Positions 1 to 23,607 of a DNA stretch of 23,607 bases are shown here, in pieces. The notes beneath the pieces were generated by a model. The model was not told the DNA's origin. It worked only from the letters and a program-made list of their open reading frames with translations, and did no database searches. This DNA is from a virus. Taxonomy: Duplodnaviria; Heunggongvirae; Uroviricota; Caudoviricetes. The first letter of the stretch is position 1. The number at the start of each line of letters is the position of its first letter. The stretch lies in the IMG/VR virus record IMGVR_UViG_2778261356_000013, positions 1 through 23,607 of that record; one strand, 5' to 3'. Both the position numbers and the translations under genes were made by a program.

Positions 1-1053
1 TTACGGGGTAATGCCAACCGCTGCCGCCACTTTGTCGCCACTTGGCAGCGTTGCCAGAGGATTGAAACGGAGCGCCGTTTCCAGATGATCCGGTGCCAGA
101 TGTGCGTAACGCATAGTCATTTTTATATCGTGGTGTCCGAGAATTTTTTGTAAGGCCAGAATGTTTCCACCCGACATCATGAAGTGCGCCGCAAACGTAT
201 GGCGCAGAACGTGTGTGAGTTGACCGCGAGGGAGCACGATAGACGTTTTTTCCATCACGGATAAAAATTGAAAATAGCAGTCTGTGAAGAAATTGAACCC
301 ATCAAGCGCCATGATCTCTTCGTAAAGCTCTTTACTGATAGGGATGCTTCTGTTTTTCTTCCCCTTCGTTCTTACAAAGGTAATTCGGTATTTGGTCACC
401 TGTGAACGAGTAAGATTTACGGCTTCTCGCCAGCGTGCGCCTGTGCTTAAGCATATCTTAACTACCAGTGCCAGAATTGGGTCCTGACGTTTGCAATCAG
501 CCAGTAATTCAACAATCTGCTCATGGGTAAGCCATGCCATCTCTTTTTCTGCGATGGTGAATTTTCGCATGTTCTCCAGTGGGTTCGGATACGACCATTC
601 GCCCAGGCGGGATAGTTCGCTAAAAACACTACTTAGATAGCTTTGCTCCAGGTTAATGGTGACCGGGCTTGCTCCTTTCTTCCATTTCTCGCTGAAGTAG
701 ATCTCACCTGTCAGGCGTTTATCTCGATAGTGGGCAAACATTTTAGAGGTTAGATCAGTTGCAAGGGGATTGCCCAGAGCGTCAACCATCAGCAGCAATT
801 TGTCATAGACATGCTGCCCAGCAGTTAGTGATTTACCATGTAGTTTGAACCATAGCTCAACCACGTCTTTCAGTGTTCGACGATCCACTGATTCACCTAG
901 CCAGGGCTTTGCTTCGGTTTCTTCCATCGTGTGACGCTCAAAAGCCAGTGCTTCGCCTTTGGTGGCGAATTGTTTACGCACACGACGCCCACTACGTCCG
1001 GCGGGGTAACATTCGCAAAGCCATTTTCCTGTGGTGAGTTTTCGTACAGCCAT
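1..1053 (-). CDS. int: Tyrosine integrase (P2/186-like); likely true start is the internal Met (MAVRKLTTGKW...), about 350 aa
   Basis: C-terminal catalytic region LTHVLRHTFAAHFMMSGGNILALQKILGHHDIKMTMRYAHL (R..H-x-x-R ... Y) typical of tyrosine recombinases; reverse-strand ATG at 1053-1051 preceded by GGAGGG; first gene of a P2-like early region, divergent from lysogeny module. Confidence 0.85.
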   Translation of the reverse strand: MAVRKLTTGKWLCECYPAGRSGRRVRKQFATKGEALAFERHTMEETEAKPWLGESVDRRTLKDVVELWFKLHGKSLTAGQHVYDKLLLMVDALGNPLATDLTSKMFAHYRDKRLTGEIYFSEKWKKGASPVTINLEQSYLSSVFSELSRLGEWSYPNPLENMRKFTIAEKEMAWLTHEQIVELLADCKRQDPILALVVKICLSTGARWREAVNLTRSQVTKYRITFVRTKGKKNRSIPISKELYEEIMALDGFNFFTDCYFQFLSVMEKTSIVLPRGQLTHVLRHTFAAHFMMSGGNILALQKILGHHDIKMTMRYAHLAPDHLETALRFNPLATLPSGDKVAAAVGITP

Positions 1054-1241
1054 AAAAAATGCCCTCCAATAGAGAGCATTTTTACTGTATGTATAACCAG
1101 TGTCAATGTATGAAATCCTGCGACCATACATCTCACTGAAGCCATAATGAAGTAGGCTATTCTTTTTGCTATGTGATCATGTAACTTTTGCGGTTAACCT
1201 GAGGCTCATTTTTATTTTAGGCGCAGATATAAAAGCAAAAG

Positions 1242-1433
1242 TTATCGTGAGTTTTTAGTACAGATTTTTTTGGATTTACTAATAGTTCCATCATTGCAAA
1301 CGAATTTGCCATCAGAGGTACAGTGAGAAACACCTCCCTTTTTCCCTGAGCAGGGATAATTTCTAGCATAGGTAGCTAGTGGGTTTAATAACAAAGAACA
1401 TGACAAAACCACAAAAAATACCTTACCAAGCAT
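1242..1433 (-). CDS. Small secreted cysteine-rich protein (63 aa), hypothetical moron
   Basis: ATG at 1433 preceded by strong RBS (GGGAGGA); N-terminal hydrophobic signal-like segment [23 protein letters not shown] then about 40 aa with 4 Cys; sits between int and repressor. Confidence 0.5.
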
Positions 1434-1448
1434 AATTTCCTCCCGGTA

Positions 1449-2018
1449 CTATTTAACATACTTGACTGTTAAACTTATAATTTTACCAATTATTTCAATG
1501 TCTTCTATCTTACATTCAAAGGCTCTGTTTCCACCCTCGACGAAGATTCTTCCACCGGGTAAACGAGTAATGTCACGGATCGTTATTTCGCCATCAATAC
1601 TTATTACCCATTTACCATCACGTATATCATCAAATTCCTTATCACAAATAAATTCAGAATTATTATCTGTGATTACAAAAAGATTCTTGAATGCCGACGG
1701 TAGAAATTCTCTATCGAAAATATAAAAACCGTCTTCACACAAGGCCCCATCAGATAATACATATTTAGCAACTTCCATAGTATTTGTATTACCTGAAGTT
1801 TGCTTTGAACCATGCCCGGTTGTGAGCCAATTAAGCGAGGTGCCTGTTTCAAGGGCGCACTGGATTACCCATTCTGCTGGGAATGAGTCACGCATGTAGC
1901 GTGTGGCGAGTGTACTTTTAGAGATTCCTAAATGATCGCACAACGCCTGTCGAGTCTTGAATCCATAAGCTTCTACCATGCGCTCTATGGCGCCTCGTCC
2001 GCCTTTCTCCAAATTCAT
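1449..2018 (-). CDS. cI: Immunity repressor, 186 CI-like (ORF-track start at 2024 is GTG; ATG at 2018 with GGAG upstream preferred)
   Basis: HTH-like N-terminus (RQALCDHLGISKSTLATRYMRD); about 190 aa; divergent from apl/cox-like gene across a promoter-bearing intergenic region; position immediately upstream of int as in P2/186. Confidence 0.7.
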   Translation of the reverse strand: MNLEKGGRGAIERMVEAYGFKTRQALCDHLGISKSTLATRYMRDSFPAEWVIQCALETGTSLNWLTTGHGSKQTSGNTNTMEVAKYVLSDGALCEDGFYIFDREFLPSAFKNLFVITDNNSEFICDKEFDDIRDGKWVISIDGEITIRDITRLPGGRIFVEGGNRAFECKIEDIEIIGKIISLTVKYVK

Positions 2019-2143
2019 GGTCACTCCAAGTGAACTTTTATCTTGACGATTTCACCGTGCGATCGTATGTTTATGGTGTTCACAAAATACAAACGATCCG
2101 TATTCGTCCTGATTAATCATCATTAAACGAGGAATGTTGCATC
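2019..2143. promoter_or_regulatory. Lysis-lysogeny switch region with candidate rightward promoter (TTGACG 2043-2048, 17-nt spacer, TATGTT 2066-2071) and inverted GTGAAC/GTTCAC repeats (about 2031-2036 and 2078-2083)
   Basis: Read directly from sequence between divergently oriented repressor and apl/cox-like genes; operator assignment is inference. Confidence 0.4.
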
Positions 2144-2365
2144 ATGAGACCTAACATTTCAATCACTCTTACCACGCCTCATGTGACTATTGAACGCTAT
2201 AGCGAGCTGACAGGGCTATCCATCGATACCATCAATGACATGTTGGCTGATGGACGCCTTATCCGTCACCGTCTGCGCAAAGATAAAAAACGCGAAAAAG
2301 TGATGATCAACATAGCAGCAATGACCGTTGATGCGCTTTCAGAATGCAATCTAAACCTTAATTAG
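2144..2365 (+). CDS. Apl/Cox-like excisionase-transcriptional regulator (73 aa)
   Basis: ATG at 2144 with RBS (ACGAGGAA); small basic protein first in the rightward early operon, facing the repressor gene. Confidence 0.6.
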
Positions 2366-2397
2366 TTCGATTCTGAAATACATCAGAGGCATTGACC

Positions 2398-2907
2398 ATG
2401 TTTGATTACCAAGTTTCCAAACATCCACATTTTGATGAAGCCTGTCGTGCATTTGCACTGCGCCACAATCTGGTGCAACTGGCAGAACGTGCAGGCATGA
2501 ATGTGCAGATTCTGCGGAACAAGCTGAACCCAGCTCAGCCTCATTTATTAACCGCACCAGAAATCTGGCTGCTTACCGATCTGACTGAAGATTCAACGCT
2601 GGTAGATGGTTTTCTGGCACAGATTCATTGTCTGCCATGTGTACCGATTAATGAGGTGGCAAAAGAGAAACTGCCACATTACGTCATGAGTGCAACCGCA
2701 GAGATCGGGCGTGTTGCTGCAGGTGCGGTGTCTGGCGATGTAAAAACCTGTGCCGGTCGTCGTGATGCTATCAGCAGCATTAACTCTGTAACACGACTGA
2801 TGGCGCTGGCGGCTGTTTCATTGCAGGCCCGTTTACAGGCTAATCCTGCGATGGCGAGTGCAGTTGATACCGTGACTGGCCTCGGTGCTTCATTTGGTTT
2901 GCTGTGA
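2398..2907 (+). CDS. CII-like early regulatory protein (169 aa from ATG at 2398; ORF-track start 2392 is TTG)
   Basis: Position after apl/cox and length match 186 CII from recall; HTH-like N-terminal region; assignment by synteny. Confidence 0.55.
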
Positions 2908-2914
2908 GGTGCTT

Positions 2915-3115
2915 ATGCTGACGAAAGAACCATCATTTGCATCGCTGCTGGTTAAACAAAGCCCGGCAATGCATTACGGTCACGGCTGGATCATGGGGGA
3001 GGATGGTAAACGCTGGCATCCGTGCCGTTCACAAGATGAATTGCTGGCAGAACTATCTACGAAAAAACGGGGGAACAAATGGCTATTGAAGGCACTGCGG
3101 CGACTGTTCCATTAA
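2915..3115 (+). CDS. Hypothetical early protein (66 aa from ATG 2915), Fil-position ORF
   Basis: ATG 2915 with GAGGTG upstream; ORF-track start 2885 is GTG inside CII 3' end; function not recognisable. Confidence 0.4.
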   Translation: MLTKEPSFASLLVKQSPAMHYGHGWIMGEDGKRWHPCRSQDELLAELSTKKRGNKWLLKALRRLFH

Positions 3116-3420
3116 GCCCCGGTGAACGCCTGAATGGACTTAATCACATTGCGGAGTTAAGGGCGAAAGTTTTTGGCCTGAATATTGAGTCAGAGCTTGA
3201 GCGGTTTATTAAAGATATGCGTGATTCACGGGATATTAATAGCGAACAAAATAAACGGGCACTGGCTGCCATATTCTTTATGGCAAAAATTCCAGCTGAA
3301 CGTCATAGCATCAGCATTAATGAGCTGACCACTGACGAAAAGCGGGAGTTGATTAAAGCAATGAATCATTTTCGTGCAGTGGTGAGCTTATTTCCCAGAC
3401 GGCTAACCATGCCGAATTAA
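3079..3420 (+). CDS. Hypothetical early-operon protein (113 aa)
   Basis: ATG 3079 with GGGGGA RBS; in early operon; no recognisable motif. Confidence 0.5.
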   Translation: MAIEGTAATVPLSPGERLNGLNHIAELRAKVFGLNIESELERFIKDMRDSRDINSEQNKRALAAIFFMAKIPAERHSISINELTTDEKRELIKAMNHFRAVVSLFPRRLTMPN

Positions 3421-3487
3421 CCAACTAATGAAATTAATGGCGTAAACCCGCCGGGCATCCCTTTATCTAAATTCAGGAGAATTGATT

Positions 3488-3721
3488 ATGCGTAATATTG
3501 AAACCCTCTCGACCAAAACCGGACCGGATGACGCAGGGCTTAATATTTTACTGACAGAGGCTCGTCTGGAAGAACGCCGGGCAAGGGCTGAAGCAATGGC
3601 AGCTCGCCTTGATAGCCTGGCGTGTCATATCACATCCCGCCAGCTAACCCACGTCGAAGCGGCAGAACTGCTTCGTGTGACTGCTGAAGCAATCCAGAAC
3701 GAAGCGCAGGAGATCCACTAA
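3488..3721 (+). CDS. Hypothetical early-operon protein (77 aa from ATG 3488)
   Basis: AGGAGA RBS 3473-3478; stop overlaps next start (TAATG at 3719-3723). Confidence 0.5.
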   Translation: MRNIETLSTKTGPDDAGLNILLTEARLEERRARAEAMAARLDSLACHITSRQLTHVEAAELLRVTAEAIQNEAQEIH

Positions 3722-3948
3722 TGGCTGATGCAATGGATCTCGTACAGCAGCGCGTTGAAGAAGAACGCCAACGCCATATCCGTGCTGCCCGTGCCAAAAC
3801 GCCGGGCGTGTCCCGCGTGCTTTGCATTGAGTGTGAAGCGCCAATTCCGCCAGCACGCCGCCGTGCCATTCCGGGTGTGCAGCTTTGCATTACCTGTCAG
3901 GAAATCGCAGAGCTGAAAGGCAAACATTACAACGGAGGTGCTGTATGA
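3721..3948 (+). CDS. TraR/DksA-family C4 zinc-finger protein (75 aa)
   Basis: C-x2-C ... C-x2-C motif (CIECEAPIPPARRRAIPGVQLCITCQ) characteristic of TraR/DksA zinc fingers; translationally coupled on both sides. Confidence 0.7.
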   Translation: MADAMDLVQQRVEEERQRHIRAARAKTPGVSRVLCIECEAPIPPARRRAIPGVQLCITCQEIAELKGKHYNGGAV

Positions 3949-4802
3949 GCACCATCCTGAAATGGGCGGGAAATAAAACTGCCATAATGTCCGAACTAAA
4001 AAAACATCTTCCTGCTGGCCCGCGACTGGTTGAACCTTTCGCGGGTTCCTGTGCTGTGATGATGGAGACGGATTATCCCAGCTATCTGGTTGCGGATATT
4101 AATCCTGATTTAATCAACCTCTATAAAAAGGTTGCCGCTGATTGTGAATCGTTTATATCTCGCGCCAGAGTTTTATTTGAGATCGCAAACAGGGAGGTGG
4201 CTTATTACAACATAAGGCAGGAGTTTAATTACTCAACTGAAATTACTGATTTCATGAAAGCGGTATATTTCCTGTATCTCAATCGTCACGGTTACCGTGG
4301 TTTATGTCGCTATAACAAGAGCGGGCATTTCAACATTCCCTACGGTAATTATAAAAATCCGTATTTCCCTGAAAAAGAAATTCGCGCATTTGCAGAAAAG
4401 GCCCAGCGAGCAACGTTTATCTGCGCCAGCTTTGATGAAACGCTGGCGATGTTGAAGGCGGGGGATGTGGTGTATTGCGATCCGCCGTATGACGGTACGT
4501 TTTCCGGCTATCACACTGACGGCTTCACTGAAGATGACCAGTATCACCTGGCATCTGTTCTTGAACATCGGTCATCAGAAGGACATCCGGTCATTGTTTC
4601 TAACAGTGACACATCCCTGATCCGTTCGCTGTATCGCAATTTTACTCACCACTACATCAAGGCAAAACGCAGCATCGGTGTGGCAGCTGGCGAGGGTAAA
4701 TCAGCAACAGAAATCATTGCTGTTTCCGGGCCGCGCTGCTGGGTGGGATTTGATTATTCGCGTGGCGTGGATAGTTCTGCCGTGTACGGAGTACGTGCAT
4801 GA
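3945..4802 (+). CDS. dam: DNA adenine methyltransferase, Dam-like (ORF-track start 3885 is an upstream extension; ATG 3945 with GGAGG RBS preferred)
   Basis: Catalytic DPPY motif ([11 protein letters not shown]) and AdoMet-binding region ([11 protein letters not shown]) typical of N6-adenine MTases; N-terminal LKWAGNK. Confidence 0.85.
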
Positions 4803-7213
4803 GTCATGCCGATATGAACAACTGCTGCGGCTTTAACGAAGCTGCCGCATCGTTCTCATGGAACAGCTCGAAAAAGGCCATTAACCCTTATCTGGACCCG
4901 GTGGAAGTTGCGCCGGTTTCTACGCTTTCAAACCTGATCACTCTGTACGCTGCCGATAACGAGCAGGAACAGCTGCGCCGTGAGGCGCTGAGTGATCAGG
5001 TCTGGGAGCGTTATTTCTTTAATGAATCCCGTGATCCTGTCCAGCGCGAAATGGAACAGGATAAGCTCATTAGTCGGGCAAAGCTGGCGCATGAGCAGCA
5101 GCGTTTTAATCCGGATATGGTCATTCTGGCGGACGTCAACGCCCAGCCTTCCCATATCAGCAAGCCGCTGATGCAACGTATTGAATACTTCAGCAGCCTG
5201 GGCAGGCCAAAGGCTTATTCCCGCTATTTACGTGAGACGATTAAGCCATGTCTGGAACGACTGGAGCATGTACGCGACAGTCAGCTATCTGCATCTTTTT
5301 GCTTTATGGCAAGCCATGAAGGGCTGGACGGCCTGCTGATCCTGCCTGAAATGAGTCAGGATCAGGTGAAACGCCTGTCCACCCTGGTAGCTGCGCATAT
5401 GAGTATGTGCCTTGATGCCGCTTGTGGCGATTTGTATGCTACCGATGACGTTAAGCCAGAAGAAATCCGCAATACATGGGAAAGGGTGGCAGCGGAAACC
5501 CTGCGTCTGGATGTCATCCCGCCTGCGTTTGAGCAACTCCGTCGGAAAAGAAACCGCCGTAAACCCGTGCCCTATGAACTCATTCCGGGTTCGCTGGCGC
5601 GTATGTTGTGCGCCGACTGGTGGTATCGGAAATTATGGAAGATGCGTTGCGAATGGCGGGAAGAGCAGTTGCGTGCTGTCTGCCTTGTCAGCAAAAAAGC
5701 ATCTCCCTATGTCAGCTATGAAGCCGTGTTGCATAAACGTGAGCAGCGCCGTAAGTCGCTGGAGTTTTTCCGTTCTCATGAACTGGTGAACGAAGACGGC
5801 GACACGCTAGACATGGAGGATGTGGTAAACGCCAGCAGCAGCAACCCTGCGCATCGCCGCAATGAGATGATGGCCTGTGTTAAAGGTCTGGAGCTTATCG
5901 CGGAAATGCGCGGTGACTGCGCCGTTTTCTACACCATCACCTGTCCGTCACGTTTCCATTCCACGCTAAATAACGGCAGGCCCAACCCGACCTGGACAAA
6001 TGCGACGGTAAGACAAAGCAGCGATTATCTGGTCGGTATGTTTGCTGCATTTCGTAAGGCGATGCACAAAGCCGGGTTGCGCTGGTATGGCGTGCGGGTG
6101 GCTGAGCCGCATCACGACGGCACAGTTCACTGGCACCTGTTGTGTTTCATGCGCAAAAAAGACCGCCGCGCCATTACAGCATTGTTGCGTAAGTTTGCTA
6201 TCCGTGAAGACCGCGAGGAGCTGGGCAATAACACGGGGCCGCGCTTTAAGTCTGAGCTGATTAACCCGCGCAAAGGAACGCCGACAAGCTACATAGCGAA
6301 ATACATCAGTAAGAACATTGACGGGCGTGGTCTGGCTGGCGAGATCAGCAAGGAAACGGGTAAATCTCTGCGTGATAACGCTGAATACGTGAATGCCTGG
6401 GCGTCTTTGCATCGTGTTCAGCAATTCCGCTTCTTTGGCATTCCGGGGCGTCAGGCTTACCGTGAACTGCGATTGCTGGCTGGTCAGGCGGTAAGGCAAA
6501 AGGGGGACAAAAAAGCAGGTGCGCCGGTACTGGATAACCCGCGCCTTGATGCCATCCTGGCTGCTGCTGATGCTGGTTGTTTTGCCACCTACATCATGAA
6601 GCAGGGCGGCGTACTGGTTCCCCGTAAATATCACCTCATCAGAACCGCTTATGAAATCAACGAAGAGCCGACCGCCTATGGCGATCACGGCATTCGTATT
6701 TATGGCATCTGGTCACCCATTGCAGAGGGCAAGATCTGCACTCATGCAGTGAAGTGGAAAATGGTTCGTAAAGCCGTTGACGTTCAGGAGGCGGCAGCCG
6801 ACCAGGGCGCTTGCGCCCCTTGGACTCGTGGCAATAACTGTCCCCTTGCTGAAAATTTGAACCAACAAGGGAAAGACAAATCAGCTGATGGGGATACCAG
6901 GACGGACATTACCTGCATGGATGACAAGGAGTTGCACGATTACCTGCACAGTATGAGCAAAAAAGAGCGCCGAGAACTGGCTGCAAGGTTACGCCTCGTG
7001 AAACCGAAACGGCGTAAAGACTACAAACAGCGAATTACAGACCATCAGCGACAGCAGCTCGTCTATGAACTGAAGTCCAGAGGATTTAATGGCAGCGAGA
7101 AAGAGGTCGATTTACTCCTTCGCGGCGGCAGTATTCCGTCAGGAGCAGGCCTGCGTATCTTCTATCGGAACCAGCGTTTGCAGGAAGATGATAAGTGGCG
7201 AAACCTGTATTAA
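4799..7213 (+). CDS. A: Rolling-circle replication initiation endonuclease, P2 gpA-like (804 aa)
   Basis: HUH-type motif ([10 protein letters not shown]) and paired tyrosines ([14 protein letters not shown]) typical of P2 A / phiX174 A superfamily; start overlaps dam stop (ATGA). Confidence 0.85.
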
Positions 7214-7282
7214 TTACGCGGGTTAACAATTCGTGCTCTTAATAATACCAGGCATATCAGGCTGATGAACGTAAAAAAACGT

Positions 7283-7325
7283 TTTACATCAGTAAGATTA
7301 TTATATACTGTAAATATAAACAGTG
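7283..7325 (+). promoter_or_regulatory. SOS-type promoter with LexA box (TACTGTAAATATAAACAGTG, 7306-7325) overlapping the -10 region; -35 TTTACA at 7283-7288
   Basis: Perfect CTGT-N8-ACAG core at 7308-7323 read from sequence; about 40 bp upstream of the next ORF. Confidence 0.6.
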
Positions 7326-7366
7326 GTTATGTATACAGTATTGCTTGTGGTGTCATAGGAGGAAAG

Positions 7367-7555
7367 ATGCAGGACTATTTTTTGGAGTCTTTGAAGCTCC
7401 AGCGCATTGATTTTTTTCTTAAGCTTGTAGCGGCTAGTGAGTGTAGTGATGAAGAGAAGGGGCTGGCTTTGCAGTGGGTTTCTGAACTGACAGATGAACT
7501 CATGGCAAAAATCAGAACCCACGAATACAACCGCTCAATGGATGTCATCAGCTGA
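7367..7555 (+). CDS. Small SOS-controlled protein (62 aa), possible Tum-like antirepressor N-terminal module
   Basis: ATG 7367 with AGGAGG RBS; directly downstream of LexA box; function inferred from position only. Confidence 0.4.
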   Translation: MQDYFLESLKLQRIDFFLKLVAASECSDEEKGLALQWVSELTDELMAKIRTHEYNRSMDVIS

Positions 7556-7565
7556 GGTGACTTTT

Positions 7566-7799
7566 ATGCGCATTGAAATAATGATCGATAAAGAGCAGAA
7601 GATTAGCCAGTCTACCCTAGACGCCCTTGAATCCGAGCTTTACCGCAATCTGCGCCCCCTATATCCAAAAACGGTAATTCGCATCCGCAAAGGTAGCTCT
7701 AACGGTGTGGAACTGACCGGACTGCAACTGGACGAAGAAAGAAAACAAGTGATGAAAATTATGCAGAAGGTGTGGGAAGACGACAGCTGGCTGCATTAA
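7566..7799 (+). CDS. DinI-like protein (77 aa)
   Basis: Sequence MRIEIMIDKEQ...KVWEDDSWLH resembles DinI family (MRIEV... WE...W C-terminus); GAGGTG RBS; downstream of LexA box. Confidence 0.7.
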   Translation: MRIEIMIDKEQKISQSTLDALESELYRNLRPLYPKTVIRIRKGSSNGVELTGLQLDEERKQVMKIMQKVWEDDSWLH

Positions 7800-7807
7800 G
7801 AAACCTT

Positions 7808-7838
7808 GCCCCCAAGAGAATTTATTCTGATGGGGGCT
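7808..7838 (+). terminator. Stem-loop after DinI-like gene (GCCCCCA...TGGGGGC), weak U-tract
   Basis: Inverted repeat seen directly 9 nt after the stop codon; lacks strong T-run so intrinsic termination is uncertain. Confidence 0.35.
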
Positions 7839-8205
7839 AGTTTGGGCAACGAGTGAAACGAGGCGTAAGGTGGGCGGCCATTTTGATAAGTGATTGTACG
7901 CTTTGTGTTGTGAGTTCAACGGGTCGATGCAACGCTATCCTTAATCAAGGGGACGTTGCTCATACCCATCGATGCAATGAAAATCCATACTCATGGGGAA
8001 GACCAGAATGTCCCTGCCTTTTTCATTTTGTTCAGCACATGCACTATGGCCATTGCCTTCCCAAGCTAGCTATCGTAATCACTCAGCGTCAGTAAACTAC
8101 TGAAAAATTGTTTTACCTTGTATATCAATAATGCCAAATCATACCCAAAAAATCGAAAATAATTAGATCGACAGGCAGAAGGCAATGTGAATAATCTTAA
8201 AAACC

Positions 8206-8236
8206 TTGACTGCCAGTGAGGTTTGGTTCTATAAAT
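8206..8236 (+). promoter_or_regulatory. Candidate sigma70 promoter for darT-like operon (TTGACT 8206-8211, -10 near TATAAA(T) 8230-8236)
   Basis: Hexamers and spacing read from sequence about 30 bp upstream of the ATG. Confidence 0.35.
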
Positions 8237-8266
8237 AGACTTACGAATTTGAAAGGATGAGTTGAA

Positions 8267-8848
8267 ATGAGCGAAAGGAAAAGAATTGAAGACCAGTATC
8301 TTCTCTATCATTTAACATGTATGGATAATCTACCTAGTATTTTAGACACAGGATTAAGATCTCGTGCATCAGTAAAAGGTGAGTTTGTTGATGTGGCCGA
8401 CGGTGAAATAATAACAGGTCGCGAAGCATTAAATTTGCAAACAATGGTTCCTTTTCATTTCTTTACTAAGAATCCATTTGATGGAAGAGTCCTGAAAGAT
8501 CATAAGGAAAAATCATTTTGTATTATTTCGGTTTGTCGGGCATTTGCCAAAGAAAATGGTTGGAAAGTTATCCCTAAACATCCATTATCCACCAGTTCTG
8601 TTATAGACCTCTTAGATTATGAACAAGGAATGGCCCAAATTGACTGGGAGCTTATGAATATAAGGGATTATAAAAATGCAGAATGCAAATCTGTATGTAT
8701 GGCTGAGTGTTTATCAAGTGTAACGGTCGAGCCGAAAAATTTCCATTGCATCTTTGTCAAAAATGATAACGAAAAAAAATATGTTGAAGGGTTGATAAAA
8801 CAACAAGGATTAAGTATATTGATAACGATCAACACTTATATGTTCTAA
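8267..8848 (+). CDS. darT: DarT-like (DUF4433) DNA ADP-ribosyltransferase toxin (193 aa)
   Basis: Motifs YHLTCMDNLPSIL, VPFHFF and C-terminal MAECL resemble DarT signature blocks (YHxTHxxNLxxIL, VPFYF, catalytic AEFLV), from recall; AT-rich; followed 4 nt later by macrodomain gene. Confidence 0.7.
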   Translation: MSERKRIEDQYLLYHLTCMDNLPSILDTGLRSRASVKGEFVDVADGEIITGREALNLQTMVPFHFFTKNPFDGRVLKDHKEKSFCIISVCRAFAKENGWKVIPKHPLSTSSVIDLLDYEQGMAQIDWELMNIRDYKNAECKSVCMAECLSSVTVEPKNFHCIFVKNDNEKKYVEGLIKQQGLSILITINTYMF

Positions 8849-8852
8849 TTCT

Positions 8853-9824
8853 ATGATTAAGTATGCAAGCGGAAATCTTCTAAACTCTACATCGCAAGCT
8901 CTTGTGAATGCTGTAAACTGCCAAGGAGTCATGGGAAAGGGTATTGCTTTGGCTTTTAAAGAAACTTTTCCCTATAATTTCGAAGTTTATAAGAGAGCAT
9001 GCGCCACTGGTACAATGAAAATTGGACAGGTTTTAATTGTAGAGGAAAAGGGAAAAATAATCGTAAACTTTCCCACTAAAGATAGTTGGAGAAAAAAATC
9101 AACATATGATTTTATCTCGCAAGGCCTTGAATCTTTAGCAAAAATTATAGACGAAAAAAAAATTACATCAATATCAATACCACCTTTAGGCTGTGGTAAT
9201 GGGGGCCTCGATTGGAATAAGGTTGAGGCTCTTATTTTAAAAACTTTTCAAAATTTAGATAATGTTGATGTGGTAATTTATCCGCCTGCAACTAACAATC
9301 AACTTTCAAAAAATAAAAATGTTATTAATGCTAAGCATCTTTTGGTTCACTACGCCTATGGAAAATTAAAAGTTAAGCAAAAATATTCCCTTTATACAGT
9401 TTTTTATATTTGCGAATGTATTGAGAAAGCAAATCTTTTTTTATTCGATTTTAAACATGGTCGGCCATACTCTTCTGAGTTAGAAAATATTATGAAGGAT
9501 ATAGCAAACCTTAAAGTTGAGTTGCAAGGAGATTTTGATGCTTTTATTGAAGATTATATTAATACTCATCAATCCAAAGAGTTACAAACCGAGTTTGGTA
9601 AACTAATCTCAACTTTAAATCCAAGTATAAGTTTTCTCAATGCTCTTAAAAATAAGATTGATTATACAGATAGCGTACATGTGATCACGAGAATTGCTAA
9701 AGAAAAAGATCATGGCTTGCATATTGACAATTTCAAAGAATATGAAAATATTGTGCAGCATTTAATTAAAAATGGATTGGTAATCGAAGATATTTTTAAC
9801 GAACTAAAAATAAAGGGAAGTTAG
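8853..9824 (+). CDS. darG: DarG-like macrodomain antitoxin (323 aa): N-terminal macrodomain plus C-terminal domain of unknown fold
   Basis: Macrodomain signature ALVNAVNCQGVMGKGIALAFKETFP ... SIPPLGCGNGGLDW; operon partner of DarT-like gene. Confidence 0.7.
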   Translation: MIKYASGNLLNSTSQALVNAVNCQGVMGKGIALAFKETFPYNFEVYKRACATGTMKIGQVLIVEEKGKIIVNFPTKDSWRKKSTYDFISQGLESLAKIIDEKKITSISIPPLGCGNGGLDWNKVEALILKTFQNLDNVDVVIYPPATNNQLSKNKNVINAKHLLVHYAYGKLKVKQKYSLYTVFYICECIEKANLFLFDFKHGRPYSSELENIMKDIANLKVELQGDFDAFIEDYINTHQSKELQTEFGKLISTLNPSISFLNALKNKIDYTDSVHVITRIAKEKDHGLHIDNFKEYENIVQHLIKNGLVIEDIFNELKIKGS

Positions 9825-10376
9825 TAGCGCTATTTTCAATTTTTTTGCTGAAATTGCGCATGCACACTCTTACGCATTATAGATGCGGCGTTAATCCCGC
9901 CAGGAGTGTTGTTTAATAAATTGAACTATTTCTGCATTGAAGGATCAACTTACGCATTCGCTGACAACGCAGGCACTCTCCTGGCTAAGCAGAAATTCAG
10001 AGTAACCAACTGGCACTTTTACAACAATTTTCTTATCAGTTGCGGCTCCATGACTTTCTGGTGGGATAACAAAGCAATTAAGGCGTGGTATTGTAAGTAT
10101 CCCGCATAATCATGCTAGTAACATTTGTCCCCCATGTAACCTAATTAAGGCAACTTCCGCTCTTCGCTCACAGTGAACCTCCATGTTTGTAAACCCGTAT
10201 ATTTCGTTTTTCAAGTGGTCATTCAGATACGGATTTTCACTTCTCTTGGCTGTGCATGTCTATGCCGCATGAATCCGCATGATCGTTTGAGGATCGTTTT
10301 TGCTGAGGCCCCCCAGAACTGGCGGGCTTTTGCTTATGTCATGCAGGTGCATGAAAACCACTGCATAAAGCGGGCA

Positions 10377-10395
10377 GGCGTGGCGGGGATACGAG
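10377..10395. other. Candidate cos (cohesive end) site of the P2/186 family
   Basis: GGCGTGGCGGGGATACGAG resembles the 19-nt cohesive ends I recall for 186 (GGCGTGGCGGGGAAAGCAT) and P2 (GGCGAGGCGGGGAAAGCAC); lies in a 680-bp non-coding stretch on the terminase/portal side of the cargo locus. Confidence 0.45.
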
Positions 10396-10503
10396 CGCGC
10401 GCTTGTGGCTTTGAATACTCAAATCATGTAATGTTAATTGTCCAAGCTCAGATGTTATTTTAGAATCGTAGTTCACTAGAACTGTGTTAATTGGGAAGTA
10501 TTC

Positions 10504-11754
10504 ATGGATAAACAACGTGCTTCACAAGTTTTTGTGCCTGGCGGTATGCCGAAATTGACTTATGTTGAGCGCTCTGAAGGAGAGGTTCATGGAAAACTGG
10601 AGAGTGCTAAAGATAATTTATGTAAGTTAGTGACTTTAACTGGGCAAACAAAGTCTGGTAAGACTGTAATTACAAGAATGGTATTCCCAGTCATGGACGA
10701 TGATGTTGTATGGATTGACGGTGGGAGTATTACAACTGAAGATGATATTTGGGAGCAGGTATTAGAAAAACTAAATGGCTACCATAGTATTGAAGTTAAT
10801 TCTGGAGAAAATAGTGCTATTGCAGTTAGTGGTAAGGTATCGGGGACCGCAAGTGCATTAGTTGTTAAAGGTACAGGTGAGGCTGGTTTAGTTCAGACGG
10901 ATGGAAAGTCAAATGGTAATAAAAAATCGCGAACGATATCCGCAAAAAGTTCTGCACTAAAAGTTCTCTCTCAAACCAAGTCTAGTCTTATAATTGATGA
11001 CTTTCATTACCTTGATCGTGACCTACAAGGTAACTTTATTAGAGCGATAAAACCATTAGTTTTTGATGGAGTACCAGTTGTACTGATAGCCATTCCACAT
11101 CGAAGGTATGATGCTGTAAAAGTTGAAAAAGAAATTACCGGACGGCTAGAAAATATTTCCATGCCTTCGTGGGAAATGGATGAACTAAAACAAATAGCAA
11201 AAGTGGGATTTCCTCTGTTAAACATGGAAGTTAGTGATTCAGTAATTGATAAAATTGCCAATGAATCATTGGGAAGCCCTCATTTAATGCAAGAGTTTTG
11301 CAAGGCTATATGCTTAGCAAATAATGTTAAAGAAACTTTGCCGAGTAAGTTAGTTATTAATTCTTTAGATGATGATATTTTTAGAAAGGTTGCAGAATCC
11401 ACTGGGAAAATAGTATTTGATAAGTTAGCTAGTGGCCCTAATCAGCGAACTGACAGAATTCCTAGAAAACTGAAAAGTGGTGAGGAAGTAGATATATATA
11501 AAGTTGTATTATATGCATTGTCACATATGAAACCAGGAATGCAAAGTATTCAGTATGAGGAGTTAAGATCAGCCATACGCGAACTGGTGCAAGATGCTCC
11601 TCCACAAGCTCATGAGGTTACTCGTGTTATAGAAAAAATGGCTAAAATAGCTGCTACGGAAGAAGCTTCAACTCCTGTAATAGATTGGGATAAGGAGGAC
11701 CGAAAGTTGCATATTACTGATCCATTTTTTGCTTTTTATCTAAAATGGCGATAA
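10504..11754 (+). CDS. Orphan P-loop NTPase, AAA+/ATPase_2-like (416 aa); candidate stand-alone defence or exclusion gene
   Basis: Walker A GQTKSGKT (aa 47-54), Walker B LIIDDFHYL (aa 162-170, resembles xIDEFQYL of archaeal-type AAA ATPases); Gly/Ser-rich insert between them; ATG 10504 with GGGAAG RBS; AT-rich; located between candidate cos and portal gene. Confidence 0.6.
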   Translation: MDKQRASQVFVPGGMPKLTYVERSEGEVHGKLESAKDNLCKLVTLTGQTKSGKTVITRMVFPVMDDDVVWIDGGSITTEDDIWEQVLEKLNGYHSIEVNSGENSAIAVSGKVSGTASALVVKGTGEAGLVQTDGKSNGNKKSRTISAKSSALKVLSQTKSSLIIDDFHYLDRDLQGNFIRAIKPLVFDGVPVVLIAIPHRRYDAVKVEKEITGRLENISMPSWEMDELKQIAKVGFPLLNMEVSDSVIDKIANESLGSPHLMQEFCKAICLANNVKETLPSKLVINSLDDDIFRKVAESTGKIVFDKLASGPNQRTDRIPRKLKSGEEVDIYKVVLYALSHMKPGMQSIQYEELRSAIRELVQDAPPQAHEVTRVIEKMAKIAATEEASTPVIDWDKEDRKLHITDPFFAFYLKWR

Positions 11755-11761
11755 AGGTTCT

Positions 11762-11780
11762 GGCTGCCAAACTGGCAGCC
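11762..11780. terminator. Hairpin between convergent ATPase and portal genes (GGCTGCC-AAACT-GGCAGCC)
   Basis: Perfect 7-bp GC-rich inverted repeat read from sequence in the 32-bp gap between convergent stop codons; no strong U-tract on either strand. Confidence 0.4.
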
Positions 11781-11786
11781 TTAAAG

Positions 11787-12821
11787 CTAATTTGAATGAA
11801 GTTTATATTCTTCGAACTGTATCACTTTTTCTTTTAACCAAACATTTAACTCTTCAAATCTTTTTTGCAATGGTATTAGTTCATTGCGTACAAATACATT
11901 ACTTGCCTTCTCCACATCCCCAAACCCCCCAACATTATTTGGCATTATCCCCATCATCTGTGGCGGCACGCGGTGTGCCGCCATCATGTCATCGCGACTA
12001 ACATTTTTGATATTCAGAAATTCATCCTTCGCTGCGACTTCTGACAACGGGATAATCTGAAGTCCGTCTTTTTTACCATTAGGCGAGTACATAAACAGAT
12101 TGCGGAAGTTACCCGGACCTTTGGCGCTTTTCATTGCGTTGCGGAGGTTGTTCACATCCTCCTGGTTCTGCGCGGCATCGGTCATGTACATGATGAAGCC
12201 GGCATGACTGCCGTTAATGTAATACTTGCGGCGGAACAGCGTGGCGGACTCGTTGAGCAAAGCGGATGGGATGGCAGAAAGATAGCCGGGCAGGCCGTAG
12301 ATCTCCTGGTTGATGTCCGGTTCCATCAGATGAAAAATGCTGCCTTTCGTGAACTGATACGGCTGGGTTGTCATACCGTATTGCACAAACCAGTAGGTAT
12401 CCAGGTCTAACCCGCGTCGGGTGTATTTTGCCAGCGCAGGCTCAAGGGCGATAACTTCACCGAATCGGTTCGTGCGTTTCTCCAGGTAGGCGTTACCAAA
12501 TACCAGATAGTCCTGTACAAAACGCGAAAAAGCCTGTTGGCTGAGCAGCGGATGAGGGATATAGGTACTGGTCAGAATGTTGCACTTTACTGCAATCGGG
12601 GAACTGTGATGCACGGCAGCCCGGAAGGTGCGCGCCAGTCCGTCAAAACTTACGGGTGGCTCGTACCAACGCTCCATCTGTACGCATTCCACATAGTCCA
12701 GCAGTTCGCGGCGGTCCAGAACAGGAACGGGATCACCGAAGCTGAATGCTTCGGCTGAAGTCTGGCTTTTATGCTGGATCTGTTTCGTCGACGCAGCGCG
12801 GTTCTTCTTACTCTTTCCCAT
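11787..12821 (-). CDS. Q: Portal protein, P2 gpQ-like (about 344 aa from ATG at 12821)
   Basis: Size and position match P2 Q (minus strand, adjacent to terminase P, next to cos side); start overlaps terminase stop (ATGA); assignment by synteny and length. Confidence 0.8.
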   Translation of the reverse strand: MGKSKKNRAASTKQIQHKSQTSAEAFSFGDPVPVLDRRELLDYVECVQMERWYEPPVSFDGLARTFRAAVHHSSPIAVKCNILTSTYIPHPLLSQQAFSRFVQDYLVFGNAYLEKRTNRFGEVIALEPALAKYTRRGLDLDTYWFVQYGMTTQPYQFTKGSIFHLMEPDINQEIYGLPGYLSAIPSALLNESATLFRRKYYINGSHAGFIMYMTDAAQNQEDVNNLRNAMKSAKGPGNFRNLFMYSPNGKKDGLQIIPLSEVAAKDEFLNIKNVSRDDMMAAHRVPPQMMGIMPNNVGGFGDVEKASNVFVRNELIPLQKRFEELNVWLKEKVIQFEEYKLHSN

Positions 12822-14587
12822 CAAAAAATCTCCACAATATTGCTGGTATTGGCGGACTCGCCCTGCAGCGGTTCGTTAAACAGTGCGTGCATTGTTGCCC
12901 AGGCCAGATCGGCATGGCTGGCTTCTTCGCTGCGGCTGGCTTCATAGGTCGGGCGGTTGCCACTGGCAGTGGTAGCGCGACGGATTGCCATAAATGACTG
13001 CGCAATGTCGGTGTGCCCGGCGTCAAACTCCAGACGGCGGTGGCTGATAATGTCGTAGGCCTTGAGTACCAGGGCGTTTTTAACATTGGGGTTGTAGACA
13101 AACTCCCGGACGGCAGGAAAGAACGCTTTCACGTTCTCATAAACCCCGTGACCAACGCCGGTTGAGTCGATACCGATATAGGTCACGTTGTACTGTTCGG
13201 TCAGTTTTTTGATGGCGTCAGCCTGGGCGCGGAAGTCCATCCCGCGCCACTGGTGACGCTCAAGAATGCGGAACTTACCACCAGGCACGGCTGGCGGTGC
13301 CACCACCACGCATCCGGCGCTGTCGCCGTTTTGCGTACCTTTTGCCGGGTCATAACCGATCCACACTTCGCGCCAGCCAAACGGGCGCAGAGCCAGTGCA
13401 TGAAAGTCGGTCCAGACTTCCCAGCTGTCCACCATGCACGCCTGCAGCTCGCTGAGCGGAAATACGGACGCGAGATCGTCCACAAACTCGCACATCAGCA
13501 GGTTCTGGTATTCGTCCGGGCTGTACTCCATGCGCAACTGGTCAAGGTCGAACAGGTTACAGCCGCCGCGCACCGCATCTTCCACGGTGACTATCTGGCG
13601 GTATTGCCCGTCTGCGCACAGCAGGCCGGGGGCCAGATTGCTGTGGGACAGGTCGATGTCCACCTTGTCGGCCTTGTTGCGCCCACGGTTGAACAGCGCA
13701 CCGGACCAGAACGGATAAGCACTGTGTGTCAGGCTGGATGGCGTGGAAAAATAGGTTTGTCGCCATTTTTTGTGAATAGCCATACCGGATGCCACTTTGC
13801 GCAGCTCCTGGAATTTCGGTATCCAGAAATATTCATCCAGATACAGGTTGCCGTGATAACTCTGGGCCGTGCGGGCATTGGTGCCGAGGAAGTAAAGCGT
13901 GGCCCCGTTAGGAAGCACCATCGGATCGCCTTTCAACTCCACCCCCACTTCTTTGGCGAAGTCGATGATGTACTGCTTAAAGACGTGGGCCTGTGCCTTG
14001 CTGGCGGAAAGGAAAATCTGGTTACGTCCGGTAAGCAGGGCGTCAATCAGGGCTTCACGGGCAAAGTAAAAGGTCGCGCCGATCTGGCGTGACTTCAGCA
14101 GGTTGCGGATGCGGTTGGTTTTTCCGGCTTCCCACCAGTGGCGCTGGTAGTTGAACATGGAGGAATGGAAGATTTCTTCCAGCTTCTCAATCTGCTCATC
14201 GGTGAAAACATTCTTTTCCGGCTGACGGCGTGGGCCTTTATTGCGGTTGGCGACGTTAGGGTTTAAGTCGGCTTCGTTGCCGCCATTGTTAAACTTGCCG
14301 ATCCGCGCGTGGCGCTCCGACTGGCGCGCCAGCAGGTCAATCTCTTTGAAATCTTTCCCTTCTTTGTGCTCCTTCATGATGAGCTGGCAGTAGCGTGCGG
14401 CGGTGGTGAGCTGCATCTGATCCAGCGGCCCATAGTCACCCCACTTGTCGCGTTTTTTCCAGCTGTGAACGGTTGCAACTTTCTCGCCCAGCATTTCAGC
14501 AATGCGGGCTACGCGGTATCCCTGAAAGTACAGCAGCATGGCCTGCCGACGGGGATCGAGATCTGCGGGTGTCAGTGTGGTGTTCAT
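12821..14587 (-). CDS. P: Terminase large (ATPase) subunit, P2 gpP-like (588 aa)
   Basis: Length and divergent arrangement versus O-N-M-L match P2 P; ATG at 14587; assignment by synteny and length. Confidence 0.85.
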   Translation of the reverse strand: MNTTLTPADLDPRRQAMLLYFQGYRVARIAEMLGEKVATVHSWKKRDKWGDYGPLDQMQLTTAARYCQLIMKEHKEGKDFKEIDLLARQSERHARIGKFNNGGNEADLNPNVANRNKGPRRQPEKNVFTDEQIEKLEEIFHSSMFNYQRHWWEAGKTNRIRNLLKSRQIGATFYFAREALIDALLTGRNQIFLSASKAQAHVFKQYIIDFAKEVGVELKGDPMVLPNGATLYFLGTNARTAQSYHGNLYLDEYFWIPKFQELRKVASGMAIHKKWRQTYFSTPSSLTHSAYPFWSGALFNRGRNKADKVDIDLSHSNLAPGLLCADGQYRQIVTVEDAVRGGCNLFDLDQLRMEYSPDEYQNLLMCEFVDDLASVFPLSELQACMVDSWEVWTDFHALALRPFGWREVWIGYDPAKGTQNGDSAGCVVVAPPAVPGGKFRILERHQWRGMDFRAQADAIKKLTEQYNVTYIGIDSTGVGHGVYENVKAFFPAVREFVYNPNVKNALVLKAYDIISHRRLEFDAGHTDIAQSFMAIRRATTASGNRPTYEASRSEEASHADLAWATMHALFNEPLQGESANTSNIVEIF

Positions 14588-14729
14588 GGCACAAACCTAC
14601 AACCTTGAATGAAGGCTTTCCCCGCCTGCGGTTTGTGTGGTTGTCGGTACAAATACCGCGCATTGTTTCACTGCCCCCATCACCGCAACCATAAGGCTCC
14701 AGTAAGTTTTTTCTAACGGAGCACGGCTC
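14588..14729. promoter_or_regulatory. Divergent late promoter region between P and O, with dyad CGGTA-N4-TACCG at 14645-14658
   Basis: Intergenic between divergently transcribed late operons as in P2; dyad seen directly; activator site assignment is inference. Confidence 0.35.
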
Positions 14730-15563
14730 ATGACAGTGAAAGCAAAGCGTTTTCGCATCGGGGTGGAAGGTGCCACCACCGACGGACGCGAAATCCAGCG
14801 TGAATGGCTGGAACAGATGGCAGCCAGCTACAACCCGGCGGTGTATACCGCGCTGATTAACCTTGAGCACATCAAGTCTTATCTGCCGGACAGCACCTTT
14901 AACCGCTACGGCAAGGTGACGGCGCTGTTTGCTGAAGAAATCAAGGAAGGTCCGCTGGCAGGCAAGATGGCGCTGTATGCCGACGTTGAGCCAACGGAGT
15001 CCCTGGTGGAACTGGTGAAAAAAGGCCAGAAATTATTCACATCTATGGAAGTTAGCCCGAAGTTCGCTGATACGGGCAAAGCCTACCTGGTCGGCCTGGC
15101 TGCCACTGATGACCCTGCCAGTCTGGGCACTGAAATGCTGACATTCAGCGCCAGTGCAGCCCATAACCCGCTGGCAAACCGCAAGCAGAATCCCGCCAAT
15201 CTTTTTACCGCTGCAGAGGAAACGGTGATCGAACTGGAAGAAATCCAGGATGACAAACCGTCCCTGTTTGCCCGTGTCACGGCGCTGTTCACCAAAAAAG
15301 AGCAGTCCGATGACGCCCGGTTCTCTGATGTGCATAAGGCCGTGGAACTGGTCGCCACTGAGCAGCAGAACCTGAGTGCGCGCACCGAAAAATCCCTGTC
15401 TGAGCAGGAAGAACGCCTGTCTGAGCTGGAGACTGCCCTGCAGGCACAGCAGACCGCCTTTAACGAACTGGTGGACAAGCTGAGCCATGAAGACAGCCGC
15501 CAGGACTACCGCCAGCGTGCAACAGGCGGTAACGCCCCCGCTGACACTCTGACCAATTGCTGA
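14730..15563 (+). CDS. O: Capsid scaffolding protein, P2 gpO-like (277 aa)
   Basis: Position and length; coiled-coil-like acidic C-terminal half; ATG 14730. Confidence 0.8.
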   Translation: MTVKAKRFRIGVEGATTDGREIQREWLEQMAASYNPAVYTALINLEHIKSYLPDSTFNRYGKVTALFAEEIKEGPLAGKMALYADVEPTESLVELVKKGQKLFTSMEVSPKFADTGKAYLVGLAATDDPASLGTEMLTFSASAAHNPLANRKQNPANLFTAAEETVIELEEIQDDKPSLFARVTALFTKKEQSDDARFSDVHKAVELVATEQQNLSARTEKSLSEQEERLSELETALQAQQTAFNELVDKLSHEDSRQDYRQRATGGNAPADTLTNC

Positions 15564-15578
15564 TGGAGCACAAACCTG

Positions 15579-16637
15579 ATGAAGAAGAATACCCGCTTTG
15601 CTTTTAACGCTTATCTGCAGCAACTGGCGCGTCTGAACGGTGTGGCAGTTGAAGAACTGTCCAGCAAGTTCACCGTAGAGCCGTCCGTGCAGCAGACATT
15701 GGAAGACCAGATCCAGCAGTCCGCCGCTTTCCTGACGCTGATTAACGTCACGCCAGTGACTGAGCAGTCCGGTCAGCTGCTGGGGTTGGGAGTTGGCAGC
15801 ACCATTGCCGGAACCACTGATACCACCGCGAAAGAGCGTGAACCTGTCGATCCGACGCTGATGGTCGATGTGGAATATAAATGCGAGCAGACCAACTTTG
15901 ACACGGTACTGACCTACGCGAAGCTGGACCTGTGGGCGAAGTTTCAGGATTTCCAGGTGCGTATCCGTGACGCCATCGTGAAACGTCAGGCACTGGACCG
16001 CATCATGATCGGCTTTAACGGCGTGAAGCGTGCGAAAACCTCCAACCGTAGTGAAAACCCGCTGCTGCAGGATGTGAACAAAGGCTGGCTGCAGAAAATC
16101 CGTGAGGATGCACCGGATCACGTCATGGGCAGCACCACCACGGGCGGCGAAACCACACCGGGTGCGGTGAAAGTCGGGAAAGGTGGCGAATATGCCAACC
16201 TGGACGCTGTGGTGATGGATGCCGTCAATGAGCTTATCGACGTGGTTTACCAGGACGATGACGATCTGGTGGTGATTTGCGGTCGTGAACTGCTGTCTGA
16301 CAAGTATTTCCCGCTGGTCAACAAAGAGCAGGAAAACAGTGAAAAACTGGCTGCCGATATGATCATCAGTCAGAAACGCATGGGTGGCCTGCAGGCCGTG
16401 CGTGCGCCGTTCTTCCCGCCGAATGCGCTGCTGATCACCCGTCTGGATAACCTGTCCATTTACTGGCAGGAGGACACCCGCCGCCGTTCGGTTATCGACA
16501 ACCCGAAACGTGACCGGATTGAAAACTTTGAATCCGTTAACGAAGCCTATGTGGTTGAGGACTACCGCTGCGCAGCACTGGTGGAAAACATCCAGATTGG
16601 CGACTTCAGCGCCGCCGCCGCAGAAGCCGGAGCATAA
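15579..16637 (+). CDS. N: Major capsid protein, P2 gpN-like (352 aa)
   Basis: Position after scaffold and length close to P2 N. Confidence 0.85.
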   Translation: MKKNTRFAFNAYLQQLARLNGVAVEELSSKFTVEPSVQQTLEDQIQQSAAFLTLINVTPVTEQSGQLLGLGVGSTIAGTTDTTAKEREPVDPTLMVDVEYKCEQTNFDTVLTYAKLDLWAKFQDFQVRIRDAIVKRQALDRIMIGFNGVKRAKTSNRSENPLLQDVNKGWLQKIREDAPDHVMGSTTTGGETTPGAVKVGKGGEYANLDAVVMDAVNELIDVVYQDDDDLVVICGRELLSDKYFPLVNKEQENSEKLAADMIISQKRMGGLQAVRAPFFPPNALLITRLDNLSIYWQEDTRRRSVIDNPKRDRIENFESVNEAYVVEDYRCAALVENIQIGDFSAAAAEAGA

Positions 16638-16640
16638 ACC

Positions 16641-17291
16641 ATGAGCCTGAGTCCCGCACGGCAGCATCGCCTGCGCGTTCAGGCTGAACAGGCCGCCCGC
16701 GAGGGCGGCAGTGTTCGCCACGCGTCGGGCTATGACCTGATGCTGCTGCAACTGGCGGAAGACCGCCGCCGTCTCAAGGGCGTTCAGTCCACGGTCAAAA
16801 AAGCGGAAATCAAGGTGGAGCTGCTGCCGAAGTACGCCGCCTGGGCAGAGGGTGTCCTGGCTGCCGGAGGCGCTCAACAGGATGACGTGCTGATGTACGT
16901 GATGCTGTGGCGCATTGATGCCGGAGATTATGCCGGGGCGCTGGAGATCGGGCGTCATGCCCTGCGTCATGGCTGGGTGATGCCGCTGGGTAACCGCAAC
17001 GTGCAGACCGTGCTGGCAGAGGAAATGGCAGATGCAGCCCAGAGCGCAATGCTTGCCGCCACCGGCTTTGATGCCGATCTGTTGCTGCAGACGCTGGAGC
17101 TGACAGACGGTATGGATATGCCGGACCAGTCACGGGCGCGTCTGCATAAAGCGATTGGCGCTGTCCTGAGTGAAAACAATCCGGCGTCCGCCCTTAATCA
17201 TCTCAACCATGCGTTACAGCTCGATCCCCGCTGTGGCGTGAAAAAAGACAAACAGCAGCTGGAGCGCAGACTGCGCAATGACAGCCGCTGA
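16641..17291 (+). CDS. M: Terminase small/endonuclease subunit, P2 gpM-like (216 aa)
   Basis: Position directly after capsid gene as in P2. Confidence 0.75.
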   Translation: MSLSPARQHRLRVQAEQAAREGGSVRHASGYDLMLLQLAEDRRRLKGVQSTVKKAEIKVELLPKYAAWAEGVLAAGGAQQDDVLMYVMLWRIDAGDYAGALEIGRHALRHGWVMPLGNRNVQTVLAEEMADAAQSAMLAATGFDADLLLQTLELTDGMDMPDQSRARLHKAIGAVLSENNPASALNHLNHALQLDPRCGVKKDKQQLERRLRNDSR

Positions 17292-17386
17292 CAGAACGTG
17301 CCCCCGCGCACGGGCGGCACGGGGTGGCGAAAGGCACTGCCACATCAAAGCCCCGTCCACCGCCCTCTATTTCAGGAGAAAGCAGC

Positions 17387-17851
17387 ATGAAGTTTGTTGC
17401 GCCAGAACAGGCACCGGAACAGGCGGAAATCATCAGGAATACGCCGTTCTGGCCTGATGTGGACCTGTCGGAGTTTCGCAGCGTGATGCGCACTGACGGC
17501 ACGGTGACGCAGCCGCGTTTAAAACAGGTTGCCCTGTCGGCAATTTCGGAGGTCAACGCAGAGCTGTATGAGTTTCGCAGACGCCAGCAGATGCTGGGGT
17601 ATGCGTCGCTGGCTGAGGTTCCGGCGGAACAGCTGGACGGCAAAAGTGAGCGCATCCAACACTATTTCAACGCGGTTTACTGCTGGGCACGCGCCATGCT
17701 CAACGAACGATACCAGGACTATGACGCCACGGCATCCGGTGTGAAGCGAGGCGAGGAGCTGGCGGAATCCAGCGGTGATTTGTGGCGTGACGCCCGCTGG
17801 GCCATCAGCCGGGTGCAGGATGCGCCGCACTGCACAGTGGAGCTTATCTGA
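17387..17851 (+). CDS. L: Head completion/stabilisation protein, P2 gpL-like (154 aa from ATG 17387; ORF-track start 17324 is GTG)
   Basis: Position; AGGAGA RBS before ATG 17387. Confidence 0.7.
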   Translation: MKFVAPEQAPEQAEIIRNTPFWPDVDLSEFRSVMRTDGTVTQPRLKQVALSAISEVNAELYEFRRRQQMLGYASLAEVPAEQLDGKSERIQHYFNAVYCWARAMLNERYQDYDATASGVKRGEELAESSGDLWRDARWAISRVQDAPHCTVELI

Positions 17852-18054
17852 TGAAAGTGCGTGCGCATCAGTATGACACGGTGGACGCGCTTTGCTGGCG
17901 TCATTACGGGCGCACGCAGGGTGTCACGGAGCAGGTACTGAAGGCAAATCCGGGGCTTGCCGAATATGGCCCCTTTTTACCTCACGGGCTGCAGGTGGAG
18001 CTGCCGGACATTCCGACCACCACCACCGTGCAGACCGTCCAGCTATGGGACTGA
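17851..18054 (+). CDS. X: Tail protein X-like (67 aa)
   Basis: Length matches P2 gpX as I recall it; ATGA overlap with L. Confidence 0.7.
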   Translation: MKVRAHQYDTVDALCWRHYGRTQGVTEQVLKANPGLAEYGPFLPHGLQVELPDIPTTTTVQTVQLWD

Positions 18055-18057
18055 ATT

Positions 18058-18273
18058 ATGACGCTTGAGCGAATCAGCGCCTTTATCACGTATTGCATCG
18101 CCGTCGTGCTGGCCTGGCTGGGCGATTTGTCCATCAAGGATGCCTCAACGCTGGGCGGCCTGATGATTGGTGTGCTGATGCTGGCTATCAACTGGTACTA
18201 CAAACACAAAGCCTACCAGCTTCTGCGCGACGGGCAGATCTCGCGGGAGGACTATGAATCCATCAATCGTTAA
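18058..18273 (+). CDS. Y: Holin (71 aa, two predicted transmembrane segments)
   Basis: Hydrophobic stretches FITYCIAVVLAWLG and LGGLMIGVLMLAINWYY, charged C-terminus; first gene of lysis cassette. Confidence 0.65.
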   Translation: MTLERISAFITYCIAVVLAWLGDLSIKDASTLGGLMIGVLMLAINWYYKHKAYQLLRDGQISREDYESINR

Positions 18274-18766
18274 ACGCTGCCTTGTCGGGGCCGTGCTGGC
18301 TATTGCTGCCACGCTGCCGGGTTTTCAGCAGCTTCACACCTCCGTGGAGGGGCTGAAACTGATTGCAGATTACGAAGGCTGTCGTCTGCAGCCGTATCAG
18401 TGCAGCGCGGGCGTCTGGACCGACGGCATTGGTAACACGTCAGGCGTCATTCCCGGCAAAACCATTACGGAACGACAGGCAGCAGAAGGACTGATTTCCA
18501 ACGTGCTGCGTGTGGAGCGGGCGCTGGAAAGGTGTGTGAAACAACAGCCGCCGCAGAAGGTATATGACGCTGCGGTATCGTTTGCCTTCAACGTGGGAAC
18601 GGGCAATGCCTGCAGTTCCACGCTGGTGAAATTACTCAATCAGCGGCGCTGGGCGGATGCGTGCCGACAGTTGCCGCGCTGGGTTTATGTGAAAGGTGTG
18701 TTTAATCAGGGGCTGGATAACCGCCGTGCGCGGGAGATGGCCTGGTGTTTACAGGGAGCAAACTGA
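18254..18766 (+). CDS. K: Endolysin, GH24-type lysozyme, probable SAR (signal-anchor-release) type (170 aa)
   Basis: Catalytic region YEGCRLQPYQCSAGVWTDGIGNT (E-8-C/D-5-T spacing of T4/P21-like lysozymes); weakly hydrophobic Ala/Gly-rich N-terminus CLVGAVLAIAATLPGF. Confidence 0.8.
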   Translation: MNPSIVKRCLVGAVLAIAATLPGFQQLHTSVEGLKLIADYEGCRLQPYQCSAGVWTDGIGNTSGVIPGKTITERQAAEGLISNVLRVERALERCVKQQPPQKVYDAAVSFAFNVGTGNACSSTLVKLLNQRRWADACRQLPRWVYVKGVFNQGLDNRRAREMAWCLQGAN

Positions 18767-18767
18767 A

Positions 18768-19145
18768 ATGAAAAAGAAATTAATCAGCGGGCTGTTTCTG
18801 ATGTTATGGATGGCGCTGTTAATCGCAGCAATGGTGTATCCGCAGGGGATTTTTCCGGTACTGGCAGCGTCCGGCGTTTGGGTAGCCTGTTTACTGACAT
18901 GGGCGGTAATTCCGGTAGCACTGGCTGCGTTAATTAAGAATGGCCCGCTCTGGCAGGAGTTGAGGGCATCTTTGCTTAAGACCATTACCCGAAAAAAAAA
19001 CGTATTTATCAGCTGGGTGATGCGATTGCTGATTGTCGTAAGTCTCGCCTGGACGGGGTGGGCTATTACCCTGGTCTTTTATCTACTGACCGTTATTGCC
19101 TTCTGGATCACCCGTAATCAGATGGCGCAACAGGTAGCAGCATGA
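18768..19145 (+). CDS. lysA: LysA-like membrane protein (125 aa from ATG 18768), lysis timing/antiholin candidate
   Basis: Multiple hydrophobic segments; position after endolysin as in P2; ORF-track start 18696 is GTG inside endolysin. Confidence 0.55.
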   Translation: MKKKLISGLFLMLWMALLIAAMVYPQGIFPVLAASGVWVACLLTWAVIPVALAALIKNGPLWQELRASLLKTITRKKNVFISWVMRLLIVVSLAWTGWAITLVFYLLTVIAFWITRNQMAQQVAA

Positions 19146-19570
19146 ACCGGTTGCTGCTGGTTGTGCTGACGTTATTACTGGCGGCGCTGGGCTGGCAGAC
19201 GTGGCGGCTGGCTGATGCCAGCCAGACCATCAGCACGCAGGCAGACGAGCTGCAGAGCAAAAGCCAGGCACTGGCAAAGAGCAATAGCCAGCTTATCAGC
19301 CTGTCCATTCTGACTGAAACCAATAACCGGGAGCAGGCGCGGCTCTATGCCGAAGCAGAACAGACCAGCACTCTGCTGAGACAACGACAACACCGGATCG
19401 AGGAACTGAAACGTGAGAACGAGGATTTACGCCGCTGGGCTGATACTCCTTTGCCTGCTGACATTATCCGGCTGCGGAAACGTCCGGCACTCACCGGAGG
19501 TATGGCTTACCGTCAGTGGTTGTCCGCGAGTGACGCCGTGTCGGCTGGATCAGACAACGCCGCGCACTAA
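19142..19570 (+). CDS. lysB: LysB, Rz-like inner-membrane spanin (142 aa)
   Basis: N-terminal TM (LLLVVLTLLLAALGW) followed by charged coiled-coil-like region; position. Confidence 0.6.
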   Translation: MNRLLLVVLTLLLAALGWQTWRLADASQTISTQADELQSKSQALAKSNSQLISLSILTETNNREQARLYAEAEQTSTLLRQRQHRIEELKRENEDLRRWADTPLPADIIRLRKRPALTGGMAYRQWLSASDAVSAGSDNAAH

Positions 19571-19703
19571 CGGTGATCTGAACGCGTTGCTGGATGAAAC
19601 GGAGGCCGCCTGGGCGGTCTGTGCAGACAAAGTGGACATGATTATTGCGTGTCAGGAGCGAAACAGTGAACAAACCACAATCCCTGCGCCACGCCCTCAA
19701 TAA
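19413..19703 (+). CDS. lysC: LysC, Rz1-like outer-membrane lipoprotein spanin (96 aa, GTG start), nested in a different frame of lysB and extending beyond it
   Basis: Lipobox LTLSGC after hydrophobic segment; embedded out-of-frame in lysB as in P2; only GTG start available. Confidence 0.5.
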   Translation: MRTRIYAAGLILLCLLTLSGCGNVRHSPEVWLTVSGCPRVTPCRLDQTTPRTNGDLNALLDETEAAWAVCADKVDMIIACQERNSEQTTIPAPRPQ

Positions 19704-20097
19704 AGCAGTGCCTTATGTCCGCAATAACCCGGACAAACTGCATCTGTTTGTGGATAACGGTTCGCTGGTTGCCACGGGGGCCAGCTCCATGTCGTGGGAG
19801 TACCGTTACACACTGAACGCGGTGATTGAGGATTTCAGCGGCGACCAGAATCTGCTGATGGCCCCGGTTTTGCTGTGGCTGAGGGATAACCAGCCCGATG
19901 CCATCAATAACCCGGCGTTACGGGAAAAGCTATTCACCTTTGAGGTGGATATTCTGCGCAACGATGTCTGTGATATCAGCCTGAACCTGCAACTGACGGA
20001 ACGTGTGCTGGTCAGCACTGACGGCAGTGTGTCGAGCGTTGAAGCTATAGCGGAACCTGATGCACCTGAAGAAATGTGGACGGTGAAACGTGGCTGA
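19666..20097 (+). CDS. R: Tail completion protein R-like (143 aa from GTG 19666; ORF-track start 19645 is TTG)
   Basis: Position; AGGAG RBS 8 nt before GTG 19666. Confidence 0.65.
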   Translation: MNKPQSLRHALNKAVPYVRNNPDKLHLFVDNGSLVATGASSMSWEYRYTLNAVIEDFSGDQNLLMAPVLLWLRDNQPDAINNPALREKLFTFEVDILRNDVCDISLNLQLTERVLVSTDGSVSSVEAIAEPDAPEEMWTVKRG

Positions 20098-20536
20098 ACT
20101 GCAGAAGGTGGACGACTGGCTGAGTGCCTTGCTGGCGAATCTGGAACCAGCCACGAGAAGCCGCATGATGCGCCAGCTGGCGCAGGAACTTCGCCGGACA
20201 CAGCAGCAGAATATCAGGATGCAGCGCAACCCTGACGGCAGCAGCTATGAACCGCGACGGGTAACAGCACGCAGTAAAAAAGGCCGTATCAAACGTCAGA
20301 TGTTTGCAAAGCTGCGCACCACAAAATACCTGAAAACTGCCGCCAGCACCGACTCTGCCAGCGTGCAGTTTGAAGGCAAAGTGCAGCGCATTGCCCGCGT
20401 TCACCATTACGGCCTGCGAGATCGCGTCAGTCGTAAGGGACCGGAGGTGCGTTACGCAGAGCGTCGCCTTCTGGGTGTAAATGATGATGTTGAGGCAATG
20501 ACTCGCGACATGATTCTGCAATGGCTGGCGGGGTGA
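20090..20536 (+). CDS. S: Tail completion protein S-like (148 aa, GTG start)
   Basis: Position and length close to P2 S; overlaps R stop. Confidence 0.7.
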   Translation: MAELQKVDDWLSALLANLEPATRSRMMRQLAQELRRTQQQNIRMQRNPDGSSYEPRRVTARSKKGRIKRQMFAKLRTTKYLKTAASTDSASVQFEGKVQRIARVHHYGLRDRVSRKGPEVRYAERRLLGVNDDVEAMTRDMILQWLAG

Positions 20537-20604
20537 TCTTTGTATCAGCACTGATACAAGTTGCAGCACTGCCGCCTTTCTTCCCCTGATGGCAACCTTT
20601 CCCT

Positions 20605-21183
20605 ATGAACGCACAATTAACCGAAATCATGCGCCTTATCACCAACCTGATCCGCACAGGGGTAGTCACCGAAGTGGACAGGGAAAACTGGCTTTGCCGG
20701 GTGAAAACGGGCGAGCTTGAAACCAACTGGATCAGCTGGCTGACGCTGCGTGCCGGGAATGCCCGTACATGGTGGCGACCATCGGAAGGTGAGCAGGTGG
20801 TGCTGCTGAGTCTGGGCGGCAATCTGGAAACCGCCTTTGCGCTGCCCGCTGTCTATTCGAATCAGTTCGCACCACCGTCGACGTCGGCGGACGCCTGCGT
20901 GACAGAACATCCTGACGGTGGCTGGTTTGAATACGAACCCGCCACCGGGCGCTGGTATGTCAGGGGCATCAAATCCATGGTCATTGAGGCCGCTGACAAT
21001 ATCACCCTGAAAACCAGTGAGTTTGTACTGGAGGCTGACCGCACGCGCATTAACAGCGAAGTTGTGATCAATGGTGGCGTTACCCAGGGCGGCGGAGCGA
21101 TGAGTTCTAACGGGATCGTGGTTGATGCGCATCAGCATACTGGCGTCCTGAAAGGCGGCGATACAACCGGAGGCCCGGTATGA
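20605..21183 (+). CDS. V: Baseplate assembly/spike protein V-like (192 aa)
   Basis: Position in baseplate operon; Gly-rich C-terminus (GGVTQGGGAMSSNG...GGDTTGGPV). Confidence 0.75.
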   Translation: MNAQLTEIMRLITNLIRTGVVTEVDRENWLCRVKTGELETNWISWLTLRAGNARTWWRPSEGEQVVLLSLGGNLETAFALPAVYSNQFAPPSTSADACVTEHPDGGWFEYEPATGRWYVRGIKSMVIEAADNITLKTSEFVLEADRTRINSEVVINGGVTQGGGAMSSNGIVVDAHQHTGVLKGGDTTGGPV

Positions 21184-21539
21184 CGCTTTATAGCGGGATG
21201 AACAATACCAGCGGCAAAGTCATTACTGATATTGATCATCTGCGCCAGTCGGTGCGGGACATTCTGCTGACACCGCAGGGTAGCCGTATTGCCCGCCGGG
21301 AATATGGTTCCCTCCTGTCGGTTTTAATAGATCAGCCACAAAATCCGGCATTACGCCTGCAGGTCATGTCGGCAGTGTATGTGGCGCTGAGTCGCTGGGA
21401 GCCACGGCTGACGCTGGATTCCATCACCATCAACAGCAACTTTGACGGTTCTATGGTGGTGGAGCTGACCGGGCGGCGGAATAACGGTGTGCCTGTGTCC
21501 CTTTCCGTATCAACAGGAGCAGAGAATGGCAGTGATTGA
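21180..21539 (+). CDS. W: Baseplate wedge protein W (gp25-like, 119 aa)
   Basis: Length and position match P2 W; ATGA overlap with V. Confidence 0.75.
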   Translation: MTLYSGMNNTSGKVITDIDHLRQSVRDILLTPQGSRIARREYGSLLSVLIDQPQNPALRLQVMSAVYVALSRWEPRLTLDSITINSNFDGSMVVELTGRRNNGVPVSLSVSTGAENGSD

Positions 21540-22434
21540 CCTTTCGCAGTTGCCTGCGCCGCAGATTGTGGATGTGCCGGACTTTGAGGCGCTGCTTGCC
21601 GAACGCAAGGCCGAATTTGTGGCGCTTCATCCGAAAGATGAGCAGGAAGCAGTGATCCGCACTCTGGAACTGGAATCTGAACCCGTCACCAAATTGCTGC
21701 AGGAGAACGCTTACCGTGAGTTGCTTCTGCGCCAGCGCATTAACGAAGCCGCGCAGGCTGTGATGGTGGCTTACGCGATGGGCAGCGATCTTGACCAGCT
21801 CGCTGCCAACTACAACGTGAAACGCCTGACGGTGACGCCTGCTGATAATGACGCTGTGCCGCCCGTTGCAGCTGTGATGGAAAGCGATGAAGCGTTACGC
21901 CTGCGTGTGCCTGCAGCCTTTGAAGGGCTTTCAGTTGCGGGGCCAACTGCAGCTTATGAATTTCATGCCCGAAGCGCCGACGGTCGGGTGGCGGATGCCA
22001 GTGCAACCAGCCCGGCACCTGCAGAGGTGGTGCTGACTGTCCTTAGCCGCGAAGGCGATGGAACTGCAGAAAAAGACCTGCTGGACGTGGTGGAAAAAGC
22101 TCTGAACAGTGAGAACGTCCGCCCGGTGGCTGACCGTCTTACGGTTCGCAGCGCAGAAATCATCCCGTATCGCGTGGAAGCCACCATTTTTCTCTATCCT
22201 GGACCGGAAGCAGAGCCGGTAATGGCAGCGGCAAAAGCCAGCCTGCAGAAGTACATCGCCAGTCAGACGCGTCTTGGTCGGGATATTCGCCGTAGCGCCA
22301 TCTTTGCCGCCCTGCATGTTGAGGGTGTGCAGCGTGTGGAGCTGGCTTCTCCTCTGGCGGATGTGGTCCTGAACAAAACACAGGCGGCATCATGTACGCA
22401 GTGGAGCGTAACCAACGGAGGAACGGATGAATAG
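21526..22434 (+). CDS. J: Baseplate protein J (302 aa from ATG 21526; ORF-track start 21487 is an extension)
   Basis: 302 aa from the RBS-supported ATG, matching P2 J length as I recall it; position. Confidence 0.8.
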   Translation: MAVIDLSQLPAPQIVDVPDFEALLAERKAEFVALHPKDEQEAVIRTLELESEPVTKLLQENAYRELLLRQRINEAAQAVMVAYAMGSDLDQLAANYNVKRLTVTPADNDAVPPVAAVMESDEALRLRVPAAFEGLSVAGPTAAYEFHARSADGRVADASATSPAPAEVVLTVLSREGDGTAEKDLLDVVEKALNSENVRPVADRLTVRSAEIIPYRVEATIFLYPGPEAEPVMAAAKASLQKYIASQTRLGRDIRRSAIFAALHVEGVQRVELASPLADVVLNKTQAASCTQWSVTNGGTDE

Positions 22435-23032
22435 TCTGCTGCCACCGGGTTCAACACCACTGGAGCGCCGACTGGCGCAAACCTGCAGCGGGATTTCTGA
22501 TTTGCAGGTGCCGCTGCGTGACTTGTGGAATCCGGCAACCTGTCCGGTCAGTTTCCTGCCTTATCTCGCCTGGGCGTTCTCTGTGGATCGCTGGGACGAG
22601 GGCTGGACAGAAAGCGTCAAACGCCAGGTGGTGAAGGATGCTTTTTATATTCATCAGCATAAAGGGACCACCAGTGCCGTGCGGCGGGTGGTGGAGCCGT
22701 TCGGCTTTCTGATCCGCATTATTGAGTGGTGGCAGACCGGAGAGGCACCGGGCACGTTTCGCCTGGATATCGGCGTGCAGGACCAGGGCATCACTGAAGA
22801 TACCTATCTGGAACTTGAGCGACTGATAAGCGATGCCAAACCATGTAGCCGCCACATGATCGGCATGTCCATCAATCTGCAGATCAGCGGCCCGCATTGG
22901 GTGGGAGCCGCCAGCTATCTTGGCGAAGAAATCACGATCTATCCGTATATCAACGAAACGATTATTTCCGGTGGCACCGCGCATGAAGGCGGGGCGGTCC
23001 ATGTTATTGACACAATGAGAGTGAATCCATGA
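22427..23032 (+). CDS. I: Baseplate/tail protein I (201 aa)
   Basis: Position between J and H; GGAGG RBS. Confidence 0.75.
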   Translation: MNSLLPPGSTPLERRLAQTCSGISDLQVPLRDLWNPATCPVSFLPYLAWAFSVDRWDEGWTESVKRQVVKDAFYIHQHKGTTSAVRRVVEPFGFLIRIIEWWQTGEAPGTFRLDIGVQDQGITEDTYLELERLISDAKPCSRHMIGMSINLQISGPHWVGAASYLGEEITIYPYINETIISGGTAHEGGAVHVIDTMRVNP

Positions 23033-23607
23033 GCACAAAATTTTATACCCTGCTGACGGATATTGGCGCGGCGAAACTTGCCAGCGCCGCCGCGCTCGGT
23101 GTGCCTTTAAAAATTACCCATATGGCGGTCGGCGATGGCGGCGGAACATTGCCAACGCCGGACGCAAAGCAGACAGCATTGGTAAATGAGAAACGCCGGG
23201 CTGCGCTGAATATGCTCTATATCGACCCGCAGAACAGCAGCCAGATTATTGCCGAACAGGTGATCCCAGAAAACGAGGGCGGTTGGTGGATACGTGAAGT
23301 GGGCCTGTTTGATGAGTCCGGGGCATTGATTGCCGTGGGCAACTGCCCGGAAAGCTATAAGCCACAACTGGCTGAAGGCAGCGGGCGCACCCAGACCGTG
23401 CGCATGGTGCTGATTACCAGCAGTACGGACAATATCACCCTGAAAATCGACCCTGCTGTCGTGCTGGCAACCCGTCATTATGTAGATCAACAAATAGAAA
23501 TTCATGAGCAATCGCGCCGCCATCCTTCTGCGTCTTTGACAGAAAAGGGATTTGTACGTCTGTATAGCGGTGTGGAAAGCAATGATGAAACAGTCGCTGC
23601 AACGCCA
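23029..23607 (+). CDS. H: Tail fibre protein H, N-terminal portion (truncated by window end)
   Basis: ATG 23029 overlapping I stop; frame open to end of window; N-terminus MSTKFYTLLTDIGAAKLA resembles conserved P2 H N-terminus from recall. Confidence 0.75.
   Translation, partial: MSTKFYTLLTDIGAAKLASAAALGVPLKITHMAVGDGGGTLPTPDAKQTALVNEKRRAALNMLYIDPQNSSQIIAEQVIPENEGGWWIREVGLFDESGALIAVGNCPESYKPQLAEGSGRTQTVRMVLITSSTDNITLKIDPAVVLATRHYVDQQIEIHEQSRRHPSASLTEKGFVRLYSGVESNDETVAATP

Follow-up and report, generated by a model that had tools for sequence, protein, structure and literature searches.

Does the AT-rich DNA lying between the replication gene A and the portal gene Q of a P2-like prophage form a single island of cargo, or is it made of parts that are filled separately? 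The question arises from a 23,607-nucleotide stretch of viral DNA (IMG/VR record IMGVR_UViG_2778261356_000013; the whole stretch analysed is called the window hereafter), in which the initial annotation described the whole A-Q interval as one compositionally distinct cargo island corresponding to the P2 tin/old locus. This island was said to hold an SOS-controlled small ORF with a DinI-like gene, a DarTG-like pair and an orphan ATPase, split by a candidate cos site. The interpretation is partly right. All three modules and cos were found (Table 1), and the interval is indeed an accessory locus of P2-like phages that is both variable and AT-rich; the single island, however, gives way to two separately filled slots around a cos block of normal GC content. 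Very probably, the interval is a cos-proximal accessory region in which an SOS operon, a left slot, the cos block and a right slot follow each other, the slots being refilled independently.

The prophage is of the Fels-2/186-like type (Peduoviridae). A 186-type CI (Phage_CI_repr and Phage_CI_C) and CII (CP76) were found within the window, and relatives of Q are encoded in about 600 IMG/VR stretches. The edges of the interval are exact, the stop of A being at 7213 and that of Q at 11787. The expected compositional break was confirmed, with a segment GC of 0.378 over 7214-11786 versus 0.531 elsewhere in the window, where 500-bp windows have a mean of 0.531 and a standard deviation of 0.055. Along the profile, GC is 0.53-0.55 in gene A, 0.29-0.47 in the interval and above 0.5 again in Q and P. 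Within the interval GC is uneven: 0.444 for the TumA-like ORF (orf62), 0.466 for the dinI-like gene (about that of the early region, 0.461), 0.357 for the left slot (DarT 0.344, DarG 0.312), a core-like 0.566 for the cos block and 0.374 for the right slot (ATPase gene 0.373).

Table 1. Features of the A-Q interval and its conserved flanks, in window coordinates.
Feature	Position	Strand	Basis
Replication gene A, left conserved flank	4799..7213	+	Pfam Phage_GPA, E 1.6e-127
p95-like promoter TTTACA, 17-nt spacer, TACTGT	7283..7311	+	read off sequence
LexA (SOS) box TACTGTAAATATAAACAGTG	7306..7325	+	3 mismatches to consensus
TumA-like small protein, 62 aa, putative CI antirepressor	7367..7555	+	phrog_698, E 3.6e-38
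TumB / DinI-like protein, 77 aa	7566..7799	+	Pfam DinI, E 6.6e-23
Left cargo slot, tumB to cos block	7800..10251	.	homology breakpoints vs relatives
GC-rich hairpin 3' of tumB, likely weak/partial terminator	7808..7837	+	-20.3 kcal/mol, z -2.9
Candidate sigma-70 promoter for darTG, TCGACA, 16-nt spacer, AATAAT	8168..8195	+	consensus scan 10/12
DarT ADP-ribosyltransferase toxin (predicted), 193 aa	8267..8848	+	Pfam DarT, PADLOC DarT
DarG macrodomain antitoxin (predicted), 323 aa	8853..9824	+	PADLOC DarG, E 4.6e-80
IS5/IS1182-family transposase gene remnant (5' fragment)	9981..10088	+	phrog_2262, E 1.5e-7
Conserved cos block, terminase recognition region, 152 bp	10252..10403	.	conservation; P2/186 alignment
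19-nt cohesive-end sequence GGCGTGGCGGGGATACGAG (by homology)	10377..10395	+	homology to 186 and SEN8 cos
Right cargo slot, cos block to Q stop	10404..11786	.	homology breakpoints; variable fillings
Solitary ORC/Cdc6-like AAA+ ATPase, 416 aa, defence candidate	10504..11754	+	PADLOC PDC-S59; AAA_22
Hairpin, candidate bidirectional terminator, between convergent ATPase and Q	11762..11780	.	folding energy
Portal gene Q, right conserved flank	11787..12824	-	Pfam Phage_portal, E 1.3e-17

The SOS operon beside gene A

Directly 3' of gene A, the window shares the layout of the p95-tum-orf97 region of 186, where a LexA box lies over the -10 of the annotated p95 promoter, the LexA site beginning with the 6 nt of the -10 hexamer, TACTGT. 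The p95-like promoter was missed by the consensus promoter scan. The LexA box is the sole site of the window with at most 3 mismatches to the consensus, and none appeared in 100 shuffles. The TumA-like protein, which is 98% identical to Fels-2 STM2728, matches phrog_8554 in addition to phrog_698, and since 186 Tum matches the same two families with its 70 N-terminal aa (E 3.4e-12 and E 5.9e-6, respectively), both proteins can be tied together at the profile level. This is the only level at which it appears related to 186 Tum and PSP3 TumA, as BLASTP against them gave zero matches and the aligned identity is only about 21-22%. The TumB-like protein shows 100% identity to Fels-2 STM2726.1, 78% to PSP3 TumB and 41% to residues 71-145 of 186 Tum.

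Judged by sequence, the ORF under LexA control and the DinI-like gene together form the split Tum (TumA/TumB) of Fels-2/PSP3-type phages, each being a homologue of one half of 186 Tum. The antirepressor part precedes the DinI-like part in 186, PSP3 and Fels-2 as in the window; in 186 both are fused in one 146-aa Tum, whereas they are separate genes in the three others. The splitting of tum in Fels-2 and PSP3 has been described, with the upstream gene of PSP3 given as the antirepressor (Lemire 2011, PMC3121763), an assignment that rests on a personal communication cited there. With the LexA box placed over the p95-like -10, DNA damage would lift LexA and lead to the expression of tumA and tumB; TumA, as an antirepressor, would inactivate the 186-type CI, and TumB would be a DinI-like modulator of RecA. 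The hairpin 3' of tumB has its equivalent in loci with an empty left slot, where a spacer of 78-79 bp bears a hairpin, and we read the one in the window only tentatively as the terminator of the operon because its U-tract is poor.

The LexA box and the Pfam DinI match thus agree with the predicted presence of these genes, but not with their assignment to the cargo. The tum module adjoins gene A in all 69 related IMG/VR loci (those taking in the end of gene A), at a distance of 152-154 bp (161 bp in one locus), and it is 96-100% conserved across differing cargos. It therefore belongs to the core regulation of the lineage, and its description as cargo is overturned by this conservation in the family.

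The cos block and the packaged ends

The cos block is 84-96% identical in 68 of the 69 related loci (75% in L058) regardless of the neighbouring cargo, and it can be aligned to the junctions that the joined genome ends form in circularised 186 and P2. The 19-mer that it contains is identical to nucleotides 1-19 of the Salmonella phage SEN8 record, annotated as a putative cos, and the last position of this record corresponds to 10376. The 186 cos agrees with the 19-mer at 15 of 19 positions, including all of the first 13, and its flanks are conserved too. These flanks, with TGCAT repeats, AAAACC...AAGCGGGCA upstream and GCGCGC downstream, are shared with P2 and 186 mainly on the future right end of the linear genome. 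A 19-nt 5' overhang starting GGCG(T/A)GGCGGGGA would be common to all three phages, whereas the last six bases are TACGAG in the window versus AAGCAT in 186 and AAGCAC in P2. PSP3 uses the 186 cos sequence and not the window variant.

Four of these six bases differ from 186 and P2, as might be expected if the 152-bp block served regulation or recombination and packaging had another starting point. We consider this very improbable, given the identity to 186 over the first 13 nt and the conserved flanks, the invariance of the 19-mer in 64 of 67 loci amid variable surroundings, and the placement of cos at the same site by the depositors of SEN8. In contrast to P2 and 186, a 1.4-kb insert parts the window cos from Q; once this cargo is discounted, the position of the block relative to Q is as in these phages. 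Homology to the 186 and SEN8 sites thus places cos at 10377-10395, between DarTG and the ATPase as proposed initially. The terminase would make staggered cuts on either side of this sequence. Since cos lies between the cargos, in the linear genome about 110 bp would separate the ATPase from the left end and about 550 bp DarTG from the right end, and the suggestion that they occupy opposite packaged ends follows from the coordinates, given the cos call.

Cargo of the left and right slots

Homology to relatives with other cargo is lost at 7797-7908 and is back at 10251-10252 (10152 in one case). The left slot so delimited is the positional equivalent of the P2 tin/old locus and holds its cargo as 186 holds orf97, between tum and cos. 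The correspondence to tin/old claimed for the whole interval is valid for this slot and fails for the right one, since P2 and 186 have only 167-177 bp from cos to Q/W. The DarTG-like pair was recovered by PADLOC, and DarT by Pfam as well. DarT reached 78.2 bits in Pfam against a cut-off of 22.5 (PADLOC E 2.2e-36), and its Glu147 (motif MAECL) was aligned to the active-site region of 7omu. DarG matches the solved DarG macrodomains 5m3i (E 2.6e-43) and 5m31 (E 3.2e-37), with the catalytic Lys conserved (Lys76 of FPTK, aligned with K80 of the literature). The NCBIfam equivalog cut-offs were missed by both proteins (DarT 53 versus 150, DarG 230 versus 250), and DarT is divergent, with E 1.4e-4 to its sole solved relative. 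The order darT then darG is that of the DarTG2 class and the antitoxin is a macrodomain protein, not NADAR; the left cargo is thus predicted to be a macrodomain-type (DarTG2-class) toxin-antitoxin pair. The sigma-70 promoter is no more than a candidate, because the promoter-like sites of the region are not above those of its shuffles. E. coli LR-46 has an identical stretch, in which PGAP annotates a pseudogene at the place of the transposase remnant.

The modification made by DarT is ADP-ribosylation of thymidines in single-stranded DNA; DarG reverses it and also binds the toxin, and both DarTG classes are reported to be protective against phages (PMC11543638). When another phage infects, DarT would be expected to act on the replicating phage DNA and to abort the infection. 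The bona fide type II toxin-antitoxin architecture, with genes 4 bp apart, would also suit an addiction module whose main role is to keep the prophage or the cargo, and the allele is rare and near-clonal (10 of 5426 complete E. coli genomes, all at least 99% identical), which is compatible with selfish spread. Besides the reported protection by both classes, the many cargos with proven defence in this hotspot (PMC9122126; PMC9519451) make addiction as the main role improbable, although one role may coexist with the other, and we favor anti-phage defence.

The ATPase is a solitary gene, as announced, and the hairpin between it and Q reaches -16.2 kcal/mol on one strand and -15.3 kcal/mol on the other (z -2.75 and -3.35). 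Its Walker A and B motifs are intact. The protein shares the AAA+ core and lid of the clade of ORC/Cdc6 and 'archaeal ATPase' (2qen, 2fna) and, as in Cdc6/Orc1, a C-terminal helical or winged-helix region; GSPH stands in place of the sensor-2 GTPR of RuvB, and residues 99-141 form a low-confidence, variable insert. Sequence-level comparison with solved structures gave zero matches, the Pfam AAA_22 match is weak, no effector domain was recognisable and a literature search on the ATPase turned up nothing. The PADLOC candidate PDC-S59 matches end to end (E 6.6e-32, residues 7-415). With 1671 homologues, identities above 50% across phyla and solo genes in Pseudomonas and Vibrio, the family is widespread and mobile, consists of single genes and is flagged as a defence candidate.

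The gene's position and its listing as a PADLOC candidate suggest a role in defence, possibly as an ATP-dependent nucleic-acid-binding switch. A gene without immune function, either an accessory DNA-transaction factor (for example a TniB/TnsC/MuB-like transposition-helper relic or a replication-loading factor) or a gene of some other benefit to the phage, is a possible but rather unlikely alternative. It would accommodate a weak Pfam TniB match (E 0.0018), the Tn5-type transposase adjoining a Vibrio relative and the lack of an effector domain. However, the gene is always solo and without transposase partner in the right slot and in Pseudomonas, the slot is filled with interchangeable accessory genes, P2 and 186 have no gene at this position, and the defence-candidate model is matched over its full length. 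A defence function remains our preferred reading.

Independent assortment of the two slots

The homology breakpoints, at 10251-10252 and at 10401-10403, where loci sharing DarTG lose homology, are the edges of the cos block. The 2452-bp left insert is also present in three loci (L004, L037, L043) whose right-slot cargos differ, and an identical ATPase protein is found beside DarTG, a DUF4145 gene or an OLD-like ATPase pair. Among the 5426 complete E. coli genomes, DarTG occurs with other right cargos and the ATPase with other left cargos, and none has both together. In 67 loci, 21 left states and 46 right states (fillings of 165-3504 bp) make 60 distinct pairs, for 63.2 +/- 1.6 expected from random pairing, counts that are descriptive rather than a formal test because the IMG/VR loci are not dereplicated. 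The two cargo slots flanking the conserved cos block thus assort independently, and their pairing is almost random.

That the whole 4.6-kb interval entered between A and Q in one piece, as a single horizontally acquired AT-rich island, would agree with the GC content, depressed continuously over most of its length, and with the recurrence of the DarTG and ATPase combination, seen in two loci (L098, L103) with 100% identity to the window from 6600 to 12400, as well as in 17 further similar places. Such an origin is extremely improbable in view of the tum module conserved beside A regardless of cargo, the conserved, GC-normal cos block inside the interval, the occurrence of each cargo without the other and the near-random pairing of the slots.

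The gpA-gpQ cos-adjacent defence hotspot has already been published (Rousset 2022, PMC9122126; Vassallo 2022, PMC9519451), and Table S5 of Rousset 2022 contains DarT+Macro+DinI arrangements and the ATPase family (WP_000360886) at this locus (PMC9122126). Nothing here is new in kind, the hotspot and both cargos being on record. Rousset 2022 and later surveys treat A-Q as a single hotspot, with no mention of its division by cos into two slots. The hotspot of P2 has the same flanks (replication endonuclease A and portal Q), the same proximity to cos and AT-rich interchangeable cargo, but P2 carries its cargo on the A side of cos only and 186 likewise fills the left slot alone, whereas both sides are filled in the window. 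Taken together, these data are in agreement with exchange inside the conserved cos block or at its edges, by which each cargo would move with its adjoining genome arm.

Composition of the A–Q interval and its SOS module

The gene content of the window, which includes an integrase, a 186-type CI repressor, CII, a Dam-type methylase and a large terminase, marks the element as a P2-family phage of the 186/Fels-2 type. In a sliding profile, GC content drops from 0.53–0.55 in gene A to 0.29–0.47 at about 7000–11750 and rises again above 0.5 in Q and P. Computed by segment, the GC content of positions 7214–11786 is 0.378 against 0.531 in the remaining window (500-bp windows outside the interval: mean 0.531, standard deviation 0.055), and both limits are exact, the stop codon of A ending at 7213 and that of Q, on the minus strand, lying at 11787. 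The compositional break described in the initial annotation is thus present; its interpretation as an AT-rich cargo island is supported in part only. The GC content within the interval is not uniform: the 62-aa ORF (0.444) and the DinI-like gene (0.466) are comparable to the phage early region (0.461) and the 152-bp block around cos is normal (0.566), the strongly AT-rich parts being DarT (0.344), DarG (0.312) and the ATPase gene (0.373).

A second GC dip (0.35–0.36) was seen at about 1000–1750, at the integrase/CI junction, and contains a 63-aa ORF (1242–1433, minus strand) without Pfam match. The methyltransferase gene upstream of A occurs in many relatives and is absent from 186 and P2, which have other genes there. 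No RNA family reached the Rfam gathering thresholds in the entire window, and between 7200 and 11800 only a chance-level tmRNA fragment was found, inside darG (E 0.096, 11.8 bits vs a gathering score of 47).

Features of the window in and around the A–Q interval
Feature	Position	Strand	Evidence or remark
186-type CI repressor	1449–2024	minus	Phage_CI_repr plus Phage_CI_C
CII (CP76)	2392–2907		CP76
D12-class N6-adenine DNA methyltransferase	3885–4802	+	directly upstream of A, overlapping its start
Gene A	4799–7213		Pfam Phage_GPA, E 1.6e-127
p95-like promoter	TTTACA 7283–7288; TACTGT 7306–7311		17-nt spacer; TACTGT opens the LexA box; read from the sequence
LexA box TACTGTAAATATAAACAGTG	7306–7325		sole window site at ≤3 mismatches from consensus; 0 matches in 100 shuffles
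62-aa ORF (TumA-like)	7367–7555		phrog_698; 98% identical to Fels-2 STM2728
77-aa DinI-family protein (TumB)	7566–7799		Pfam DinI above cut-off
Hairpin after tumB	7808–7837		-20.3 kcal/mol, z -2.9
DarT	8267–8848		Pfam 78.2 bits vs cut-off 22.5, model positions 1–199 of 201; PADLOC E 2.2e-36
DarG	8853–9824		Pfam Macro, residues 18–127; PADLOC residues 1–305, E 4.6e-80
Truncated IS5/IS1182-family transposase, 5' fragment	about 9981–10088 (ORF 9906–10109)	+	cos-proximal edge of the left slot
64-aa ORF across cos	10269–10463	+	RefSeq hypothetical protein in relatives (WP_071533703, WP_072199413)
cos 19-mer GGCGTGGCGGGGATACGAG	10377–10395		15/19 positions match 186 cos GGCGTGGCGGGGAAAGCAT
416-aa ATPase	10504–11754		weak AAA_22; PADLOC PDC-S59, E 6.6e-32
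Portal gene Q	11787–12824	minus	Phage_portal; followed by terminase and capsid genes

The SOS-controlled small ORF and the DinI-like gene had been counted as cargo, a claim contradicted by their conservation across the family. Each of the 69 IMG/VR loci reaching the A end has the tumA-like gene, at 79–100% nucleotide identity; it lies 152–154 bp after A in 67 of them and 161 bp after it in one more, and both genes have homologues in Fels-2. The DinI-like protein is identical to Fels-2 STM2726.1 (100%) and shares 78% identity with PSP3 TumB and 41% with residues 71–145 of 186 Tum. BLASTP found no similarity of the 62-aa ORF to 186 Tum or to PSP3 TumA, and the comparison of PSP3 TumA with 186 Tum was also negative. 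The PHROG profiles appear to resolve the relationship where BLASTP fails, since residues 1–70 of 186 Tum match phrog_698 (E 5.9e-6), the family of the 62-aa ORF, phrog_8554 is matched by both, and the alignment brings out a C..(D/E)..AL motif common to the 62-aa ORF and the Tum N-terminus. In coliphage 186, p95 lies just downstream of A, its -10 hexamer TACTGT forms the start of the LexA site, and tum and orf97 follow; the window shares this layout, with TACTGT opening the LexA box downstream of A. In Fels-2 and PSP3 a stop codon divides tum into two genes (Lemire 2011, PMC3121763), and in PSP3 the antirepressor activity resides in the upstream tum gene (personal communication cited in PMC3121763).

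Given the conservation, the Tum homology and the p95 layout, we propose that the 62-aa ORF and the DinI-like gene form a split Tum, a core SOS induction switch of the prophage and not cargo. CI binding and prophage induction after DNA damage are reported for 186 and PSP3 (PMC3121763), and a cognate 186-type CI repressor is encoded in the window. By analogy with these two phages, LexA cleavage would derepress the p95-like promoter, TumA would inactivate CI and TumB/DinI would modulate RecA. The hairpin after tumB has a poor U-tract, and its counterpart is the hairpin-bearing spacer of loci with an empty left slot. Transcription may in part run on into the cargo, in the manner of 186 t95a. In consensus scans the region was no richer in promoter or terminator sites than its shuffled versions, and single sites from these scans are therefore candidates only.

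The cos block and the two slots around it

The position of cos was obtained by inspection of the sequence and by alignment to the joined genome ends of 186 and P2, a search for the P2 cos 19-mer at ≤3 mismatches having given no match. The 19-mer is related to the P2/186 form GGCG(A/T)GGCGGGGAAAGCA(C/T), and its conserved flanks can be aligned with those of both phages across their circularised ends. Salmonella phage SEN8 has an identical 19-mer at nucleotides 1–19 of its record, under the label 'putative cos site', and the end of that record is the exact equivalent of window position 10376. Among 67 related loci, 64 have the 19-mer unchanged and the remaining three differ at the last base only. 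The assignment of cos to a place between the two cargos is thus borne out at the level of homology (186, P2, SEN8), and the call is very likely right. PSP3, considered as another carrier of this cos variant, was rejected, as it has the 186 sequence.

The surrounding block (10252–10403) is 84–96% conserved in 68 of the 69 loci with an A end and 75% in the other one, whatever adjoins it. The ORF that spans cos matches phrog_28685 (E 2e-26), the match being limited to the part within the block (residues 33–78 of the longer ORF, about 10269–10406). This 'family' probably reflects conservation of cos DNA rather than of a protein, and the RefSeq/PHROG 'hypothetical protein' spanning cos is probably an annotation artefact.

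On either side of this block, relatives that are otherwise collinear are hypervariable in the genes they carry. Among the 67 loci having all anchors (66 from IMG/VR and the window), the left slot between tumB and the cos block (7800–10251 in the window) measures 78–79 bp, and is then called 'empty', in 22 loci and up to 4.4 kb elsewhere, with 21 states; the right slot between the cos block and Q (10404–11786) measures 165–3504 bp, with 46 states. Without dereplication of these loci, 60 distinct left/right pairs were counted, vs 63.2 +/- 1.6 expected under random pairing. The other cargos are likewise AT-rich (mean GC: left slot, 0.39; right slot, 0.36). The interval is not the single cargo island between A and Q proposed at first: it consists of two independently assorting cargo slots around a conserved cos block.

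The same conclusion was reached in E. coli genomes, 1783 of 5426 of which share only the conserved parts. The DarTG stretch 7800–10402 occurs at 99–100% identity in about ten E. coli genomes with different genes beyond cos, and the ATPase in other E. coli genomes with different genes before cos; the identical ATPase protein adjoins DarTG, a DUF4145 gene or an OLD-like ATPase pair. Homology with the window ends at 10401–10403 in the loci sharing DarTG and begins at 10251–10252 in those sharing the ATPase (10152 in one case). Each cargo stays linked to its adjacent genome arm: identity is 98.5–99.8% over the A-to-tumB stretch of DarTG loci and 98.6–99.4% over Q of ATPase loci, while the opposite arm can be far more diverged. 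Both cargos together were found in none of the 5426 complete E. coli genomes, though the combination does exist in sequenced isolates, since two draft assemblies (a contig of SRR21800413 and GCA_040719655.1) are 100% identical to window positions 6600–12400. At the right edge, the homology that Q shares with relatives carrying a different right-slot cargo starts only 4–91 bp ahead of its stop codon (11787–11880), and the final few portal codons thus seem to have been exchanged together with the cargo.

The interval had also been equated with the P2 tin/old locus, which holds for the left slot and not for the right one. In P2 and 186 only 167–177 bp separate cos from Q/W, so that only the left slot corresponds to P2 orf91-tin-old or 186 orf97. 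According to the 186 record, plasmid-expressed orf97 blocks 186 infection. The left-slot genes Fels-2 STM2726 (2719–3450 of the Fels-2 locus) and 186 orf97 (5605–6336 of the 186 locus) both have exactly 243 codons (243 aa); homology between them was rejected for want of any similarity.

The DarTG pair and the solitary ATPase

The DarTG-like pair recognized in the left slot is confirmed by Pfam, PADLOC and solved-structure matches, which agree. The two genes are separated by 4 bp. DarG matches the solved DarG macrodomains 5m3i and 5m31 (best E 2.6e-43), its Lys76 aligning with native position 80 of 5m3i (K80 in the literature), and DarT Glu147, putatively catalytic, lies in a MAECL motif that aligns with its counterpart in 7omu; DarT scores below the NCBIfam equivalog cut-off (53 vs 150). 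The antitoxin consists of a macrodomain (not NADAR) and, by PADLOC coverage, a C-terminal DarT-binding region, and the macrodomain assigns the pair, as judged from these matches, to class 2 DarTG. In class 2, the toxin DarT2 attaches ADP-ribose to thymidines of single-stranded DNA; DarG takes this modification off via its catalytic lysine (K80) and binds DarT as well, and phage protection is reported for both DarTG classes (PMC11543638). By analogy, the DarT of the window would ADP-ribosylate thymidines in single-stranded DNA, DarG would reverse the modification, and phage protection is predicted. The transposase fragment travels with DarTG in all near-identical copies and marks a past IS insertion into the left slot.

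In the right slot, the orphan ATPase of the initial annotation proved to be a solitary ORC/Cdc6-like AAA+ gene matching PDC-S59 from end to end (residues 7–415 vs model positions 6–402 of 428), in whose AAA+ fold both Walker motifs, A and B, are intact; Walker A G47, K50, G52, K53 and T54 and Walker B D165 and D166 are invariant in 34 homologues. The family comprises 1671 matches, with more than 50% identity from enterobacteria to cyanobacteria and many invariant residues, and the gene is solitary in Pseudomonas and Vibrio. A Gly/Ser/Lys-rich insert in the AAA+ core (residues 99–141, about 10798–10926) is the sole poorly conserved, low-confidence part of this otherwise very strongly conserved protein. 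Comparison with solved structures, using the single sequence or a 34-sequence profile, gave only marginal matches to the RuvB lid, and a literature search on PDC-S59 and on Cdc6-like single-gene defences found nothing relevant. The PDC-S59 ATPase is not among the systems reported active in Rousset 2022 (PMC9122126). Our best guess, held with low confidence, is that it may act as an ATP-dependent nucleic-acid-binding switch in a single-gene defence. The defence role suggested for both cargos comes from homology, to DarTG on one side and to a PADLOC candidate on the other.

Relation to the published hotspot

Rousset 2022 (PMC9122126) described the cos-proximal gpA–gpQ interval of P2-like phages as a defence hotspot and counted 1,650 gene arrangements among 18,150 E. 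coli loci; functional selection (Vassallo 2022, PMC9519451) and later surveys confirmed it. The interval studied here likewise lies between A and Q of a P2-family phage, and both DarT+Macro+DinI arrangements and this ATPase family are entered for the locus in the supplementary table of Rousset 2022 (PMC9122126). Since the hotspot and both cargos are already published, the interval is an instance of a known phenomenon, and our additions are refinements, not discoveries. Three of them go slightly beyond these papers: the DinI gene and its upstream ORF, tabled as hotspot content, belong to the conserved split Tum proposed here; the hotspot is made of two slots assorting independently around the cos block; and the cos-spanning 'hypothetical protein' is probably an artefact. 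The main value is to tidy the annotation by setting a conserved prophage-induction switch apart from the true cargo, and the position of the Fels-2-type cos variant is fixed by homology. Moreover, with two independent slots, surveys that score A–Q as one 'arrangement' count left-by-right combinations and not independent acquisitions.

The current understanding of P2-like hotspots is unchanged by these results; as a widespread and highly conserved solo protein, the ATPase is a reasonable candidate for experimental defence screening. A further reading, which we consider rather improbable, would see in the 'single' hotspot two mechanistically coupled slots created by cos and, separately, in the right-slot gene a new kind of single-protein defence. 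Terminase cutting, or the invariant 152-bp cos block alone, would then be the crossover point at which linear genome arms come together in new pairs, each bringing its own terminal cargo, and the right-slot gene could be an ORC/Cdc6-like AAA+ switch without recognisable effector domain acting as a defence by itself. If this doubtful reading were true, defence genes would lie at both physical ends of the injected DNA, and defence repertoires would be shuffled combinatorially at every mixed infection.

Follow-up and report, generated by a model that had tools for sequence, protein, structure and literature searches.

Positions 7,283 to 7,799 of the 23,607-nucleotide viral DNA analyzed here (the whole stretch is referred to below as the window) very probably contain the SOS induction operon of a Fels-2-like prophage of the P2 family, equivalent to the p95-tum unit of phage 186 but with tum present as two genes, tumA and tumB. 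The finding stands, but it is an ordinary one, as the system is already known. The sole point that is possibly new is a colicin-type dual LexA operator in front of tumA, which departs only slightly from regulation already described.

The prophage in the window belongs to the P2 family, has immunity of the 186 type, and is most closely related to Salmonella phage Fels-2 and to similar prophages of Escherichia coli. It begins with an integrase gene (1-1131, minus strand) and the cI gene for a 189-aa 186-type immunity repressor (1449..2018, minus strand; Pfam Phage_CI_repr, 2.8e-33, and Phage_CI_C, 2.7e-27), and in map order CII, Fil, DUF5347, and a Dam methylase lie between cI and the gene for replication protein gpA (gene A; 4799-7213; Pfam Phage_GPA, 1.6e-127). 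A 153-nt gap after gpA and the two small genes downstream of it are the site of the SOS module, so that the order runs from the gpA end (7213) to tumA (7367), a variable cargo region, and the portal-side genes from 11787 onward. This position, directly 3' of gene A and ahead of the cargo, is the same in 186, PSP3, Fels-2, and DuoHS, a prophage of E. coli HS. A non-cleavable CI-type repressor had been suggested in the preliminary description of the sequence, and the window CI is indeed of the 186 type: its match to the Peptidase_S24 domain remains below the gathering score (16.3 versus 23.3 bits), and it is predicted to lack a LexA-like self-cleaving peptidase domain and to be non-cleavable. 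It is 33% identical to 186 CI and fully identical (189/189) to the CI of DuoHS, and it is the presumed target of TumA.

The window contains a single CTGT-N8-ACAG pattern, at 7308-7323, where the preliminary description had recognized a perfect LexA box overlapping a promoter. By itself this core is weak evidence, with at least one match in 30 of 100 shuffles. The full 20-mer TACTGTAAATATAAACAGTG (LexA box 1; 7306-7325), which agrees with the LexA consensus TACTGTATATATATACAGTA at 17 of its 20 positions, confirms the box, as such a match was reached in none of the 100 shuffles. A LexA box with one to four mismatches also precedes the tumA-like gene in each of the 15 P2-like phages compared, which belong to several Peduoviridae genera. 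The promoter stood as well. The hexamer TTTACA (7283-7288, plus strand) is the putative -35 element of an SOS promoter analogous to 186 p95, and the -10 region (7304-7311, plus strand) can be read as TACTGT (7306-7311) with a 17-nt spacer or as TATACT (7304-7309) with a 15-nt spacer. LexA box 1 overlaps the TACTGT hexamer. The layout matches that of annotated 186 p95 (TTCACA-18-TACTGT), in which the annotated -10 hexamer TACTGT forms the opening six bases of the LexA box. In SopEphi, SEN8, and Klebsiella phage ST512-KPC3phi13.6 (Kp ST512phi13.6), the -35 hexamer has kept both its sequence and its distance, while at least 7 of the 17 spacer bases differ. The SOS promoter was missed by a generic sigma-70 scan because TACTGT shares only three of six positions with TATAAT, and the promoter assignment is based on the analogy to annotated 186 p95 and on conservation. 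Given the box conserved in 15 P2-like phages, the p95-like layout, and the conserved -35 spacing, we consider the predicted LexA box and promoter to be real features, which places a putative LexA operator over the promoter of a Tum-type gene.

A second, putative LexA box, CAGTGGTTATGTATACAGTA (box 2; 7321-7340), shares 5 bp with box 1. Its right half is perfect and its left half degenerate, with five mismatches that include the normally invariant C of CTGT. Together, the two boxes make up a 35-bp operator (7306-7340) with an offset of 15 bp and the CAGTGGTTAT junction, as in the dual SOS boxes of the colicin type. The operators compared were those on small Col plasmids, and the 35-bp length, the 15-bp offset, and the CAGTGGTTAT junction are shared with the colicin R, N, and E1 operators. 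The window 35-mer TACTGTAAATATAAACAGTGGTTATGTATACAGTA is identical at 31 of 35 positions to the colicin R operator TACTGTACATAAAACCAGTGGTTATGTGTACAGTA and is close to that of colicin N AACTGTATATAAAACCAGTGGTTATGTGTACAGTA. In addition, colicin operons and the window operon each control a product whose expression ends in cell lysis. There are also differences: the colicin boxes are located just 3' of the -10 hexamer, whereas box 1 in the window overlaps it, and the downstream genes are unrelated.

The dual operator was found in all of the Fels-2-type lineages examined (Fels-2, DuoHS, SopEphi, SEN8, Kp ST512phi13.6, and Ec 500465-1), and it is present in phages of the genera Felsduovirus, Gegevirus, and Wadgaonvirus. 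Across the Fels-2-type lineages, free variation is confined to the three bases in the middle of the box 2 spacer, and the flanks diverge. A single LexA box was seen in 186, PSP3, ENT90, the Yersinia phages, and the ESSI-2-type phages. When IMG/VR was scanned for a dual-box pattern, at least 120 matches were obtained, and among the matches listed about 115 precede the same tumA and a few lie elsewhere; as the scan pattern had a fixed box 2 half-site, these counts are uninformative on conservation. We found no description of a dual operator at the Fels-2-type tum promoter in the literature searched, a set to which Bunny et al. 2002 did not belong, and a literature search with the operator string CAGTGGTTAT returned unrelated papers only.

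It is quite possible, although we do not favor it, that box 2 is functionally irrelevant, being part of the leader or a relic, and that the operator is a single LexA site as in 186. The five mismatches of box 2, one of them at the otherwise invariant C, are in line with this view, and 186, PSP3, and other phages manage with one box. However, colicins R and N share the degenerate left half with the window operator, which is nearly identical to that of colicin R over its whole length, and colicin operators have been reported to bind two LexA dimers (PMC2994835). Moreover, box 2 has been kept in three lineages that are separated by a dS of ~0.8 to 1 and in which the promoter spacer and the leader have diverged. 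We put forward only tentatively, as a somewhat unlikely proposal drawn from the sequence, that the Fels-2-type tum promoter is under a colicin-type dual overlapping LexA operator and not under a 186-style single box. In that case, LexA would occupy both boxes of the predicted 7306-7340 operator, and the dual operator could plausibly serve as a device for tuning the induction threshold, making induction tighter and later.

The first gene of the operon, tumA (7367..7555, plus strand), is preceded by a strong SD sequence, AGGAGGA (7357-7363), and encodes a putative antirepressor of 62 aa. The preliminary description had proposed aligning the two ORFs with 186 Tum and with E. coli DinI, and for the 62-aa ORF the outcome depended on the method. 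No pairwise BLASTP alignment was obtained with 186 Tum or PSP3 TumA. BLASTP was likewise negative between PSP3 TumA and 186 Tum, and therefore the pairwise test has no power for this fast-evolving domain. Sequence searches of Pfam, NCBIfam, PADLOC, and PDB gave no match to the 62-aa ORF either. The profile comparisons were positive. The first 70 residues of 186 Tum match phrog_698, the family of the window 62-aa protein, at 5.9e-6, and the window protein itself matches phrog_8554 (2.4e-8), which includes a Yersinia phage protein with the annotation "tum protein," and phrog_1993 (2e-3), to which PSP3 TumA belongs, with all of these cross-matches being colinear over residues ~6 to 48. When a small alignment of the window family was compared by hhalign with one of the 186/ENT90/Yersinia/PSP3 Tum N-terminal family, each profile containing few sequences, residues 1-42 aligned with residues 1-42 at 96.6% probability (E, 7e-10). 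Profile comparison thus identifies the 62-aa ORF as distantly homologous to the antirepressor part of Tum, its N-terminal half.

Selection and structure prediction add to this picture. The dN/dS ratio of tumA is ~0.09 in comparisons with the SopEphi, SEN8, and Klebsiella lineages (dS, ~0.8 to 1.0). A single-sequence AlphaFold (AF2) model of TumA is a two-helix hairpin (pLDDT, 91.6; helices at residues 2-23 and 28-61), and the conserved Cys is predicted to be located in the loop between the helices. The rapid divergence of the TumA half fits an antirepressor that coevolves with CI, which here is only one-third identical in sequence to its 186 counterpart.

The second gene, tumB (7566..7799, plus strand), has the SD sequence GAGGTGA (7554-7560), which overlaps the tumA stop codon. 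Its 77-aa product matches the Pfam DinI family (PF06183) at 6.6e-23 over profile positions 1-63 of 63 (81.3 bits; cut-off, 24.2) and is 78% identical to PSP3 TumB. It aligns end to end with the E. coli DinI structure 1GHH (E, 2.7e-6), including the acidic C-terminal W-E-x-D-x-W region. However, TumB does not reach the cut-off of NCBIfam PRK10597, the equivalog of chromosomal E. coli DinI (42.7 versus 111 bits), and on these matches the window protein is classified as a phage DinI-like paralogue of the TumB type and not as dinI itself. The dN/dS ratio of tumB is 0.05 to 0.09 relative to the SopEphi, SEN8, and Klebsiella lineages, at the dS of ~0.8 to 1.0 given above for tumA. Based on the homology to DinI and on the note "modulates SOS induction" in the 186 record, TumB probably modulates RecA filament activity.

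Genetic evidence is available from DuoHS. In the Phollow study, "tum" (ECHS_RS04495) was deleted in this prophage (PMC12055606; preprint, PMC11195241), and either the delta-tum deletion or a lexA(Ind-) allele abolished mitomycin C-induced lysis and virion foci (PMC12055606; PMC11195241). We found that ECHS_RS04495 is the 62-aa gene directly 5' of the DinI-like gene and that its product is identical to window TumA at 61 of 62 residues. With the published deletion primers, the ATG of ECHS_RS04495 is joined exactly to its TGA and the DinI-like gene remains untouched; the parts of these primers that derive from the phage match the window sequence. The gene is therefore the same, the CI is identical, and the deletion is exact, meaning that the proposed function has already been demonstrated on an essentially identical element; the deletion experiment bears on the requirement for the gene and not on its mechanism.

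These data also bear on whether the DinI-like protein could be the induction effector and the 62-aa ORF an unrelated small gene, which we consider very unlikely. Such a division of roles would agree with the lack of a curated family annotation for the 62-aa ORF and with the label "RecA filament binding protein DinI" that public databases give to the whole of 186 Tum. However, the DuoHS deletion takes only the 62-aa ORF and spares the DinI-like gene, yet induction is abolished, and the 62-aa ORF is linked by profile homology to the N-terminal half of Tum. Furthermore, five phages (ENT90, ESSI-2, ESSI2_ev015, YenM_324, and YenM_06.16-2) have a tumA-like gene behind a LexA box but no DinI-like gene, and for this reason we regard TumA as the core component and the DinI-like part as an accessory.

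The preliminary description had noted ORFs of 62 and 77 aa in different frames, the latter DinI-like, and had described 186 Tum as a protein of about 146 aa with a DinI-like C-terminal part. Both points were borne out: Lemire et al. 2011 (PMC3121763) describe 186 Tum as 146 aa long with a second half similar to DinI, and residues 71-146 of that protein share 41% identity with TumB of the window. Between the two arrangements considered at that time, a natural pair of genes and a frameshifted tum, the comparison supports the former. The "overlapping frames" reported at 7494-7555 are a chance upstream open extension of the DinI frame, which in relatives comprises 25, 14, or 1 codons of unrelated sequence, and the genes themselves are separated by 10 nt. 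The relative frame of tumA and tumB is +1 in the window, Fels-2, and DuoHS and +2 in SopEphi, SEN8, and the Klebsiella phage, while in PSP3 the two are separated by an in-frame stop codon and 3 nt. The 637-bp module is present in 1125 of 5426 complete E. coli genomes (~1/5), mostly at 95 to 99% identity, and in 67 phage records. The tum split is a natural two-gene arrangement and not a frameshift, as is seen from the SD sequence of each gene, the purifying selection on each frame, the retention of three relative frames, and the occurrence of the module in these 1125 genomes.

It is accordingly hardly credible, and already refuted by the comparative data, that the two ORFs are what is left of a 186-like tum broken by a frameshift and the module a decaying pseudogene: Tum is a single fused protein of 146 aa in 186 and EtG, and the window DinI frame is open back to 7494 across the end of the 62-aa ORF, but each gene has a start codon of its own and is under strong selection in its own frame, the split is kept in Fels-2, DuoHS, SopEphi, SEN8, the Klebsiella phage, and PSP3, the open extension is unconserved, the module is present in over 1000 E. 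coli genomes, the 62-aa gene of DuoHS is functional by itself, and even the fused tum of 186 has an annotated internal GTG start that gives a DinI-like product of exactly 77 aa.

Some other features of the region were considered and set aside. Longer ORFs of 96 aa (from 7265) and 101 aa (from 7494) were rejected, as their extensions start 5' of the promoter or are unconserved, and so were two antisense ORFs (7301-7522 and 7375-7548, minus strand), as the selection falls on the sense 62-aa and 77-aa frames. A terminator-like site called by the scan at the tumA/tumB junction (7544-7561) is unconserved in the SopEphi lineage and was not counted as a terminator. Downstream of tumB, a GC-rich hairpin, GCCCCCA...TGGGGGC, with a weak T tract (7808..7837, plus strand; -19.8 kcal/mol; z, -2.5) was not called by the terminator scan. 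The 186 partial terminator t95a occupies the equivalent place, and by this analogy the hairpin is a possible partial terminator bordering the cargo region. An Rfam search of 7100-8400 gave only a chance miRNA match (E, 0.85).

Among the known systems, 186 p95-tum resembles the window in most respects: (i) the operon follows gene A; (ii) a LexA box lies over a TACTGT -10 hexamer; (iii) the antirepressor module precedes the DinI-like module; (iv) the target is a 186-type CI; and (v) a hairpin and variable cargo follow the operon. In 186, however, tum is one 146-aa ORF with internal starts and is preceded by a single LexA box, whereas the window has two genes in different frames, 10 nt apart, and a dual operator. 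Window TumA has diverged from 186 Tum beyond the reach of BLAST, in step with the CI proteins. According to Lemire et al., tum is split in two in Fels-2 and PSP3, and the antirepressor activity resides in the upstream PSP3 gene (PMC3121763), in agreement with the PSP3 record, where tumA ("UV induction of prophage") and tumB are annotated. The two-gene arrangement of PSP3 tumA/tumB and Fels-2 STM2728/STM2726.1 is that of the window. Fels-2 is close to it, with 97.6% identity in the module DNA and 98% in the 62-aa protein. In PSP3, unlike in the window, the two genes are in the same frame behind a single LexA box, and TumA belongs to PHROG 1993 and not to PHROG 698. DuoHS has the same CI and TumB as the window, a TumA differing at a single residue, and identical box 1 and promoter sequences. 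The cargo 3' of tumB differs between the two, as do the three central bases of box 2 (ACA versus GTA). The attachment region of DuoHS lies beside rcdA, as it does in strain E423, the nearest E. coli match to the window module.

LexA-controlled antirepressors are also known from Gifsy-1, Gifsy-2, Gifsy-3, and Fels-1, in which GfoA, GftA, and FsoA are accompanied by dinI homologues (PMC3121763). As in the window, these prophages have a LexA-repressed operon for a small antirepressor and a DinI homologue together with a non-cleavable repressor (PMC3121763). Judged by their description, they are set apart from the window element by their lambdoid nature, by dinI being the first gene, and by unrelated repressor and antirepressor families.

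The following course of events is proposed for the window element. In the lysogen, host LexA would bind the operator at 7306-7340, over the -10 hexamer and the predicted transcription start, and keep the operon off. DNA damage would lead to RecA-stimulated self-cleavage of LexA, the promoter would be freed, and tumA and tumB would be transcribed. TumA, the predicted helical hairpin of 62 aa, would then bind the 186-type CI, which is not expected to be cleaved by RecA, and keep it from binding its operators. The early lytic promoter would fire, and the prophage would excise and replicate. The coexpressed DinI-like TumB (77 aa) would most likely bind RecA filaments and modulate the SOS signal. 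The boxes, the promoter geometry, the two genes with their homologies, the synteny, and the purifying selection are all read from the sequence presented here. For the binding of TumA to CI, we infer from the behavior of 186, for which PMC3121763 cites Shearwin et al. 1998, that the antirepressor may act directly on the repressor; in 186, Tum binds CI and blocks its binding to the operators.

The module sets when a very common family of prophages in E. coli, Salmonella, and Klebsiella leaves lysogeny. Its logic is textbook knowledge for 186 and has been genetically confirmed in a near-identical prophage, and nothing new in principle comes from the window. The contribution of the analysis is modest: it compares fused, split, and tumA-only versions of the module and draws attention to the colicin-like dual SOS box of the Fels-2-type operator, which may tune the induction threshold. 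The profile-level link to Tum could also improve the annotation of an unannotated 62-aa "hypothetical protein" (phrog_698). If two LexA dimers do bind the operator, the SOS threshold for induction would be tighter in these very common prophages than in 186 and would be reached later. The dual operator would then represent a "last resort" logic shared with colicin release, and the near identity of the 35-mers would point to exchange of a promoter module between Col plasmids and P2-like phages or to strong convergence between them.

The cargo region of the window begins immediately after tumB, the gene for the 77-aa DinI-like protein. Sequence elements homologous to Fels-2 and to DuoHS, the E. 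coli HS prophage, end exactly at the tumB stop codon (7799/7800), and what lies 3' of tumB varies by phage: 186 has orf97, Fels-2 and HS have hypothetical genes, and the window has DarTG. The 7799/7800 boundary is one border of a P2-type cargo hotspot.

A DarT-DarG toxin-antitoxin defence pair was identified in this variable region directly after tumB (8267-9824), comprising DarT (193 aa; PADLOC, 2.2e-36) and the macro-domain protein DarG (323 aa; PADLOC, 4.6e-80), and a promoter-like site, TCGACA-16-AATAAT, is located nearby at 8168-8195. Positions 10504-11754 encode a 416-aa AAA-ATPase-like protein with a match to PDC-S59, a candidate defence family of PADLOC (6.6e-32); its gene has DarTG on one side and the portal gene on the other. 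The 96-aa ORF at 10173-10463 had no family match.

The only genome found to match the module at 100% was the E. coli E423 chromosome, where the module is also followed by DarT and a macro-domain gene. The E423 prophage is degraded there, with truncated portal, tail tube and IS fragment pseudogenes plus an AIPR gene, whereas the window looks intact. In Escherichia phage 500465-1 (801-1240), tumA and the DinI-like gene both appear frameshifted: tumA reads EERGWLCSGV in place of EEKGLALQWV, and the DinI-like gene has a 1-nt deletion after ATGCGCATTGAA. These apparent frameshifts could be sequencing errors or decay.

A LexA-boxed tumA-like gene with no DinI-like partner was found in five P2-like phages, namely, ENT90, ESSI-2, ESSI2_ev015, YenM_324 and YenM_06.16-2, and the ORF is missing from the record annotations of ESSI-2 and YenM_324. 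At the tumA/tumB junction of the window (7544-7561), GTCATC...GGTGAC makes up a small hairpin, with TTTTAT after it, that takes in both the stop codon of tumA and the Shine-Dalgarno sequence of tumB; translation of tumB could be coupled to that of tumA through this hairpin. The hairpin has the same sequence in Fels-2 and DuoHS; the junction sequence of the SopEphi lineage is different.

The LexA operator of the window spans 35 bp (7306-7340) and consists of two overlapping SOS boxes of the colicin type; 31 of its 35 positions agree with the colicin R operator. Among the matches listed, a few IMG/VR contigs (L033, 944-978; L039, 4919-4953; L122; and L136) carry the dual-box motif before unrelated sequence rather than tumA. 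In the operator comparison, the dual operator was not found in 186, PSP3, ENT90, the Yersinia phages or the ESSI-2-type phages; it was present in all of the Fels-2-type relatives compared.

Follow-up and report, generated by a model that had tools for sequence, protein, structure and literature searches.

A probable DarTG2-class toxin-antitoxin module with a short-clade DarT, carried beside the cos-like site of a P2-like E. coli prophage

The DNA that we analysed, a stretch of 23,607 nucleotides hereafter called the window, belongs to a P2-like E. coli prophage and carries as cargo beside cos an intact two-gene module, darTG. The first gene, darT (8267-8848, plus strand), codes for a 193-aa protein and the second, darG (8853-9824, plus strand), for a 323-aa protein; both start with ATG and are co-oriented with the toxin first, being separated by the 4-nt gap of a TAA-TTCT-ATG junction. 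A preliminary description of this DNA had reported these two reading frames, and we recovered both with the lengths and spacing that it gave. It had delimited the locus as 8206-9824, the end of which is that of darG; its start is not a coding start, and position 8206 instead coincides with a TTGACT hexamer. We read this hexamer from the sequence as part of a putative sigma-70 promoter that would drive the darTG operon (8206-8235, plus strand), in which it is followed after 18 nt by TATAAA (8230-8235), with a candidate Shine-Dalgarno AGGA (8254-8257, plus strand) preceding the darT ATG at 8267 by 9 nt. The TTGACT element is invariant, and the -10 hexamer nearly so, in four orthologous modules that are about 88% identical overall (from Kluyvera, Rahnella, and two IMG/VR contigs), and AAAGGA is invariant across five aligned orthologous modules. 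A scan for promoters and terminators found 17 against 13.4 expected from shuffled sequences, which is no enrichment; it missed the putative promoter because it demands a T as the sixth base of the -10 element, and it found no intrinsic terminator after darG. We posit that transcription of darTG probably starts from the putative promoter at 8206-8235, and that translation of darG is probably coupled to that of darT via the 4-nt gap. The TAA-NNNN-ATG form of the junction is kept in the orthologues.

The gene map of the window runs from the replication endonuclease (4799-7213) through darTG and cos to the portal (11787-12824, minus strand) and terminase (12821-14587, minus strand) genes, confirming the earlier placement of the pair in the P2 replication-to-portal hotspot. 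The cargo slot is bounded by a cos-like site, GGCGTGGCGGGGATACGAG (10379-10397, plus strand), which provides context but is outside the system itself; darTG is located just inside it. This site was spotted by eye and then compared with the P2 record: by a hand count from both sequences, 22 of 32 positions agree with P2 cosL and its flank (GGCGAGGCGGGGAAAGCACTGCGCGCT...), while an exact search for P2 cos allowing up to 3 mismatches returned no match. The similarity to other darTG-carrying prophages stops at 10402. The GC content at 8001-10000 is 0.31-0.37, as against about 0.55 for the phage backbone. In P2 itself, the equivalent slot, from the replication genes to cos, houses old and tin, and other cargo of the gpA-gpQ locus, an established defence hotspot, occupies this slot too (Rousset et al. 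2022; PMC9122126). The features of that hotspot, namely the replication-portal location, adjacency to cos, and atypical base composition, are all displayed by darTG. The slot neighbouring darTG encodes a candidate defence ATPase recognised by PADLOC; the second cargo of the window is a 416-aa ATPase, whose pairing with the darTG cassette is absent from all 5,426 complete E. coli genomes. An IS5-family transposase fragment is present directly downstream of darTG, and in one strain an IS1 element lies upstream of darT. An Rfam scan of 7000-12000 gave no match.

Among 5,426 complete E. coli genomes, 10 contain the DNA of darTG, and widening the search in E. coli to more distantly related DNA returned the same 10 only. 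Across these genomes and six IMG/VR prophage contigs, it is 99.4-99.9% identical and free of disruptions. INPHARED yielded no DNA match to the pair and a single distant protein match, on an unannotated 7.5-kb faecal contig; thus, no cultured P2-like phage in INPHARED carries the pair. The settings of the module, a P2 hotspot in E. coli and an islet with an integrase and DUF4365 in Kluyvera, indicate that it moves between mobile elements. The window DarT is identical to the RefSeq protein WP_016239482.1, and Table S5A of Rousset et al. 2022 already contains DarT WP_016239482 along with the Macro proteins WP_052773454 and WP_050488095; in that work DarT/Macro arrangements are tabulated only, being neither discussed nor tested (PMC9122126). 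The pair is already annotated and catalogued, and the locus is an ordinary case in which both the defence system and the prophage hotspot are known; its sole unusual feature is the short DarT branch to which the toxin belongs.

The DarT-like blocks singled out in the preliminary description, YHLTCMDNLPSIL at residue 14, VPFHFF at 61, and MAECL at 145, are present in the first protein. Its assignment, like that of the macrodomain protein, is upheld by profile matches far beyond chance: the Pfam DarT model PF14487 scores 78.2 bits against a cutoff of 22.5 (9.2e-22, model positions 1-199 of 201) and the PADLOC DarT profile matches at 2.2e-36. The NCBIfam equivalog for canonical DarTs (toxin_DarT, NF048013) gives 53 bits and does not reach its cutoff of 150. 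The AlphaFold model of the protein (pLDDT 92, pTM 0.88) has DarTs as all of its best 8 PDB fold matches, with TM scores of 0.80-0.82 for Thermus and 0.77 for Mtb, at 16-18% identity to the enzymes of these two organisms in the fold alignment. We used a joint alignment of 89 relatives of its own clade, termed P-type below, with 72 canonical DarTs to establish residue equivalences. R52, H105, and E147 share columns with the R (72/72), H (70/72), and E (72/72) of the canonical enzymes and are conserved in 88-89 of the 89 P-type members; in an alignment with the Thermus chain they correspond to R51, H119, and E160. In Thermus DarT these residues are, respectively, responsible for proton abstraction, thymine-coordinating, and catalytic, the guanine-specific DarT1 having Asn at the H119 position (PMC11543638). 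Retention of all three in the window DarT points to thymidine ADP-ribosylation. Phe71, shared by the window DarT and 86 of the 89 P-type members, takes the place of a Met found in 70 of the 72 canonical DarTs; this Met (M71 in DarT1) has been credited with stabilising the oxocarbenium intermediate (PMC11543638). Comparison of darT with orthologues of about 85% identity gives a dN/dS of 0.18-0.31, indicating purifying selection.

Judged from its sequence, the window toxin is a member of a short paralogous clade, the P-type, and not a canonical DarT2. In our tree, P-type DarTs fall into one clade and canonical DarTs into another, with a clean separation; the former are about 190 aa long, as against about 210-230 aa for the latter, and are distinguished by the clade-specific invariant motifs NPFDG, HP, and MAEC. 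A search of 1.84 billion proteins at E<=1e-30 gives 152 cluster representatives for the clade. Of 101 related loci, 67 show the order DarT-DarT-DarG, in which a P-type gene stands upstream of a canonical DarT and DarG, and 24 the order DarT-DarG. The three-gene loci occur in Pseudomonas (for example, P. baetica), Massilia, Dickeya, Enterobacter, and other genera, and their first gene is the closest wider relative of the window DarT (45-53% identity, same invariant residues). Their canonical DarT scores 261 bits with the NCBIfam models, compared with 46 for the short paralogue, and their full-length canonical DarG scores 440. The window lineage differs from them in being without a canonical DarT and in having a diverged C-terminal domain in DarG. 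Neighbour-joining suggests that the two-gene version in Enterobacterales derives from a locus that lost its canonical DarT. We found no description of the three-gene or tandem-DarT arrangement in the literature, the coverage of which was incomplete, making this weak evidence of absence. Nor did we find a studied P-type DarT, but the clade would not be unstudied if the E. coli DarTG2 of LeRoux et al. 2022, who reportedly defined DarTG1 and DarTG2 as defence systems, is P-type.

The second protein contains the macrodomain strings noted earlier, VNAVNCQGVMGKGIA at residue 18 and PPLGCGNGGLDW at 110, and matches the Pfam Macro model at 68.4 bits (cutoff 22) and the PADLOC DarG profile at 4.6e-80. 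With the NCBIfam DarG equivalog NF048014 it scores 230.2 bits, just under the cutoff of 250, the alignment stopping at residue 243. Its N-terminal DarG-type macrodomain (residues 1-148; 8853-9296, plus strand), a predicted ADP-ribosyl-DNA glycohydrolase, is 50% identical to that of Mtb DarG and retains the catalytic Lys, Lys76 being equivalent to K80 of T. aquaticus DarG. The C-terminal domain (residues ~158-323; 9324-9824, plus strand), the predicted DarT-binding or sequestering module, is very divergent in sequence: it is recognisable solely by its fold and a weak profile-profile match, and is 9% identical to its Mtb counterpart. Mimicry of ssDNA by this domain is not evident, because it is not acidic overall; its pI of 7.2 is near neutral and there is a single acidic helical stretch. 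Both domains of DarG are under purifying selection. Comparison of the second gene with Pfam, NCBIfam, and PADLOC gave no NADAR hit, and macrodomain antitoxins are the type that reverses thymidine-linked ADP-ribose (PMC11543638, PMC11825919).

The window pair shares with the DarTG2 systems of EPEC E2348/69 (DarT WP_000312835, DarG WP_000634203), Mtb (Rv0059/Rv0060), and Thermus a co-oriented, toxin-first organization, a DarT (DUF4433) ART fold with the Arg/His/Glu residues, and an antitoxin that combines the macrodomain Lys with a C-terminal DarT-binding domain. By analogy, the mechanism of these systems, reversible ADP-ribosylation of thymidine in ssDNA together with toxin sequestration (PMC7003065, PMC11543638), would be expected for the window pair too. 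It differs from them in the separate, shorter clade of its DarT, the score of that protein below the NCBIfam equivalog cutoff, and the Phe replacing the conserved Met; its DarG is also shorter (323 aa versus a median of 366 aa), and the pair lies in a hotspot of a P2 prophage as opposed to a type I R-M island (EPEC; PMC12255303) or the chromosome. DarTG1 of E. coli C7, an anti-phage toxin-antitoxin system whose toxin modifies guanine (PMC11543638), likewise has a DarT-fold toxin of similar length with a catalytic Glu (E152 versus E147). However, its antitoxin is a NADAR protein and not a macrodomain protein, its base-coordinating residue is Asn (N104) where the window DarT has His105, and the similarity of the two toxins is limited to the N-terminal ~30 residues in sequence and to a TM of 0.69 in fold. 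By sequence, the closest solved relative of the window toxin is the Thermosipho africanus DarT-macrodomain fusion (PDB 7OMU; profile E 1.4e-12 over the whole length), which, unlike the window pair, consists of one fused polypeptide that lacks the C-terminal domain of DarG. In the profile alignment this fusion has Asn at the position of His105, and its fold match (TM 0.68) is poorer than that of Thermus DarT (0.82). E147 of MAECL aligns with the Ala of 'MAACL' in the crystallised Thermosipho chain, presumably an inactivating mutation.

The earlier proposal of a DarTG-like pair carried as prophage cargo is thus supported by profiles, folds, catalytic residues, gene order, and location. We consider it likely that the pair is a DarTG2-class toxin-antitoxin module of a P2-like prophage, acting by ADP-ribosylation of thymidine in ssDNA, subject to dual neutralisation by DarG, and having an anti-phage role. 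The window DarT would be an NAD+-dependent ADP-ribosyltransferase that most likely modifies thymidine bases in ssDNA, leading to a block of replication; the DarG macrodomain, through Lys76, would hydrolyse the ADP-ribose-DNA bond, and the C-terminal domain would bind and occlude DarT. Upon infection by another phage, DarT would be expected to come free and modify the replicating DNA of the invader, and the consequent abortion of the infection would protect the lysogen population and the resident prophage. Phage defence by DarTG2 systems has been demonstrated in E. coli, V. cholerae, and P. aeruginosa (PMC12255303, PMC11481870, PMC13309987). VchB, a DarT homologue assayed in V. cholerae, was not toxic (PMC11481870), so that toxicity of the window DarT cannot be assumed. 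The locus is one further documented instance in which P2-like phages equip their hosts with toxins that modify DNA.

The divergence of the P-type clade bears on another reading, which we regard as rather unlikely: that the same architecture serves another chemistry, with the P-type DarT attacking a different motif, another base, or RNA, and DarG neutralising it mainly by binding. The clean separation of the clades, the low identity to the Thermus and Mtb enzymes, and the Met-to-Phe change at position 71 along with the clade-specific invariants are consistent with it, as is the closest solved sequence relative being the Thermosipho fusion and not a characterised thymidine enzyme; further, the presence of both toxin types in one operon before a single DarG makes most sense if they are non-redundant. 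Against it, the base-coordinating residue is the His of thymine-specific DarT2 and not the Asn of guanine-specific DarT1, the fold of the window DarT is nearer DarT2 than DarT1, and its sole partner is a macrodomain half-identical to that of Mtb DarG, and antitoxin type reportedly follows the base that is modified. It is quite likely that the motif differs while the chemistry is still that of thymidine in ssDNA, which would be a variation on the DarTG2-class explanation that does not contradict it.

It is improbable that the pair is mainly an addiction or stabilisation module, retaining the prophage or the cargo cassette without a useful anti-phage effect. A toxin-antitoxin layout on a mobile element, the rarity of the locus, and the finding that about one-fourth of P2-like hotspots hold, in place of defence, genes for maintenance, for instance partitioning systems (PMC9122126), would accord with such a role. 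Nevertheless, the element is integrated as a prophage and hence not subject to loss by missegregation, all DarTG2 systems tested so far defend against some phages, and the slot is that of P2 old/tin with a candidate defence ATPase in the neighbouring one; addiction and defence are, in any case, not mutually exclusive. Phage-encoded DarG2-like macrodomain proteins that neutralise DarTG2 do exist (PMC13309987), but it is very unlikely that the macrodomain protein here is chiefly a comparable counter-defence eraser (AdfM-like), directed at the DarT toxins of new hosts, with darT as a passenger or decaying: darT is intact and under purifying selection with all catalytic residues kept, its protein is identical in several genomes, DarG retains a DarT-binding domain that a free-standing eraser would not need, and the pair travels jointly in non-phage contexts. 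That both genes are inactive remnants, as the insertion-sequence elements near them might suggest, is already disfavoured and scarcely credible given that both reading frames are complete, conserved, subject to purifying selection, and undisrupted in the 10 genomes and six prophage contigs.

Returning to the DarTG2-class reading, the new part of this locus is the compact clade of its toxin, which usually supplies an extra toxin gene ahead of a canonical DarT-DarG pair. We tentatively propose that the P-type might be a third, functionally distinct DarT subfamily with an ssDNA motif or target unlike that of DarT2, acting in most genomes beside a canonical DarT under one DarG as a two-toxin, one-antitoxin system. 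The P2-borne pair could then be a streamlined one-toxin derivative, the DarG C-terminal domain having been re-tuned to that toxin alone. Should the two toxin types read different DNA motifs, phage DNA would face a broader attack held in check by one antitoxin alone. The two-gene version from P2-like prophages would offer the simplest system for defining the function of the P-type clade, and groups that are adapting DarT to genome editing by ADP-ribosylation might find the small enzyme of interest too (PMC13368585).

The toxin-antitoxin pair comprises darT (8267-8848, + strand; 193 aa) and darG (8853-9824, + strand; 323 aa), with no rival long ORF on the opposite strand in the ORF listing of the window. 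The two genes are adjacent and spaced by 4 nt (TAA-TTCT-ATG), as the preliminary description held, and all the peptide strings that it quoted occur, in the order stated, in the two proteins. However, position 8206, which it gave as the start, has no start codon: a -35-like TTGACT hexamer begins there, followed after 18 nt by a -10-like TATAAA (8230-8235) and then by a Shine-Dalgarno AGGA (8254-8257) ahead of the darT ATG at 8267, all on the + strand. Thus, the interval 8206-9824 covers both genes and a putative promoter, which these elements render plausible; in orthologous darTG modules the -35 hexamer and the Shine-Dalgarno sequence are invariant and the -10 hexamer nearly so.

The proposed DarT affinity of the first gene is borne out by significant matches to the Pfam DarT (PF14487; 9.2e-22, whole model covered) and PADLOC DarT (2.2e-36) models, while it scores 53 bits against the NCBI canonical DarT equivalog model, below the cutoff of 150 bits. 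A confident AlphaFold model (pLDDT 92, pTM 0.88), computed with 25 homologues as input, retrieved DarT structures as all eight of its best PDB fold matches: Thermus DarT (TM 0.80-0.82), M. tuberculosis DarT (0.77), E. coli C7 DarT1 (0.69) and a Thermosipho DarT-macro fusion (0.68) were among them. Sequence ranks these relatives differently, as the Thermosipho fusion is the sole solved relative matching the window toxin end to end (profile E 1.4e-12), whereas the matches to Thermus DarT and DarT1 are confined to the N-terminal ~30-60 residues.

We aligned 89 members of the P-type clade, the short DarTs (~190 aa) that include the window toxin, jointly with 72 canonical (DarT2-type) DarTs. The window residues R52, H105 and E147 fall in columns that are Arg in 72/72, His in 70/72 and Glu in 72/72 canonical sequences, and that are invariant within the P-type clade (88-89 of the 89 members). 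Chain alignments, where the numbering of the crystal chain runs one ahead of the native protein and E160A reads as "QAAFLV", equate them with Thermus R51 (proton abstraction), H119 (thymine-base coordination) and E160 (the ART glutamate; roles from PMC11543638). The guanine-specific DarT1 has Asn104 at the base-coordinating position (PMC11543638), and macrodomain antitoxins are the erasers that pair with thymidine-linked ADP-ribose (PMC11543638, PMC11825919). The base-coordinating His and the macrodomain partner point to thymidine in ssDNA as the predicted target of the window toxin. The foremost alternative, which partly overlaps with this reading, is that the P-type clade differs in its motif or target: where canonical DarTs carry a Met to which stabilisation of the reaction intermediate is ascribed (PMC11543638), the clade has a conserved Phe (F71 in the window toxin; 86/89). 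We regard this alternative as possible, though the less probable of the two.

The macrodomain assignment of the second gene is likewise upheld: the PADLOC DarG model matches residues 1-305 at 4.6e-80, and residues 1-148 align from the first Met with the DarG macrodomains of M. tuberculosis (2.6e-43) and T. aquaticus (3.2e-37); the NCBI DarG equivalog gives 230 bits over residues 2-243 (cutoff 250). The C-terminal half had been described as uncharacterised. It is indeed very divergent in sequence, and a profile built solely from the window lineage did not detect the M. tuberculosis domain; nevertheless, we take it as the second domain of DarG2, because the window-lineage and canonical C-terminal domains show a weak profile-profile match (E 6.5e-4, 75 columns) and the PADLOC alignment is full-length. 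This domain binds and sequesters DarT in EPEC (PMC7003065) and acts by ssDNA mimicry in M. tuberculosis, as cited in PMC11481870; we infer that it also binds the window toxin. It is under purifying selection (dN/dS 0.12-0.19). DarG is shorter in the window lineage, at 321-324 aa against a median of 366 aa. The RefSeq (PGAP) gene starts at the internal Met27 (window 8931; 297 aa; WP_052773454, WP_050491752), probably due to an AAGGAG just 5' of that ATG, and thus lacks the first 26 residues (window 8853-8930; 14648-14725 in the LR-46 locus). Homology to the M. tuberculosis and T. aquaticus DarGs starts at the Met at 8853, and these residues are kept in orthologues and supply the macrodomain with its first strand; the database entry is thus truncated at its N-terminus.

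Given this identity and architecture, which are direct observations, we consider it very likely that the pair is a DarTG2-class toxin-antitoxin defence module. DarT would be toxic by ADP-ribosylating ssDNA, probably at thymidine; DarG would reverse the modification and also sequester DarT; and phage infection would free DarT, blocking replication of the invader. A pure addiction module would share this toxin-antitoxin organisation, but phage defence has been demonstrated for other DarTG2 systems (PMC12255303, PMC11481870, PMC13309987), and we rate addiction as the sole role, rather than defence, as improbable. That the macrodomain protein, borne by a prophage, instead acts in counter-defence is very improbable. 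Both the type of system and its location are familiar, and the locus adds another member: in RefSeq the genes are already annotated, one as a DarT family protein and the other as a macro domain-containing protein; both are recognised by PADLOC models; and the arrangement is tabulated in the survey of P2 hotspots by Rousset et al. 2022 (PMC9122126). That survey identified the gpA-gpQ locus as a hotspot for defence, and its Table S5A lists the window DarT (WP_016239482) along with Macro partners and a variety of second cargoes; its main text does not mention DarT.

What our analysis adds, with modest weight, and the sole result beyond the preliminary description, is the placement of the toxin. 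We took 100 loci with relatives of the window toxin, 80 from species genomes and 20 from viral contigs, and in most of them the macrodomain begins not directly at the end of the toxin gene but about 650 nt beyond it. In P. baetica (5965-8288 of its locus) this gap holds a second DarT gene, such that the homologue of the window toxin (198 aa; 46 bits, NCBI DarT model) is followed by a 214-aa canonical DarT (261 bits; 5.6e-27 to Thermus DarT) and a 365-aa canonical DarG (440 bits). Of 101 loci, LR-46 included, 67 have the order short paralogue, canonical DarT, DarG, and 4 have these three genes arranged differently; in 24, DarG comes immediately after the short paralogue, which is also the order in the window, and 6 are organised otherwise. 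The three-gene loci (L006-L081) form tight operons of two toxins and one antitoxin, with genes abutting or overlapping; our literature search found no description of such tandem DarTs or two-toxin, one-antitoxin loci. In a neighbour-joining tree the P-type and canonical DarTs form two clean clades. The characterised toxins placed, namely those of EPEC (encoded in an R-M island; 29.5% identity to Taq DarT), V. cholerae (catalytic E166), Thermus, M. tuberculosis and E. coli C7 (DarT1), appear canonical or DarT1. Hence, with the E. coli DarT2 of LeRoux et al. 2022 outside the comparison, the P-type apparently represents a separate DarT clade that has gone unstudied and is usually found alongside a canonical DarT. 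Its deepest branches are two-gene systems (Brevibacillus, Cohnella, cyanobacteria and metagenomic viral contigs), and the Enterobacterales two-gene clade of the window is nested among three-gene Proteobacterial loci; as the tree carries no support values, loss of the canonical DarT in the Enterobacterales clade is only a suggestion. An exhaustive profile search of 1.84 billion proteins yielded 152 cluster representatives at E<=1e-30; at E<=1e-10 the number rises to 406. A few of these representatives are parts of much larger fusion proteins, which suggests a possible polymorphic-toxin-like delivery. In three such proteins (P0356, 952 aa; P0364, 1274 aa; P0373, 644 aa) the P-type DarT is the C-terminal domain (E 1e-36 to 1e-39).

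The gene map is that of a P2-like prophage and agrees with the claimed replication-to-portal hotspot: the integrase (1-1131, - strand) and early genes precede the replication endonuclease (4799-7213), a small ORF and a DinI-like gene (7494-7799, + strand; Pfam DinI 1.3e-22), and beyond darTG lie a 416-aa ATPase (10504-11754, + strand), the portal (11787-12824, - strand), the terminase (12821-14587, - strand) and the capsid, lysis and tail genes. The inspected P2-like hotspots retain, regardless of cargo, the DinI-like gene and the small ORF preceding it; the longest ORF of the DinI-like gene is 306 nt here against 234 nt in the RefSeq annotation of LR-46. GC content is 0.31-0.37 over 8001-10000 versus about 0.55 in the flanking phage genes, as expected of acquired cargo. 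A cos-like site, GGCGTGGCGGGGATACGAG (10379-10397), is a variant of the P2 cohesive end GGCGAGGCGGGGAAAGCAC, and with its flank agrees with the P2 left cohesive end region at 22/32 positions (manual count). Thus, darTG lies between the replication genes and cos, the slot that carries tin and old in P2, and the ATPase occupies a second slot, from cos to portal. This P-loop ATPase (Pfam AAA_22 1e-05; PADLOC candidate system PDC-S59 6.6e-32) also occurs alone in other P2-like prophages, for instance in Ecol_224, where it is annotated as hypothetical.

DNA of darTG is present in 10 of 5,426 complete E. coli genomes (99.4-99.9% identity, all chromosomal), and a more sensitive search of the same genomes found no others. 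Six IMG/VR prophage contigs encode 99-100% identical DarT and DarG proteins in the same P2 context; none of the isolated phages in INPHARED carries darTG. The window is 98.6% identical to LR-46 from the integrase to 10402, just past cos, and then wholly different until the portal, LR-46 having a hypothetical and a STAS-like protein in the cos-portal slot. Other carriers differ there as well, with HIRAN or three hypotheticals; 2022CK-00450, one of these carriers, has three other genes in the slot. Window 10152-13286, with the ATPase, is 99% identical to Ecol_224, which lacks darTG; the combination of darTG and this ATPase was found in none of the 5,426 genomes. An unannotated 150-250-bp segment (window 10152-10402) ending in GGCGTGGCGGGGATACGAG recurs in 1,275 of them. 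As the homology of prophages with differing cargo breaks right after cos, this site splits the hotspot into two independently exchanged slots.

Five orthologous modules (~85% identity; Kluyvera, Rahnella, IMG/VR) keep the DarG N-terminus MIKYASGNLL and the 4-nt junction, and comparison with them gives dN/dS of 0.18-0.31 for darT and 0.13-0.17 for darG; that the genes are inactive seems barely credible. DNA homology to these modules begins near 8013, or near 7948 in some loci, and extends as far as about 9878-10173; hence, the mobile unit spans ~250 bp 5' of darT and sometimes an IS5/IS1182-family transposase fragment directly 3' of darG (about 9906-10109; RefSeq-equivalent 9981-10088). The same fragment follows darTG in Rahnella and an IMG/VR contig (L090), and it thus travels with the cassette. 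In Kluyvera (2470-7558 of its locus) the module, with proteins 85-91% identical, sits outside any P2 prophage, in a small island that also encodes a P4-type integrase and a DUF4365 protein, which indicates transfer of the cassette from one mobile element to another. E. coli 2022CK-00450 carries an IS1A (3478-4175 of its locus) inserted ~130 bp 5' of darT, at a point equivalent to window ~8123-8135 and just upstream of the putative promoter, with both darT and darG intact.

Follow-up and report, generated by a model that had tools for sequence, protein, structure and literature searches.

The gpA-gpQ region of P2-like phages, which lies close to cos, is a published defence hotspot whose cargo includes old, tin, DarTG and retrons (Rousset et al. 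2022, PMC9122126). Partition systems and toxins are housed there as well (PMC9122126), and this non-defence cargo weighs against reading a defence role from position. [quoted passage not shown] The PADLOC collection additionally holds a candidate family, PDC-S59 (PDLC05049), with a single-gene arrangement; PDC families are mostly unvalidated (PMC12988326), which likewise counts against a defence role.

This study concerns a gene for a 416-aa AAA+ ATPase in a window of 23,607 nucleotides (the whole stretch of DNA that was analysed). The gene is most likely accessory cargo of a P2/186-like prophage, situated at the right edge of the gpA-gpQ hotspot. Like other cargo of that hotspot, it lies between A and Q, adjoins cos and varies among related prophages; a difference is its place 8 bp past the cohesive end, towards the portal gene. 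The first-pass annotation had proposed the gene as an undescribed single-gene defence or superinfection-exclusion function. The observation behind that proposal was confirmed as a whole and its interpretation is partly supported, but "undescribed" has to be dropped, since the hotspot is published, a near-identical protein (WP_000360886) is tabulated and a PADLOC candidate model exists. In the hotspot survey, WP_000360886 is entered as "hypothetical" and was found only in Table S5A, an unprocessed listing of loci; it is not among the systems reported tested (PMC9122126). Our literature search returned no mention of PDC-S59 or WP_000360886, a silence that also counts against a defence role, and nothing on PABY2304 or DpnII-MboI, which enter the comparisons below.

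The cos-portal slot

The left-hand boundary of the slot is a cos block conserved in P2-like phages (10251..10403; blastn against phages matches 10251-10404). Within it, a cohesive-end-like sequence of 19 nt, GGCGTGGCGGGGATACGAG (10377..10395), is followed by CGCGCGCT (10396-10403), and together they align with the annotated cosL (1-19) of P2 NC_001895 at 14 of 19 bases plus 7 of 8 (hand count from the alignment), which upholds the candidate cos site of the first pass. In Salmonella, Pantoea and Dryocola, the same cos core precedes the ATPase gene by 100-140 nt. The left-hand module common to 10 E. coli genomes stops at 10403, as does the homology to sibling prophages, which part immediately after CGCGCGC(T/A).

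In P2 itself, the slot between cosL and the start of Q consists of nothing but 167 nt, whereas the corresponding distance here is about 1.39 kb and is taken up by a cargo module (10404..11786, + strand) that comprises promoter region, ATPase gene and hairpin and extends from the cos core to the portal stop codon. Other prophages fill the slot differently: in E423, the DarTG-cos left module is the same, yet the slot contains a gene for an AIPR family protein, and in VG12A2 a DUF6953 gene is found there together with a small ORF. The cos core marks a sharp recombination joint, to either side of which cargo can be exchanged independently, and the ATPase gene is a separately exchangeable module on the portal side. 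The gene had been described as having no role in the canonical P2 gene set, and this agrees with a variable cos-portal insert whose slot is elsewhere empty or occupied by other cargo.

The right-hand boundary is the convergent portal gene (11787..12824, - strand), a gpQ homologue that matches Pfam Phage_portal and is labelled portal in sibling prophages, as expected from the earlier reading. The 32-nt spacer between the two genes contains a hairpin with an 8-bp stem (11762..11780; GGCTGCCA-AAC-TGGCAGCC), with a predicted dG of about -15 to -16 kcal/mol and z-scores of -2.7 and -3.1. The suggestion that both genes end at a shared hairpin therefore holds as far as the stem is concerned; no T-run follows it, so that a terminator role is at most a possibility.

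The ATPase gene and its expression signals

The coding sequence (10504..11754, + strand, ATG start) was found as first annotated, and it is a real gene with intact catalytic residues. Walker A (G47-QTKSGK53-T54, i.e., GQTKSGKT; 10642..10665, +) and Walker B (LIID165D166FHY, with the strand SLIIDD at aa 161-166; 10984..11001, +) both match the earlier assignment. A family alignment of 128 sequences shows no variation at G47, G52, K53 and R214 and at least 90% conservation at D165 and D166. R214 (codon 11143..11145, +), directly before the strand at 215-219, is a candidate arginine finger, a role suggested by its invariance and its position in the model. Outside a hairpin insert discussed below, dN/dS is 0.054, corresponding to strong purifying selection on the gene.

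The AT-richness noted at first pass was reproduced, with G+C contents of 39.2%, 35.0% and 39.8% for the three 500-nt bins that cover it, and 51-62% in the structural genes to its right. The gene had also been credited with its own promoter and ribosome-binding site. The latter is visible in the sequence as a Shine-Dalgarno-like GGGAAG (10493..10498, +), 5 nt 5' of the ATG; the promoter candidate, a sigma-70-like TTGTCC-17-TAGAAT (10438..10466, +), is a consensus match of the kind found at chance frequency (6 in the scan vs. 6.1 expected from shuffled sequence).

Predicted structure and family assignment

The predicted fold consists of an AAA+ core, a lid and a winged helix, according to an AF2 model built from 128 diverse sequences (pLDDT 92); this model superseded an earlier one from 38 close homologues, in which the ATPase core was poor (pLDDT 72). 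The helical lid (aa 221-275; 11164..11328, +) carries a conserved GSPHLMQEFC motif and aligns with the lid of RuvB. The C-terminal winged-helix-like domain (aa 291-416; 11374..11751, +), with pLDDT above 90 over most of its length, includes the conserved C-terminal motif TPVIDW...LHITDPFFAFYLKW and is covered by no Pfam model. A weak match to LmuA/DUF4297 (E = 4e-4) at residues 301-365 falls in a region that models as part of this domain.

When the model was compared with solved structures, the nearest were the archaeal Walker-type ATPase PABY2304 and then Cdc6/Orc1, both three-domain proteins, with up to 295 and 264-268 aligned residues, respectively. Sequence identity to PABY2304 (2qen), SSO1545 (2fna) and Cdc6/Orc1 (2qby, 1fnn) is 12-17%, and searches of solved-structure sequences with the single sequence and with the 128-sequence profile gave matches at the P-loop level only. 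Matches in a viral structure library were limited to generic AAA+ and clamp-loader folds. In the model, the ATPase protein shares the AAA+ core, lid and C-terminal winged helix of the Cdc6/Orc1 initiator clade. Members of that clade have a helical insert after helix 2, reportedly a clade feature, where the ATPase protein has a beta-hairpin of about 50 aa.

This long beta-hairpin insert (aa 95-146; 10786..10941, +) is formed by strands at 95-107 and 132-144 and has a low-confidence tip at 113-127 in the AF2 model. It corresponds to the Gly/Ser-rich segment noted at first pass, which is present but spans about 50 aa (residues 95-146) rather than about 100. The length of the hairpin is 46-51 aa in most family members, yet its column entropy is high, and identity within it is 13-33% vs. 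55-65% for the remaining protein. It evolves much faster than the rest (dN/dS 0.34 vs. 0.054), a value that indicates relaxed constraint and does not demonstrate positive selection on the hairpin, which counts against a defence role. A resemblance to the membrane stem of beta-barrel toxins was considered and rejected on reading the alignment; the up-strand is acidic or polar, the down-strand is basic, and the hydrophobic, Gly/Lys-rich part is the short tip alone.

Among profile searches, the strongest assignment was PDC-S59 (E = 6.6e-32, 109.1 bits), with residues 7-415 on profile positions 6-402 of 428, i.e., over the full length. A score of 109 bits is rather low for a match of full length, which points to a diverged branch as the probable source of the PDC-S59 model. 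The single-gene arrangement of PDC-S59 is shared by the ATPase gene, which has cos on one side and the convergent portal gene on the other. The Pfam model AAA_22 (PF13401) scored 26.3 bits (E = 1e-5), below its gathering threshold of 27 bits, and matched 28 of 38 homologues at E < 1e-3; this model is generic, from a P-loop clan to which the ATPase protein also belongs. No NCBIfam model exists for it, and in PHROGs the sole match is a family of unknown function.

Several memberships raised in the first-pass annotation were not borne out. No match to the PF01637 model ATPase_2 ("archaeal ATPase") was obtained at E <= 1, and the resemblance to that family is one of fold only, through 2qen and 2fna, which we take to be PF01637 proteins. 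KAP NTPases, for which there was also no match at E <= 1, have transmembrane helices inserted in the P-loop domain, whereas the insert of the ATPase protein is a polar beta-hairpin. STAND, Avs and bacterial NLR-like ATPases combine repeat sensor and effector domains; the ATPase protein has three domains in 416 aa and no repeat or effector match in Pfam or PADLOC. Homology to a packaging or housekeeping protein conserved at this position was likewise not found, and the reading of the gene as an orphan insert stands.

The match to Pfam TniB bears on a further possibility, namely that the gene is a relic of a transposition module encoding a target-selecting ATPase of the TniB/TnsC/MuB kind. Its score of 18.2 bits is below the cut-off of 22.4, no transposase is conserved alongside the gene in about 80 loci, and the lone gene is under strong purifying selection, all of which make such a relic very improbable.

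Distribution and genomic context

Members of the ATPase family occur in many bacterial phyla and in some archaea, with identities of 40-60%, and the family forms about 1700 clusters at 50% identity, nearly all of around 400-440 aa. No conserved neighbour was seen in about 80 loci from many phyla, which upholds the orphan status first given to the gene. An apparent conserved upstream neighbour, a cluster with four members, was discarded; at least two of them are fragments of the ATPase gene from interrupted copies (L077, L081). The order cos-ATPase-portal is kept with two diverged E. coli alleles (100% and 71% aa identity) and in Salmonella (69%) and Pantoea (80%). In Serratia, the gene is found in a lambdoid prophage, in an accessory slot that separates replication genes from late-regulation genes, and is placed on the opposite strand. 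The solitary arrangement is kept throughout the family, and residence in accessory slots of temperate phages recurs. Lone copies amid housekeeping genes occur in Pseudomonas and Vibrio. Two results from this survey speak against a defence role: at non-phage loci, the immediate neighbours are mostly ordinary genes with a handful of defence-like ones, and the phage collection contains no isolated phage with a close homologue.

The likeness to Cdc6/Orc1 raises the possibility that the protein has no part in immunity and is a DNA-binding accessory for the replication, partition or helicase loading of mobile elements. Its closest characterised folds are indeed Cdc6/Orc1, ORC, DnaA and clamp loaders, and plasmid-partition cargo occupies the gpA-gpQ hotspot in roughly a quarter of P2-like phages (PMC9122126). 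However, the full-length gene is present in just 10 of 5426 complete E. coli genomes, as against at least 1279 with the cos block (2948 matched a combined cos-plus-portal-end probe). The loci examined provided no replication context for the gene, and no associated helicase, origin repeats or partition partner was seen in them. Together with the lone copies among housekeeping genes and the beta-hairpin in place of the helical initiator insert, these results render a maintenance function unlikely.

A nuclease-paired sister subfamily

A sister subfamily in Firmicutes is homologous to the ATPase protein over its full length (27-28% identity, E = 2e-50) and matches the same PADLOC model. In four of four lineages examined, its gene is followed by one for a DpnII-MboI-fold nuclease; operons of this kind are found, for example, in Clostridioides phage ES-S-0173-01 and in Enterocloster. 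Both groups share an N-terminal VF.PG..P..TYV.R, the DDFHY Walker B and a C-terminal DP.F.FYL.W, and the sister subfamily is about 25 aa shorter at the hairpin. A PF18742 nuclease gene is absent from the window and was encountered once among 124 immediate neighbours, at the sister-subfamily locus of the Clostridioides phage.

These relatives suggest that the ATPase protein could be a sensor or switch only, the ATPase half of a two-gene system with a DpnII-MboI nuclease that has become independent. It would recognise infection and rely on an effector whose gene lies elsewhere, for instance a host nuclease or the product of another gene of the prophage, or else kill by runaway ATP hydrolysis. 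The consistent pairing in the sister subfamily, the resemblance of the modelled fold to STAND, NLR and Avs switches and rare fusions to a second STAND-like NTPase (P0124, P0125) are in line with this idea. Against it, no partner is conserved in the roughly 80 loci from many phyla and some archaea, an effector acting in trans would need to be universal, and conservation of the protein as a self-contained unit is strong. We regard a sensor or switch of this kind as rather unlikely.

Another possibility is that the protein is a counter-defence or anti-satellite factor that neutralises a host defence or interferes with P4-like satellites using the same cos. The gene adjoins cos, the sole region common to P2 and P4 (PMC9122126), and through its homology to the ATPase of a two-gene system the protein could act as a decoy. 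The paired system, however, is seen in Firmicutes, which are not hosts of the P2-like prophage, and chromosomes and a lambdoid prophage that have no link to cos or P4 harbour the solitary form; a counter-defence function is accordingly quite improbable.

A proposed role in phage defence

From circumstantial evidence we infer, with confidence somewhat better than even, that the ATPase protein protects the lysogen against other phages. The interchangeable slot, the position in the hotspot, the recurrence of diverged alleles beside cos, the PDC-S59 match, the size and breadth of the solitary family, the fold, the nuclease-paired relatives and the constraint on the gene with its conserved catalytic residues all count in favour of this role. 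The protein has no effector domain and with it no evident means to kill or cut; with no partner either, the killing or blocking step is purely inferred, which counts against the defence role.

Because an enzymatic effector domain is lacking, direct blocking by assembly is proposed. The solitary Cdc6/Orc1-like ATPase would be an ATP-dependent oligomerising switch, whose winged helix and long, fast-evolving hairpin arm may engage phage-derived DNA or a DNA-protein intermediate. ATP-driven assembly on this target could directly block phage replication or packaging, in a manner likened to the coating or clamping of DNA by TnsC, MuB and ORC. Such DNA occlusion is much less certain than the defence role itself and is put forward tentatively, as a mechanism that is unlikely. 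More doubtful still is the broader form of the proposal, an effector-less immune protein spread across Bacteria and Archaea whose ATP-driven ring or filament would form on phage DNA or an intermediate of its replication or packaging, with the hairpin arm replacing the nuclease partner of its relatives.

If the defence role is true, a large family that has been transferred very widely would pass from the status of a candidate to that of a system, and the mechanistic question would be how a 416-aa ATPase with a winged helix and a hairpin arm stops a phage. A natural comparison is that of the solo subfamily with its nuclease-paired sister. Additionally, the allelic series in a single prophage slot (E. 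coli 100% and 71%, Pantoea 80%, Salmonella 69%) provides material for specificity swaps; the Salmonella allele of this series is present in thousands of assemblies.

The ATPase gene and the predicted structure of its product

We consider it moderately probable that the solitary ATPase gene belongs to the accessory genes of temperate phages and is of benefit to the lysogen, most likely by anti-phage defence. The open reading frame claimed in the first-pass annotation is real (10504..11754, plus strand, 416 aa), with Walker A at G47QTKSGKT54 and Walker B at L162IIDDFHY. The gene is AT-rich, as had also been proposed, with 35-40% G+C in three 500-nt bins over it vs. 51-62% for the structural genes on its right. 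A hairpin said to be shared with the convergent portal gene (11787..12824, Phage_portal match) was recovered as an 8-bp stem at 11762-11780, within the 32-nt spacer 3' of the ATPase gene (z about -3, both strands); the large terminase gene comes after the portal gene. Of the promoter and ribosome-binding site attributed to the gene, the latter is present upstream (GGGAAG); a candidate promoter-like site also lies upstream (10438-10466), but such matches were no more frequent in the window than in shuffled sequence according to a consensus scan, and therefore a promoter of its own is plausible only. Overall, the observation was confirmed except for the length of the Gly/Ser-rich stretch, put at about 100 aa and here corrected to about 50 residues (95-146).

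An AlphaFold2 model built from 128 diverse homologues (pLDDT 92.2, pTM 0.86) places a strand (aa 42-46) before and a helix (aa 53-60) after Walker A, followed by a strand (aa 68-72), a helix (aa 79-89), a long beta-hairpin (strands aa 95-107 and 132-144, low-confidence tip 113-127), a helix (aa 147-158), the Walker B strand (aa 161-165), a helix (aa 172-187), a strand (aa 192-196) leading to P198-H-R, the invariant R214 with the strand after it (aa 215-219), and a helical lid containing GSPHLMQEFC (aa 225-272). The C-terminal winged-helix-like domain (aa 291-416) terminates in the highly conserved TPVIDW...LHITDPFFAFYLKW. In the AAA+ classification of Iyer 2004 and Erzberger & Berger 2006, initiator-clade proteins reportedly bear a helical insert, the position of which we take to be occupied by the beta-hairpin here. 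A Cdc6/Orc1-like maintenance function is one alternative for the ATPase, and it was given lower weight.

The hairpin is conserved in length in most members (46-51 residues) but not in sequence: mean column entropy is 3.2 bits vs. about 2.1-2.4 elsewhere, and the hairpin is 13-33% identical to that of the window protein, vs. 55-65% identity for the rest of the same proteins. A second variable patch spans aa 276-290. Compared with the Dryocola allele, dN/dS was 0.054 outside the hairpin and 0.34 within it, a value that does not show positive selection; purifying selection on the gene is thus strong, and relaxed in the hairpin. In an alignment inspected by eye, the up-strand is mostly acidic/polar, the down-strand basic and the tip rich in Gly, Ala, Ser and Lys, and membrane insertion was rejected for this reason. 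The favoured mechanism is that the ATPase would act as an ATP-dependent oligomeric switch, which may engage phage DNA or a DNA-protein intermediate via the winged helix and hairpin arm and, once engaged, could directly block phage replication or packaging.

An exchangeable cargo slot between cos and the portal gene

Together, GGCGTGGCGGGGATACGAG and CGCGCGCT (10377-10403) align with the 19-nt cosL annotated in phage P2 and with its adjoining bases. The Q gene of P2 begins 167 nt from cosL, and the tQ terminator alone lies in between, whereas about 1.39 kb separates cos from the portal gene in the window. Left of cos, DinI and the replication endonuclease A, as found in 186-like prophages, precede DarT (8267-8848, 193 aa) and DarG (8853-9824, 323 aa, macro domain). 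DarT and DarG (Pfam and PADLOC matches) are a toxin-antitoxin defence pair carried as cargo across cos from the ATPase gene. In the DarG-cos interval, window ~9981-10088 corresponds to an 'IS5/IS1182 family transposase' pseudogene fragment in sibling prophages such as E423. A RefSeq-annotated 64-aa hypothetical, WP_071533703 (window ~10269-10463; 7019-7213 of comparison locus L001), spans cos just upstream of the ATPase gene and is probably not a real gene.

Homology to sibling prophages breaks sharply at 10403/10404, 8 bp beyond the 19-nt cohesive end on the right. The left module, comprising A, DinI, DarTG and cos, ends at 10403 and was found again in 10 complete E. coli genomes; the ATPase module occurs at >99% identity in 7 of 5426 such genomes and as an allele of ~70% nucleotide identity in 3 more. 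Among the matches listed, no genome has the two modules together, each having one or the other. Cos seems to mark a boundary for recombination, and the cargo on either side of it seems to be independent of the other. E423 (comparison locus L089, 6499-8265) carries the same DarTG-cos module with a 588-aa AIPR family protein filling the cos-portal slot, and the slot of VG12A2 contains a DUF6953 gene along with a small ORF; because these prophages carry other cargo there, the portal side of cos is a separately exchangeable slot. The AIPR family protein is weakly similar to MzaE.

Alleles of the ATPase fill the same slot in Pantoea ananatis (80%), E. coli (a second allele, 71%) and Salmonella enterica (69%, with index entries in 2787 blocks of the assembly collection), each of them in P2/186-like prophages with the shared order DinI...cos, ATPase, portal (reversed) and with the cos core 100-140 nt upstream of the ATPase start codon. 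In E. coli IAI39 and four other genomes, a remnant of the ATPase gene adjoins the portal gene (final 45 bp only, 100% identity); the IAI39 copy (comparison locus L107, 3501-3545) lies in a degraded prophage and is abutted by an IS3 element. The 70% allele of Serratia is located in a lambdoid prophage, on the opposite strand, with lambda-P/DnaT-like replication genes on one side and the YbcO/antiterminator region on the other. The ATPase of Pseudomonas oryziphila and of Vibrio cholerae is encoded by a lone gene amid housekeeping genes, adjacent to a gene for a Bro-N protein or for a Tn5-like transposase; a transposition relic was considered for the ATPase gene and given lower weight. Across the phage collection, no close homologue was found in isolated phages.

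In P2-like phages, the gpA-gpQ region adjoining cos is a published hotspot for anti-phage cargo (PMC9122126). A near-identical protein of E. coli UMNF18, WP_000360886, is 'hypothetical' in Table S5A of that study; in the supplementary text it occurs solely in the raw loci list, and it is not one of the systems that the study reports as tested (PMC9122126). Counter-defence or anti-satellite activity would be another use for the ATPase and is likewise weighted below defence.

A nuclease-paired sister subfamily

A Firmicute-centred sister subfamily (~395 aa) aligns with the window protein over its full length at 27-28% identity (E = 2e-50) and matches the same PADLOC single-gene candidate model, PDC-S59, to which the window protein has a full-length match (E = 6.6e-32). 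Four lineages were examined (Clostridioides phage ES-S-0173-01, Enterocloster, Sporosarcina, Clostridium), and in each the sister ATPase gene is followed directly 3', overlapping or within ~20 nt, by a gene for a 250-270-aa protein of DpnII-MboI restriction-endonuclease fold (comparison loci L008, 7209-7982, and L100-L105, from Firmicutes and the 113-kb Clostridioides phage). The Clostridioides phage nuclease, the sole partner scanned, matched Argonaute-associated nuclease models in PADLOC, and no PADLOC paired-system model matched the ATPase-nuclease pair. The paired form lacks ~25 residues of the hairpin relative to the solo window protein. Additionally, two rare metagenomic fusions, P0124 (902 aa) and P0125 (917 aa), join a solo-type ATPase to a second STAND-like P-loop NTPase (weak ATPase_2, nSTAND and ORC-CDC6-like matches) and end in a long C-terminal region of unknown fold.

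The paired subfamily and the fusions tie the ATPase family to NTPase-plus-effector conflict systems and sharpen the puzzle of which effector serves the solo form. The solo ATPase might be a sensor with a trans-acting effector, or might deplete ATP; both were given lower weight.

Family distribution and database coverage

A phmmer search of 1.84 billion cluster representatives returned 1698 clusters (E <= 1e-3); with few exceptions these are around 400-440 aa and match end to end. Scanning one genome per species with a sequence pattern gave 155 loci (39-60% identity), among whose hosts are Proteobacteria, Bacteroidota, Cyanobacteria, Acidobacteriota, Planctomycetota, Chloroflexota, Firmicutes, Patescibacteria and three lineages of archaea. 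Rough gene calling at 82 loci, followed by all-against-all clustering, revealed no conserved neighbour; the lone four-member cluster was discarded as a partner, at least two of its members being fragments of the ATPase gene (comparison loci L077, L081). Immediate neighbours are heterogeneous: most are ordinary enzymes, and integrases, methylases, restriction enzymes, a Pycsar cyclase, AbiLi and similar occur in small numbers.

Pfam gave generic P-loop matches only (AAA_22 at 26.3 bits, just under the 27-bit threshold), NCBIfam has no model for the window protein, and the PHROGs match is a family of unknown function. PDC families are the output of a guilt-by-embedding screen and mostly unvalidated (PMC12988326); a literature search found no paper mentioning PDC-S59 or the accession WP_000360886. 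The locus type is already known, the family has been catalogued as a candidate, and public tables contain the exact protein; an ATPase gene at the cos-portal locus would be no surprise to a specialist. New are the structural description, the solo-vs-paired split, the series of alleles found in a single slot and the abrupt recombination joint at cos, making the solitary ATPase a good, well-defined experimental target and not a new kind of system. Source names in its protein cluster are 'hypothetical' or 'ATP-binding protein' throughout. The 90%-identity cluster also includes several 50-aa 'ribosomal protein L33' entries, apparently an artefact of how the collection was clustered.
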